39,720 nt of DNA from a virus (IMGVR_UViG_3300030397_000422:1-39720); one strand, 5' to 3'; positions 1 through 39,720 are shown, counted from the stretch's first letter. Numbers and translations: made by a program. Notes: a model not told the origin generated them from the letters alone.

Positions 1-123
1 AACAAAGCCCTCTCGGGCCCGCTGAGTTTCCTTTTTTCTGTCCTCTCTCATTGCATCCTCCAACCAATATGTTTTCTGGTGTCTTCCCAGCTTACCCCCA
101 GGTTATGCACCTCGTGCAGGTGA
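1..123. repeat. Terminal redundancy copy 1 (exact duplicate of 39598..39720)
   Basis: aacaaagccctctcgggcccgctgag...cacctcgtgcaggtga is present at both window ends, 123/123 identical by eye. It lies inside coding sequence of two minus-strand genes, so it is most simply the assembly overlap of a circular or circularly permuted genome. Confidence 0.95.
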
Positions 124-386
124 GCCACCTCGTGGTAATACACCTCGTAATTTGAGCGATTGCTCATGCCGGTTAGCATGTAGACAGTGCCATCAGGAGT
201 AACACAGCCATTCACTCTGCCTGCCTTGCACACCTCCTGTATCTCGAACCAATCCAAGTAGATGATGCGCTTCACGTAGCGCTCAGCACTCCGAAGGGCT
301 GAAGACTCGTATGGCGGCGAGAATTGGCTCTGCGCGTTATAGGCACAACCACTAAGCAGAAGCAGTATTGCTATCATTCTGATCAT
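48..386 (-). CDS. Exported lipoprotein with HExxH motif (112 aa)
   Basis: The ATG has an AAGGAGA SD 6 nt upstream and overlaps the upstream stop (ATGA). N-terminus MIRMIAILLLLSGC is a signal peptide plus lipobox (L-S-G-C). HEVAH/HLHEVH cluster near the C-terminus. The stop (50..48) lies in the terminal repeat and overlaps the ATG of the 38866..39648 gene once circularised. Confidence 0.75.
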   Translation of the reverse strand: MIRMIAILLLLSGCAYNAQSQFSPPYESSALRSAERYVKRIIYLDWFEIQEVCKAGRVNGCVTPDGTVYMLTGMSNRSNYEVYYHEVAHLHEVHNLGVSWEDTRKHIGWRMQ

Positions 387-889
387 TTGCTTTCTCCTTG
401 GGAGAGGGCTTGCAGCTCATTGAGTGCATCGTCTAAATATTCCATGCCCGATACTCCTTGCGTTGTAAGTATTCGAGTTTTAATGGCTTCAATTGATGCG
501 GTAAGGGTTTCCCTACTAATACTCACCCTGTTGTTGTCTTGTTGGAGGGCTGCGTCCGCATATTCTCTGGCAGAGGTAAATTCATTTCCTTCCCATGACT
601 CATGGTCTATTTCAGGACAGTGGTGGCTTGCAGATTCAAATAGCGTTGGAGGTATTCGACCATTTTTTAGATAATTTCGAGCCATCTTGCCAAGCAACCA
701 ATATGCCTTTAATAGCTTATAAATTAGCTCACCGTTATCTGGAGCAGGGGCGCGGGTGTTCTGCCCTTGCTGGAACCAATAGAATGCTTGGTCTTTATCT
801 GTACCGCCTAGAATCCAGGGTTTGTCTGCCCAGTGATCTTTGAACTCGTCGCTATATTCGCTTTCTTCGTAAGGCTTTAGCTCACTCAT
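383..889 (-). CDS. Hypothetical early protein (168 aa)
   Basis: ORF-track 383..904 trimmed to ATG 889 (MSELKPYEE...), which has GGAGG about 6 nt upstream. Stop overlaps the next start. No domain recognised. Confidence 0.7.
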   Translation of the reverse strand: MSELKPYEESEYSDEFKDHWADKPWILGGTDKDQAFYWFQQGQNTRAPAPDNGELIYKLLKAYWLLGKMARNYLKNGRIPPTLFESASHHCPEIDHESWEGNEFTSAREYADAALQQDNNRVSISRETLTASIEAIKTRILTTQGVSGMEYLDDALNELQALSQGESK

Positions 890-1025
890 TATCAGCCTCC
901 ACAAATTTGATTGGGCTAAAATCGCACCATGTATTGCTGCCCTTGACTTGGAATAGCATGTGGCATCTATCGAAGTGAACGCAATCCTTGCACGTTTTTC
1001 CTTCTGGTAAATCCATATCTTCCAT
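882..1025 (-). CDS. Small Cys-rich protein (47 aa, below ORF-track cutoff)
   Basis: Hand translation: MEDMDLPEGKTCKDCVHFDRCHMLFQVKGSNTWCDFSPIKFVEADNE. ATG 1025 overlaps the upstream stop (TAATG) and stop 884..882 overlaps ATG 889 of the next gene (ATGAGTGA). It fills the only gap in this operon. Confidence 0.45.
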   Translation of the reverse strand: MEDMDLPEGKTCKDCVHFDRCHMLFQVKGSNTWCDFSPIKFVEADNE

Positions 1026-1681
1026 TACTCAACTCCCTGAAGGTGGTCTAAGACCAAATTCATTAGCTTCGTGGAAATTGTGCGTGTTGGGTATCCATCA
1101 TCTAGCCCCGGCTCCATTTCTGTTTTCAGTCTTTCAATCAGCTCCGCATCTGTAGAGCCAGTGTGGACAACCAATGACGGGAGCGGTTCACCATTCTTGT
1201 AAGGAATAATCTCATTGGCATGATCGGAACTGGCTAGAATGCAATCAGCACTTACCAGAGAATCTATCGCCCCTTCGATCATCACTTTTTCGGACGCATC
1301 TGTAGAGCGATTGAGGGCGTTGAGAACAATCTCGGTATATAAAGGCCCAATCTCACCAATTGCTTGATTGCTTTGCCTGTCTGCGACAATTGCCATCCCG
1401 TTTGGCTTTTCTCCCCATGTGTAATACCGCTCCTGCTTCTGCTCCTTCAGCCCAAAAGCACAATTTCCGCAAGTCTTGGTAAATCCCTCAATTCCGCATT
1501 TGGGGCATTTATGTTCCTCTGAGTGTTCGGTCATGGTGTTAATCTCTTCTTCGTGGGCGGCTATATCTGCCCCATGCTGGAGCATTTGACTTAATCCGCT
1601 TGCCTCATCGGTTCTGTCCATTGCTTCTAGCGCACAAGAGCAGCTATACAATGGTTTTCTACAAATCTCGCAATCACTCAC
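1025..1681 (-). CDS. Hypothetical Cys-cluster protein (218 aa)
   Basis: CEIC..CSC at the N-terminus and CPKC..CGNC further in suggest zinc-ribbon elements. The rest has no recognisable domain. 8-nt overlap with the upstream gene. Confidence 0.75.
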   Translation of the reverse strand: MSDCEICRKPLYSCSCALEAMDRTDEASGLSQMLQHGADIAAHEEEINTMTEHSEEHKCPKCGIEGFTKTCGNCAFGLKEQKQERYYTWGEKPNGMAIVADRQSNQAIGEIGPLYTEIVLNALNRSTDASEKVMIEGAIDSLVSADCILASSDHANEIIPYKNGEPLPSLVVHTGSTDAELIERLKTEMEPGLDDGYPTRTISTKLMNLVLDHLQGVE

Positions 1682-1862
1682 GGCTATTCTCCTGTGCTAG
1701 TAGCTGGTACAGCGCCTTGTCAAAACTAGACGGCCTTCCTGTATCTGCAATTCGCTGGATTCCTGCTCTCAATCTCTCTATCTCTTCTTGTTGGGATTCA
1801 ATATGTTCAGCAACATCCTCTAGGTTGTCGTTTCTGAGCTGCTGAAGGATTCGCTCATTCAT
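1674..1862 (-). CDS. Hypothetical coiled-coil protein (62 aa)
   Basis: Charged heptad-like sequence (QQEEIERLRAGIQRI). Tight packing in the operon. Confidence 0.6.
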   Translation of the reverse strand: MNERILQQLRNDNLEDVAEHIESQQEEIERLRAGIQRIADTGRPSSFDKALYQLLAQENSRE

Positions 1863-1866
1863 CTAT

Positions 1867-2052
1867 CTATTTCTCTTCCGTCTCTATCTTTGCCCCTTCT
1901 TCATCCACCAGAATCGGGCCACAGTTTTCACACAATGCTTGATAGCCAAATCCAGGCTGTAGCGGCTCTGCATCTTTGCCCCCAAGATTTTTTAAATCTC
2001 CGTGGTCTTTTCCAAACATTTCTATAGAGCAAGATTTACAAAAATCAGCCAT
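1867..2052 (-). CDS. Small zinc-ribbon-like protein (61 aa)
   Basis: CKSC near the N-terminus and CENC near the C-terminus (two CxxC pairs). Confidence 0.6.
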   Translation of the reverse strand: MADFCKSCSIEMFGKDHGDLKNLGGKDAEPLQPGFGYQALCENCGPILVDEEGAKIETEEK

Positions 2053-2076
2053 TTTCTATTCCTCTATATGGTGGGG

Positions 2077-2361
2077 TTACCCTTCTTTGAGTTCCCGCAG
2101 TTCAAAAAATCCAGCATGATCCTGGTGCAGATGCAGAAACAACCTGGCGTAGTACGCGAAATAGTTGTTATTAATCTTAAAATCGTCTGCCTTAGTCTTG
2201 ATCATGTGGTTCCAGCGAATCTGGTTGCAAATCAGCCAATGGGAGCACTTCGGTACCCCCAGGCTGATTAGGTGAAGGGCAAGCCTCTCAAACTCCGCAT
2301 ACACGTGCGGATTCTGCTTATGGTAGGCCCACCACTTCTTTTTGGCCTCGCTATGCGACAT
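2077..2361 (-). CDS. Hypothetical protein (94 aa)
   Basis: ORF-track 2077..2586 trimmed to ATG 2361 (MSHSEAKKKWWAYHKQNPHVY...). The longer version would run through the upstream gene. 11-nt overlap with that gene's end. Confidence 0.6.
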   Translation of the reverse strand: MSHSEAKKKWWAYHKQNPHVYAEFERLALHLISLGVPKCSHWLICNQIRWNHMIKTKADDFKINNNYFAYYARLFLHLHQDHAGFFELRELKEG

Positions 2362-2926
2362 CCTCTTCCTCGATATCGTCAGCGGATCCCAGGGCGTCTT
2401 CGTCGCTGATATCGTCGGGGTCGATATCATCAACACCCGGCAGGGCATCATCGTCCTCGAGCTCGTCTTCGTCGATTCCCAGATTATCCAGCGCCTCGGC
2501 CACTGGGTCTTCCTCAGCATCAAAGTCCAGCTCAGGCTCAGCAGGATCAGCCATTTCGTTGGCGCTATACAGTGATCCATTGTCACTGATTACGATAATG
2601 ACATCGGTGCCCACAGCATCAGCCAGGTCATGCTTGGCTTCTTGATGGTTGGGTATCTCCAGAGCGGCTTTTACACCACCCTTGAACGTCACTGATTCCA
2701 CCTTGGCCTTGAGTGCTGTCTGGCCGTTAGTAGCCACGTGATCCGCTACCTGAGTGAGCACGCTATGGCACTCCTGCTTGATGCGGTACAGATACTCGCC
2801 CTGCTCGGTCTCGCTGAGCTCTTGCCAGGGCTTCTGCATGGATTTCACCTGATCGAGTACAGCTTTCACCATATCTCCCAGGCAGTTCTCTGCCGTGATT
2901 TCGGCAGGGGTTCGATCATCTGTCAT
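2351..2926 (-). CDS. Hypothetical protein with extremely acidic C-terminal tail (191 aa)
   Basis: ORF-track 2351..3013 trimmed to ATG 2926 (MTDDRTPAEI...) with AGGAG 7 nt upstream. The last ~65 aa are almost entirely D/E (…DFDAEEDPVAEALDNLGIDEDELEDDDALPGVDDIDPDDISDEDALGSADDIEEEDVA). Confidence 0.75.
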   Translation of the reverse strand: MTDDRTPAEITAENCLGDMVKAVLDQVKSMQKPWQELSETEQGEYLYRIKQECHSVLTQVADHVATNGQTALKAKVESVTFKGGVKAALEIPNHQEAKHDLADAVGTDVIIVISDNGSLYSANEMADPAEPELDFDAEEDPVAEALDNLGIDEDELEDDDALPGVDDIDPDDISDEDALGSADDIEEEDVA

Positions 2927-2936
2927 AGGTATGCTC

Positions 2937-3206
2937 CTAGTGCAAATGGTTGGTAGTTGGTGGAGTCTCCCCACCGGTTGAACCAGCCTCAATGGTCTCG
3001 AGGATTGGCACAAGGCGGTTAATCACCTCCAGTGTGTCACTCAGTTCCATGTTGCTGATATGCTGAATCTGGCCGCCGTGGTTCCCGTCAGTGAGCACTA
3101 ACAAGAAAGGCACGTCTTCGCCAGTTATGGTCTGCAGGGCTTTATCGATCGCGGCAGCCATGCCAGGGACCTTACCCTCCAGTTTTTTCTTAGTTTCATC
3201 ATCCAT
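2937..3206 (-). CDS. Hypothetical protein (89 aa)
   Basis: Intact ORF in operon register. No motif recognised. Confidence 0.65.
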   Translation of the reverse strand: MDDETKKKLEGKVPGMAAAIDKALQTITGEDVPFLLVLTDGNHGGQIQHISNMELSDTLEVINRLVPILETIEAGSTGGETPPTTNHLH

Positions 3207-3409
3207 CAGTGTTGCCTCTGACTTGTCAGGTGCCAGTTACCGCACATTGGGCACTGGTAGTAAGCCACGCATCCAGCCCGCTTGCCTTTCTTCAGGGCCT
3301 GCCTGGCCTCTCGCTCACTGAGGTATTTGCGCTTTGCACAGTAGGTGCCATTCTCATCCTTGATAAACGGCACCTTACCCCACTTATTACCCACGCTATT
3401 TGTTCTCAC
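3206..3409 (-). CDS. Small zinc-ribbon protein (67 aa)
   Basis: C-terminal YYQCPMCGNWHLTS with upstream Cys residues. Basic composition. Confidence 0.65.
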   Translation of the reverse strand: MRTNSVGNKWGKVPFIKDENGTYCAKRKYLSEREARQALKKGKRAGCVAYYQCPMCGNWHLTSQRQH

Positions 3410-3845
3410 GGGCCAATCTCTTTTTCAGGCCCTTAGCACCCGGGCTATTCTCACCAGTCCTGCTTTTGCAATACGCTATATACCCGGGCATGTTTAGATT
3501 TTCTTTTTGTGTGCCCCATTTTAGATTTTCGGGCTTGTTGTTAAGGGCGTTTTCATCAAGGTGGATAACAACTGCTCTATCGAATGGTGGCGGCCCATGA
3601 AAAGCCTCGCACACCAATCGATGAACTTTTATATTTCCATAAAACTTGGTGATCATTCCCATGTGTTGGTGCCTAGCATTCTTAGAAGCCTTGGTCTTTG
3701 TTCCATAGGTGGGATTTGGTTTGTATTCCCTCACCCCACCATTTGGCATGGCTGCCTTTCTAGGAGGCAGCAGAACTCTCCCTAAGCTACTAGCCATAAT
3801 TCCCGGCTTTGATGGCACCTTTTTCCAAACTTCAATTTTAGACAT
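3396..3845 (-). CDS. HNH homing endonuclease (149 aa)
   Basis: ORF-track 3396..3944 trimmed to ATG 3845 (MSKIEVWKKVP...). NUMOD4-like N-terminus (EVWKKVPSKPGIMASSLGRVL). HNH_3-type core VHRLVCEAFHGPPP...VIHLDENALNNKPENLKWGTQKENL. Locally AT-richer than its neighbours. Sits between ssb and a small gene. Confidence 0.85.
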   Translation of the reverse strand: MSKIEVWKKVPSKPGIMASSLGRVLLPPRKAAMPNGGVREYKPNPTYGTKTKASKNARHQHMGMITKFYGNIKVHRLVCEAFHGPPPFDRAVVIHLDENALNNKPENLKWGTQKENLNMPGYIAYCKSRTGENSPGAKGLKKRLARENK

Positions 3846-3871
3846 GATAAACTTCAATTTTAGACATGATA
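3828..3871. repeat. Perfect 22-bp tandem duplication spanning the HNH start codon
   Basis: aacttcaattttagacatgata occurs at 3828..3849 and again at 3850..3871. On the minus strand this reads ATCATGTCTAAAATTGAAGTTT twice. Confidence 0.9.
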
Positions 3872-3882
3872 ATAAATCATAC

Positions 3883-4335
3883 CTAAAAAGGTATGTCGTC
3901 CTCAAAGTTGTCGAAATTGCTTGGCGCAGAGGCGCTACCCGCACTCCCTGCGGGCTGCGCTGCTTGCGCCGGTGGGGCCGATTGGCTTGCTCCTTGCTGG
4001 GGGGAGGTATTCCGCGAGTCCAGCATCTGCAGGTTTTGCACCACGATTTCAGTCATGTAGTGCTTCTGGCCATCTTGTTCCCAGTTTCTGGTCTGGAGCT
4101 TCCCTTCCACATAGACCTTGCTGCCCTTCTTCAGGTATTGCTCAATGATTTCAGCAGTGCGCTTGAATGCCACCAATTTGTGCCACTCAGTCTTTTCCTT
4201 CTTCTCGCCGTCCTTCTCCCAGGTCTCGCTGGTAGCGATACTGAAATTGGCCACGGCATTGCCGTTAGGCATGTATCTGACTTCTGGATCACCGCCCAGA
4301 TTCCCAATAATGATTACTTTATTCACTCCCGACAT
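3883..4335 (-). CDS. ssb: Single-stranded DNA-binding protein
   Basis: Bacterial-type OB-fold N-terminus ([31 protein letters not shown]...[13 protein letters not shown]), G/Q/P/A-rich linker and the canonical acidic tip NFEDDIPF. Confidence 0.95.
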
Positions 4336-4522
4336 GGGTCACCTCTTTGATTTTCAATTGATATCCAGTACCAAAGCTGGCAGCGCCTCGCGGGCCCTGG
4401 GCAGCGATAACCACCCTGAATCCTTGCTTTTTAGCGATATCCAGCTGCAATTCCAGAACTTTTAATGCCTCACCAATCCGCGTTTCTACCTGCTCTGCTG
4501 TCAACTCAGTGCTCTTTGTCAT
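4319..4522 (-). CDS. Hypothetical protein (67 aa)
   Basis: ORF-track 4319..4555 trimmed to ATG 4522 ([11 protein letters not shown]...) with AAGGA upstream. Overlaps both neighbours by 17 nt. Confidence 0.5.
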
Positions 4523-4724
4523 TTTTGTCCTTATACCTCTTGTCCAGTGCGGCATTCGCCTGCCGCGCCATTGTTAAAATCACAGTCCTCGTATGTAGAT
4601 CGATATCTGCGCCAGAGAGAATTTGCATCAGCTCGATATGGTACTCCATTGCCCCATTAGACTTGGCCACCCGGGTAACCTCTTCCAGGTGCGCCTGGAG
4701 TGCATTTTCATAGTCGGCGTTCAT
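4506..4724 (-). CDS. Hypothetical protein (72 aa)
   Basis: Intact ORF. Start overlaps the stop of the annealase gene (4-nt overlap). Confidence 0.6.
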   Translation of the reverse strand: MNADYENALQAHLEEVTRVAKSNGAMEYHIELMQILSGADIDLHTRTVILTMARQANAALDKRYKDKNDKEH

Positions 4725-5473
4725 TTCTGCGCCCTCGCCAGCTCTACCAGAAAATCAGTGGAGCGGATAACTGTCTTGGTCTCCTGATCCAGCATTCCCC
4801 CAGAGCTCACAGCAAGCCACAGGTGCGCTTGATCGATATCAGTGATCTGACACCAGTGCTCGGCAGCAATATCCAGCTGGCCCTGCTTAATGTGCTCAAT
4901 CGTGGCCAGGAATGCCTCTTCGTTCTCAGCGTAGGCAGCTGCATACTTCTGCTGCTTGCCCGGCATGAGCCACTTCTCATAGTTGGCATTCAGTTCCTTA
5001 ATTGCAGCATCAGTGAAGACATACGACTTACCACGCTTCACGATAGCAGCCCACCAGTTAGGCGATCGGTATAGATAGCGGCCAATGCCCCAAGGTACAG
5101 CTGCTCGCTTAAAGGCGTCACTGTACGCGCCCTTGTCGGCCTCGTAGTCAGTATCACCAGCACCATTAGATTTCCACACCCACTCAGACTGCTCTACTGG
5201 CTGAGGCAACAACACACCGCCCCCGGCATCCATCATTATCTGCTTTGTTGCCACCCTAATACCGATTTCGCAGGTGAGTTTCTTACCATCAGACCATGGG
5301 TAGCGCGACTGCCAGTTAGAGCGGCCGCAGACATTATCAAGCCTGTCCTCCACGTCTCTGGCATTCAGGTAGGCCAGCGCCATCCCTGCAGACTTATCTT
5401 GCTTGGTGGATCCCACACGCCAGTGAATCTGGCTGTGATGGAATGGCTCAGCTAGTAGCTCTAAATCTTTCAT
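4721..5473 (-). CDS. Rad52/Rad22-family single-strand annealing protein (250 aa)
   Basis: Rad52-family signature by eye: FHHSQIHWRVGS...AYLNARDVEDRLDNVCGRSNWQSRY...CEIGI...KGAYSDAFKRAAVPWGIGRYLY. Confidence 0.85.
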   Translation of the reverse strand: MKDLELLAEPFHHSQIHWRVGSTKQDKSAGMALAYLNARDVEDRLDNVCGRSNWQSRYPWSDGKKLTCEIGIRVATKQIMMDAGGGVLLPQPVEQSEWVWKSNGAGDTDYEADKGAYSDAFKRAAVPWGIGRYLYRSPNWWAAIVKRGKSYVFTDAAIKELNANYEKWLMPGKQQKYAAAYAENEEAFLATIEHIKQGQLDIAAEHWCQITDIDQAHLWLAVSSGGMLDQETKTVIRSTDFLVELARAQK

Positions 5474-5709
5474 CGTTCCCCTCTCTTAATTTCTTCTCCG
5501 TCAATAGCATTACCCATTTGCTCTGCTATCGCCGCTTCGTGTTGGTCGGTTAGCCTTTCCTCTTCCATGGTCAAGGTGTCGAAGTGCTGCTCATATTGCT
5601 GCCACTCACTCGAATCCTTGGGATAGGGGTTCTCATTGCTGCCAAATCTGAAATCCCACTCAGCTCGGGCTGCAGGGCTCATTGCCTGCTGGTCTCTATG
5701 GTGACTCAT
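5470..5709 (-). CDS. Hypothetical protein (79 aa)
   Basis: ORF-track 5470..5823 trimmed to ATG 5709 (MSHHRDQQ...) with GGAGG 9 nt upstream. An alternative ATG at 5718 abuts the SD. Confidence 0.5.
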   Translation of the reverse strand: MSHHRDQQAMSPAARAEWDFRFGSNENPYPKDSSEWQQYEQHFDTLTMEEERLTDQHEAAIAEQMGNAIDGEEIKRGER

Positions 5710-6079
5710 TTTGCTCATCCTCCACCTCTTTTGGCTCCCGCAGGATTCCATCAAACTCTTCGATAAGCTGCTGCACCCGGTTGCAGACTTCACCAATAGT
5801 GCCCTCAAACTCAAACTGCTCATTCCACCACAGCTCGGCGGCTCGCTGTCTTGCCCGCCTTCTCACCCTGGCATTCAGGTCGCGTTTCAATTTATCGCGC
5901 AGCGATTCATTACAACTCATTATCACCATGCTTCGATCGCCTGGAAATAGGTCGTGCCGATAGGTACAAAGCAGCTCGCGCTTTTTCTCCCAGATCATCG
6001 ATACTTGAGCACATAGATACTTGGCCTCTTCGCTTTCCTCGGAATAGGGCTCAGTAAAAAATTCAGCAACATATTTCAC
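5696..6079 (-). CDS. Hypothetical protein (127 aa)
   Basis: Intact ORF in operon register. Basic helix (RVRRRARQRAAELWW). No domain recognised. Confidence 0.7.
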   Translation of the reverse strand: MKYVAEFFTEPYSEESEEAKYLCAQVSMIWEKKRELLCTYRHDLFPGDRSMVIMSCNESLRDKLKRDLNARVRRRARQRAAELWWNEQFEFEGTIGEVCNRVQQLIEEFDGILREPKEVEDEQNESP

Positions 6080-6324
6080 GATTCACCTCGCTTGCTCAGC
6101 TCTTCTTCAAATGGTTTTAAGTATGCTTTCAAGTGATTCAATTTTTTCCGATTTATTATATTGATAGAGTTTTGAATATGGCCTGACTCCATTTCAGATA
6201 TTGGAATACGTACACCATCTGCCTTTACCCAGACCCCTGCATTCACTAAATCATCTATCTCTAATTCTCTTCGGGCTAATTCAATCATTTCATTTTCAAA
6301 ACACCAATCAGCCATATCGCCCAT
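6076..6324 (-). CDS. Hypothetical protein (82 aa), AT-rich gene
   Basis: Intact ORF with a 4-nt overlap to the next gene. Visibly lower GC than its flanks (6100-6320). Confidence 0.6.
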   Translation of the reverse strand: MGDMADWCFENEMIELARRELEIDDLVNAGVWVKADGVRIPISEMESGHIQNSINIINRKKLNHLKAYLKPFEEELSKRGES

Positions 6325-6325
6325 G

Positions 6326-6688
6326 TCACTGACCTCGCTTGCGATCTTTACCTATCGCGTCATAAGCATCGTTATTGAACATTTCTTCGGCTGGCTCAGC
6401 CTCGCACTCATCGCAGCCCTTCACAGGCTCGAAGTCGTGGTACTTATCGTGATGGTGCTCTAGTAGGTACTTCTCCAGAGCTTTTCGGATAATGGCGCCA
6501 GCGGCGGCGTCATATTTGATTGCCTTCTCAGGATTGAGGCTTTCAGAAGAGATATCGAAGCACTCTAAAATGCGCTCGTGATCCCCGTCCTCCATATAGT
6601 TTCCTACCACCATGGGCAGCAAACTTTCTTTAAAAGAGCTGTTAGCCTGCTGGGCATCAAACTCTTCCCGTGCTTCTTCGAATGCCAT
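6326..6688 (-). CDS. Acidic first gene of the leftward early operon (120 aa)
   Basis: GGGGAGGTG SD 5 nt upstream of ATG 6688. About a quarter of the residues are D/E. No DNA-binding motif. Confidence 0.75.
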   Translation of the reverse strand: MAFEEAREEFDAQQANSSFKESLLPMVVGNYMEDGDHERILECFDISSESLNPEKAIKYDAAAGAIIRKALEKYLLEHHHDKYHDFEPVKGCDECEAEPAEEMFNNDAYDAIGKDRKRGQ

Positions 6689-6717
6689 GATTCACCTCCC
6701 CGTGATCTATAAAAGCA

Positions 6718-6747
6718 TTGATCTTGTAAAGCATTATGGGGCATACT
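6718..6747 (+). promoter_or_regulatory. Candidate rightward promoter (weaker match)
   Basis: TTGATC (6718..6723), 18-nt spacer, CATACT (6742..6747), face-to-face with the leftward promoter. AAAGCATT repeats at 6712..6719 and 6728..6735. Confidence 0.3.
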
Positions 6748-6760
6748 ACGGAAAAGTCAA
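6733..6760 (-). promoter_or_regulatory. Candidate sigma70-type leftward early promoter
   Basis: Read on the minus strand: TTGACT (6760..6755), 16-nt spacer, CATAAT (6738..6733), about 45 nt upstream of ATG 6688. The -10 overlaps one copy of the AAAGCATT direct repeat. Confidence 0.45.
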
Positions 6761-6790
6761 ACATTAAATCCACAAAAGGATAGATAGTAG

Positions 6791-7012
6791 ATGAAAGCTA
6801 TTAGACGGAATATCCTGGCTTGGCTGCGACACAAGCAGAATTTCCAGAAGGACTTGGCCAGGGAAATGGACGTATCGACCCAGCGCATGAGCCAGCTGGT
6901 TGCAGACCATCCTGATGCCGTAGTGGTATATCACGGCAAATACATCGATCGAATTGAGTACACTATTCCCAGAGTGCTCTACTCCAAACACCACCATGCA
7001 GGTAAAACATGA
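6791..7012 (+). CDS. Cro/YdaS-like helix-turn-helix regulator (73 aa)
   Basis: First gene of the rightward operon. The HTH segment FQKDLAREMDVSTQRMSQLV has typical spacing for a Cro-type fold. Confidence 0.7.
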   Translation: MKAIRRNILAWLRHKQNFQKDLAREMDVSTQRMSQLVADHPDAVVVYHGKYIDRIEYTIPRVLYSKHHHAGKT

Positions 7013-7305
7013 GCGGCAGCAATCGAAAGGATCGGCGGGCCGCTGAGGCTTGCGCACGCAAGAACAAGAGCAAGGATCAGCGCGATCCCGAGAAATTAGC
7101 CCAGATAATGGAAGACAGGGGCAAATTGGTGCTGCTTGATATCCTGATTGATGGCTGTGAGCAGCAGGATCAGGAAGCCACTATCACTTTTGGTGATCTA
7201 CATGGCATGTATGAGCAGCTGAAAAAGGACCTAGTTGAAGCGGCTGGCCAGGATTCGAAGCCGGAAGAAGAGGAAGAGGAAAGCCGTATTATCACTCTGA
7301 ATTGA
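7009..7305 (+). CDS. Hypothetical protein (98 aa)
   Basis: ATGA overlap with the previous gene. Basic N-terminus and acidic C-terminus (PEEEEEES). Confidence 0.7.
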   Translation: MSGSNRKDRRAAEACARKNKSKDQRDPEKLAQIMEDRGKLVLLDILIDGCEQQDQEATITFGDLHGMYEQLKKDLVEAAGQDSKPEEEEEESRIITLN

Positions 7306-7618
7306 GTGACAGCGGGGGAGGTTACCAGCCTCAATAACATTCGCAGGGACAGACACCGTAGAAAAACCCGCCGCACGGGCTAATTCTATGGAATGGTGAC
7401 GGGGATAACAACGGCAGCCGAAAATGCGAGAATCGATAGTACCAACGCTCTGAGGGCGGCGATAAACACCGAAAGTGGACACAACACGGGGGGCCTGGCC
7501 GGGCCATTCAAGGATTGATAAACCGGTGGTGATATTTGGTATTAGGGATTACAGGCGGAAGATTTCTCGAGGGTGTCCCAACCGCCCTCTAAATGACAAC
7601 TATGCACGGGGAAAAAGC
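7306..7618. other. 313-bp non-coding region (candidate origin / regulatory RNA region)
   Basis: The only long gap in the rightward operon. GATAAC 7404..7409, GATAAAC 7461..7467 and GATAAAC 7517..7523 are spaced 57 and 56 bp. GAGGGCGG (7452..7459) is complementary to CCGCCCTC (7582..7589). ORFs listed here on both strands look spurious. Confidence 0.5.
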
Positions 7619-7930
7619 ATGACTGAATTAGTAGAGACGCCAGACTACATCGACCCAGAGGCGCTGCAGGGCTTTCTGGATATGCGCAAGGCTAAAGGAA
7701 AGCGCTTTGCACTCACCACTAAGCGGGCAATGACCCTGCTACTCAATAAGCTGGAGGCAGCTCACAACGATGGCTATGACGTGAATGCCATGCTGGACGA
7801 GGCTACTGTGAATAACTGGCAGTCAGTCTATCCGAGACCCCACCACAAACTGGTGCACCTCGAAGAGACACCAGATCAAAAGCTGCAGAATCGACTGGCT
7901 GAGCTGGCTGATAAATCCTGGGCACACTGA
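7619..7930 (+). CDS. Hypothetical protein, weak DnaD/replisome-organiser-like C-terminal pattern (103 aa)
   Basis: ORF-track 7475..7930 trimmed to ATG 7619 (MTELVETPDY...). LLNKLEAAHNDGYDVNAMLDEATVNNWQSVYP resembles the helical domain pattern of phage replication organisers. This is motif impression only. Confidence 0.4.
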   Translation: MTELVETPDYIDPEALQGFLDMRKAKGKRFALTTKRAMTLLLNKLEAAHNDGYDVNAMLDEATVNNWQSVYPRPHHKLVHLEETPDQKLQNRLAELADKSWAH

Positions 7931-8424
7931 TGCTGCTACGCATTGAGAACGATCGCAGGTTAGTGCCTGCTGACAGGGAAAGCACTCAGCTGATCAACCG
8001 CCACGAGACCGGTGACGTAATCGAGGTGGATATCGTCAAGGAAAAGCAGATTGGCAGCATGAATATGCACTCTCTGTTTATGATCTGGATGCGCGAGACC
8101 TCTGCCTGGATGGCAGCTCACGGCGGACAGCTGGAAGTGACCAAGGATGGCAAGGGCACCGGGGTATTTGTGCCATTCGATGAGAACACCTGCAGGCGCT
8201 ACTTCACCAGCTTTTGGGTAGGCACACCCTCTGAAGGCAGCCATTACAGCTGGGCCAGGTCCAAGGATGCCGCAGAAAAAGAAGGCGGGGTGATGATGGA
8301 TAAGGGCCAGCGGTTCCACTGCATGGAAAAGCACGAGGCTTGGGCTGTGGATCGCGGCATTAAACTCACCGTGCCAGTGAAATCAGAGTATCGGGAACTG
8401 ATGGAGCGAATGAGTGAAAATTAA
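7930..8424 (+). CDS. NinB/Orf-like recombination mediator candidate (164 aa)
   Basis: ATGA-type junction with the previous gene. SMNMHSLFMIWMRETSAWMAAHG parallels the lambda Orf SLDQNRKLWACLGDVSRQVEWHG segment. Similar length and a similar C-terminal pattern. Confidence 0.4.
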   Translation: MLLRIENDRRLVPADRESTQLINRHETGDVIEVDIVKEKQIGSMNMHSLFMIWMRETSAWMAAHGGQLEVTKDGKGTGVFVPFDENTCRRYFTSFWVGTPSEGSHYSWARSKDAAEKEGGVMMDKGQRFHCMEKHEAWAVDRGIKLTVPVKSEYRELMERMSEN

Positions 8425-8698
8425 ACCGCTTTACTTAACACTGAAAAGAAACTGGTTTGACATGATCGACTCAGGCGAGAAGCGCGAAGAGTACAGGGAA
8501 ATCAAACCTTACTGGGAGCAGCGCCTGTTAGGCAAAAACTTCACCCACGTGGAATTTAGAAACGGTTATGGCCGCCACGTGCCCAGTATCCTGTGCCGCT
8601 GCCTATCCATCAAAATCGGCATGGGTAAGCCAGAATGGGGTGCGCCACGCGATAGGCAAGTATTCATTATCAGCCTTGGGCCGCCGCATGAATCATAA
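8414..8698 (+). CDS. ASCH-domain-like protein (94 aa, GTG start)
   Basis: LTLKRNWFDMIDSGEKREEYREIKPYW matches the ASCH/PUA-like N-terminal pattern (xLKxxxFxxIxxGxKxxExR). Confidence 0.5.
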   Translation: MKIKPLYLTLKRNWFDMIDSGEKREEYREIKPYWEQRLLGKNFTHVEFRNGYGRHVPSILCRCLSIKIGMGKPEWGAPRDRQVFIISLGPPHES

Positions 8699-9032
8699 TG
8701 ATTGGCTGGTAGAGGTAGCCAGATACGCCAGGTACTACGGCTGTATTGCTACCCAGCGCAATCCCTGCCAGATACACCACGTGGTAGGCCGGGAAGGCAA
8801 GCACGAGAAAGTGCATATCGGCCACTGGTTCATCCTGCCCCTATGGTGGGAATTGCACGATGTTCACTCCCCCCATCACTACAATGTCACTCACTACCCT
8901 AAGCGATTTGTCGATAAATATGGCAGGCAGCGTGATCTGTTTCGCAAGTTATGCGACGATATGACCGATTCTGGCTTTGTAGTCCAAATTCCTACGGAAA
9001 TCGTGAGTGCAATAGCCGCTACAAGCCACTAA
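8688..9032 (+). CDS. HNH-family / Ref (RecA-dependent nuclease)-like protein (114 aa)
   Basis: ORF-track 8568..9032 trimmed to ATG 8688 (MNHNDWLVEV...). C..x..C-QIHHVVG...ILPL..ELH...HH...FVDKYGRQRDLF resembles the His-Me finger layout of the phage Ref/NinG-type nucleases. Assignment is weak. Confidence 0.35.
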   Translation: MNHNDWLVEVARYARYYGCIATQRNPCQIHHVVGREGKHEKVHIGHWFILPLWWELHDVHSPHHYNVTHYPKRFVDKYGRQRDLFRKLCDDMTDSGFVVQIPTEIVSAIAATSH

Positions 9033-9063
9033 ACTATGGACCAAACAATGAGAACCCCCTTGT

Positions 9064-9390
9064 ATGCTGGACTACCTGCTACTGACACCAAACTGGCTGA
9101 CCGCCTTGGTTTACATTTTGATTGGGATAGTGGGATGGTTCTGCGTAGAGCTATCCACAGTGCACGGGGATACGCGGCGGGCATCGCTGCTCTTTTGTGC
9201 TTTTGTATTTTTCTGTGGAGTCCATCACTTGCTACTACCAGTGATGGCCTGGGAAGCGCTGCATCACTACTGGGATTATGCTATGTCGCTAATTTCGGCC
9301 TATGCGGCATTTCAATATCTCGTGAAGGGCAATTCAATATACATTCCATCACCGAAGGATTACCGCAAATGGAAGCGATTTTACGAATAG
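9064..9390 (+). CDS. Class-I-like holin candidate, 3 TM (108 aa)
   Basis: Three hydrophobic helices (WLTALVYILIGIVGWFCVEL, ASLLFCAFVFFCGVHHLLLPVMAW, WDYAMSLISAYAAFQYLV) and a charged tail KDYRKWKRFYE. The stop is 2 nt before ATG 9393. It competes with the overlapping frame 9036..9392 (see findings). Confidence 0.5.
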   Translation: MLDYLLLTPNWLTALVYILIGIVGWFCVELSTVHGDTRRASLLFCAFVFFCGVHHLLLPVMAWEALHHYWDYAMSLISAYAAFQYLVKGNSIYIPSPKDYRKWKRFYE

Positions 9391-9392
9391 CA

Positions 9393-9635
9393 ATGGAGAA
9401 CGCACCATCCCTGGCACTACCAACCGGCTTTGTGTTGATTGTCTTCTACTTCGTGAATCGCACTCAGCAGCAAGATCAACAGGCATTCAAAGACGGGATG
9501 CTGGAGGCCCAGCACGCTGAGAGAGAGTATCTGAGGCTGCAGCTGGCCCAATGCAGGCGGGATTGCGAAGCTCGGGATGAGCAGATCGCACAACTTACTG
9601 TCAGACTTAGCCGACTTGAAAAAGATGGAACTTAA
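9393..9635 (+). CDS. N-terminal TM + coiled-coil protein (80 aa; i-spanin/antiholin-type)
   Basis: 3-prime part of ORF-track 9036..9635 starting at ATG 9393 (MENAPSLALPTGFVLIVFYFVNRT...). One TM followed by a Q/E/R-rich coiled coil. Confidence 0.5.
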   Translation: MENAPSLALPTGFVLIVFYFVNRTQQQDQQAFKDGMLEAQHAEREYLRLQLAQCRRDCEARDEQIAQLTVRLSRLEKDGT

Positions 9636-9855
9636 TAAAAAAGACCTGATTTTACTGGGGTTTGGGCTTCTCGGCAGCGTCACCGGGGCAGGCAATACCT
9701 ACTATGAGACCCAGGTAGCGGACCACACTGACTACCGGGCACAGATTCAAACACTGAGCGAAGATTTGGTGAACCAGCGCATACAAATATGCCTGCTCAT
9801 CAATGAAATCAATCGACTTAACGGGGCAGACCTTACCAGCTGCGTACCCAATTGA
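9625..9855 (+). CDS. N-terminal TM + coiled-coil protein (76 aa; i-spanin-type)
   Basis: ORF-track 9577..9855 trimmed to ATG 9625 (MELNKKDLILLGFGLLGSVTGAG...). One TM, then a helical region. 11-nt overlap with the previous gene. Confidence 0.55.
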   Translation: MELNKKDLILLGFGLLGSVTGAGNTYYETQVADHTDYRAQIQTLSEDLVNQRIQICLLINEINRLNGADLTSCVPN

Positions 9856-9867
9856 GGAACTACCACC

Positions 9868-10293
9868 ATGACAGACAGACCTATCCGCAAGATCATAATC
9901 CACTGCAGTGACACCTATCGACACATGGACTGGGGCCGCGAGGATATTCGGCGCATCCATGTTGAGGAAAATGGCTGGAGCGATATCGGCTACCACGTCA
10001 TTATTCGCCGTGATGGCAGCCAAGAGATCGGGCGTGACCTAGATGGCGATGGTGACAGCATTGAGCATGTTGGCGCACATGCTTACGGCCACAATGCTGA
10101 TTCGATTGGGATATGCCTGATTGGTGGTAAGCCGAATTTTAATTTCACCTGGGCCCAGCTGGCTGAGCTGAAGAAGGTAGTCGAGTCACTGAAAGTGAAC
10201 TACCCAGAGGCTGAGATAATCGGCCATAACTCAGTGAGCCACAAAGAATGCCCCATGTTTGATGTCGAGGCCATGTTCGAGTACCTGCAATGA
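9868..10293 (+). CDS. Endolysin: N-acetylmuramoyl-L-alanine amidase (Amidase_2 / T7-lysozyme type)
   Basis: IIIHCSDT...GWSDIGYHVIIRRDG...VGAHAYGHNADSIGICLIGG...IIGHNSVSHKECPMFD carries the Zn ligands (His, His, Cys) in the positions seen in T7 lysozyme/PGRP. Confidence 0.92.
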   Translation: MTDRPIRKIIIHCSDTYRHMDWGREDIRRIHVEENGWSDIGYHVIIRRDGSQEIGRDLDGDGDSIEHVGAHAYGHNADSIGICLIGGKPNFNFTWAQLAELKKVVESLKVNYPEAEIIGHNSVSHKECPMFDVEAMFEYLQ

Positions 10294-10706
10294 TATTTCG
10301 CCGCGAGAAACCGACCCTATTCGAAAGCGTGACCCAGACCCTGGCACTGATTGCCCTGGGCAAGCTACAGGCCCGCGAGGCTTTTATGGAAGCCGGGATC
10401 GATAAGCTGATGAGTATCTGCAACGGGTGCGGTGCAGCCAATGCCAAGTTTGATTTTGTGCCCGATACGATCTACGGCCTGGACGTGGGACCAGTCTGCA
10501 ATATCCACGACTTTGATTACCACGTGGGCAGGACTGAGGGGGATCGACTGCGAGCTGACCTGCATATGCTTCAGAATCTGCTGCTGACTATCGAGGCCAC
10601 CAGTTCACCACTACTTAAACCACTGCGCAGGATCCGCGCACTCTCTTACTACCAAGCAGTGAGAGAATTCGGGGCCTCTGCCTTCTTAGATGGAAAAGAG
10701 CCATGA
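10290..10706 (+). CDS. Lysis-cassette protein with phospholipase-A2-like motif arrangement (138 aa)
   Basis: CNGCGAAN (Ca-loop-like xCGxG), then VCNIHDFDYH (C-x-x-H-D-x-x-Y dyad motif), then RADLHMLQNL (AD..h..N). This is the same order as secreted/viral PLA2 modules. ATGA overlap with the amidase gene. Confidence 0.4.
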   Translation: MIFRREKPTLFESVTQTLALIALGKLQAREAFMEAGIDKLMSICNGCGAANAKFDFVPDTIYGLDVGPVCNIHDFDYHVGRTEGDRLRADLHMLQNLLLTIEATSSPLLKPLRRIRALSYYQAVREFGASAFLDGKEP

Positions 10707-10954
10707 AAAAACTGCTTTTGATTTGCATACTCTTCACCCTGGCCAGCTGTGCTGCATGGTCTGAAATGGGCCAGACTGGTGAACCACCCCCTACCCTGGT
10801 CAACCAGTACAAAGCCACTGTGAAAATGGTGGAAGAGCCCAGGGTAACCCGGGAAATCTGGAACTTTGTTGCCAGGAAACTACGCGCTGCCACTGAGATT
10901 ATCGATAGTGAGGGCATCGACTTAGTGATCGAGCACCCTGAACCTGAAGAGTGA
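10703..10954 (+). CDS. Lipoprotein, o-spanin-type candidate (83 aa)
   Basis: MKKLLLICILFTLASC is a signal peptide plus lipobox (L-A-S-C). Pro-rich stretch GEPPPTL. Overlaps both neighbours by 4 nt. Confidence 0.55.
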   Translation: MKKLLLICILFTLASCAAWSEMGQTGEPPPTLVNQYKATVKMVEEPRVTREIWNFVARKLRAATEIIDSEGIDLVIEHPEPEE

Positions 10955-11400
10955 ACCTAGTCCAAATCAAGCCCATGTCTATGAATCAGGCATGGCGAGC
11001 GGTACCAGTTAAGAACCGGCCAGGGATTGCACGCAATGTGAAGTCTCGGCCGTACCGCAAATATGAAATGGATGTATCACTCCAGCTGCCGGCCACTTTC
11101 AAACTACCCCCGCCACCCTATGCCATCTATCTGGAATTCGGTCTCAGCAATAAGAATGCTGACTGGGATAATCCTATTAAGCCGTTTGTCGATATCCTGC
11201 AGGCCCGCTACAAATTCAATGACAAGGAAATCAGGACTGCCCTGGTAACTAAGGTGATTGTGACTAAGGGGCAGGAATACGTGAGGTGGGATATTGTGAC
11301 CCAGCGCGAGACCATCCTGATTCGAATGGTCCGCGCTATCTGGGAAAAGATTGTTGGCTTATCGCCGTTTGGGGTAGACACCAGCGCGTCGAGCACGTAA
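10951..11400 (+). CDS. rusA: RusA-family Holliday junction resolvase (149 aa, GTG start)
   Basis: IKPMSMNQAWR...KSRPYRKYE...LEFGLSNKNADWDNPIKPFVDILQARYKFNDKEI...KVIV matches the RusA pattern (PxSxN..., DxDNxxKxxxDxL, DDxxI). GTGA overlap with the previous stop. Confidence 0.75.
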   Translation: MNLVQIKPMSMNQAWRAVPVKNRPGIARNVKSRPYRKYEMDVSLQLPATFKLPPPPYAIYLEFGLSNKNADWDNPIKPFVDILQARYKFNDKEIRTALVTKVIVTKGQEYVRWDIVTQRETILIRMVRAIWEKIVGLSPFGVDTSASST

Positions 11401-11586
11401 CCGGCGCTTTTTCTGAGATACCCTGTTAGTCCCTGGCTGCAGCTTCGCAGCTGGTCTCATTACCAAGGGCGCAAGCGGCCCTGGATTGCGTATCTTTCGC
11501 TCCACTGTTGCTACGCCTGATGGTGCTGACATTGATGCGGCTACCAATGCTGATAGTGCGGCTAATTTAGTGCTGTGAATTGTCAT
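11359..11586 (-). CDS. Possible small exported basic protein (75 aa)
   Basis: AGGAGA SD 6 nt upstream of ATG 11586, overlapping the stop of the MTase gene. N-terminus MTIHSTKLAALSALVAASMSA is signal-peptide-like, and the rest is Pro/Arg-rich. The last 42 nt run antisense into rusA, so its reality is uncertain. Confidence 0.35.
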   Translation of the reverse strand: MTIHSTKLAALSALVAASMSAPSGVATVERKIRNPGPLAPLVMRPAAKLQPGTNRVSQKKRRLRARRAGVYPKRR

Positions 11587-11596
11587 AGTCTGTCTC

Positions 11597-12400
11597 CTAA
11601 GCGAGTTGGAATACGCCAGGGGCTACTCTATCACACAGCTGAGCAGCCACCTGCCGGATTTTCTCCCGCCAAAATGGGTTGTTAGTAGGTCGGTTGTTTT
11701 CTATCGTGCGGTACAGCTGATCCAGTGACGCCCTGCCGCCATTTACTCGCATAGCAGCGTAGACAGTCTCCTTCCATACACTGGCCCTGGATCGGTTGCC
11801 AATGAAGCGCTCGCGGTACTCCTGTTTCATACTCTCCAGCGCTGCCACCTCGCTGTACAGGAAGAATCCCGATAGCTGTGTTTTCCTATCCTTGATAAAC
11901 GTGGCGAAGCATAGGGGCTTGGTCATATTCTGGAATAGGTTGCGGGGCAGCAGCTCCTGGCCAATGCTCCACTTCTCAGCAAAGCGCATAGTGGTATTGG
12001 CGGTCTGGAAAAAGTACACCGGCAGAATGAATCCTGCTTTCTGCTCATATTCCAGCAGCTCATATATCCTGGCCATGAACTCTTCGAATAGCTTGGCTTT
12101 GAATGGCGGGTTACCAAATACCACAGTGGGGCGATCCGGTAGCTCAGTTGTCAGAAAGTCTCCAGTGATGATATCCCGGCCCGTGTTCTGCCTTGCGAAC
12201 TCTGCCTGCAATGGGTCCACTTCCACCCCTATGCCAGCCACGTGGTCAGGCACGGCCATGAGTAGCCTGCCATCCCCGCAGCTGGGATCGAGCACGCAAT
12301 CACTGCCACTGAGCCCAGGGAAATGCCTGCGCAGTAGCAGCTCAGCTGCCCATGTTGGCGTGTAATACTGATCCAGTGCAGATTGTTTGTATTGTTTCAC
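11597..12400 (-). CDS. N6-adenine DNA methyltransferase (267 aa, GTG start)
   Basis: QYYTP (motif X), VLDPSCGDGRLL (motif I, SAM), FGNPPF (motif IV) in X-I-IV order. ORF-track 11597..12451 trimmed to GTG 12400 with GGGAGGA 4 nt upstream. GTGA overlap with the RHH gene stop. Confidence 0.85.
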   Translation of the reverse strand: MKQYKQSALDQYYTPTWAAELLLRRHFPGLSGSDCVLDPSCGDGRLLMAVPDHVAGIGVEVDPLQAEFARQNTGRDIITGDFLTTELPDRPTVVFGNPPFKAKLFEEFMARIYELLEYEQKAGFILPVYFFQTANTTMRFAEKWSIGQELLPRNLFQNMTKPLCFATFIKDRKTQLSGFFLYSEVAALESMKQEYRERFIGNRSRASVWKETVYAAMRVNGGRASLDQLYRTIENNRPTNNPFWREKIRQVAAQLCDRVAPGVFQLA

Positions 12401-12624
12401 CCTATCCTCCCAGCGTCTCTCAGACCCCTGCGCACCTGGCGCTCTATCCAATCTGCCAGGCTGATACCCTTAGCCGTTGCCTCTGACTTGGCCAGCTCCA
12501 GCAGCATGGTGTTAAACCGGCATGAAAGCCTGCCATCCCTGGCAAAAGCTTTCTTAGCGTGAGTGTTACCCTTCAGGTGCCGGTGAGTTTTCTTAGTCGG
12601 TCCCTTCTTGTTGTCCCTTCTCAC
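12397..12624 (-). CDS. Ribbon-helix-helix (CopG/Arc-like) protein (75 aa, GTG start)
   Basis: ORF-track 12397..12864 trimmed to GTG 12624 with AAGGAGG 6 nt upstream. Basic N-terminus, then RLSCRFNTMLLELAKSEATAKGISLADWIERQV, a beta-strand/helix/helix pattern. Confidence 0.55.
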   Translation of the reverse strand: MRRDNKKGPTKKTHRHLKGNTHAKKAFARDGRLSCRFNTMLLELAKSEATAKGISLADWIERQVRRGLRDAGRIG

Positions 12625-13051
12625 GGGTAGCCTCCTTAAATTGCGCGAAGCGCTGCTCATAGTTGCCATGGCCAAACCAGCTATCGTTGCGCTCGCACCA
12701 CTGCAGGAATTGCTTGATGGTCTCAGCCTCACCGGTATAGAGGTTTTCCCACACATAGCCGTAGACCTCATCGGCATTGGGGCCGCATACCCTTGCACCT
12801 TGGGCCAGCAGGGTGTAATTGCGCTCCCCCAGTACCGGCAGCGGGTCATTGATATCACCGCCACCGGTTACCCAATCCTTATGAAAGCATGGCTCAGCCT
12901 GCTCATCGCGCACCAGATCGTGGGTGTTAGCGCCTTCAGTGTCATAGTCTCGCTGTATCACTTTCAAGCCATCAGGGGCCTTCACCAGCTCAGCTATGCC
13001 GCCGCGTATCTCGATCACTAAATCTGCTTTATCGATTGTTAAGCTACCCAT
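12593..13051 (-). CDS. Hypothetical protein (152 aa)
   Basis: ORF-track 12593..13090 trimmed to ATG 13051 (MGSLTIDKADLVIEIRGG...) with GGAGGTG upstream. No domain recognised. Confidence 0.7.
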   Translation of the reverse strand: MGSLTIDKADLVIEIRGGIAELVKAPDGLKVIQRDYDTEGANTHDLVRDEQAEPCFHKDWVTGGGDINDPLPVLGERNYTLLAQGARVCGPNADEVYGYVWENLYTGEAETIKQFLQWCERNDSWFGHGNYEQRFAQFKEATREKGQQEGTD

Positions 13052-13274
13052 AGAACACCACCTCCGGCAGGTATTGGAGATTGCCGTCACCGTCCCAGGT
13101 TAGAACCCGATCCCGTGTATAGGCATCAGCCCATTGAAATTCACACAGATTACAATTCACTGGCTGATAGACCTCATTGCCATCTACCTCTAATTGCCCA
13201 TGGTGCAGGTCCTCACCCTGGCAGCGAGGGCACACCAGCCCGTAGAAATGCTTATACTCATTGAAACAAATCAT
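13044..13274 (-). CDS. Zinc-ribbon protein (76 aa)
   Basis: CPRC ... CNLC pairs. AGGAGG SD inside the end of the upstream mini-ORF. Confidence 0.7.
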   Translation of the reverse strand: MICFNEYKHFYGLVCPRCQGEDLHHGQLEVDGNEVYQPVNCNLCEFQWADAYTRDRVLTWDGDGNLQYLPEVVFYG

Positions 13275-13276
13275 AT

Positions 13277-13393
13277 TCAGCCTCCTAAGAACGTGGCGAA
13301 GGGTGCCAGCAGGATCAGGATCGCCAGCGCTACCCCTACCGCAAAATCATCCCGTAGCTGCTCGCGCTGCTCGGGGGTTAGTTTGTTTTTCAT
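13277..13393 (-). CDS. Mini membrane protein (38 aa)
   Basis: ATG 13393 (MKNKLTPEQREQLRDDFAVGVALAILILLAPFATFLGG) with a C-terminal TM. Its 20-nt initiation region CAACTGGAGATAGACAGATG is a 19/20 copy of that of the ArdC-MTase gene (16207..16188). Confidence 0.45.
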   Translation of the reverse strand: MKNKLTPEQREQLRDDFAVGVALAILILLAPFATFLGG

Positions 13394-13420
13394 CTGTCTA
13401 TCTCCAGTTGCGTGGCGTAA

Positions 13421-13468
13421 TTGCCACCAGTGCAGCGTCTCGATCCGTGAGACGCTACTAGCTGGCAA
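13421..13468 (-). repeat. Intercistronic structured repeat, copy 1 (extended hairpin right after the DUF932 stop)
   Basis: Minus-strand read: TTGCCA-G-CTAGT-AGCGTCTC-acggatc-GAGACGCT-gc-ACTGG-TGGCAA. It starts at the base after stop TAG (13471..13469). Flanks are shared with copy 2 while the apical stem differs but stays complementary. No U-tract. Confidence 0.8.
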
Positions 13469-14599
13469 CTAGGCCGCTACTGCGTACTGTCCCTCCCATT
13501 GGCGTAGGTTGAATGCCAGAATCTGAGCGCCGATATCCTCCAGCTCGCAGGCCCGGTCATAGTCGGCCAGCTTGGGATCATTGGCCACCTGGGTAACTGC
13601 AGCGTGCAAGCCAAACTGGCTATAGTCACCATCCTGCAGGAACGTGGTCAGGATCGACTCGCGCTCGCTGTCTCTGAGGTCTAGCTCTTTGATAGCCATA
13701 TCAACGGTAGCTGTGGGGTTAGCTGCCTGTGATGTGTTGGCGGCCGCTCTCAGCTGTTCAACCATCTGGCCCACAAACTCAGGATTAGCCAGCGCTTGAA
13801 TGCCATCGCGCACCTCAGCCACGATTGCGGCATCCTGCTTTTTGCGCGTATCGTCGCTGACTATCTCGAAATCAGTACCCTCGATTAGCTTGCCCCCAAT
13901 ATGGTTGCGGCTAAAAGTGAAGACAGATTCCTTACCAAATACACATCCATTGGTGCAGTACCCGTCATAAAAGAAACCCTCGAACTTGAGCGAGCCGTTA
14001 CCCGTCTCTGAATTGCTGAGTCTGAATCCCGGCTTGATAATGCGGGGCTCACCTGTGCGCGTGCGGCGTGTTATCTCGTGCCCCATATCGTCACCAGTGA
14101 ATAGCACTTTGAGATTCATGCGATCATCAGAGACATTGCCGCCGAGTACCTGGGTAGGCAGGTCTGGGCGATTCATAATGGCAGGGAGAGTAGCTTCTAA
14201 TACTTCGAAGTTATCTAGCGTGCGATAGCGATCGCTCATAAATGCACGGGCCTTACCAAACAAGGTGCGCACCATGCGGCGGGACGGTTCGCGCTGGAAT
14301 AACGCATTGACCTCAGCCTCTATCAGGTCAGGGTGCGATTGAGTCAGGCGCTGATAGTGCTTCCATGGGATATTCAGTTTCGCTGCTATCTGGCGCTGCA
14401 TGTTCTCAGTCGCTGCCCAGTTACCGCCCTCGACGCCTGCCAGGGTGAAGCGCTGCTCATTGCGCTGCTCACCGTCCTCGATCACAGTCTCGTGAGTGAT
14501 GCGCATAGCGTCCCGAGTATTGCCGACGAAATCACGCTTGGCGCGGTTTTGCTCCAGTACAGTTCCGATAAGTGTTTTTAAATCTGATCCTAATTGCAT
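13469..14599 (-). CDS. DUF932-family protein (376 aa)
   Basis: ORF-track 13469..14818 trimmed to ATG 14599 (MQLGSDLKTL...) with GAGG upstream; the longer form would overlap the previous gene by 140 nt. DUF932 hallmarks: DRYRTLDNFEVLE, DDRMNLKVLF, PGFRLSNSETGNGSLKFEGFFYDGYCTNGCVFG. Confidence 0.85.
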   Translation of the reverse strand: MQLGSDLKTLIGTVLEQNRAKRDFVGNTRDAMRITHETVIEDGEQRNEQRFTLAGVEGGNWAATENMQRQIAAKLNIPWKHYQRLTQSHPDLIEAEVNALFQREPSRRMVRTLFGKARAFMSDRYRTLDNFEVLEATLPAIMNRPDLPTQVLGGNVSDDRMNLKVLFTGDDMGHEITRRTRTGEPRIIKPGFRLSNSETGNGSLKFEGFFYDGYCTNGCVFGKESVFTFSRNHIGGKLIEGTDFEIVSDDTRKKQDAAIVAEVRDGIQALANPEFVGQMVEQLRAAANTSQAANPTATVDMAIKELDLRDSERESILTTFLQDGDYSQFGLHAAVTQVANDPKLADYDRACELEDIGAQILAFNLRQWEGQYAVAA

Positions 14600-14634
14600 T
14601 TTGATTACCTCAATTAATTGATAAACGGGGCGAA

Positions 14635-14677
14635 TTGCCACCATTGCAGCGCCCCGCAGGGCGCTACTAGCTGGTAA
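14635..14677 (-). repeat. Intercistronic structured repeat, copy 2 (hairpin right after the ArdC-MTase stop)
   Basis: Minus-strand read: TTACCA-G-CTAGT-AGCGCCC-tgcg-GGGCGCT-gc-AATGG-TGGCAA, 1 nt after stop TGA (14681..14679). An alternative pairing GGGGCG...CGCCCC followed by GTTTAT is also possible downstream. Confidence 0.8.
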
Positions 14678-14678
14678 C

Positions 14679-16190
14679 TCACAGTGAGTTGAATAGGTCT
14701 TCCAATGAGCTGGGCATCTCTTCAACGGGCTCAGGGCTCGCTGCAGTGAATTGCTCAGGTGCTGGGATATCTGCAGCCTCTGGCGCTGGCTCGCGGTGCT
14801 GGGCCTCGCTAGGGGCATCGATCACCAGCATTACAGTGTGCACGTTGGTGCCTGATTTCTTGAACGCGCCTGCTGGGATCGCTTCCACAGTGTGATCAAA
14901 CTGCTGCAGCCATTCGCGGAACTCACGTGATTTGGCATTGTCGCGGGTCTGCCAGCTGGGGCTCATAATGGCCACCAATCGGCCCAGCTCACCCAAAAAG
15001 CCGAATGCGTGGCGCACGTGGTCGATATCCTGCTGATTCTCGAATGGAGGATTCATTATCACGCGATCAACGTCACCAGACTGGCCAAGGGTGAGGAAAT
15101 CACAGCACACCACTTGATGGCCCTTTTTGTGTGAGATATCAGCCAAGGTGCTGTTAATCTCCACTCCAGTGGCCTTGACGCCTGCCAGTGCTTGAATGGC
15201 GTCGAGTAGTTCACCCTCTCCACAGCTGGGCTCTAGCACTTCCATGCCTGCCCAAATGTCGGCCGCGTCAATCATGCGGTGCTGCAACTCTTTGTTTTTA
15301 GTGGCGAAATGGCCGGGAATGTCAGTGAATTGTAGGTGTTCGACTTCGCGCTGTAGCTCTTCAGCCTGCTTTTGCTCTTCGCTCTTAGGCTTGAGCAGTG
15401 CCCAGAGTGCGAGCGTTTTGGGATCATCTAGGCGGGGTTCACCATTGCCCACGGGGTAGCTGTGAAAGCCATTCTGGGCGTGGGTGCTCTTCTCTCCCAT
15501 GCGCTCATAGATTGCCTTTTTAGTGTTGAATCCAGCTATTAGCGGGTCTGGCGTGCCTGATTCCCACTGATCCGCAAGCACTCGCATTACCTGCTGAGTG
15601 CGCTGCAGTCTCTCACCCTCAAACCGCGCTGACATAGCCTGACCGAGGCGCTTGGCTGTATTGGTCTGGCGATCGGCGAATTTATCATCTATCTGGGCCT
15701 GCAGGTTATCAGCCAGGGTGCGCAGTTTGTCGGCGGTGCGACTTTTAATCTGGGCCTCGCGCTCGCTGCTGGTGTTTTGCTCATAGGCTTGAGCTACCAC
15801 CCGGCCCGCGCTGTCGGTCATATCGTTTTCGGGTGCTCTAACTATTACTGATTCGCTCAGATCGCCAAACTTGCTGAGTGTCTCTTCAGCTGTGATTGGC
15901 TTAGCCTCGGCCGCAGTAGTCTCTGGCTTGGCTTTCCAGTCGATCAGGTCGCAATTGAATACAGAAAAGCCCTTGCGGCGCTTGCCGCCCTTCTCAGGCT
16001 CGACAATCACACGGAATAGGCGAATGCCCTTTCCCTTGGCTGGCTGGTTAAATGCTCCGCCATTGTCGGCCATCTGTCGGAATGTGACCCAGCAGCCTGC
16101 GCTGTAGCCGTTTTCCTCTAGTGCCTGCTGCAGTGCAGCCTCATTGCTGCCCGTGTATTGGGCCTTGCTGATTGGATTAAAATGTATCAT
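14679..16190 (-). CDS. ArdC-N (DUF1738) ssDNA-binding domain fused to N6-adenine DNA methyltransferase (503 aa)
   Basis: ORF-track 14679..16253 trimmed to ATG 16190 (MIHFNPISKAQYTGSNEAAL...) with GGAGA upstream. N-terminus YTGSNEAALQQALEENGYSAGCWVTFRQMADNGGAFNQPAKGKGIRLF is the ArdC N-domain pattern. The C-terminus carries VLEPSCGEGELL (motif I) and IMNPPF (motif IV). A long helical linker lies between them. Confidence 0.85.
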   Translation of the reverse strand: MIHFNPISKAQYTGSNEAALQQALEENGYSAGCWVTFRQMADNGGAFNQPAKGKGIRLFRVIVEPEKGGKRRKGFSVFNCDLIDWKAKPETTAAEAKPITAEETLSKFGDLSESVIVRAPENDMTDSAGRVVAQAYEQNTSSEREAQIKSRTADKLRTLADNLQAQIDDKFADRQTNTAKRLGQAMSARFEGERLQRTQQVMRVLADQWESGTPDPLIAGFNTKKAIYERMGEKSTHAQNGFHSYPVGNGEPRLDDPKTLALWALLKPKSEEQKQAEELQREVEHLQFTDIPGHFATKNKELQHRMIDAADIWAGMEVLEPSCGEGELLDAIQALAGVKATGVEINSTLADISHKKGHQVVCCDFLTLGQSGDVDRVIMNPPFENQQDIDHVRHAFGFLGELGRLVAIMSPSWQTRDNAKSREFREWLQQFDHTVEAIPAGAFKKSGTNVHTVMLVIDAPSEAQHREPAPEAADIPAPEQFTAASPEPVEEMPSSLEDLFNSL

Positions 16191-16221
16191 CTGTATATCT
16201 CCAGTTGTTTGAAGTTTTGAT

Positions 16222-17241
16222 TTAGCAGGTGCGCGAGTCGCAAGCATTGCCACCCTGGCCCTGCAATTCCTTAGCGCGTTTCAGGCAGTGCGCCCGATCC
16301 GCTATAAATTCGCCAGTTTCCCACGCCACTATTCCTTCCTCACGGGCCCAGCGATTCCAGCTCAATTTACGGCCCAGCCCCACGGTGCAGCTAGTGCTTG
16401 GCCATTGTTTCGATGGCGTGTTGACTATCTCAAGCCAGTCCTCGCCATAGTTACACTCTTCCTTATCCCAGCGGGAATGCTTGCCCAGCATGGCCGTATG
16501 CTCCATTTTGAGCGCTTCTAGGAATAAGTCGGGATGCGTGCCAGCCAGCCAAAACAATTCCCATTTTTGGGAAGCTGGGCAGAAATAGCAGGCTGATTTT
16601 ACCGGGACCGGCAGCCCTTCAGCTTCGATCCTGGCTACACACTCAGGCCGCGCCCAGCCCAGTGACTGCAGCGGGTAGCGGTATAAAAAATCGTTGTCTT
16701 CGGTCTTGACCTTGCTGGATCGGCGAATATCTGCCTTGCCGTTATCGTAGCCGATCAGCTTAATGATTTTGCGGCCGGTGCTCTGGGCTTCCAGCCATAG
16801 CGGGTGCGGCTCGCACTGATTAGGGCCCTTTGTGACGCCCTTTAGCAGATTATCCTGTGGGCCTTGCTTCCACTTGATCGAGCACGATTTCATGCCGAAT
16901 GCGAGGCTTGGCAGGGTCTCATTATGGGTGCAGTTGCCGCCTAAATCATTGTAGGGCGTGGTGGGGAGCGTGGCTTTCTTGCACACCTGGACCAGTGGCC
17001 AGCCCTTGATGGCTAGCCAGTGATTGAGAATCCAGCGGTATTGCAGGGTCTCTGGCTTTTCCCCGCCAGTATCGGCGAAGGTGATCAGGTCCGGCTTAAT
17101 GCCGTGATCGTGCAGGGCCAGCAGCATTGCGGTGCTATCGACGCCCAGCCCGGCGCATACGTTGATGCGGTGGCCGACAGCCTGCAGCGCTTTCAGCTCT
17201 TCCAGTGGTCCTATCTGCCTTGCTTGAATTGCTTGGGTCAT
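16222..17241 (-). CDS. PAPS-reductase / DndC-like ATP-pyrophosphatase superfamily protein (339 aa)
   Basis: VCAGLGVDSTAMLL (variant of the SGGxDS PP-loop), FADTGGEKPETLQY, SCSIKWKQGP and KSACYFCP follow the PAPS_reduct family order. It is the first gene of the leftward island. Confidence 0.75.
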   Translation of the reverse strand: MTQAIQARQIGPLEELKALQAVGHRINVCAGLGVDSTAMLLALHDHGIKPDLITFADTGGEKPETLQYRWILNHWLAIKGWPLVQVCKKATLPTTPYNDLGGNCTHNETLPSLAFGMKSCSIKWKQGPQDNLLKGVTKGPNQCEPHPLWLEAQSTGRKIIKLIGYDNGKADIRRSSKVKTEDNDFLYRYPLQSLGWARPECVARIEAEGLPVPVKSACYFCPASQKWELFWLAGTHPDLFLEALKMEHTAMLGKHSRWDKEECNYGEDWLEIVNTPSKQWPSTSCTVGLGRKLSWNRWAREEGIVAWETGEFIADRAHCLKRAKELQGQGGNACDSRTC

Positions 17242-17286
17242 ATTGTGGTTTCCCTTTGGTTAATCCCGTGTTTTGTGGATTGGGGT

Positions 17287-17317
17287 AGTATAGCGCTGTA
17301 TGTACACCCATTGCCAA
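17287..17317 (-). promoter_or_regulatory. Candidate leftward promoter of the island
   Basis: Minus-strand read: TTGGCA (17317..17312), 19-nt spacer, TATACT (17292..17287), about 45 nt upstream of ATG 17241. The spacer is long, so the match is weak. Confidence 0.3.
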
Positions 17318-17361
17318 GTATTTCGGCAGAATAATCCACATAATGAAGGACTAATTCGCAG

Positions 17362-17409
17362 CCACTATATGTAGTGGTATTGGCAAAGCTGATCTACATT
17401 ATGTAGTAT
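17362..17409 (+). promoter_or_regulatory. Two palindromes plus candidate rightward (late) promoter
   Basis: CCACTA-tatg-TAGTGG (17362..17377) and CTACAT-t-ATGTAG (17394..17406) share the ATGTAG half-site. TTGGCA (17380..17385), 18 nt, TAGTAT (17404..17409); the second palindrome covers the spacer and -10. Confidence 0.35.
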
Positions 17410-17470
17410 TCGCTCATTAGACGGATTCACGCGCAGCCCAGAGAGGGCGCAGCATTACCTTGATCACCCT

Positions 17471-17974
17471 ATGAGCAGAGCAACCGAATATACAGAGGGA
17501 CGCGCAGAGCGCATTCTGGAGCAGGTCCGAGCAGGTGTTACCACAAGGGGCCTAGTCGCGGCAGAGTTAATATCCGATCCCTCTATCATCTATGCATGGC
17601 TTCACCAGTTCCCAGACTTCCTCAAGCAATACAAAGAAGCACAAGAAATCAGCGCTTACGCCCATGAAAATCAGATGGCTGAGGTGATTGAGGACACGCT
17701 ATCGGGTGAGCTTGATCCGGCTGCAGCCCGCGTAGTACTTGGGGGTTTGAAGCATGTCGCTAGTGTGAAGCACCCACGTAGGCACAATGAGAAGCTGATA
17801 GTGGCTGGCGCTGGTGAGGTTGAACGCACAATCATTATAAATCAGCTGTTGCCTGATGTTCCACGTGAAACAATCGAGGGAAATGCTAAGCAAATCAATG
17901 AGTTAGCATCTGTGGAGCCTGTGAAACTGCTACCCCCTCCCCCCAAGCCAGGAACGGAGTCCCAGAAGGCTTAG
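17471..17974 (+). CDS. terS: Terminase small subunit (167 aa)
   Basis: HTH-like N-terminus, then PSIIYAWLHQFPDFLKQYKEAQEISAYAHENQMAEVIED...KHVASVKHPRRH, the pattern of the gpP-like/Terminase_5-type small subunits. First gene of the morphogenesis operon. Confidence 0.65.
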   Translation: MSRATEYTEGRAERILEQVRAGVTTRGLVAAELISDPSIIYAWLHQFPDFLKQYKEAQEISAYAHENQMAEVIEDTLSGELDPAAARVVLGGLKHVASVKHPRRHNEKLIVAGAGEVERTIIINQLLPDVPRETIEGNAKQINELASVEPVKLLPPPPKPGTESQKA

Positions 17975-18088
17975 TAGCACCTCCCCTACCATTCTTCCCC
18001 CTCAAATCTGGTACCGCCCTCTCATTCTGTACGATAGTGGTACAAATTGATTGAAAATGATCGATAATGGGTTATTATATCGATCGAA

Positions 18089-18265
18089 ATGACCGGACAG
18101 ACTGCATCAAAGATGGCTAAGACGCATGGGTTTAGGACTCTGGCCGAGGTTTCACGGATTAGTACGGTTAGTCGTGGAACATTGACTCGTTGGAGTATTG
18201 AGAAGCCGGTATTGTTTCTCACTGTGCTGGAAGGGGCTAAGGTGATGCGGGATAGGACGGCTTAA
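18089..18265 (+). CDS. Unlisted small HTH protein (58 aa, AlpA/excisionase-like pattern)
   Basis: Hand translation: MTGQTASKMAKTHGFRTLAEVSRISTVSRGTLTRWSIEKPVLFLTVLEGAKVMRDRTA. TLAEVSRISTVSRGTLTRW is a clear HTH. No obvious SD, and an alternative ATG lies at 18113. Preferred over the antisense ORF 18022..18222. Confidence 0.45.
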   Translation: MTGQTASKMAKTHGFRTLAEVSRISTVSRGTLTRWSIEKPVLFLTVLEGAKVMRDRTA

Positions 18266-18321
18266 TAGGGCAGGATGGGCGTAAATGCTCTGGGTGGTTA
18301 AACGCCACCCCATGCCCGGCC

Positions 18322-18348
18322 AAAAAAAATCGAACCCGCTTCGCGGGT
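18322..18348 (-). terminator. Hairpin with U-tract on the minus strand (orientation puzzling)
   Basis: Plus strand: AAAAAAAA-tcga-ACCCGC-ttc-GCGGGT. On the minus strand this reads ACCCGC-gaa-GCGGGT-tcga-TTTTTTTT. There is no U-tract on the plus strand. Confidence 0.4.
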
Positions 18349-18372
18349 GTTACCAATGACAGGAGAATGATT

Positions 18373-18696
18373 ATGGCTGGAGACGGCACAAGATTAGACG
18401 CGGGAATAGCTTCACAGGGCGCATTAGCACCTAATAATACTGGGAACGCACAGGAAGAGCTGCATGTTCAGCTTGATCGAGGAATTAATCGATTATCGGA
18501 GATTGAGACTCGATTGGATGATTTGAGGAATCGTATTGACCCCTCACCACGGGATCAGGATTCGCCAGAGAAGGCGTGTAGAGAGGTTCCCAGCTTACGG
18601 GATTTGATGGTGTATGGCCCAGAGCGGATTGAACACTCTATTCGCCGGATGCACGAGCAGATTAATGAGCTCCAGCAGCTTATTTTTAACAAATGA
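18373..18696 (+). CDS. Hypothetical protein (107 aa)
   Basis: AGGAG at 18361..18365 sits 7 nt before ATG 18373 (the ORF-track start 18367 is adjacent to the SD). Coiled-coil-like segments. Confidence 0.7.
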   Translation: MAGDGTRLDAGIASQGALAPNNTGNAQEELHVQLDRGINRLSEIETRLDDLRNRIDPSPRDQDSPEKACREVPSLRDLMVYGPERIEHSIRRMHEQINELQQLIFNK

Positions 18697-19025
18697 CACC
18701 GCTTATTCGCCGCATTTTTGATGCTGGCTGTGAAGATCAGGAATTTATTGATGAGCTCAGAGAATCAGACCCATTGGGCTACGTCTATGGCCGTGAAACA
18801 TTGCAGGTTGAGAAAGCGGCTGCAGCTGCTCTGTATCGTGGCTATTTCCTGGCTAAGTATGGCGCCCGGGCTTTTCGACTAAAGTTTCTGGCGCCTTATC
18901 CTGAATACCAGGATGAAATGCCGAAAATGAGCGTGGAACAAGCCGGTGCTAATTTGCTGGCTAACAATACCGCTGGAGGCAAGGCCCTAGCAGCCAAAAA
19001 AGGCTTTAAACTCGAGGAAAAATGA
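18693..19025 (+). CDS. Hypothetical protein (110 aa)
   Basis: ATGA overlap with the previous gene. No domain recognised. Confidence 0.7.
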   Translation: MTPLIRRIFDAGCEDQEFIDELRESDPLGYVYGRETLQVEKAAAAALYRGYFLAKYGARAFRLKFLAPYPEYQDEMPKMSVEQAGANLLANNTAGGKALAAKKGFKLEEK

Positions 19026-19109
19026 AACCGACTTATCGCTACAATTGGACACTCGGCTGCTGGTTGCCACGTGCAGCCACATTCGATGAATTGATGAGTT
19101 GGGGCGGAG

Positions 19110-19487
19110 TTGCCGGATTTATTATTGAAAAACGCAGATGTATGGGACTCTGCGTATTTACTGATGTACCACGTGGAACTTAGAAAGATGAATATGCTTA
19201 CTGAAGACCAAATCGCAAAATGTATCGTCCTGGCCATGGGTGGCCGTGATGGGGTGGTGTATTGCGCTGACAGACGCCATGCAGAGAAGCGTTTTACTCA
19301 ATTCTGCCAGTTACTGGTGGATATGGGTGAGCGTGGCCGGTGTTTAAAGGACTTCAACGAGCTCACGATCGATTTCAACCCGGGATCCATTCATTTCAGG
19401 ATTACCAGCGCTAATTGCCCGGTCCTCGATTTCTCCGCTGTAGATCAAATGCCACGGCCTGATAACGTGGTAGCGCTCGCATGGTAG
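19110..19487 (+). CDS. Hypothetical protein (125 aa from TTG; 99 aa if ATG 19188)
   Basis: The ORF-track start is TTG 19110. An in-frame ATG at 19188 (MNMLTEDQ...) is the conservative start. A competing 53-aa ORF 19022..19183 in another frame is coupled (ATGA) to the previous gene. Confidence 0.55.
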   Translation: MPDLLLKNADVWDSAYLLMYHVELRKMNMLTEDQIAKCIVLAMGGRDGVVYCADRRHAEKRFTQFCQLLVDMGERGRCLKDFNELTIDFNPGSIHFRITSANCPVLDFSAVDQMPRPDNVVALAW

Positions 19488-19855
19488 TCACCCGCAGAAA
19501 ATTCCTCAGCCTTATTGGCCTGGGTGTCGGGACAGCATTTACTCCCCGTGATGCTCTCCCGGCACCTGGGTCATCTTTTTTGTTTGAGCGAATTCCGCAC
19601 CGAAACGCCACAAAAGTGACCGATCCAGCCAGTGGCGCAGTCACTGCCATTACTGATTACGAATGGCGGCAAAATGCGACTCCCGTAATTCAGGGTGAAA
19701 TTCCCCCCAGAATTGTTAATCTAGCCAAAGCCCGAATTGAGAATGCAATCGAATGTCTGAAGAAGAGCATCGAGCAAGATTTATCAGCCGCTGTAGAGCA
19801 ATCGTTATTCACGGATGGCTCCTTAGAAATCGCGCCGAAATCAGACGAGAACTAG
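19481..19855 (+). CDS. Protein with twin-arginine (Tat) signal peptide (124 aa)
   Basis: N-terminus MVVTRRKFLSLIGLGVGTAF matches S/T-R-R-x-F-L-K plus a hydrophobic h-region. The start overlaps the previous stop (ATGGTAG). Confidence 0.7.
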   Translation: MVVTRRKFLSLIGLGVGTAFTPRDALPAPGSSFLFERIPHRNATKVTDPASGAVTAITDYEWRQNATPVIQGEIPPRIVNLAKARIENAIECLKKSIEQDLSAAVEQSLFTDGSLEIAPKSDEN

Positions 19856-19873
19856 GCAAAAGACTGAGAAAGT

Positions 19874-21397
19874 ATGGCGGCCGCGGTTCAGTATGACATT
19901 CCCGCCCATGGCTGGACCCCCCGTTGGTACCAAGAAGATGCCTGGCACTATATGCAGGCAGGCCGCGGTATCGATGAGAACGGGCAAGGCATTCCAGGCC
20001 GAAATACCGACATAATCGCCCACCGCCGCTGGGGCAAAGACGATATTTGCCTCCACCACGCATCGGTTCAGACATTTTTACGTCCCGGCACCTACTGGCA
20101 CATGCTCCCAATGGCCAATCAGGTGCGCAAAGCCATCTGGCAAGCCATCAACCCCCATACCGGCCGCCGCCGTATCGAAGACGCATTCCCTGAGAAGTAT
20201 TTTCAGTACAAAGAACACGAAATGATGGTGATCAACCGGGAAACCGGCTCCACCTGGCAGTGTCTTGGCTCTGATAACTTCGGCGGTTCCATCGGTTCAC
20301 CCCCTGTTGGCCTCGTATTCTCGGAATGGGCACTCGCTAACCCCTATGCACTCGGCTACCTACGCCCAATTTTGGCGGAAAACCAGGGCTGGCAGGTGAA
20401 AATCTCCACCCCACGGGGCAAAAACCATGCCTACGCCTCCAATCAGAACGCAATCCAGCGTATGAACGATGGTCAGGACAGTTTTGGCATGATTCAAGAC
20501 GTGGCCTACACCCAAATGATCGATCCAGAGGAATTGATCAATATATTAGTGGAGTACAAGGACCTTTATGGCGAGGAAAACGGCCTAGCGCTGTATTTGC
20601 AGGAATTTGACTGCGATTTTGAGGCCGCACTCATCGGTACTTACTACTCCAGTCAGTTCAAAGAGATTGACCGCTCCGGCCGCATTAGAAAGGTGCCCTG
20701 GGACCCCCAATGGCCCGTCCATATCGCCATGGATATTGGCCGAACTGACGCCACCGCCATCTGGTTTTGGCAAAATGTCCACGGAGTCCCGAAAGTCATT
20801 GATTTTTGGGCAGAATCCTACAGAGACCCTGATTATGTTGCTTCACAGATTCTTGGCTACAACGTATCTATTAACATTGTTGGCGATCCCCATACCCAAA
20901 AGCGCTGGATTGAGGTGGACCGCTCCACCGTACCAGTTATTGGCGCCACCCACCGTCAGGATTGGGATATCGGATCGATCTGGCTCCCTCACGATGGGGC
21001 TGCGAAGACGTTTGCGGCCAAGGGTAAGTCAGTGCAGGAGCAGCTGGCCGCTGTATTCGGCTGGGACAAGCTACATATCGTGCCGAACCTCTCCCTTCAG
21101 GATGGCATTCAGGCTACTCGCCAGTTCCTGAAAATTTGTGAAATCGATGAGGGTGTCGATACAGAGGGAATGCGCCAATACCGGCGTGAGTGGTCAATGG
21201 AGCTCAAACGCTTCAAAGATCACCCACTACATGACTGGTGCAGTGACCATGCCGATGGATTTCGCTATATGTCTATTGCAAATCGGCATGATACAATCCC
21301 GCGTGATCCCGATAAGGCAAAGTTCCCTATCGATAGGAATTTCCAAGAGCTGGTCAAGGCCAACACTCGCAAACGCAAACGTAGAGAGGCAGCCTAA
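19874..21397 (+). CDS. terL: Terminase large subunit (507 aa)
   Basis: Walker-A-like AHRRWGKDD, Walker-B-like GLVFSEWA, RNaseH-like nuclease motifs IAMDIGRTDATAIWFW and HDWCSDHADGFRYM. Confidence 0.9.
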   Translation: MAAAVQYDIPAHGWTPRWYQEDAWHYMQAGRGIDENGQGIPGRNTDIIAHRRWGKDDICLHHASVQTFLRPGTYWHMLPMANQVRKAIWQAINPHTGRRRIEDAFPEKYFQYKEHEMMVINRETGSTWQCLGSDNFGGSIGSPPVGLVFSEWALANPYALGYLRPILAENQGWQVKISTPRGKNHAYASNQNAIQRMNDGQDSFGMIQDVAYTQMIDPEELINILVEYKDLYGEENGLALYLQEFDCDFEAALIGTYYSSQFKEIDRSGRIRKVPWDPQWPVHIAMDIGRTDATAIWFWQNVHGVPKVIDFWAESYRDPDYVASQILGYNVSINIVGDPHTQKRWIEVDRSTVPVIGATHRQDWDIGSIWLPHDGAAKTFAAKGKSVQEQLAAVFGWDKLHIVPNLSLQDGIQATRQFLKICEIDEGVDTEGMRQYRREWSMELKRFKDHPLHDWCSDHADGFRYMSIANRHDTIPRDPDKAKFPIDRNFQELVKANTRKRKRREAA

Positions 21398-21726
21398 TGA
21401 GCGGCAATAATGTCAATATCCTTGCAGGTCGGCTAAAAGCAGTAGTCGATCTTTCTACTGATTCCACCACTGTCTACACCGGCGCGGGCCGACTCATCGG
21501 CTTAGTCTGCGCTAACGATATCTCCGCACATGATGTGCTTGTAAACGATAATGCCACCCTAATGGCAGGTGTTGCGGCCAGCTCCCCAGCTGGTACCTCA
21601 ATTGACTGCTTTGGCATGCCATTCAGCACGTCTTTGGTGGTGGATCCCGATAATTTAGCCACGGGCACGCTCACAGTAATTTTTGAGCCTGACCACGATG
21701 GCCAAGCAGGCGATGGAGCTAACTAG
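21397..21726 (+). CDS. Small hypothetical protein, paralogue A (109 aa)
   Basis: TAATG coupling to terL. Shares VxDxST...SAHxV...D...ASSxxG...FG..F...L......TGxxxVxF with the next gene. Confidence 0.7.
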   Translation: MSGNNVNILAGRLKAVVDLSTDSTTVYTGAGRLIGLVCANDISAHDVLVNDNATLMAGVAASSPAGTSIDCFGMPFSTSLVVDPDNLATGTLTVIFEPDHDGQAGDGAN

Positions 21727-21756
21727 GGTCTAAATAGACTCTAATTAGATACTTTT

Positions 21757-22053
21757 ATGGCCGATGAGTGGGACTACGCAGTTATTGATGTATCTACCGC
21801 TACCACTCAATCAGTAGCGGGGGCCACAGCACCTTGTTTGCTTAACCGCATTGAGGTGCTGACTGCATTAAGTGCCCACACCGTGGATATTGCTGATGAT
21901 GGCACCAGTGTGTATCAAATTCCTGCCAGCTCAGCAGTAGGGTACGAGAAAAGGTTTGGACCTACGCGGTTTCTTACTGATCTGGAAATGCTGTGTAATG
22001 CAGCCGGAACAGGCAAAATTGCAGTAGAATTCCGACGATTAGACCAAGACTGA
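21757..22053 (+). CDS. Small hypothetical protein, paralogue B (98 aa)
   Basis: Alignable by eye to 21397..21726 (VIDVST / SAHTVDIADDGT / PASSAVG / FGPTRF / GTGKIAVEF). Confidence 0.7.
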   Translation: MADEWDYAVIDVSTATTQSVAGATAPCLLNRIEVLTALSAHTVDIADDGTSVYQIPASSAVGYEKRFGPTRFLTDLEMLCNAAGTGKIAVEFRRLDQD

Positions 22054-22063
22054 CGAGGCACCT

Positions 22064-22360
22064 GTGGAATCTATCGAAATCCCCCAAAACCCGATTATCT
22101 TTATCTGCCACTTTGCTGAGCATGACGGCAGAATGCCGGCATTCCCCTACTACCAGTGCTACTTCGATCCCAATGACCCAGATATGACCTCGCCCTCTGG
22201 CGAGTTTATTCGTTTTAGGTCAGACAGCCCCGATCCGGCCAAAAACAGCGAAATCCATGGCTGGCGCAGAATTAGTGACATTGTTATTGATGAAATCATG
22301 CGTGAGTTCAAAGAAGGCGAACTCACAGACTATGAGAAGAAACAACAAGAGGCAGCGTAA
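22064..22360 (+). CDS. Hypothetical protein (98 aa, GTG start)
   Basis: GAGG 5 nt upstream of GTG 22064. The stop overlaps the portal start (TAATG). Confidence 0.6.
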   Translation: MESIEIPQNPIIFICHFAEHDGRMPAFPYYQCYFDPNDPDMTSPSGEFIRFRSDSPDPAKNSEIHGWRRISDIVIDEIMREFKEGELTDYEKKQQEAA

Positions 22361-24528
22361 TGGCCGATTCTGACTTAACGCCCGAAGAGCAAGAAGCCAA
22401 AGAAAATGAGCTACTTGTCGAGCGCTGGAAAAAAGAAAAAAACCTGGCTGATAAGCGTGTTGAGCAGTGGTTCAAAGACGTAAAGCGAGCCCGCGATGTT
22501 TACATGAATCTGGTTTTTAAAGGCGAGGAAGGCGATGAGCGTAAAGAAACTTTCAATATTCTCTACTCCAATATCCAGACCAAAAGGCCAGTGCTGTACT
22601 CACAAACACCCCGGCCAGACATTCGCCGCCGCTGGAAGGAAAAGAACATACTGGCTGCCGCGATCTCTGAAATCCTCGAGCGTGCAAGTAGCTTTACCTT
22701 TGAATCCTCTAATTTAGATGGCGCTATGATCGCTGCAGTGAATGATTTGCTGCTGCCTGGTCGTGGCGTCACTCGCGTGAAATACATCCCCACTTTTGAG
22801 CCCGTGCCGGTGATGGAAATGGTCGAGGGTGAGCCTATGCAGAATGCAGATGGCACCCAGGTCATTGATGATTACGGTAATGCGATGTTCGAAATGATCG
22901 AGCAGCAAGCCATTGACGAAGAGACCGGCGAGCCAATGACTGAGGATGAGCTGCGCTTTGAGGAAGTCGATTACGAGCAGTGGCAGTACGATCGCTTGCG
23001 ATTTGGCCCGACTAACGACTGGAAATCACTACCCTGGTTACTGTTTATCCACTATCCGACCAAGGAAGAGGCCCGCGAGAAGTGGCCTGATCATGTCGAT
23101 GATATGAAATTCACCAAAGACGGTGAAAAGCAGGATGCCCAGAACAACAACACCAACAAGAAGTCAGAGAACGAAAAAGCCTCTGATGATCAGCTGGCCA
23201 AGACTGCTGAGGTCTGGGAGATTTTTATCAAGGATTCCCGCCAGGTGCTGTGGATTAGCCCTGACATCGATGCTGAGCCATTGGATTTCTACGACGATCC
23301 GCTGAAATTCGAGCACTTCTGGCCAATTCCTAAGCCGCTGGATGCGATCGAAAACAGCACCAGCTTCACCCCAGTGACTGAATTCTCCATGTACGAAACT
23401 CTCGCTATGGAGCTGGAAGAAGCCACTAACCGGGTGCGCAAGATTCTGAAGGGCATTCGCGTGCGCGGTGCCTACGATGGCCGACTGTCTGAGCTTGAAA
23501 AGATACTCGAGGAAGACGATAACGGCCTGGTACCGCTGGAAAATGCCGAAGTGATCATTGAGAAGGGGCTCGAGGCGGGCATATGGATGTTGCCGCTCGG
23601 GACTACTCGAGAAGTGCTCCGCGAGCTCAGGGAATTCCGTGCTGGCTTGATTCAGCAAATCTACGAGATAACCGGTATCTCTGACATATTCCGTGGCACG
23701 TCCAATCCCCATGAGACGGCCAAGGCGCAGTCAATCAAGGCCAATTTCGGTAAGGGCCGCATGGAAATGCAGCAGAAGGAAGTGCAGCGCTATGCGCGTG
23801 ATCTGCTCCGCATGACCTGTGAAGTCGTGTCTGATTTCGAAGTCGAGACTCTGGAGTTGATGACTGGGCTTAACTTCCCAACCGCTGAAGAGAAGCAGTT
23901 TGCGATCGAATCACTGAATGCCCAGGCTGCGATGGTGCCCCAGGATCCGAACATGCCCCCACCAGAGCCTGACCCACAGCTGGTATCTGCTGCTGAGTCA
24001 CCGTCCTGGGATGAAATTCAGGAAGTGTTGCACTCCGATGTGATGCGCGAATTCCTGATCGACATCGAGACTAATAGCACCATTGAGGTAGATGAGACTG
24101 AGGACCGTGAGAACGTGCAGCAGTTGTTTACCGCAATTGTGCAATTCATGCAGGCGTCCAGAGAGTCTGGCTTCACCCCAGAGGTGAATAACGCCATTCT
24201 CGCCAGTATGCTGCGCCGGTTTAAGTTTGGCCGCGAAGTGGAAGACGCACTCGATGAAATGCTTAACAACCCACCGCCCGACCCTGGTGCTGCAGCCGCT
24301 GAGGCTGATGCCGAAATGAAGGCAATGGATAAGGAAATTAAACAGCTGCAACTCGAAGAGCAGCGCGAGAAGACAAGAACGGCATCCGTGCAGGCCGAGG
24401 CTGATTCGGAAAAAGCTGCGGCAGAACGAGCTCAAACAGCGATGGACATGGAGTTTGCAACAAGGCAACATAACCAGCGCATGACAGAACTAGGAGCTGA
24501 AAGGCAAAGTGAGCAATCAGTCCAATAA
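22360..24528 (+). CDS. Portal protein (722 aa)
   Basis: Size and position downstream of terL, in a head module whose gene order parallels P22. Acidic composition. Long C-terminal helical/coiled-coil extension (AEADAEMKAMDKEIKQLQLEEQREKTR...), as in P22-type portals. Call rests on synteny and size, not a motif. Confidence 0.75.
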   Translation: MADSDLTPEEQEAKENELLVERWKKEKNLADKRVEQWFKDVKRARDVYMNLVFKGEEGDERKETFNILYSNIQTKRPVLYSQTPRPDIRRRWKEKNILAAAISEILERASSFTFESSNLDGAMIAAVNDLLLPGRGVTRVKYIPTFEPVPVMEMVEGEPMQNADGTQVIDDYGNAMFEMIEQQAIDEETGEPMTEDELRFEEVDYEQWQYDRLRFGPTNDWKSLPWLLFIHYPTKEEAREKWPDHVDDMKFTKDGEKQDAQNNNTNKKSENEKASDDQLAKTAEVWEIFIKDSRQVLWISPDIDAEPLDFYDDPLKFEHFWPIPKPLDAIENSTSFTPVTEFSMYETLAMELEEATNRVRKILKGIRVRGAYDGRLSELEKILEEDDNGLVPLENAEVIIEKGLEAGIWMLPLGTTREVLRELREFRAGLIQQIYEITGISDIFRGTSNPHETAKAQSIKANFGKGRMEMQQKEVQRYARDLLRMTCEVVSDFEVETLELMTGLNFPTAEEKQFAIESLNAQAAMVPQDPNMPPPEPDPQLVSAAESPSWDEIQEVLHSDVMREFLIDIETNSTIEVDETEDRENVQQLFTAIVQFMQASRESGFTPEVNNAILASMLRRFKFGREVEDALDEMLNNPPPDPGAAAAEADAEMKAMDKEIKQLQLEEQREKTRTASVQAEADSEKAAAERAQTAMDMEFATRQHNQRMTELGAERQSEQSVQ

Positions 24529-25012
24529 ACAAATCGCCACGGATACCAACGTGGCAGCAGCGAAAGAAGCGGCCAAACCGGTCGCTACTGTCGTTCACGA
24601 TCCCAACACCCGCTATCCCGGCCGCCTGAAATTCGACGCCAAGACCCGCGAATGGGTCTCTATCGAAGAATGGAATCGCCGCTACTATGTGCCTAAGCCA
24701 AAAGTGCCCATGGCCATTGTTAAAAACTTCCAACCCTATATTTCAATGACTTCCGGCAAAGTGATTACCAATGAGCGTGCTCGCATGAATGACATGCACG
24801 CCGCTGGAGCACGGCCCTATGAAGGCCGACATATTGAGCAGCAGGAAGCCGATCGCCACAAGCAATATGCCGAAGAGAAATTCGAGCATAATGTGGAAGA
24901 GACGTTGAACCAGACTATGCACGATATTGAGCATGGGCATTTAGTACCACGCGAAACAGAAGACCCCACTAAACCAGTACAGACAATGGATTTTTCAGAT
25001 GCCGAAGGCTAA
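24509..25012 (+). CDS. Hypothetical head-module protein (167 aa, GTG start)
   Basis: Overlaps the portal end by 20 nt. No domain recognised. Confidence 0.55.
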   Translation: MSNQSNKQIATDTNVAAAKEAAKPVATVVHDPNTRYPGRLKFDAKTREWVSIEEWNRRYYVPKPKVPMAIVKNFQPYISMTSGKVITNERARMNDMHAAGARPYEGRHIEQQEADRHKQYAEEKFEHNVEETLNQTMHDIEHGHLVPRETEDPTKPVQTMDFSDAEG

Positions 25013-26225
25013 CAAAGACGATAAACCCAAAAACGGTGCCGAAATGAACGATGCCATCGATGAATCGATGAGCGCGGCTTTCGACGCTATGGATGATGAC
25101 AATCTGGAGACAGACGATGAGAGCGAACTCGAAGCAGAGCAACAAGCAGAAAAGGGTGGCGGAACTGGCAGCGAGACTGACGAAGACTCAGGAGACGCCG
25201 GAGCCGACGAAGAAGAAAGCGACGAAGAAGAGGACTCAGAACAAGAGTCAGACGAGGAAGAAGACGCCGACGAAGAAGAAGGCGACGAAGAAGACCTCGA
25301 AGAAGAAAGCGAGCAAGAAGAAGCGCTAAACCAGGCACCAGAGACCTGGGCCCGGGATGCTGCGGCAGACTGGGACAAACTGACTCCACGCGCCAAGGAA
25401 GAGATTCTACGGCGCGAGGACAACATGAAGCAGTATTACGCGCAGAACAATCAGCGCATTCAATTTGCTGCTTCCATGGAAAAGTTAGCGGGCCCTTACA
25501 TGCCAGCCATGCACGCTGCTGGGATCACCCTGGTAGACAACATTGCTAACCTGCTAAATACCCAATACCGCATTCAAAATGGCACCCCTGCTGATATTGC
25601 GCAGATTGCGCTGGAAATCGTGCAGCAAAATGGCAATGACACTGAGACGTTACGCCAGCTGATTGGGGGCGGTACTCAGGTACAGGCAGGTGATGGCCAG
25701 GGCGGGCAGCCAGGCAATATCGATATTGCAAATCACCCACTTTTCAAGAACTTGCAGGAAAAGCTCAATCGTTTTGAGCAGGCGCAGGTTCAGCAAACTA
25801 ACGAACAGCAACAACAGCAGCGCCAGGAAGTGCAGCTGGCTGTAAGGTCCTTCAGGAACGAGCTGGGAGACGATGGTAAGCCTCTCAGACCATATTTCGA
25901 CACTGTTTACAGTGATATGGTGGCCGATATACCATTCATCAAACGCCAACACCCAGGAATTTCCTATAAGGATTTGCTGGCCAAGGCGTATGAAAGAGCA
26001 ATTTGGGCAAACCCTGAAACTCGTAAAGCGCTCCAGACTAAATCTCTAGGTAGCCAGAAACGAAAAGTCAGCTCCGAAGCCAAGAAGAAAGTTACCGCTG
26101 CGAAGAGAAAAGCCAAAGGGAATCTCAAAGCAGGGTTAAAACCATCTTCTAGCGGTGGAGACTCCAAAGGTTCAATAGACGACACCATGAACGCGACGAT
26201 GAATAAAATTCAGAATCGCGGTTAA
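24999..26225 (+). CDS. Scaffolding protein candidate (408 aa)
   Basis: Position between the portal and the major capsid gene. Long poly-acidic low-complexity N-terminal region, Q-rich helical middle and basic C-terminus. Confidence 0.6.
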   Translation: MPKANKDDKPKNGAEMNDAIDESMSAAFDAMDDDNLETDDESELEAEQQAEKGGGTGSETDEDSGDAGADEEESDEEEDSEQESDEEEDADEEEGDEEDLEEESEQEEALNQAPETWARDAAADWDKLTPRAKEEILRREDNMKQYYAQNNQRIQFAASMEKLAGPYMPAMHAAGITLVDNIANLLNTQYRIQNGTPADIAQIALEIVQQNGNDTETLRQLIGGGTQVQAGDGQGGQPGNIDIANHPLFKNLQEKLNRFEQAQVQQTNEQQQQQRQEVQLAVRSFRNELGDDGKPLRPYFDTVYSDMVADIPFIKRQHPGISYKDLLAKAYERAIWANPETRKALQTKSLGSQKRKVSSEAKKKVTAAKRKAKGNLKAGLKPSSSGGDSKGSIDDTMNATMNKIQNRG

Positions 26226-26248
26226 TTTTTTGAATCGAGGTAATTCAT

Positions 26249-27235
26249 ATGGCATCTGCCAATGCGACTTTTACGGAGCTGGTCACTACCGCATTCCGTA
26301 ACCATCGCGGTGAATTTGCCGATAACGTCACGAATCACAACGCTTTGTACCGTAATCTCTATGTGAACGGTAAGAAGCGTACTGAAGATGGCGGCCTGAC
26401 TATCGTAGAAGAGCTGGATTATGCTGAGAACAGCACCTACCAGCGCTACTCTGGTTATGACGCCCTTGATGTAAGTGCTTCTGACGTGTTGAGTGCTGCA
26501 GAGTACAACTGGAAACAAGCTGCGATCCACGTAGTAGCTTCCGGTCGTGAATTGCGCATCAACAAGGGCAAGAACCGCATCATTAACCTGGCTAAGTCTC
26601 GCTTGACTAACGCAATGCGTACTTTCGCCAATAACCTGTCTTCTGATATCTACTCAGATGGCTCCAGCGCCAATCAGATCAATGGCCTTCAGGCTATTAT
26701 TCCTGACACTGCTGGTGGCACCCTGGGCGGTATCAATGGCTCGACTTTCACTTTCTGGCAGTCTGTTGTTCAAAGTGCAGCATCCCCAATCTCTGGCGGT
26801 GCGATCACTCTGAGCTCCAGCACTTTCGAAGACCCATTCATGCTGCAGCTCTACTTAGAGTTGGTGCGGGGATCCGATGAGCCTGACTTGATAGTCATGT
26901 CCAATGACTACTACACCTTCTTTGAAGGTTCCCAGCTCAGCAATAAGCGCTACACGGCCGATACTAATCGCAGCCCGAATAACGCTAATGCTGGCTTTGT
27001 GACACTCAAGTACAAAAACGCTGATGTTGTGTTTGACGGTGGTTCCGGCATTCCTTCAGCGCATATGTATATGCTCAACACTAACTATTTGAGCATTGTC
27101 TGCCATGAAGACGCAGACATGAGTGAGGTGGATGAGCAGCGTGCAGTCAACCAAGACGCTGTGGTGATTCCGATCATTTGGATGGGCAATATCTGTTGCT
27201 CAAACCGATTCCTGCAAGGCGTCGGTAAGGCTTAA
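26249..27235 (+). CDS. Major capsid protein (328 aa)
   Basis: GAGGTAA SD. Position after the scaffold gene and size typical of HK97-fold capsid proteins. The gene block is closed by a strong terminator (27718..27750). Confidence 0.8.
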   Translation: MASANATFTELVTTAFRNHRGEFADNVTNHNALYRNLYVNGKKRTEDGGLTIVEELDYAENSTYQRYSGYDALDVSASDVLSAAEYNWKQAAIHVVASGRELRINKGKNRIINLAKSRLTNAMRTFANNLSSDIYSDGSSANQINGLQAIIPDTAGGTLGGINGSTFTFWQSVVQSAASPISGGAITLSSSTFEDPFMLQLYLELVRGSDEPDLIVMSNDYYTFFEGSQLSNKRYTADTNRSPNNANAGFVTLKYKNADVVFDGGSGIPSAHMYMLNTNYLSIVCHEDADMSEVDEQRAVNQDAVVIPIIWMGNICCSNRFLQGVGKA

Positions 27236-27246
27236 GGGGGTATAAC

Positions 27247-27702
27247 ATGACTTTACTCGTTGGAGCCGATATCGATCGCGTCACGACTGAACAAGAGTTC
27301 ACTCTTGGTGCGATCTTCGAGAAAAATGACGGCAAAGTGTACAAATACGTCCAGTATTCGGAGCAGGCAGCTGCTGTGGATGGTGTGGCAGGCGAAGTGT
27401 GCTACTACGTGGCAGACTCCGGTTACCTGGCTAACCAAGTCACTAGCGACCTTTCTGCTTCTGATGAGGTGGGCGCAGGCGTACTACAGGCCGTAATGAG
27501 CGATAATGAATATGGCTGGATTCAGATTGAGGGTACAGCCACCCTAACTATCGCTTTAACAGCTGGATCAGATGGCGATCCCTTGACGCCAACTGGCTCA
27601 GCCGATGGAACTCTGGATGTTTCCGCAGCTGTAACTGATAACGTGTGCGCTACCGCAGGCGATATCTCAGCGCAGGAAATCATCTGCCAGTTCACTCGGT
27701 AA
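27247..27702 (+). CDS. Capsid decoration/cement protein candidate (DUF2190-like pattern, 151 aa)
   Basis: Immediately after the major capsid gene. G/A/V/T-rich beta-type sequence (VGAGVLQAVMSDNEYGWIQIEGTATLTIALTAGSDGDPLTP) resembles the cement proteins that follow the capsid gene in epsilon15/BPP-1-type phages. Confidence 0.45.
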   Translation: MTLLVGADIDRVTTEQEFTLGAIFEKNDGKVYKYVQYSEQAAAVDGVAGEVCYYVADSGYLANQVTSDLSASDEVGAGVLQAVMSDNEYGWIQIEGTATLTIALTAGSDGDPLTPTGSADGTLDVSAAVTDNVCATAGDISAQEIICQFTR

Positions 27703-27717
27703 ACCTGGGAAGGAAAC

Positions 27718-27750
27718 AAAACGGGGCCTCTGCGAGGGGCCTCGTTTTTT
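27718..27750 (+). terminator. Rho-independent terminator after the capsid genes
   Basis: AAAACGGGGCCTC-tgc-GAGG(gg)CCTCGTTTT: a GC-rich stem with a 2-nt bulge, followed by TTTTTT ending at 27750. Confidence 0.75.
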
Positions 27751-27779
27751 CAATTACTAAGACAGAATAGGAAATCGAC

Positions 27780-28712
27780 ATGGCCCAAGGCGGATCACTT
27801 ACCAAAGCTGAAGAGCGGCACTTTATCGAGAAGTATGGCGAGGCACCTGAAGACAGGATGCCTTTTTTGCTATTTAAGAATGAAGGCGTGCTCGACCGGC
27901 ACCAGACCAATCTTACTGGCCAGAACCAGTACCGCAATGCGGTGATTGTGGAAATCATGGCCCATGGTGACACGAAAACAATCGTGCCCCAGGTGGTAGT
28001 TGGCTGGACGGTAGAAACCCGCTTGGTCAAGACTGAGAAGGATATCCCTATCACTATCTCAGTACAGCGCGAAGACGAACACGGCAAAATCTATTTTGAG
28101 GATGAGTCCCGAGTAGAGCGCCGGGTGGTTGAAGAGCCCCAGTTCATCTATACAGAAACTTTCCCTTGGTTCGAAAAACTGCGCGAGCGCTTGAAAAATG
28201 GCCAGATATCGAAAAACTACTACGATAGCTGCGTGCGAGCGTATGACCAGTGGAAGGAAACTAACGAAATTCCTGTTGATGGTGTGCCTTTGATCGAATG
28301 GCGCATGATCGATGAAGCCCTGAAAAAGAAATTCATTGAAATGGGCATTAACACTGTTGAGCGCCTGGCTGAGGCCACAGAAGAAGCGCTCGAGCAGGCT
28401 GGCATGGGTTCACGTGACGCCAAGAAGAAGGCTGAGACGTACCTGCGCACTAACAACGATGCTTCTCAGGCTGCTGCCATGGTCACCCAGATGGAGAACG
28501 AGCTGGAGACCAAGACTGCTGAATTTGAAGCCACTATGTCTGACTACGAGAAGAAACTGGCAGAGTTGGAGGCCCAGGTACAAGCCCAGGCCCAGACAAT
28601 CCAGACTCAAAAAGAAGCGGCTGATGCCAAATCGACTGACAAGAAGTCTACTGCCAAAAAGTCACAGACTAAGAAGAAAACCGACAAAAGCGAGAATGCT
28701 GAGGTGACCTAA
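27780..28712 (+). CDS. Virion-module protein with HhH-like segment, coiled coil and Lys-rich tail (310 aa)
   Basis: GINTVERLAEATEEALEQAGMGSRDAKKKAETYL resembles a (HhH)2 unit. The C-terminus has the ELEAQVQAQAQTIQTQ coiled coil, then KSTDKKSTAKKSQTKKKTDK. Confidence 0.6.
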   Translation: MAQGGSLTKAEERHFIEKYGEAPEDRMPFLLFKNEGVLDRHQTNLTGQNQYRNAVIVEIMAHGDTKTIVPQVVVGWTVETRLVKTEKDIPITISVQREDEHGKIYFEDESRVERRVVEEPQFIYTETFPWFEKLRERLKNGQISKNYYDSCVRAYDQWKETNEIPVDGVPLIEWRMIDEALKKKFIEMGINTVERLAEATEEALEQAGMGSRDAKKKAETYLRTNNDASQAAAMVTQMENELETKTAEFEATMSDYEKKLAELEAQVQAQAQTIQTQKEAADAKSTDKKSTAKKSQTKKKTDKSENAEVT

Positions 28713-29431
28713 TGTCTCTACTGACCATGATCCAGAGGGTGGCCCCCGCCTTCGGATTGCCTAAACCCAATCAAGTGGTAGGTAATACCGATGGCAACAT
28801 AATCCAGCTTCTGGAGATTGCTCAGGAAGAAGGCGAGGATTTGTCACAGCGGCTCCCATGGACCGCACTGCTCAAACAGAGCCTCAATAATCTCATTGCT
28901 ACTGCCTCCCAGGGCGATATCAACGGTACCTACATCACTGATGAGGACTTTGATTACATTCTGTCTGACAGCTTCTGGGACCGCACAACTTCACTTCCAA
29001 TACCTGGCCCGTTGAGCCCTGAAGCCTGGCAGCAATTGCAGGCTTTTCCGCTTACTGGGCCCTATTTCCAATTTCGTATTCAGGGCGGTGAGCTGCTGAT
29101 AGACCCGGCGCCTGGAACCTCTCTCGATCAAGTGGCATTCGAATATAAAACCAGCCGCTGGTGTGAGACGGATTCAGGTACCGGGTTAGAGCTCTGGACC
29201 TCTGATACAGACGTGGGCCGACTCCCTGAAAAGATAATGATTCAGGGCATTAAATGGCGCTGGCTCGAGCGAAAGGGCCTGGAATACGCCCAAATGTTCG
29301 ATATCTATGAGCGCCAGGTGGCCAATTTTGGATTACGAGACGGAGGAAAACCGAGGCTTAGACTGGATGGGGTGCGCAATCGTCGTGTGCCTGGTGTCTG
29401 GGTGCCTCAAACTTTCAGTAATTTGTCGTGA
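28712..29431 (+). CDS. Head-tail adaptor / tail tubular A-type candidate (239 aa)
   Basis: TAATG coupling. Position and size match podovirus adaptor/gatekeeper proteins. No explicit motif. Confidence 0.45.
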   Translation: MSLLTMIQRVAPAFGLPKPNQVVGNTDGNIIQLLEIAQEEGEDLSQRLPWTALLKQSLNNLIATASQGDINGTYITDEDFDYILSDSFWDRTTSLPIPGPLSPEAWQQLQAFPLTGPYFQFRIQGGELLIDPAPGTSLDQVAFEYKTSRWCETDSGTGLELWTSDTDVGRLPEKIMIQGIKWRWLERKGLEYAQMFDIYERQVANFGLRDGGKPRLRLDGVRNRRVPGVWVPQTFSNLS

Positions 29432-30999
29432 GAAGTATAGCGGGCAATAGATCAGGTCGATCGGTAGCATTTCGCAAAGCCCAGCCGGGCCGCCAAAACT
29501 CCCAATCCTACAGCTTTCCAGCACCTGTTGGCGGGCTGAATTTGCGTGATTCTGCGGCAAACATGCCGGAAACAGACGCTACAATCATGGATAACTGGTT
29601 CCCTGAGACCAATGACGTGAGGGTCAGAAAAGGTCCTGCCAATCACGTGACTGGTTTTACTGGCCAGGTCGAATCCCTGCTGCCGTACAACAACCCAGAT
29701 GGCACACATACCCTATTTGCAGCGGCTAACAATGCGATTTATGACGCTACCACGGCCGGTGCTGTGGGATCCGCAGTAGTCTCTGGATTGACCAATAACC
29801 GCTGGCAGAGCGTGAATTTCACCAATTCCAGCGAGGTCAGCTACCTATTTGCCTGTAATGGCGCAGATGATGTGCAGCTATGGGATGGCTCTACATGGAG
29901 TAATCCGACCTTAACCGGCATCACTAACACTGAAGTGGTTAATGTGAGCGTGTTCAAGCGCCGATTATGGCTTACTCGAGTCAATTCCCTGAATGCGTAC
30001 TATCTGCCTGTCGATGCGATCGGCGGTGAAGTGCGCTCTGTACCCTTGGGCGGTATTGCCAAGAAGGGCGGCTTTTTGATGGCCACTGACACGTGGACTA
30101 TCGATGCTGGTGAGGGTGCAGATGATTACTGGGTGGGCATCACCTCTGAGGGTGAGGTCATTGTTTATCGCGGCACCGATCCGATTTCCTCTGCTACCTG
30201 GAAATTACATGGAGTGTGGAATATTGGCGCTCCGATCGGCCGCCGCTGTTTTCTTAAGCGTGATGGCGATTTACTGATTTTGACTGTTGGCGGCATTATC
30301 CCGCTTTCAAAATTGGTTGTGAGTGGTCAAACCGACCCGAATATCGCTATTACCAACAAGATCGAGAAGGGGGTGGGTGACGCGGCTCGGATTAATAGGG
30401 CAAATTTTGGTTGGTCGATGTTGTTTCACCCCTCGATCGATATGATTCTGCTGAATATCCCGGCCACTGACGGCACGTTCCAATTCGCCATGAATACGAT
30501 TACTGGCAACTGGGGCAAATTTAAGGGCCTGGCGGCCAATTGTTGGGCCCTGGTGGATGATATTGCCTACTACGGCGGTAACACCGTGGTGGCCACTTTC
30601 TGGGAAGAATTCGACGATTTCGGCGCAAACATTGAAACTGATCTGAAGCAGGCCGAAAACTACTTCGGCAGTCGCGGCAGGCTCAAATACTTCAAAGGTG
30701 TGCGGCCTATCGTGCTCAGTGATGGTGCTCCCGAGGTGGGAGTGCGCATCAACCCTGATTTCCAAGACGTACCAGTGACAGAAAGCCTCTCCTTCGTCCC
30801 GCTTGATGTGGGATTCTGGGACTCTGGCTTATGGGATTCCGCGCTATGGGGCGGCAATCTGTTTGTGAATAAGGAATGGCGCACCGCATCTGAGGTGGCT
30901 ACTTCCGGTGGTTTAAGAATGAAAACGGTCAGTGCTGGTATCGAGGTTAGATTCCAGTCCAGTGACCATCTTTTCGAATATGGTGGAGTAATAGCGTAA
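29428..30999 (+). CDS. Tail nozzle / tubular B-type beta-propeller candidate (523 aa, GTG start)
   Basis: GTGA overlap. Repetitive beta-strand-rich sequence with recurring W/G-D motifs. Assigned by synteny after the adaptor candidate. Confidence 0.45.
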   Translation: MRSIAGNRSGRSVAFRKAQPGRQNSQSYSFPAPVGGLNLRDSAANMPETDATIMDNWFPETNDVRVRKGPANHVTGFTGQVESLLPYNNPDGTHTLFAAANNAIYDATTAGAVGSAVVSGLTNNRWQSVNFTNSSEVSYLFACNGADDVQLWDGSTWSNPTLTGITNTEVVNVSVFKRRLWLTRVNSLNAYYLPVDAIGGEVRSVPLGGIAKKGGFLMATDTWTIDAGEGADDYWVGITSEGEVIVYRGTDPISSATWKLHGVWNIGAPIGRRCFLKRDGDLLILTVGGIIPLSKLVVSGQTDPNIAITNKIEKGVGDAARINRANFGWSMLFHPSIDMILLNIPATDGTFQFAMNTITGNWGKFKGLAANCWALVDDIAYYGGNTVVATFWEEFDDFGANIETDLKQAENYFGSRGRLKYFKGVRPIVLSDGAPEVGVRINPDFQDVPVTESLSFVPLDVGFWDSGLWDSALWGGNLFVNKEWRTASEVATSGGLRMKTVSAGIEVRFQSSDHLFEYGGVIA

Positions 31000-32651
31000 T
31001 GGCTACTGAAGCCCAACTAAATGAAGTCTATGCACTGATTCAGCAAGCCCTTGCTGATGGCACTGCTACGCCAGAGGAAGCTCAAGCCGCGCTGAGCCTT
31101 GCGACTCAATACAATGTATCGCCTCAGCGATTAGAGCTCATGGCTCAGGCTTCAGGTGTAGATTACTCTGAGCAAGATATTAGAAACACTATCGAGGCCC
31201 TAGAGCCCGATAACCCGATTCTGAATTTTGATCCCGGCGCAGTCGGTGACTATGGCTATGACTACACTGGTGGCGCTCCAGTCGATACGGGCGGCACAGG
31301 CGGTGGTACTGATACTGGCGGTACTGGTGGTGGCACAGGTGGTGTCACAATCGATCCGCGTACCGGCGCACCGGTTGCTCAGACCAATAATGATATCTAC
31401 GGCACTGGCACCCCTGCGGGTGGTGGCGGTGGTGGTGCAGGCCCTGGCTATATCCAGGGCACCGGCCAAGGTACAGGCGGCACTCCAAATGCCAGCGCAC
31501 CTGACTGGGCAGCACTCGAGCAGGCCAATGTAGAGCAGCAAACTGCGATCCAAAATTCGATATTCAATAACCCGAATATCTATGGCCCTGATGGTTCCAG
31601 CAGCGTAACAACATTCGGCCAGCTGCCGGATTACACCGCTTATGTGCAGAACAATCCTGACCTAATTGCCGACTTCAACAGTCCTGAAAACCCATTTACG
31701 GACATGGCCGCCTATGGCCAATGGCACTGGCAAAACCAGGGAAATGCAGAAGGAAGACAGTTACCCACAGGTTCTCCAGCGGATTTGGGGTACTTACAGC
31801 CCGAAGTACGCACAACCTTATCCCCAGAAGAGCAGGCCATATTTGACACTAATCAGCGCTCACGAGGCGCTATGGCTGCTATGGGTGAGCAGCAGCTGGG
31901 CAGCACTTACCAGGCGCTCAGCACCCCATTTGGCTTTGATGGCTTGCCTGATCCTTCACAGTATCTGGATGAATCCGGCTTTGCAGCACGGCCTACTGGC
32001 CTGGATGAGAGTAACGTCTCTGGCTACACCATTGACCCCACTATCGAGGGTTACCAGGCAGTGGCAGATGCCATATACGACCGTGAAGCGCCTTTCATCG
32101 ATCGCCAGCAAGAGCAGCTGGAGAATCAGCTACTGATCGAGGGACATAATCCGGGATCCGAAGCGTGGGCTGCTCGTATGGATGATTTCAACCGCCAGAA
32201 GAATGACCTGAGATTAGGTGCATTCCAGATGGCTGGTGACACTCAGGAGCGCTTGTTTGGCATGGAGGGTATGCGCCGTGGCCAGGATTTTGCTGAGGCG
32301 GGTGTGCGTTACGACATTGGTAACGATGTGCGTAATAACCAAATCGATGATATGGGCCTTCGATATGACTACACCACTGCCGACCGCAACCGTCAGATTG
32401 AAGAACAACTATTGCAGCGCCAGCAGCCACTTAATGAGCTGAATGCGCTGAGAACGGGCTCTCAGGTCACTATGCCTGGTATGAGCAATTACACCCCGTT
32501 TGGCTTTAATGCACCTGATATCGCTGGAGCTGAGCAGGAAGAGTACAACCGCTGGCTGACTGAGCGTAATCGCACAGATGCCCGCAAACAGGGTACCCGG
32601 CAGGCCATTGGCGGCATTGTGTCGGGTGCATTCAGTGGAGGATGGTTCTAA
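30999..32651 (+). CDS. Internal virion / ejection protein candidate 1 (550 aa)
   Basis: TAATG coupling. Gly/Thr low-complexity tract (GGTGGGTDTGGTGGGTGG...GGGGGGAGPG). Synteny with T7 gp14-16 / P22 gp7-20-16 positions. Confidence 0.45.
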   Translation: MATEAQLNEVYALIQQALADGTATPEEAQAALSLATQYNVSPQRLELMAQASGVDYSEQDIRNTIEALEPDNPILNFDPGAVGDYGYDYTGGAPVDTGGTGGGTDTGGTGGGTGGVTIDPRTGAPVAQTNNDIYGTGTPAGGGGGGAGPGYIQGTGQGTGGTPNASAPDWAALEQANVEQQTAIQNSIFNNPNIYGPDGSSSVTTFGQLPDYTAYVQNNPDLIADFNSPENPFTDMAAYGQWHWQNQGNAEGRQLPTGSPADLGYLQPEVRTTLSPEEQAIFDTNQRSRGAMAAMGEQQLGSTYQALSTPFGFDGLPDPSQYLDESGFAARPTGLDESNVSGYTIDPTIEGYQAVADAIYDREAPFIDRQQEQLENQLLIEGHNPGSEAWAARMDDFNRQKNDLRLGAFQMAGDTQERLFGMEGMRRGQDFAEAGVRYDIGNDVRNNQIDDMGLRYDYTTADRNRQIEEQLLQRQQPLNELNALRTGSQVTMPGMSNYTPFGFNAPDIAGAEQEEYNRWLTERNRTDARKQGTRQAIGGIVSGAFSGGWF

Positions 32652-33934
32652 TGCCACAGACCCGATATACAGACCCCTCGAACATTCTGAGCAAGCGCCG
32701 GCAAGCGCAGCAGCTGCGTAATCAGGTAGGAAACCAGAACTACACCAGCCCCTGGGCCATTGGTGCGGATATCGTAAATGCCATGGGTGGCTGGAATCAG
32801 GAGCGCCAGGCCAACAAGGCAGAGGCTGAAAACACCCGATTACTGCAGGATGAACTCGAGCAGATTCTATCCAGCCCAGGCAGCGTAAATGCCCCGGCTG
32901 ATGGAATGGGCCCTACATTCACTCCTGAGCACCCTGAGCTGCAAGAAGCGCTCTTAGGCCAGCAGCAGAGAATGCAACAGATTGAGGCTCAGCAGGCTGC
33001 CAGAGCACGCTATGGCACTGGCCAAGGCAACTTTAAGGGCCAACCAGTCACAGACGATACAGGCGCGGTGGTAGGTCATTATGTCCAAACTCCAACAGGT
33101 TTTGAGTATGTTCCCCTCGAAGGCGTACCAGAGGGCGGTCGGGTCAATCCAACTGGCTATATTGCTAATGCTGATCCTGGCCTGCGTGGTAGTGCTCGAA
33201 CTGAAGATGTATCTGACCTTGAAGCGGAGACGCCTGCGCTCGTTGATCGGGAAACTCAAATCCAAGGTGTCAGAACTGATGCCCAGGTAGCCAGCGCGAC
33301 CGGTACCGAGGCTGCAGCAGGTTACATGCGTATCCTGAATAGCCAGGTAGATGAGGTCTACGATGCTGCCGAAAATGCCCGTGGCCAGAAGCGTGCCATG
33401 GAGCGTATGCAGACTGCCCTGGCTAATGGTGCTGAAACCGGCCTTGGCGAAGAGACCATTTTGGACCTGAAACAGCTGGGAACTACCCTTTTTGGCGTGG
33501 AATGGGGCCCAGAAGTGGCAGAGCAGGAAGTGGTGCGATCGCTATCTAACCAGATGGCTCTGGTACTGCGTAATCCTGAGTCTGGCATGGGTCTGACTGG
33601 TAACACCTCAAACCGAGATTTGACGTTCTTAATGGACTCAGTGCCCGGCCTTGGCCGATCTGAGGAAGGTAACGCGCTGCTACTCGAGTACAGCATGAAA
33701 GCGGCTCAGGCCAAGATGGACCTGGCTGATGAAGTTACCCGAATTATCAGTGAAAACGGTGGTGTGACACCGCCTGACCTGAAGCAACAGATTTCCCAGT
33801 ATTGGGCTGAAAAAGAGATTTTCACCGATACTGAAATTGAGAAAGCGAAACAAATTGCAATGCTGGATGAGCAGACTGATGTGCAGACCCTGCCCGCCAC
33901 TGATACCACTGCCCCTGTACGAGTGCCCTGGTAA
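32651..33934 (+). CDS. Internal virion / ejection protein candidate 2 (427 aa)
   Basis: ORF-track start 32642 moved to ATG 32651 (TAATG overlap, GGAGGA 8 nt upstream). Q-rich helical protein. Confidence 0.45.
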   Translation: MPQTRYTDPSNILSKRRQAQQLRNQVGNQNYTSPWAIGADIVNAMGGWNQERQANKAEAENTRLLQDELEQILSSPGSVNAPADGMGPTFTPEHPELQEALLGQQQRMQQIEAQQAARARYGTGQGNFKGQPVTDDTGAVVGHYVQTPTGFEYVPLEGVPEGGRVNPTGYIANADPGLRGSARTEDVSDLEAETPALVDRETQIQGVRTDAQVASATGTEAAAGYMRILNSQVDEVYDAAENARGQKRAMERMQTALANGAETGLGEETILDLKQLGTTLFGVEWGPEVAEQEVVRSLSNQMALVLRNPESGMGLTGNTSNRDLTFLMDSVPGLGRSEEGNALLLEYSMKAAQAKMDLADEVTRIISENGGVTPPDLKQQISQYWAEKEIFTDTEIEKAKQIAMLDEQTDVQTLPATDTTAPVRVPW

Positions 33935-35832
33935 TGCCTGTACCTCGCAACATAATTACAGATGATGGAATCGAGCTTTTCGACATACCAGATGGTGTGA
34001 CCGAAGAGCAGGTGAAGGAACGATTGGCCCAAATACGGGCCGAGCGCAATTCTGGCTTGCCTGAGAATTCAGCGATTAAACGCGCTGAAAAGCGCCTTCT
34101 TGACCCTATGCAGAACGTCAAGGAAACCGCTGTAGCCAGTGGTGTCTCTCAGATTATGAATTTCCAAAGTGCGCCTAAGCGAGCAGCTGAGGGCGTTTTG
34201 GACATTCCTATTGGAGCATTCCAGCTGGGTGCGAATATCCCCGGCGCAATCACTGGTGACCCTGGGCAGCTCGAATTTGCCGATATGGTGAATCAGGTCA
34301 CTGCTGACCGAAATCAGGAAATTGACGATCGCCGTGCAGCGCGTGGTGAAATGGGTCCTAACATGGCTCGTGGCGTGGGTAACGTCATTGCTGGCCTTGG
34401 TATGGGCCCTCAGCAGCTTTCACAGTCACTGCCTGGCCAAATGACCCAGGGCGCGATCTACGGCTCCGCTGGTGCCACAATGTTGCCTACTGAGGTGGAA
34501 GACGATTATTGGGATGAAACCGCAGTAGATGCCCTGATGGGTGCTGGCCTGGGTACTTCTATCCCGCTGGCTCAGCGTGGCTGGTCTATGGCCCGAGAAT
34601 TCCTGCCTGGTAACTCTGAATACCGACAGTCTCGCCAATTAGCGAGCGCTGCAGGCGATAAATACGATGAGATTGTGGAAGAGCTCAGCAATCCGGTACC
34701 GGGTGAAACGGCCGCTCAGACAGCGACACCGGCCGGATCGACCACGTTCTCAGCACTCGAGACCCGTGCCCGTACCTTTGCACCTGATGATTTCGACTCT
34801 ATCTACCAGCAGCAGGCTGATGCCAATGTAGACCTGATCAATAGCATTGGGCGTCAAAATCCTGGCATGACTCTTAGCGACGATATAGCGGCAGCCACTA
34901 CGGCTCGCGCTCAGTCCTCTGGAGGCAACTACCGTGCGGCTTTCGACATGCCTATGCAGCCAACACCTGCTCTGGATGAGATTCTGTCCAGCCCACTGCT
35001 AACACCACAGATACGCAATAGTGCCACTCGATTGGCGCAGGCTGATGGCATCATGGTGGGTGATACGGTAACACCTGACAACCTGACAGCGATGCTGCAT
35101 TACACCAAGTTAGCCATTGATGATGCGCTAAGCGGTGCTGCAGGTCCTGGCCAGACTGCTCTGGGAGCCAATGAGAAGAGAATGCTGGGTGAATTGAAGG
35201 ATTCCCTGGTGGCTGAAATGCGTCTTGGTAATCCGATGTACGGCCGGGCTATGGATCGCCACGCTGAAATGAGCATCCCCATCGACCAAATGACCATTGC
35301 CCAGGCATTGGACGAAAAATTGACACCTGCGCTTGATGATTTTACTGAGGATGCCTTAGTGGCACGTCCTGGCAGCTTCGCTCAGGGCGTTAGACAGGGC
35401 CAGAACACTGTGCGGCAGGCCACTGGTACCGATCGCACCCTCGAGGACGTGATGGGCCCAGAGATGGCCAAAATCGAGCAAGTAGGGTCTAATGTGGCCC
35501 GTGATCAGAGAATGACTAACCTGGCCCGCCAGGGTGCTCCTGAAATAAATCGCCAAATAGGCGATATAGGTAGTTACCCCCGTGTTGGCTTGCTCGAGCG
35601 CAGCATGGTGGTCATTAACTCAATCCTCAGCAAAACCGGCACCACTCGTCGGCTGCAGACTATGCGTGATCTTGCGCAAACGATGCAGGATCCCGAAACC
35701 ACCAGACGAATTATGCAGCTTGCGAATCCCGAAGAGCGGGAATTCCTTGAACGCCTTGCAGGCGTGCTGCCTATGTTAAATCAGCAGTTACAAACTGACG
35801 CCTACGGCGAATTATCGCTCGCATTGGAGTAA
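33934..35832 (+). CDS. Internal virion / ejection protein candidate 3 (632 aa)
   Basis: TAATG coupling. Largest of the three. No lysozyme/transglycosylase motif seen by eye. Confidence 0.45.
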   Translation: MPVPRNIITDDGIELFDIPDGVTEEQVKERLAQIRAERNSGLPENSAIKRAEKRLLDPMQNVKETAVASGVSQIMNFQSAPKRAAEGVLDIPIGAFQLGANIPGAITGDPGQLEFADMVNQVTADRNQEIDDRRAARGEMGPNMARGVGNVIAGLGMGPQQLSQSLPGQMTQGAIYGSAGATMLPTEVEDDYWDETAVDALMGAGLGTSIPLAQRGWSMAREFLPGNSEYRQSRQLASAAGDKYDEIVEELSNPVPGETAAQTATPAGSTTFSALETRARTFAPDDFDSIYQQQADANVDLINSIGRQNPGMTLSDDIAAATTARAQSSGGNYRAAFDMPMQPTPALDEILSSPLLTPQIRNSATRLAQADGIMVGDTVTPDNLTAMLHYTKLAIDDALSGAAGPGQTALGANEKRMLGELKDSLVAEMRLGNPMYGRAMDRHAEMSIPIDQMTIAQALDEKLTPALDDFTEDALVARPGSFAQGVRQGQNTVRQATGTDRTLEDVMGPEMAKIEQVGSNVARDQRMTNLARQGAPEINRQIGDIGSYPRVGLLERSMVVINSILSKTGTTRRLQTMRDLAQTMQDPETTRRIMQLANPEEREFLERLAGVLPMLNQQLQTDAYGELSLALE

Positions 35833-35835
35833 ATC

Positions 35836-38388
35836 ATGGCAAGAGACGGCTCAGGTACTTATAACCTCCCAGCTGGCCAACCAGTAGTCACCAACACTGT
35901 AATCAGCTCGACCACGCACAATACGCTGGCGAGTGATATGGCTACTGCGCTCACCGGATCGGTTGCAAAAGACGGTCAAACCGTAATGACCGGCAATCTC
36001 GATATGGATGGCAATGGCATTATTCTCGACGGTGACGGTGATACCCGGGTCATAGCGAGCACGGACGATGTTATCGATGTGCGCCTGGGTGGTGTGGATC
36101 AAATCAAATTTGGCTGGGCCAAGACTAATAACAATGGCTTTGTGAACATTGACCCCGCTGCGGTCACTGCTGATGCTACTGAGAACACTCACCGCCTGGC
36201 GATCCACAACACCAATGCGATCACTATTCCTACTGGTACTACTCCCCTGGTCAGCTCGGTTTATCTTACTGAGCCAAACATTACTGCTACGGGTACTGTT
36301 ACTGATGCAGCGACATTAGCTATTGCTGGTGCGCCTACCGAGGGAAGTAATAACTACTCTCTATTAGTGCAATCAGGCAATGTGCGATTTGAAGGCGATT
36401 TAACTGTAGTCGGTACTGTCAATGCGTCTTTGAATAATGCGGTAGAGGATGCTGTCACTAATGCAGTAACTAATGTTGCGGATTTTGAGCACACCACTAC
36501 TGGCACGCCTGCCAATGGAATAGGGACAGGTATCACATTTACCACTGAGACCAGTGCCTCGAATAATGAAATTGGTTCAATCATTGAATCAGTCGCTACT
36601 GATGTAACAGCAACCTCTGAAGATTTCGATTTGGTCTTTAAGAATATGGCTGCTGGTTCGGCTGCGGCTGAAAAAGCCCGCATAACCTCTACCGGGGCTT
36701 TAGTATTAGCTGGCGGGTCCATCACAGACTCATCAGGTGCTATTAGCTTTGGTGACGAAAACCTAACCACCACAGGCACTCTTGCTGCTGGTGCCACTAC
36801 GATTACTGGGGCAATTACATCAACAGGAACAGGGCCGAGCCTCGTTCTTGATGATACCTCAACCTCTACACTACAACATCAATTCCGAAGCGGAAGCAAT
36901 AACTTGCTTATTGAGGCCGACATTAATGACGTTGAGGCTAGCACAGAAATACGTCTTGCTATAGACGGCACAGAAGTTGTTATTTTTGCTGCCAGCCAAA
37001 ACCAAATTGCACAAAGCACAATCATAGGCTCCACCTCTGTGACCCCAGACGGCACACTCCACGTACATACAGCTAGTGCTGGAAGTGTTACTGCAAACAC
37101 TGGCGCAAATACAGCTGTTTTTGAATCGGATGGGGTTAACGCTGGAATAAGCATTCTCGGGTTGGACACCTCAAACCAGAATATTTACTTCGGGTCTCCC
37201 TCAGACAACGCGGGTGCTCGAATTAGGTGGAATCTAAATGATGACCTGATGTCAGTTGGCACACTCAACGCGGGGGCCGAATTAAGGCTGCTAAGCGGTG
37301 ACGGAGTAACCAACCTCACCCTATCAGGTGCTAGTGGTAGTGAGTTAGCCACCTTTGCTGGTGATGTAGCTATTTCAGGTTCTTCATGTGATCTTACCAA
37401 CGCATCTAACCCAGAGTTCAAGGCCACTGATACAACTAATACAGTATCTGCAATCTTGCGGGCTGCTGACACAGCAGGGTCGGTAGGAACTAGCACCGCC
37501 CACACTTTTACCATAAAAACCGCGAATACCGATGCTATAACTATAGACACTTCCCAAAACGCCACCTTTGCTGGTGATGTTGATATTGCTGGCAGTATGG
37601 ACGCCGCAAATATGCGGATTAACTCTACTGGCCTGTTACTAAGCCATGCCTCAAACAACACGGGCGTCAGATACGGCGGAGGGGACACCGGACAGGTTCT
37701 TTTATACGGCGCAAACACGCTTTCAGGAACCTTTGGTGCTAATGGGATTACACTGGCTCCAAATGTAACCGCTCAATCTGACCTCACCCTCTCCGAAGGC
37801 AAGGTATCTATTACTGATACGGCTAATGAGATTGCGCTAAACATTGATAGCTCGGCAACCAACGTGTCAGCAATTCTTGTTGATGCCCCTACCGCAGATT
37901 TTGTTATTGATATACAAAACTCCGCAGGTGCTGCCCCTAACGGATTAAAAATAGATTTTACCGCCGCTTCACCAGATGATAATTCTGCTCAGTTTCTTCG
38001 TTGCTTAGATTCAACTACCAACCGCTGTATAATTTACTCAGACGGTGACATAGCCAACCATGACGGCACTTACGGCACAATCTCTGATCGGTTCTACAAG
38101 TCTGATATTCAGGATGCCCGCCCATATTGGGAAGATTGGAAGCGGATCCAGTTCCGCACCTTTACCAAAGGCGAAAAGAAGCAGTTTGGTGTCATTGCTG
38201 ATGAGCTGGAAGAGGTATTCCCAGCCCTGGTACACACCTCGCCGGATGAAAAACACCCCGATGGCAAGAGCCAGTGGGTTGATACGATGAATTTGAATCA
38301 TATTGGTGGTAAAGTGCTACAAGAGGCTTTATCGAAAATCGAGGCTCTGGAAGCGGAGCTGGAAAAATTGAAGAAAACAGTCCATTAG
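35836..38388 (+). CDS. Tail fibre/spike with C-terminal intramolecular chaperone (peptidase S74) domain (850 aa)
   Basis: N-terminus GTYNLPAGQPVVTNTVISSTTHNTLASDMATALTGSVAKDG is a typical fibre anchor. T/S/G/A/N-rich beta body with an internal duplication. The C-terminus from Ser750 (38083) is SDRFYKSDIQD...FGVIADELEEVFPALV...LNHIGGKVLQEALSKIEALEAELEKLKK, the S74 auto-cleaving chaperone pattern. Confidence 0.85.
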   Translation: MARDGSGTYNLPAGQPVVTNTVISSTTHNTLASDMATALTGSVAKDGQTVMTGNLDMDGNGIILDGDGDTRVIASTDDVIDVRLGGVDQIKFGWAKTNNNGFVNIDPAAVTADATENTHRLAIHNTNAITIPTGTTPLVSSVYLTEPNITATGTVTDAATLAIAGAPTEGSNNYSLLVQSGNVRFEGDLTVVGTVNASLNNAVEDAVTNAVTNVADFEHTTTGTPANGIGTGITFTTETSASNNEIGSIIESVATDVTATSEDFDLVFKNMAAGSAAAEKARITSTGALVLAGGSITDSSGAISFGDENLTTTGTLAAGATTITGAITSTGTGPSLVLDDTSTSTLQHQFRSGSNNLLIEADINDVEASTEIRLAIDGTEVVIFAASQNQIAQSTIIGSTSVTPDGTLHVHTASAGSVTANTGANTAVFESDGVNAGISILGLDTSNQNIYFGSPSDNAGARIRWNLNDDLMSVGTLNAGAELRLLSGDGVTNLTLSGASGSELATFAGDVAISGSSCDLTNASNPEFKATDTTNTVSAILRAADTAGSVGTSTAHTFTIKTANTDAITIDTSQNATFAGDVDIAGSMDAANMRINSTGLLLSHASNNTGVRYGGGDTGQVLLYGANTLSGTFGANGITLAPNVTAQSDLTLSEGKVSITDTANEIALNIDSSATNVSAILVDAPTADFVIDIQNSAGAAPNGLKIDFTAASPDDNSAQFLRCLDSTTNRCIIYSDGDIANHDGTYGTISDRFYKSDIQDARPYWEDWKRIQFRTFTKGEKKQFGVIADELEEVFPALVHTSPDEKHPDGKSQWVDTMNLNHIGGKVLQEALSKIEALEAELEKLKKTVH

Positions 38389-38397
38389 GAGATAACC

Positions 38398-38631
38398 ATG
38401 GAACTTTCCCCCGAAGAACAAGCCACGATCGATGCCAACAAGGCATTGGGTAAGGCTCGGCAGAACCTGGCTAACGAAGAAGCGAATCACGCTACTGTAG
38501 TGGCCGAGGAACGCGCTGAATGGCAGGTAAAGGAAGCTGAGAAGCGCCTGGCTAAGGCCCAGAAAGCAGTCACTGATTGCGAGAAGGACCTGGCTGATGC
38601 TGAGGCTGCCGAAGAAGCCGCTGCCGCCTAA
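38398..38631 (+). CDS. Small Ala/Glu-rich coiled-coil protein (77 aa)
   Basis: GGAGA SD. Entirely helical composition. Confidence 0.55.
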   Translation: MELSPEEQATIDANKALGKARQNLANEEANHATVVAEERAEWQVKEAEKRLAKAQKAVTDCEKDLADAEAAEEAAAA

Positions 38632-38656
38632 ACACTAACCACCACAAGGACAGACT

Positions 38657-38863
38657 ATGCAACTCACTATTAGCGAGCAGTCGTTTAACGTAATCAATCA
38701 GCTTATTCGCAGTGATGCGATTCAAATCTCAGCCAGCCAAGCCACTGCATTGGCAGTAGCTCAGCAGGAATTTAATGATGCCGGTGCGGCATGGTTAGAA
38801 AAGCAGCAGGCTGCAGAGAAGAAGAAGCAGGGCGCTAAGCCGAAAGATACGGACGAGAAGTAG
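38657..38863 (+). CDS. Small hypothetical protein (68 aa)
   Basis: AAGGA SD. Last gene of the rightward operon. Its stop lies 2 nt from the convergent stop at 38866. Confidence 0.55.
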   Translation: MQLTISEQSFNVINQLIRSDAIQISASQATALAVAQQEFNDAGAAWLEKQQAAEKKKQGAKPKDTDEK

Positions 38864-38865
38864 AG

Positions 38866-39648
38866 CTATTCACAGGCTGGTGCGGGGCCAAATTCCATGA
38901 CCTCCCACCGGCCTTGGTAGTTTTCCTCGATAGACCAGTAAAACCCTTCCTCTGACTCAAACAAAGCAGCCAGCTTCCCAGGTACCCACTGGCAAGGCGT
39001 GTAACGCTGCTTGCCCTCATCTACCAGCGTATTGGGCGGCCTCTCATAGCGGTTGCGCAGAAAATCCAAGGTCCTGAAGTCCCAATAGTCGATACTGGGA
39101 AACTTGTTCATAAGCGATGCTGGGCAATCTGGATCACAGCCTATCTCATCGAAATGCACACTAATGCCCAGGGCGTGCCCCAGCTCGTGCCGTATGATTT
39201 TGCGGCCTGAAGTCTTCACCCACAGCTCATTTATCCAGATATCAGCCCTGATCATCTGCTGACTGGTAGTGAACCACCTCGATCGGGTAACCCCCAGGGT
39301 CAGCTGCTCATCGTAGGTCACCTCCTGGCCATCCTCGACGTGGATCAACTCAGACTCGAGAAAGTTATCAAATGCGCAGTTCACCAGCAGATTAGTGGCT
39401 GAGTGTGAAGGGCTGGGAATGAATTGCACAGTGTGCGGGGAAATTTCCTCGATTATCTCTTCGAACCACGTCTCCCAGGGCGCATCAATTACCGCGCAGG
39501 GCTCCAGCTCGTAATAGATCGGTTTGGCCCAGTAGCGCTCACTAGCCTCTGCAGAATTGATCATCCACATAACTGCTGCCAGCAGTATGATGCAGATAAC
39601 AAAGCCCTCTCGGGCCCGCTGAGTTTCCTTTTTTCTGTCCTCTCTCAT
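38866..39648 (-). CDS. Exported matrixin/metzincin-like zinc metalloprotease (260 aa)
   Basis: ORF-track TTG 39660 moved to ATG 39648 (GGAGGA 4 nt upstream), which overlaps the stop of the lipoprotein gene (ATGA) across the circular join. Signal anchor FVICIILLAAVMWMINSAEA. HELGHALGISVH followed by PASLMNKFP resembles the MMP signature HExGHxLGLxH...ALMYP. Confidence 0.8.
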   Translation of the reverse strand: MREDRKKETQRAREGFVICIILLAAVMWMINSAEASERYWAKPIYYELEPCAVIDAPWETWFEEIIEEISPHTVQFIPSPSHSATNLLVNCAFDNFLESELIHVEDGQEVTYDEQLTLGVTRSRWFTTSQQMIRADIWINELWVKTSGRKIIRHELGHALGISVHFDEIGCDPDCPASLMNKFPSIDYWDFRTLDFLRNRYERPPNTLVDEGKQRYTPCQWVPGKLAALFESEEGFYWSIEENYQGRWEVMEFGPAPACE

Positions 39649-39720
39649 TGCATCCTCCAACCAATATGTTTTCTGGTGTCTTCCCAGCTTACCCCCAGGT
39701 TATGCACCTCGTGCAGGTGA
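39598..39720. repeat. Terminal redundancy copy 2 (exact duplicate of 1..123)
   Basis: See copy 1. Confidence 0.95.

Follow-up and report, generated by a model that had tools for sequence, protein, structure and literature searches.

A compact nine-gene operon of probable mosaic origin, with candidate counter-defence genes, beside the packaging genes of a P22/Sf6-like phage

Gene map, junctions and repeated elements

The window, which is the whole 39,720-nt stretch of DNA analysed, comes from an uncultured P22/Sf6-like phage, and the island described here is a compact single operon of nine genes (5.9 kb, A to I) adjoining the DNA-packaging genes. Its site is probably a recombination-prone module boundary, with the lysis cassette and a RusA-like gene on one side and the packaging genes on the other. 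The first-pass annotation had described one tightly coupled minus-strand operon starting from a divergent region at 17242-17470, and this is borne out by the ORFs and by an independent gene caller, which returned the same nine products (339, 503, 376, 38, 76, 152, 75, 267, and 75 aa) on an identical 9.7-kb Logan contig. The features are as follows (evidence in parentheses):

17242-17470, no strand: putative divergent control region, 229 nt, between gene A (leftward) and an Sf6-type TerS gene (rightward) (sequence and repeats)
11359-17241, minus: whole island, nine ORFs, all with plausible RBSs (ORF calls)
16222-17241, minus: gene A, 339 aa, SspD/DndC-like PP-loop enzyme of the PAPS-reductase superfamily (phrog_424, PADLOC SspD, Foldseek)
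16187-16207, minus: 21-nt RBS/start box CAACTGGAGATATACAGATGA at the start of gene B (repeat search)
14679-16190, minus: gene B, 503 aa, ArdC-N, long linker and N6-adenine methyltransferase domain, polyvalent-protein type (Pfam, PDB, PHROG)
15918-16160, minus: predicted ArdC-N ssDNA-binding domain of B, aa 11-91 (ArdcN, PDB 6i89)
14712-15317, minus: methyltransferase domain of B, aa ~292-493 (motifs EPSCGEG and NPPF)
14600-14678 (conserved core 14633-14674), minus: two-hairpin element, copy 1, B/C intergenic (-35 kcal/mol, z -4.4)
13469-14599, minus: gene C, 376 aa, DUF932-family (phrog_1362, tblastn)
13394-13468 (core 13419-13465), minus: two-hairpin element, copy 2, C/D intergenic (-34.6 kcal/mol, z -4.6)
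13277-13393, minus: gene D, 38 aa, charged N-terminus, then a single hydrophobic helix (translation, gene call)
13044-13274, minus: gene E, 76 aa, zinc-ribbon-like, four cysteines (CPRC...CNLC) (sequence)
12593-13051, minus: gene F, 152 aa, two domains (exhaustive HMMER, alignment)
12863-13039, minus: N-domain of F, aa 5-63 (HMMER)
12611-12838, minus: C-domain of F, aa 72-147 (HMMER)
12397-12624, minus: gene G, 75 aa, GTG start, very basic N-terminus (sequence, gene call)
11597-12400, minus: gene H, 267 aa, candidate N6-adenine DNA methyltransferase of the F116 gp09 type (identity, PHROG, Pfam)
11359-11586, minus: gene I, 75 aa, hydrophobic N-terminal stretch, Arg/Lys-rich C-terminus (phrog_32548 8.7e-6, gene call)

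A and B are separated by 31 nt, a 32-nt overlap arising only if B is started at the GTG at 16253. Gaps of 2 and 10 nt lie between D and E and between H and I, E overlaps F by 8 nt, F overlaps G by 32 nt, and G and H share a GTGA overlap through which they are predicted to be translationally coupled. At the distal end, I overlaps the convergent RusA-like ORF by 42 nt. The B/C and C/D junctions (79 and 75 nt) each contain a conserved two-hairpin element, in which stem sequence differs between the copies while pairing is retained; copy 1 has no T-run and is therefore not an intrinsic terminator. The 21-nt box at the start of B recurs with 20 of 21 positions identical at the start of D (13390-13410), a pairing matched in none of 200 shuffles. 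The ~48-nt hairpin element thus flanks C, the 21-nt box flanks B and C together, and these direct repeats are a cassette-like bracketing of C and of B+C. The divergent region contains short direct repeats (TATGTAGT, two copies) and inverted repeats; a consensus promoter scan of its 229 nt returned a single match, a sigma-70-like site on the plus strand, and none for the minus-strand island.

Family assignments of the island products

Gene A had been labelled a PAPS-reductase/DndC-like PP-loop enzyme, and several lines of evidence agree with this. It matches phrog_424, 'PAPS reductase' (5.7e-20), and its best specific profile is the PADLOC SspD model PDLC02782 (E 8.8e-11), a partial match covering aa 149-262, about one third of the protein. 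Pfam PF01507 gave no match even at E<=1; hhalign of A against a PF01507-positive partner family gave a probability of 92% (E 7.5e-7) and paired its PP-loop with the SGGKDS of PF01507-positive proteins. The AF2 model of A (pLDDT 82) has the adenine-nucleotide alpha-hydrolase/PP-loop fold as predicted, with LarE, CysH, APS/PAPS reductases, GMP synthetase and TtuA as its top Foldseek matches (probability ~1.0, TM only 0.3-0.5). The PP-loop G31-x-G33-V-D-S-T37 is invariant in 29 family members, and conserved cysteines are found at positions 120, 201, 218, 221 and 339, including Cys218-x2-Cys221; FADTGxEKPET, the CxxC and the C-terminal cysteine are all retained. A family-specific C-terminal extension of ~90 aa ends in ...GGNAxDxRTC. 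With 2579 relatives, A is a widespread candidate counter-defence enzyme. No PADLOC model for a DndA/D/E or SspA/B/C partner matched any of the nine island proteins, and a PHROG scan of 20 other proteins of the window likewise gave no Dnd/Ssp partner.

The two methyltransferases are likewise as first described. In B, an ArdC-N domain matches Pfam ArdcN (PF08401, 1.8e-8, above cut-off) and the ArdC structures PDB 6i89/6sna (3.4e-5, aa 11-91), and the protein also matches the methyltransferase family phrog_15406 (5.3e-54). The zincin metalloprotease domain (MPTase-PolyVal) found no match in B with Pfam or PHROG; because its C-terminal half is a methyltransferase and not a metalloprotease, B is an ArdC-N fusion only, not an ArdC. 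Only three other proteins cover at least 90% of B, and more than 5000 plasmids, among them 3750 conjugative ones, carry a match to its methyltransferase domain. The linker+methyltransferase module is embedded in PHROG families of 1200-3900 aa and is found fused to LPD29 and other heads. H is over its full length 57% identical to the methyltransferase of Pseudomonas phages F116, AUS531phi and others, matches phrog_5172 and phrog_799, and scores exactly at the cut-off of Pfam N6_Mtase. By its sequence, H carries DPSCGDG and NPPF, and both proteins show PSCGxG followed by NPPF, which correspond to the predicted SAM-binding motif I and catalytic (D/N)PP(Y/F) motif IV of N6-adenine methyltransferases. 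In F116 and AUS531phi, homologues of H sit in early-left methyltransferase arrays, with none of the other island genes.

The assignment of C to DUF932 stands on phrog_1362 (1.3e-35) and on full-length identity of 29-33% to plasmid products carrying the PGAP name 'DUF932 domain-containing protein' (tblastn, E to 6e-51), though Pfam DUF932 (PF06067) did not match C itself; a distant relative adjoining an A homologue does match PF06067 (1.5e-7). Relatives of C occur in conjugative-plasmid gene arrays together with ssb and DUF3768.

The smaller products are less readily placed. D, for which no family matched, and E keep their labels of hydrophobic peptide and four-cysteine ribbon. For E, the Lar restriction-alleviation model TIGR03655 scores 14.6 bits (E = 0.031), short of its 39.6-bit cut-off. 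F had been listed as a 152-aa unknown; the product is present, and it resolves into two domains. A search of 5.8 billion proteins gave no close relative of F, no Pfam family matched it, and both of its domains are also found within giant proteins of 900-3090 aa. G had been called an RHH protein, a label that found no backing: its C-terminal half is RHH-like by eye only, no RHH match was obtained in Pfam, PHROG, NCBIfam or PADLOC, the sole PDB match is a designed repeat protein, and BLASTP with an Arc query gave no alignment. I is possibly an exported peptide, to judge by the appearance of its sequence. The plasmid leading-region and polyvalent-protein flavour noted at first pass is evident in the plasmid distribution of the B domain, the conjugative arrays of C and the giant proteins containing the domains of F.

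Neighbourhoods of gene A elsewhere

A survey of A-bearing loci in IMG/VR covered 68 loci, of which 44 are non-redundant, and in none did the nine-gene set recur. The repeated partners of A are a canonical PAPS reductase (14-15 of the 44), a phrog_757 methyltransferase (8 of the 44) and terminase genes. As a raw count, a methyltransferase (verified seeds or phrog_757) lies within 5 kb of A in only ~9-10 of the 44. Among the 68 loci, a B-type methyltransferase was present in one (L062) and DUF932 was confined to one clade (L052-L059). Other neighbourhoods of A hold full ArdC, DUF3560, DUF932, phrog_757 methyltransferases and C5 methyltransferases, and in KB12-38 an antirestriction protein, methyltransferases and two PAPS reductases share an operon. 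A frequently leads a divergent operon, followed in L092 by a 75-aa HTH_3 gene. Pieces resembling the small genes are scattered among these loci: a stretch 43% identical to E lies 2.8 kb downstream of an A homologue in L070, and the N-domain of F occurs alone 1.6 kb downstream of another in L080.

The co-occurrence of a PAPS-like enzyme, a methyltransferase and DUF932 therefore held in part: the full set never recurs, and A with a B-type methyltransferase is kept in one other phage lineage. In that lineage (L086/L087) a single operon, divergent from an Sf6-type TerS gene, keeps A (58% identity) and the B-type linker+methyltransferase (44% identity) despite deep divergence. Conversely, A occurs with no methyltransferase nearby in L090, L091 and L092, and L085 has a full-length B homologue with A absent nearby. 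PAPS-like enzymes do recur beside DNA methyltransferases of several unrelated families: such adjacency is seen in the window, L086/L087, L070, L072, KB12-38, the 8 of 44 phrog_757 loci, and a fusion protein of Vibrio phage 44E38.1. This recurrent link could reflect true biochemical coupling, beyond co-location.

Interpretation and relation to known systems

In our reading the island is probably an accessory operon of mosaic make-up, whose counter-defence (anti-restriction) genes act mostly independently. A mosaic origin is suggested because the set is never repeated, homologues of H, C and B occur in separate contexts, E-like and F-N-like pieces are scattered, and repeats bracket C and B+C. 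Against this reading stand the recurrent link of PAPS-like enzymes to methyltransferases, should it mark real coupling, the overlaps along the run from E to H, which fit co-inheritance and coupled expression, and the fact that an activity can be assigned to only four of the nine products. In such an operon, B and H would shield phage DNA from cutting by host restriction systems through methylation of its adenines, and ArdC-N would tether the methyltransferase of B to incoming or replicating (single-stranded) DNA. A would be an ATP-using, probably Fe-S-dependent enzyme of DndC/SspD type that either modifies phage DNA or disturbs phosphorothioate-dependent defence of the host, an analogy drawn from the PAPS::Dam anti-Dnd protein of the Vibrio phage. 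It may also work with a methyltransferase beside it. C, D, E, F and I may be further small counter-defence factors of polyvalent-protein type, and G may regulate H or the operon. As it adjoins TerS, likely the pac region, the island may lie close to the DNA end that a headful phage packages last and injects first.

Rather unlikely, in our judgement, is a two-enzyme module in which A and the adjacent B (perhaps with H) jointly protect phage DNA and the other genes are unrelated cargo; it might be a two-gene counterpart of the PAPS::Dam anti-Dnd protein, or a modification joining adenylation or sulfur chemistry to methylation. Retention of both genes in L086/L087, the adjacency of PAPS-like enzymes to methyltransferases of at least four other families, and the 44E38.1 domain fusion with its genetic evidence of anti-Dnd activity all point this way. 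However, the low count of nearby methyltransferases, the loci with A or the B-type protein on its own, and the distance between A and the 44E38.1 PAPS domain (hhalign probability 57%) weigh against it, and a methyltransferase family that varies case by case fits hotspot co-location better than a fixed pair. The first-pass annotation went further and proposed that all nine genes form one new multi-component system for DNA hypermodification or shielding. The single operon, gene overlaps, common junction elements and the fact that every assignable part touches DNA would suit this, but we think it very improbable: the set is absent from the 44 non-redundant A loci and from the examined surroundings of C, H and B homologues (H and C being found in unrelated contexts), F is without close relatives, and DndA/D/E and SspA/B/C partners are missing from the island.

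Two readings that leave counter-defence aside have a slimmer chance still. In one, A would be an auxiliary metabolic gene unconnected with DNA, a (P)APS reductase of cysH-like kind raising sulfur assimilation in the host, and the methyltransferases would be unrelated neighbours; A does keep the PAPS-reductase motifs (PP-loop, FADTGxEKPET, CxxC, C-terminal cysteine), and phage PAPS reductases are commonly annotated in this way. Its best specific profile is nevertheless SspD and not Pfam PAPS_reduct, its C-terminal extension is specific to its family, its neighbours are DNA-directed with no sulfur-assimilation genes nearby, and the literature now tilts to DNA modification or anti-defence. Comparably slight is the chance of a lysogenic-conversion or defence module that shields the lysogen from other phages, for example by methylation-linked or DUF932-mediated exclusion. 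The moron-like site between lysis and packaging genes, with its own putative control region, would accommodate this, and phage resistance has been suggested, speculatively, as a role of a plasmid DUF932 gene in a preprint; against it, no nuclease or other effector turned up in the island, where PADLOC matched only SspD-like and methyltransferase models, and no integrase or repressor appeared among the ~29 window proteins scanned. ArdC-N and orphan methyltransferases are, moreover, classic offensive tools.

The island had also been said to match no nameable system, which is too strong, because an anti-Dnd fusion of a PAPS domain with Dam has been published and the literature notes PAPS reductases among the genes of Aca-regulated anti-defence operons. 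With the anti-Dnd genes p0018/p0019 of the Vibrio crassostreae podophage 44E38.1 swapped in, the phage plates on a host that carries Dnd (Piel et al. 2022; preprint 10.1101/2021.05.05.442762). A variable region of this ~37-kb podophage resembles the island in uniting a PAPS-family PP-loop module and an N6-adenine methyltransferase. There, however, both are fused in one 479-aa protein (p0018, PAPS_reduct + Dam, Pfam-confirmed) and not encoded by separate genes, the PAPS domain aligns with A in the PP-loop region only, the methyltransferase is Dam (PF05869) and not of the B or H families, and neither ArdC-N nor DUF932 is present. DndC, an Fe-S protein, acts as an ATP pyrophosphatase (PMC8569181), and BREX type 4, with its PP-loop member BrxP, makes phosphorothioate (PMC12914056). 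A resembles DndC/SspD in its PADLOC match, its PP-loop fold and its conserved cysteines, including the CxxC in the region aligned to SspD/PF01507 proteins; it differs in its added C-terminal extension and in an island that lacks cysteine desulfurase, DndD/DndE and SspB/SspC.

The early-left arrays of F116 and AUS531phi similarly bring several methyltransferases together, including the F116 gp09 relative of H, and that of AUS531phi holds a Lar-type restriction-alleviation gene; unlike the island, they lie at another genome position and have no PAPS-like enzyme, ArdC-N or DUF932. With the polyvalent proteins that phages and conjugative elements encode (Iyer et al. 2017, cited in PMC13551039) the island shares the linker+methyltransferase module of B and the domains of F, which both occur in giant proteins, but its domains are spread over separate small genes rather than one giant chain. 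Conjugative plasmids, in the anti-defence islands of their leading regions (Samuel et al. 2024, PMC11541004), likewise have ArdC-N, orphan N6A methyltransferases and DUF932 in small, packed genes transcribed from one end. B differs from ArdC of R388 (PMC7213743) in having no metalloprotease domain, and the island belongs to a dsDNA phage, not to ssDNA conjugative transfer, its early entry being presumed. If it does lie near the first-injected DNA end, the island would be a phage analogue of the plasmid leading region.

Layout and genomic setting of the island

Among the genes of the window's early operon, which runs leftward, are Erf, SSB and HNH genes; a rightward block comprises an O-like gene, NinB, an amidase endolysin, a lipoprotein and, ending at 11400, a RusA-like gene. 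From this rightward block, the gene order continues through the island to TerS, TerL and the portal gene. The HNH endonuclease gene (3396-3944) adjoins SSB and Erf and, as listed, runs into the beginning of the SSB ORF. No deposited phage exceeds 39% identity to TerL, and in a megablast search with the island and with 25 kb of the window, none of 50,697 phage records matched; the lineage is an uncultured one. A scan of the window found no Rfam family and no tRNA.

The first-pass annotation described a compact nine-gene operon on the minus strand, and ORFs, independent gene calls and junctions all confirm that observation; an independent gene caller, run on an identical 9.7-kb Logan contig, returned the same nine island products.

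Genes of the island, each with a Shine-Dalgarno-like sequence
Gene A, 17241-16222, minus strand, 339 aa, PAPS-reductase/SspD/DndC-like PP-loop enzyme
Gene B, 16190-14679, minus strand, 503 aa, ArdC-N::N6A methyltransferase fusion
Gene C, 14599-13469, minus strand, 376 aa, DUF932 family
Gene D, 13393-13277, minus strand, 38 aa, hydrophobic peptide
Gene E, 13274-13044, minus strand, 76 aa, four-cysteine ribbon
Gene F, 13051-12593, minus strand, 152 aa, two-domain protein
Gene G, 12624-12397, minus strand, 75 aa, GTG start
Gene H, 12400-11597, minus strand, 267 aa, GTG start, second N6A methyltransferase
Gene I, 11586-11359, minus strand, 75 aa

Neighboring genes overlap by 8 nt (E/F), by 32 nt (F/G) or through GTGA (G/H), or are separated by gaps of 2 nt (D to E) and 10 nt (H to I). 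The 3′ ends of gene I and of the convergent RusA-like ORF (10951-11400) overlap by 42 nt (window 11359-11400), and one of these two calls may be too long; the PHROG match of the RusA-like ORF is confined to aa 4-116.

In the spacer between B and C, and again in that between C and D, lies a conserved element, CCAGCTAGTAGCG-stem/loop-GCTGCA(A/C)TGGTGGCAATT, which in the window is confined to these two places. The copies of this ~48-nt two-hairpin element lie at 14633-14679 and 13419-13470, on either side of gene C. The two copies fold with z = -4.4 and -4.6, their first hairpin stems differ in sequence while pairing is kept, and no T-run follows the element, for which no match was found in IMG/VR or in the 88 other loci compared. 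A 21-nt RBS/start box, identical at 20 of 21 positions, is repeated at the starts of B (16187-16207) and D (13390-13410), a pair that none of 200 shuffles reproduced, so that B and C together are bracketed by direct repeats, and gene C alone is bracketed by the two-hairpin copies. B+C and C are thus bracketed like exchangeable cassettes, and these two repeat sets, the signature of cassette shuffling, give a clear, small-scale illustration of the shuffling of such islands.

Between A and a divergent small terminase gene of the Sf6 type lie 229 nt (17242-17470). This region holds TATGTAGT twice (at 17368 and 17400), a 19-nt imperfect direct repeat (at 17345 and 17420), and near-palindromic stretches close to 17289-17300 and 17394-17404, all of them possible operators. 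A promoter scan of the region gave no minus-strand sigma-70 site, and its matches overall were not above those in shuffles.

Genes B to I

The earlier labeling of B as an ArdC-N::N6A-methyltransferase fusion holds. Its ArdC-N domain is recovered by Pfam (1.8e-8) and by comparison with PDB ArdC (3.4e-5), and its methyltransferase domain belongs to a type that also forms part of giant polyvalent proteins (phrog_15406 at 5.3e-54, among others). Members of this methyltransferase family are found on over 5000 plasmids (3750 conjugative) and in 220 phage records; the fusion to ArdC-N is rare, at least 90% of B being covered by only three other proteins. A true ArdC was rejected for B because the protease domain is missing. 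The second N6A methyltransferase, H, was likewise correctly recognized and shares 57% identity, along its entire length, with the F116 gp09 methyltransferase.

Gene C belongs to phrog_1362 and is 29-33% identical to plasmid proteins named DUF932; its single-sequence AF2 model (pLDDT 42) is too low to use. The 152-aa F, initially listed as an unknown, is indeed uncharacterized and appeared to be an ORFan in a word-indexed search, but exhaustive HMMER searches show it to be a fusion of two small domains. Each of these is widespread in free-standing form (60-100 aa) and is also found within proteins of 900-3090 aa, including one giant protein of 2742 aa with 16 matched stretches. The N domain is marked by IRGGIAELV...RDYDxEGA and the C domain by RNYxL...FGHGNYE, and neither is in any Pfam family. 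Searches for related loci with C alone and with F alone found nothing. E is a four-cysteine ribbon whose Lar match falls below cut-off. The RHH assignment of G was not upheld, as profile, PDB and pairwise tests were all negative, and no informative relatives were found for D or I.

The gene A family and its neighborhoods

The PAPS-reductase/DndC-like label first given to A is borne out by matches to phrog_424 "PAPS reductase" (5.7e-20) and to the PADLOC SspD model (8.8e-11). A itself has no Pfam match, its family is without a Pfam model, and its profile gave only spurious PPR matches against PDB sequences. Its predicted model (pLDDT 82) resembles LarE, APS/PAPS reductases, GMP synthetase and TtuA (Foldseek probability ~1, TM 0.3-0.5). 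The 2579 relatives detected are metagenomic (55-78% identity for the best 120 of them), and among deposited phage genomes none reaches 80% coverage of A. The family spans unrelated phage backbones and is far better conserved than they are. Its invariants include the PP-loop (GxGVDST), FADTGxEKPET, KSCSIKWK, a CxxC pair (C218/C221) and a C-terminal RTC, and full-length members carry at the C-terminus an extension of ~90 aa that ends GGNAxDxRTC.

Divergent operons often have A as their first or second gene. A canonical PAPS_reduct (PF01507) paralogue lies immediately upstream of A in 14-15 of 44 non-redundant loci, and such a pair also lies at L070 (9222-11023), L072 (8926-11029) and L091 (5954-8011); the stop and start codons of the pair often overlap. 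Profile-profile comparison of A with this frequently preceding protein gave a probability of 92% and aligned the PP-loop, C120 and CxxC; in the window, the partner is absent from all six frames. One small-terminase family is divergent from A in 12 of the 44 loci. A phrog_757 "DNA methyltransferase" is near A in eight of them, a label resting on PHROGs only, as the family matched nothing in Pfam or among PDB sequences. The closest long relatives, in which A is 67-73% identical, combine a PAPS_reduct-A pair with overlapping stop and start, a nearby C5 methyltransferase, and divergent packaging genes. In locus L092 (7001-8263), an A homologue opens the operon and is followed directly by a 75-aa HTH_3/HTH_31 gene, a layout that resembles anti-CRISPR/Aca pairs. 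Pseudoalteromonas phage KB12-38 (record 42970-53074) has, in one operon, an annotated antirestriction protein, a methyltransferase, an A-like PAPS reductase, a DNA-ligase adenylation-domain protein, a second PAPS reductase and a C5 methyltransferase. On a 39.8-kb contig, an A homologue adjoins ParA- and ParB-like partition genes and a NERD nuclease, so that the family resides on plasmid-like or phage-plasmid elements as well.

Competing readings and known systems

The proposal that all nine genes act as one DNA-modification or shielding system is not supported: the set recurs in none of the 68 IMG/VR loci with A relatives (44 non-redundant), and homologues of C, H and B lie in separate contexts. 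Those of H are found in the methyltransferase arrays of F116 and AUS531phi, those of C in plasmid arrays with ssb, DUF3768 or relaxase genes, and a full-length B homologue occurs without A. Near A, an E-like ribbon and an F-N-like domain each occur singly downstream, in two relatives, and DUF932 (Pfam-confirmed) lies 1.3-3.3 kb downstream, confined to one distant clade (L052-L059). A B-type methyltransferase appears once among the 68 loci (L062, 8 kb away). The anti-restriction flavor noted at first reading fares better in part. A neighborhoods elsewhere include full ArdC, DUF3560, DUF932, SNF2 and methyltransferases, and an independent lineage (L086/L087) keeps, in one operon, A (58% identity) and a 748-aa B-type linker+methyltransferase protein (44% identity). 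That operon is divergent from an Sf6-type TerS and has a phrog_757 methyltransferase just upstream of A. A narrower pairing, in which A works with a methyltransferase, would accord with this arrangement and is a possible but rather unlikely reading. The island is best read as a mosaic anti-defense island, which we consider fairly probable, and as a whole it is of an ordinary kind, a gathering of counter-defense genes at a hotspot of the kind made by phages and plasmids.

Within such a mosaic, B and H would most likely methylate adenines of the phage DNA and so evade restriction, and the ArdC-N domain of B, by analogy with the ssDNA-binding role derived from R388 ArdC work (PMC7213743), probably guides its methyltransferase to DNA that is single-stranded or just entering. 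Like DndC and SspD, A most likely relies on ATP and an Fe-S cluster, and it may act either by marking DNA or by interfering with immunity that depends on phosphorothioate. As the partner genes are missing, a modification module of the Dnd or Ssp type was rejected.

P22-like headful phages begin packaging at pac, within the TerS gene, and inject first the DNA that was packaged last. If this rule applies here, the island would lie close to the end that enters the cell, led by its promoter, making it a phage analogue of a leading region.

The most interesting part of the island is the A family, which is very widespread, strongly conserved and known almost only from metagenomes. Tentatively, and with rather low confidence, we propose that A represents a large uncharacterized family of phage DndC/SspD-like Fe-S PP-loop enzymes that install a non-methyl (e.g., sulfur-containing) DNA mark or disable host phosphorothioate-based immunity (Dnd, Ssp, BREX type 4), often with a neighboring methyltransferase or PAPS-reductase paralogue; on this reading, the conserved place beside terminase genes would put A on the first-injected DNA. 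Phage PAPS reductases are mostly uncharacterized (PMC11437467). The role of A, once shown, would explain many "PAPS reductase" genes now labeled metabolic in phage surveys, and could bring to light either a novel DNA modification in phages or an inhibitor that acts generally on phosphorothioate-based immunity.

Among known systems, BREX type 4 produces phosphorothioate (PMC12914056). A demonstrated role for phage PAPS-domain proteins comes from one distant relative of A only, and it is anti-Dnd: in Vibrio phage 44E38.1, a PAPS-domain::Dam fusion and a neighboring gene allow escape from host Dnd (Piel et al., 2022, preprint 10.1101/2021.05.05.442762). The PAPS and Dam domain content of this fusion was confirmed here. 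More broadly, a 2026 NAR paper places PAPS reductases, predicted to be DndC/SspD homologues, in Aca-regulated anti-defense operons.
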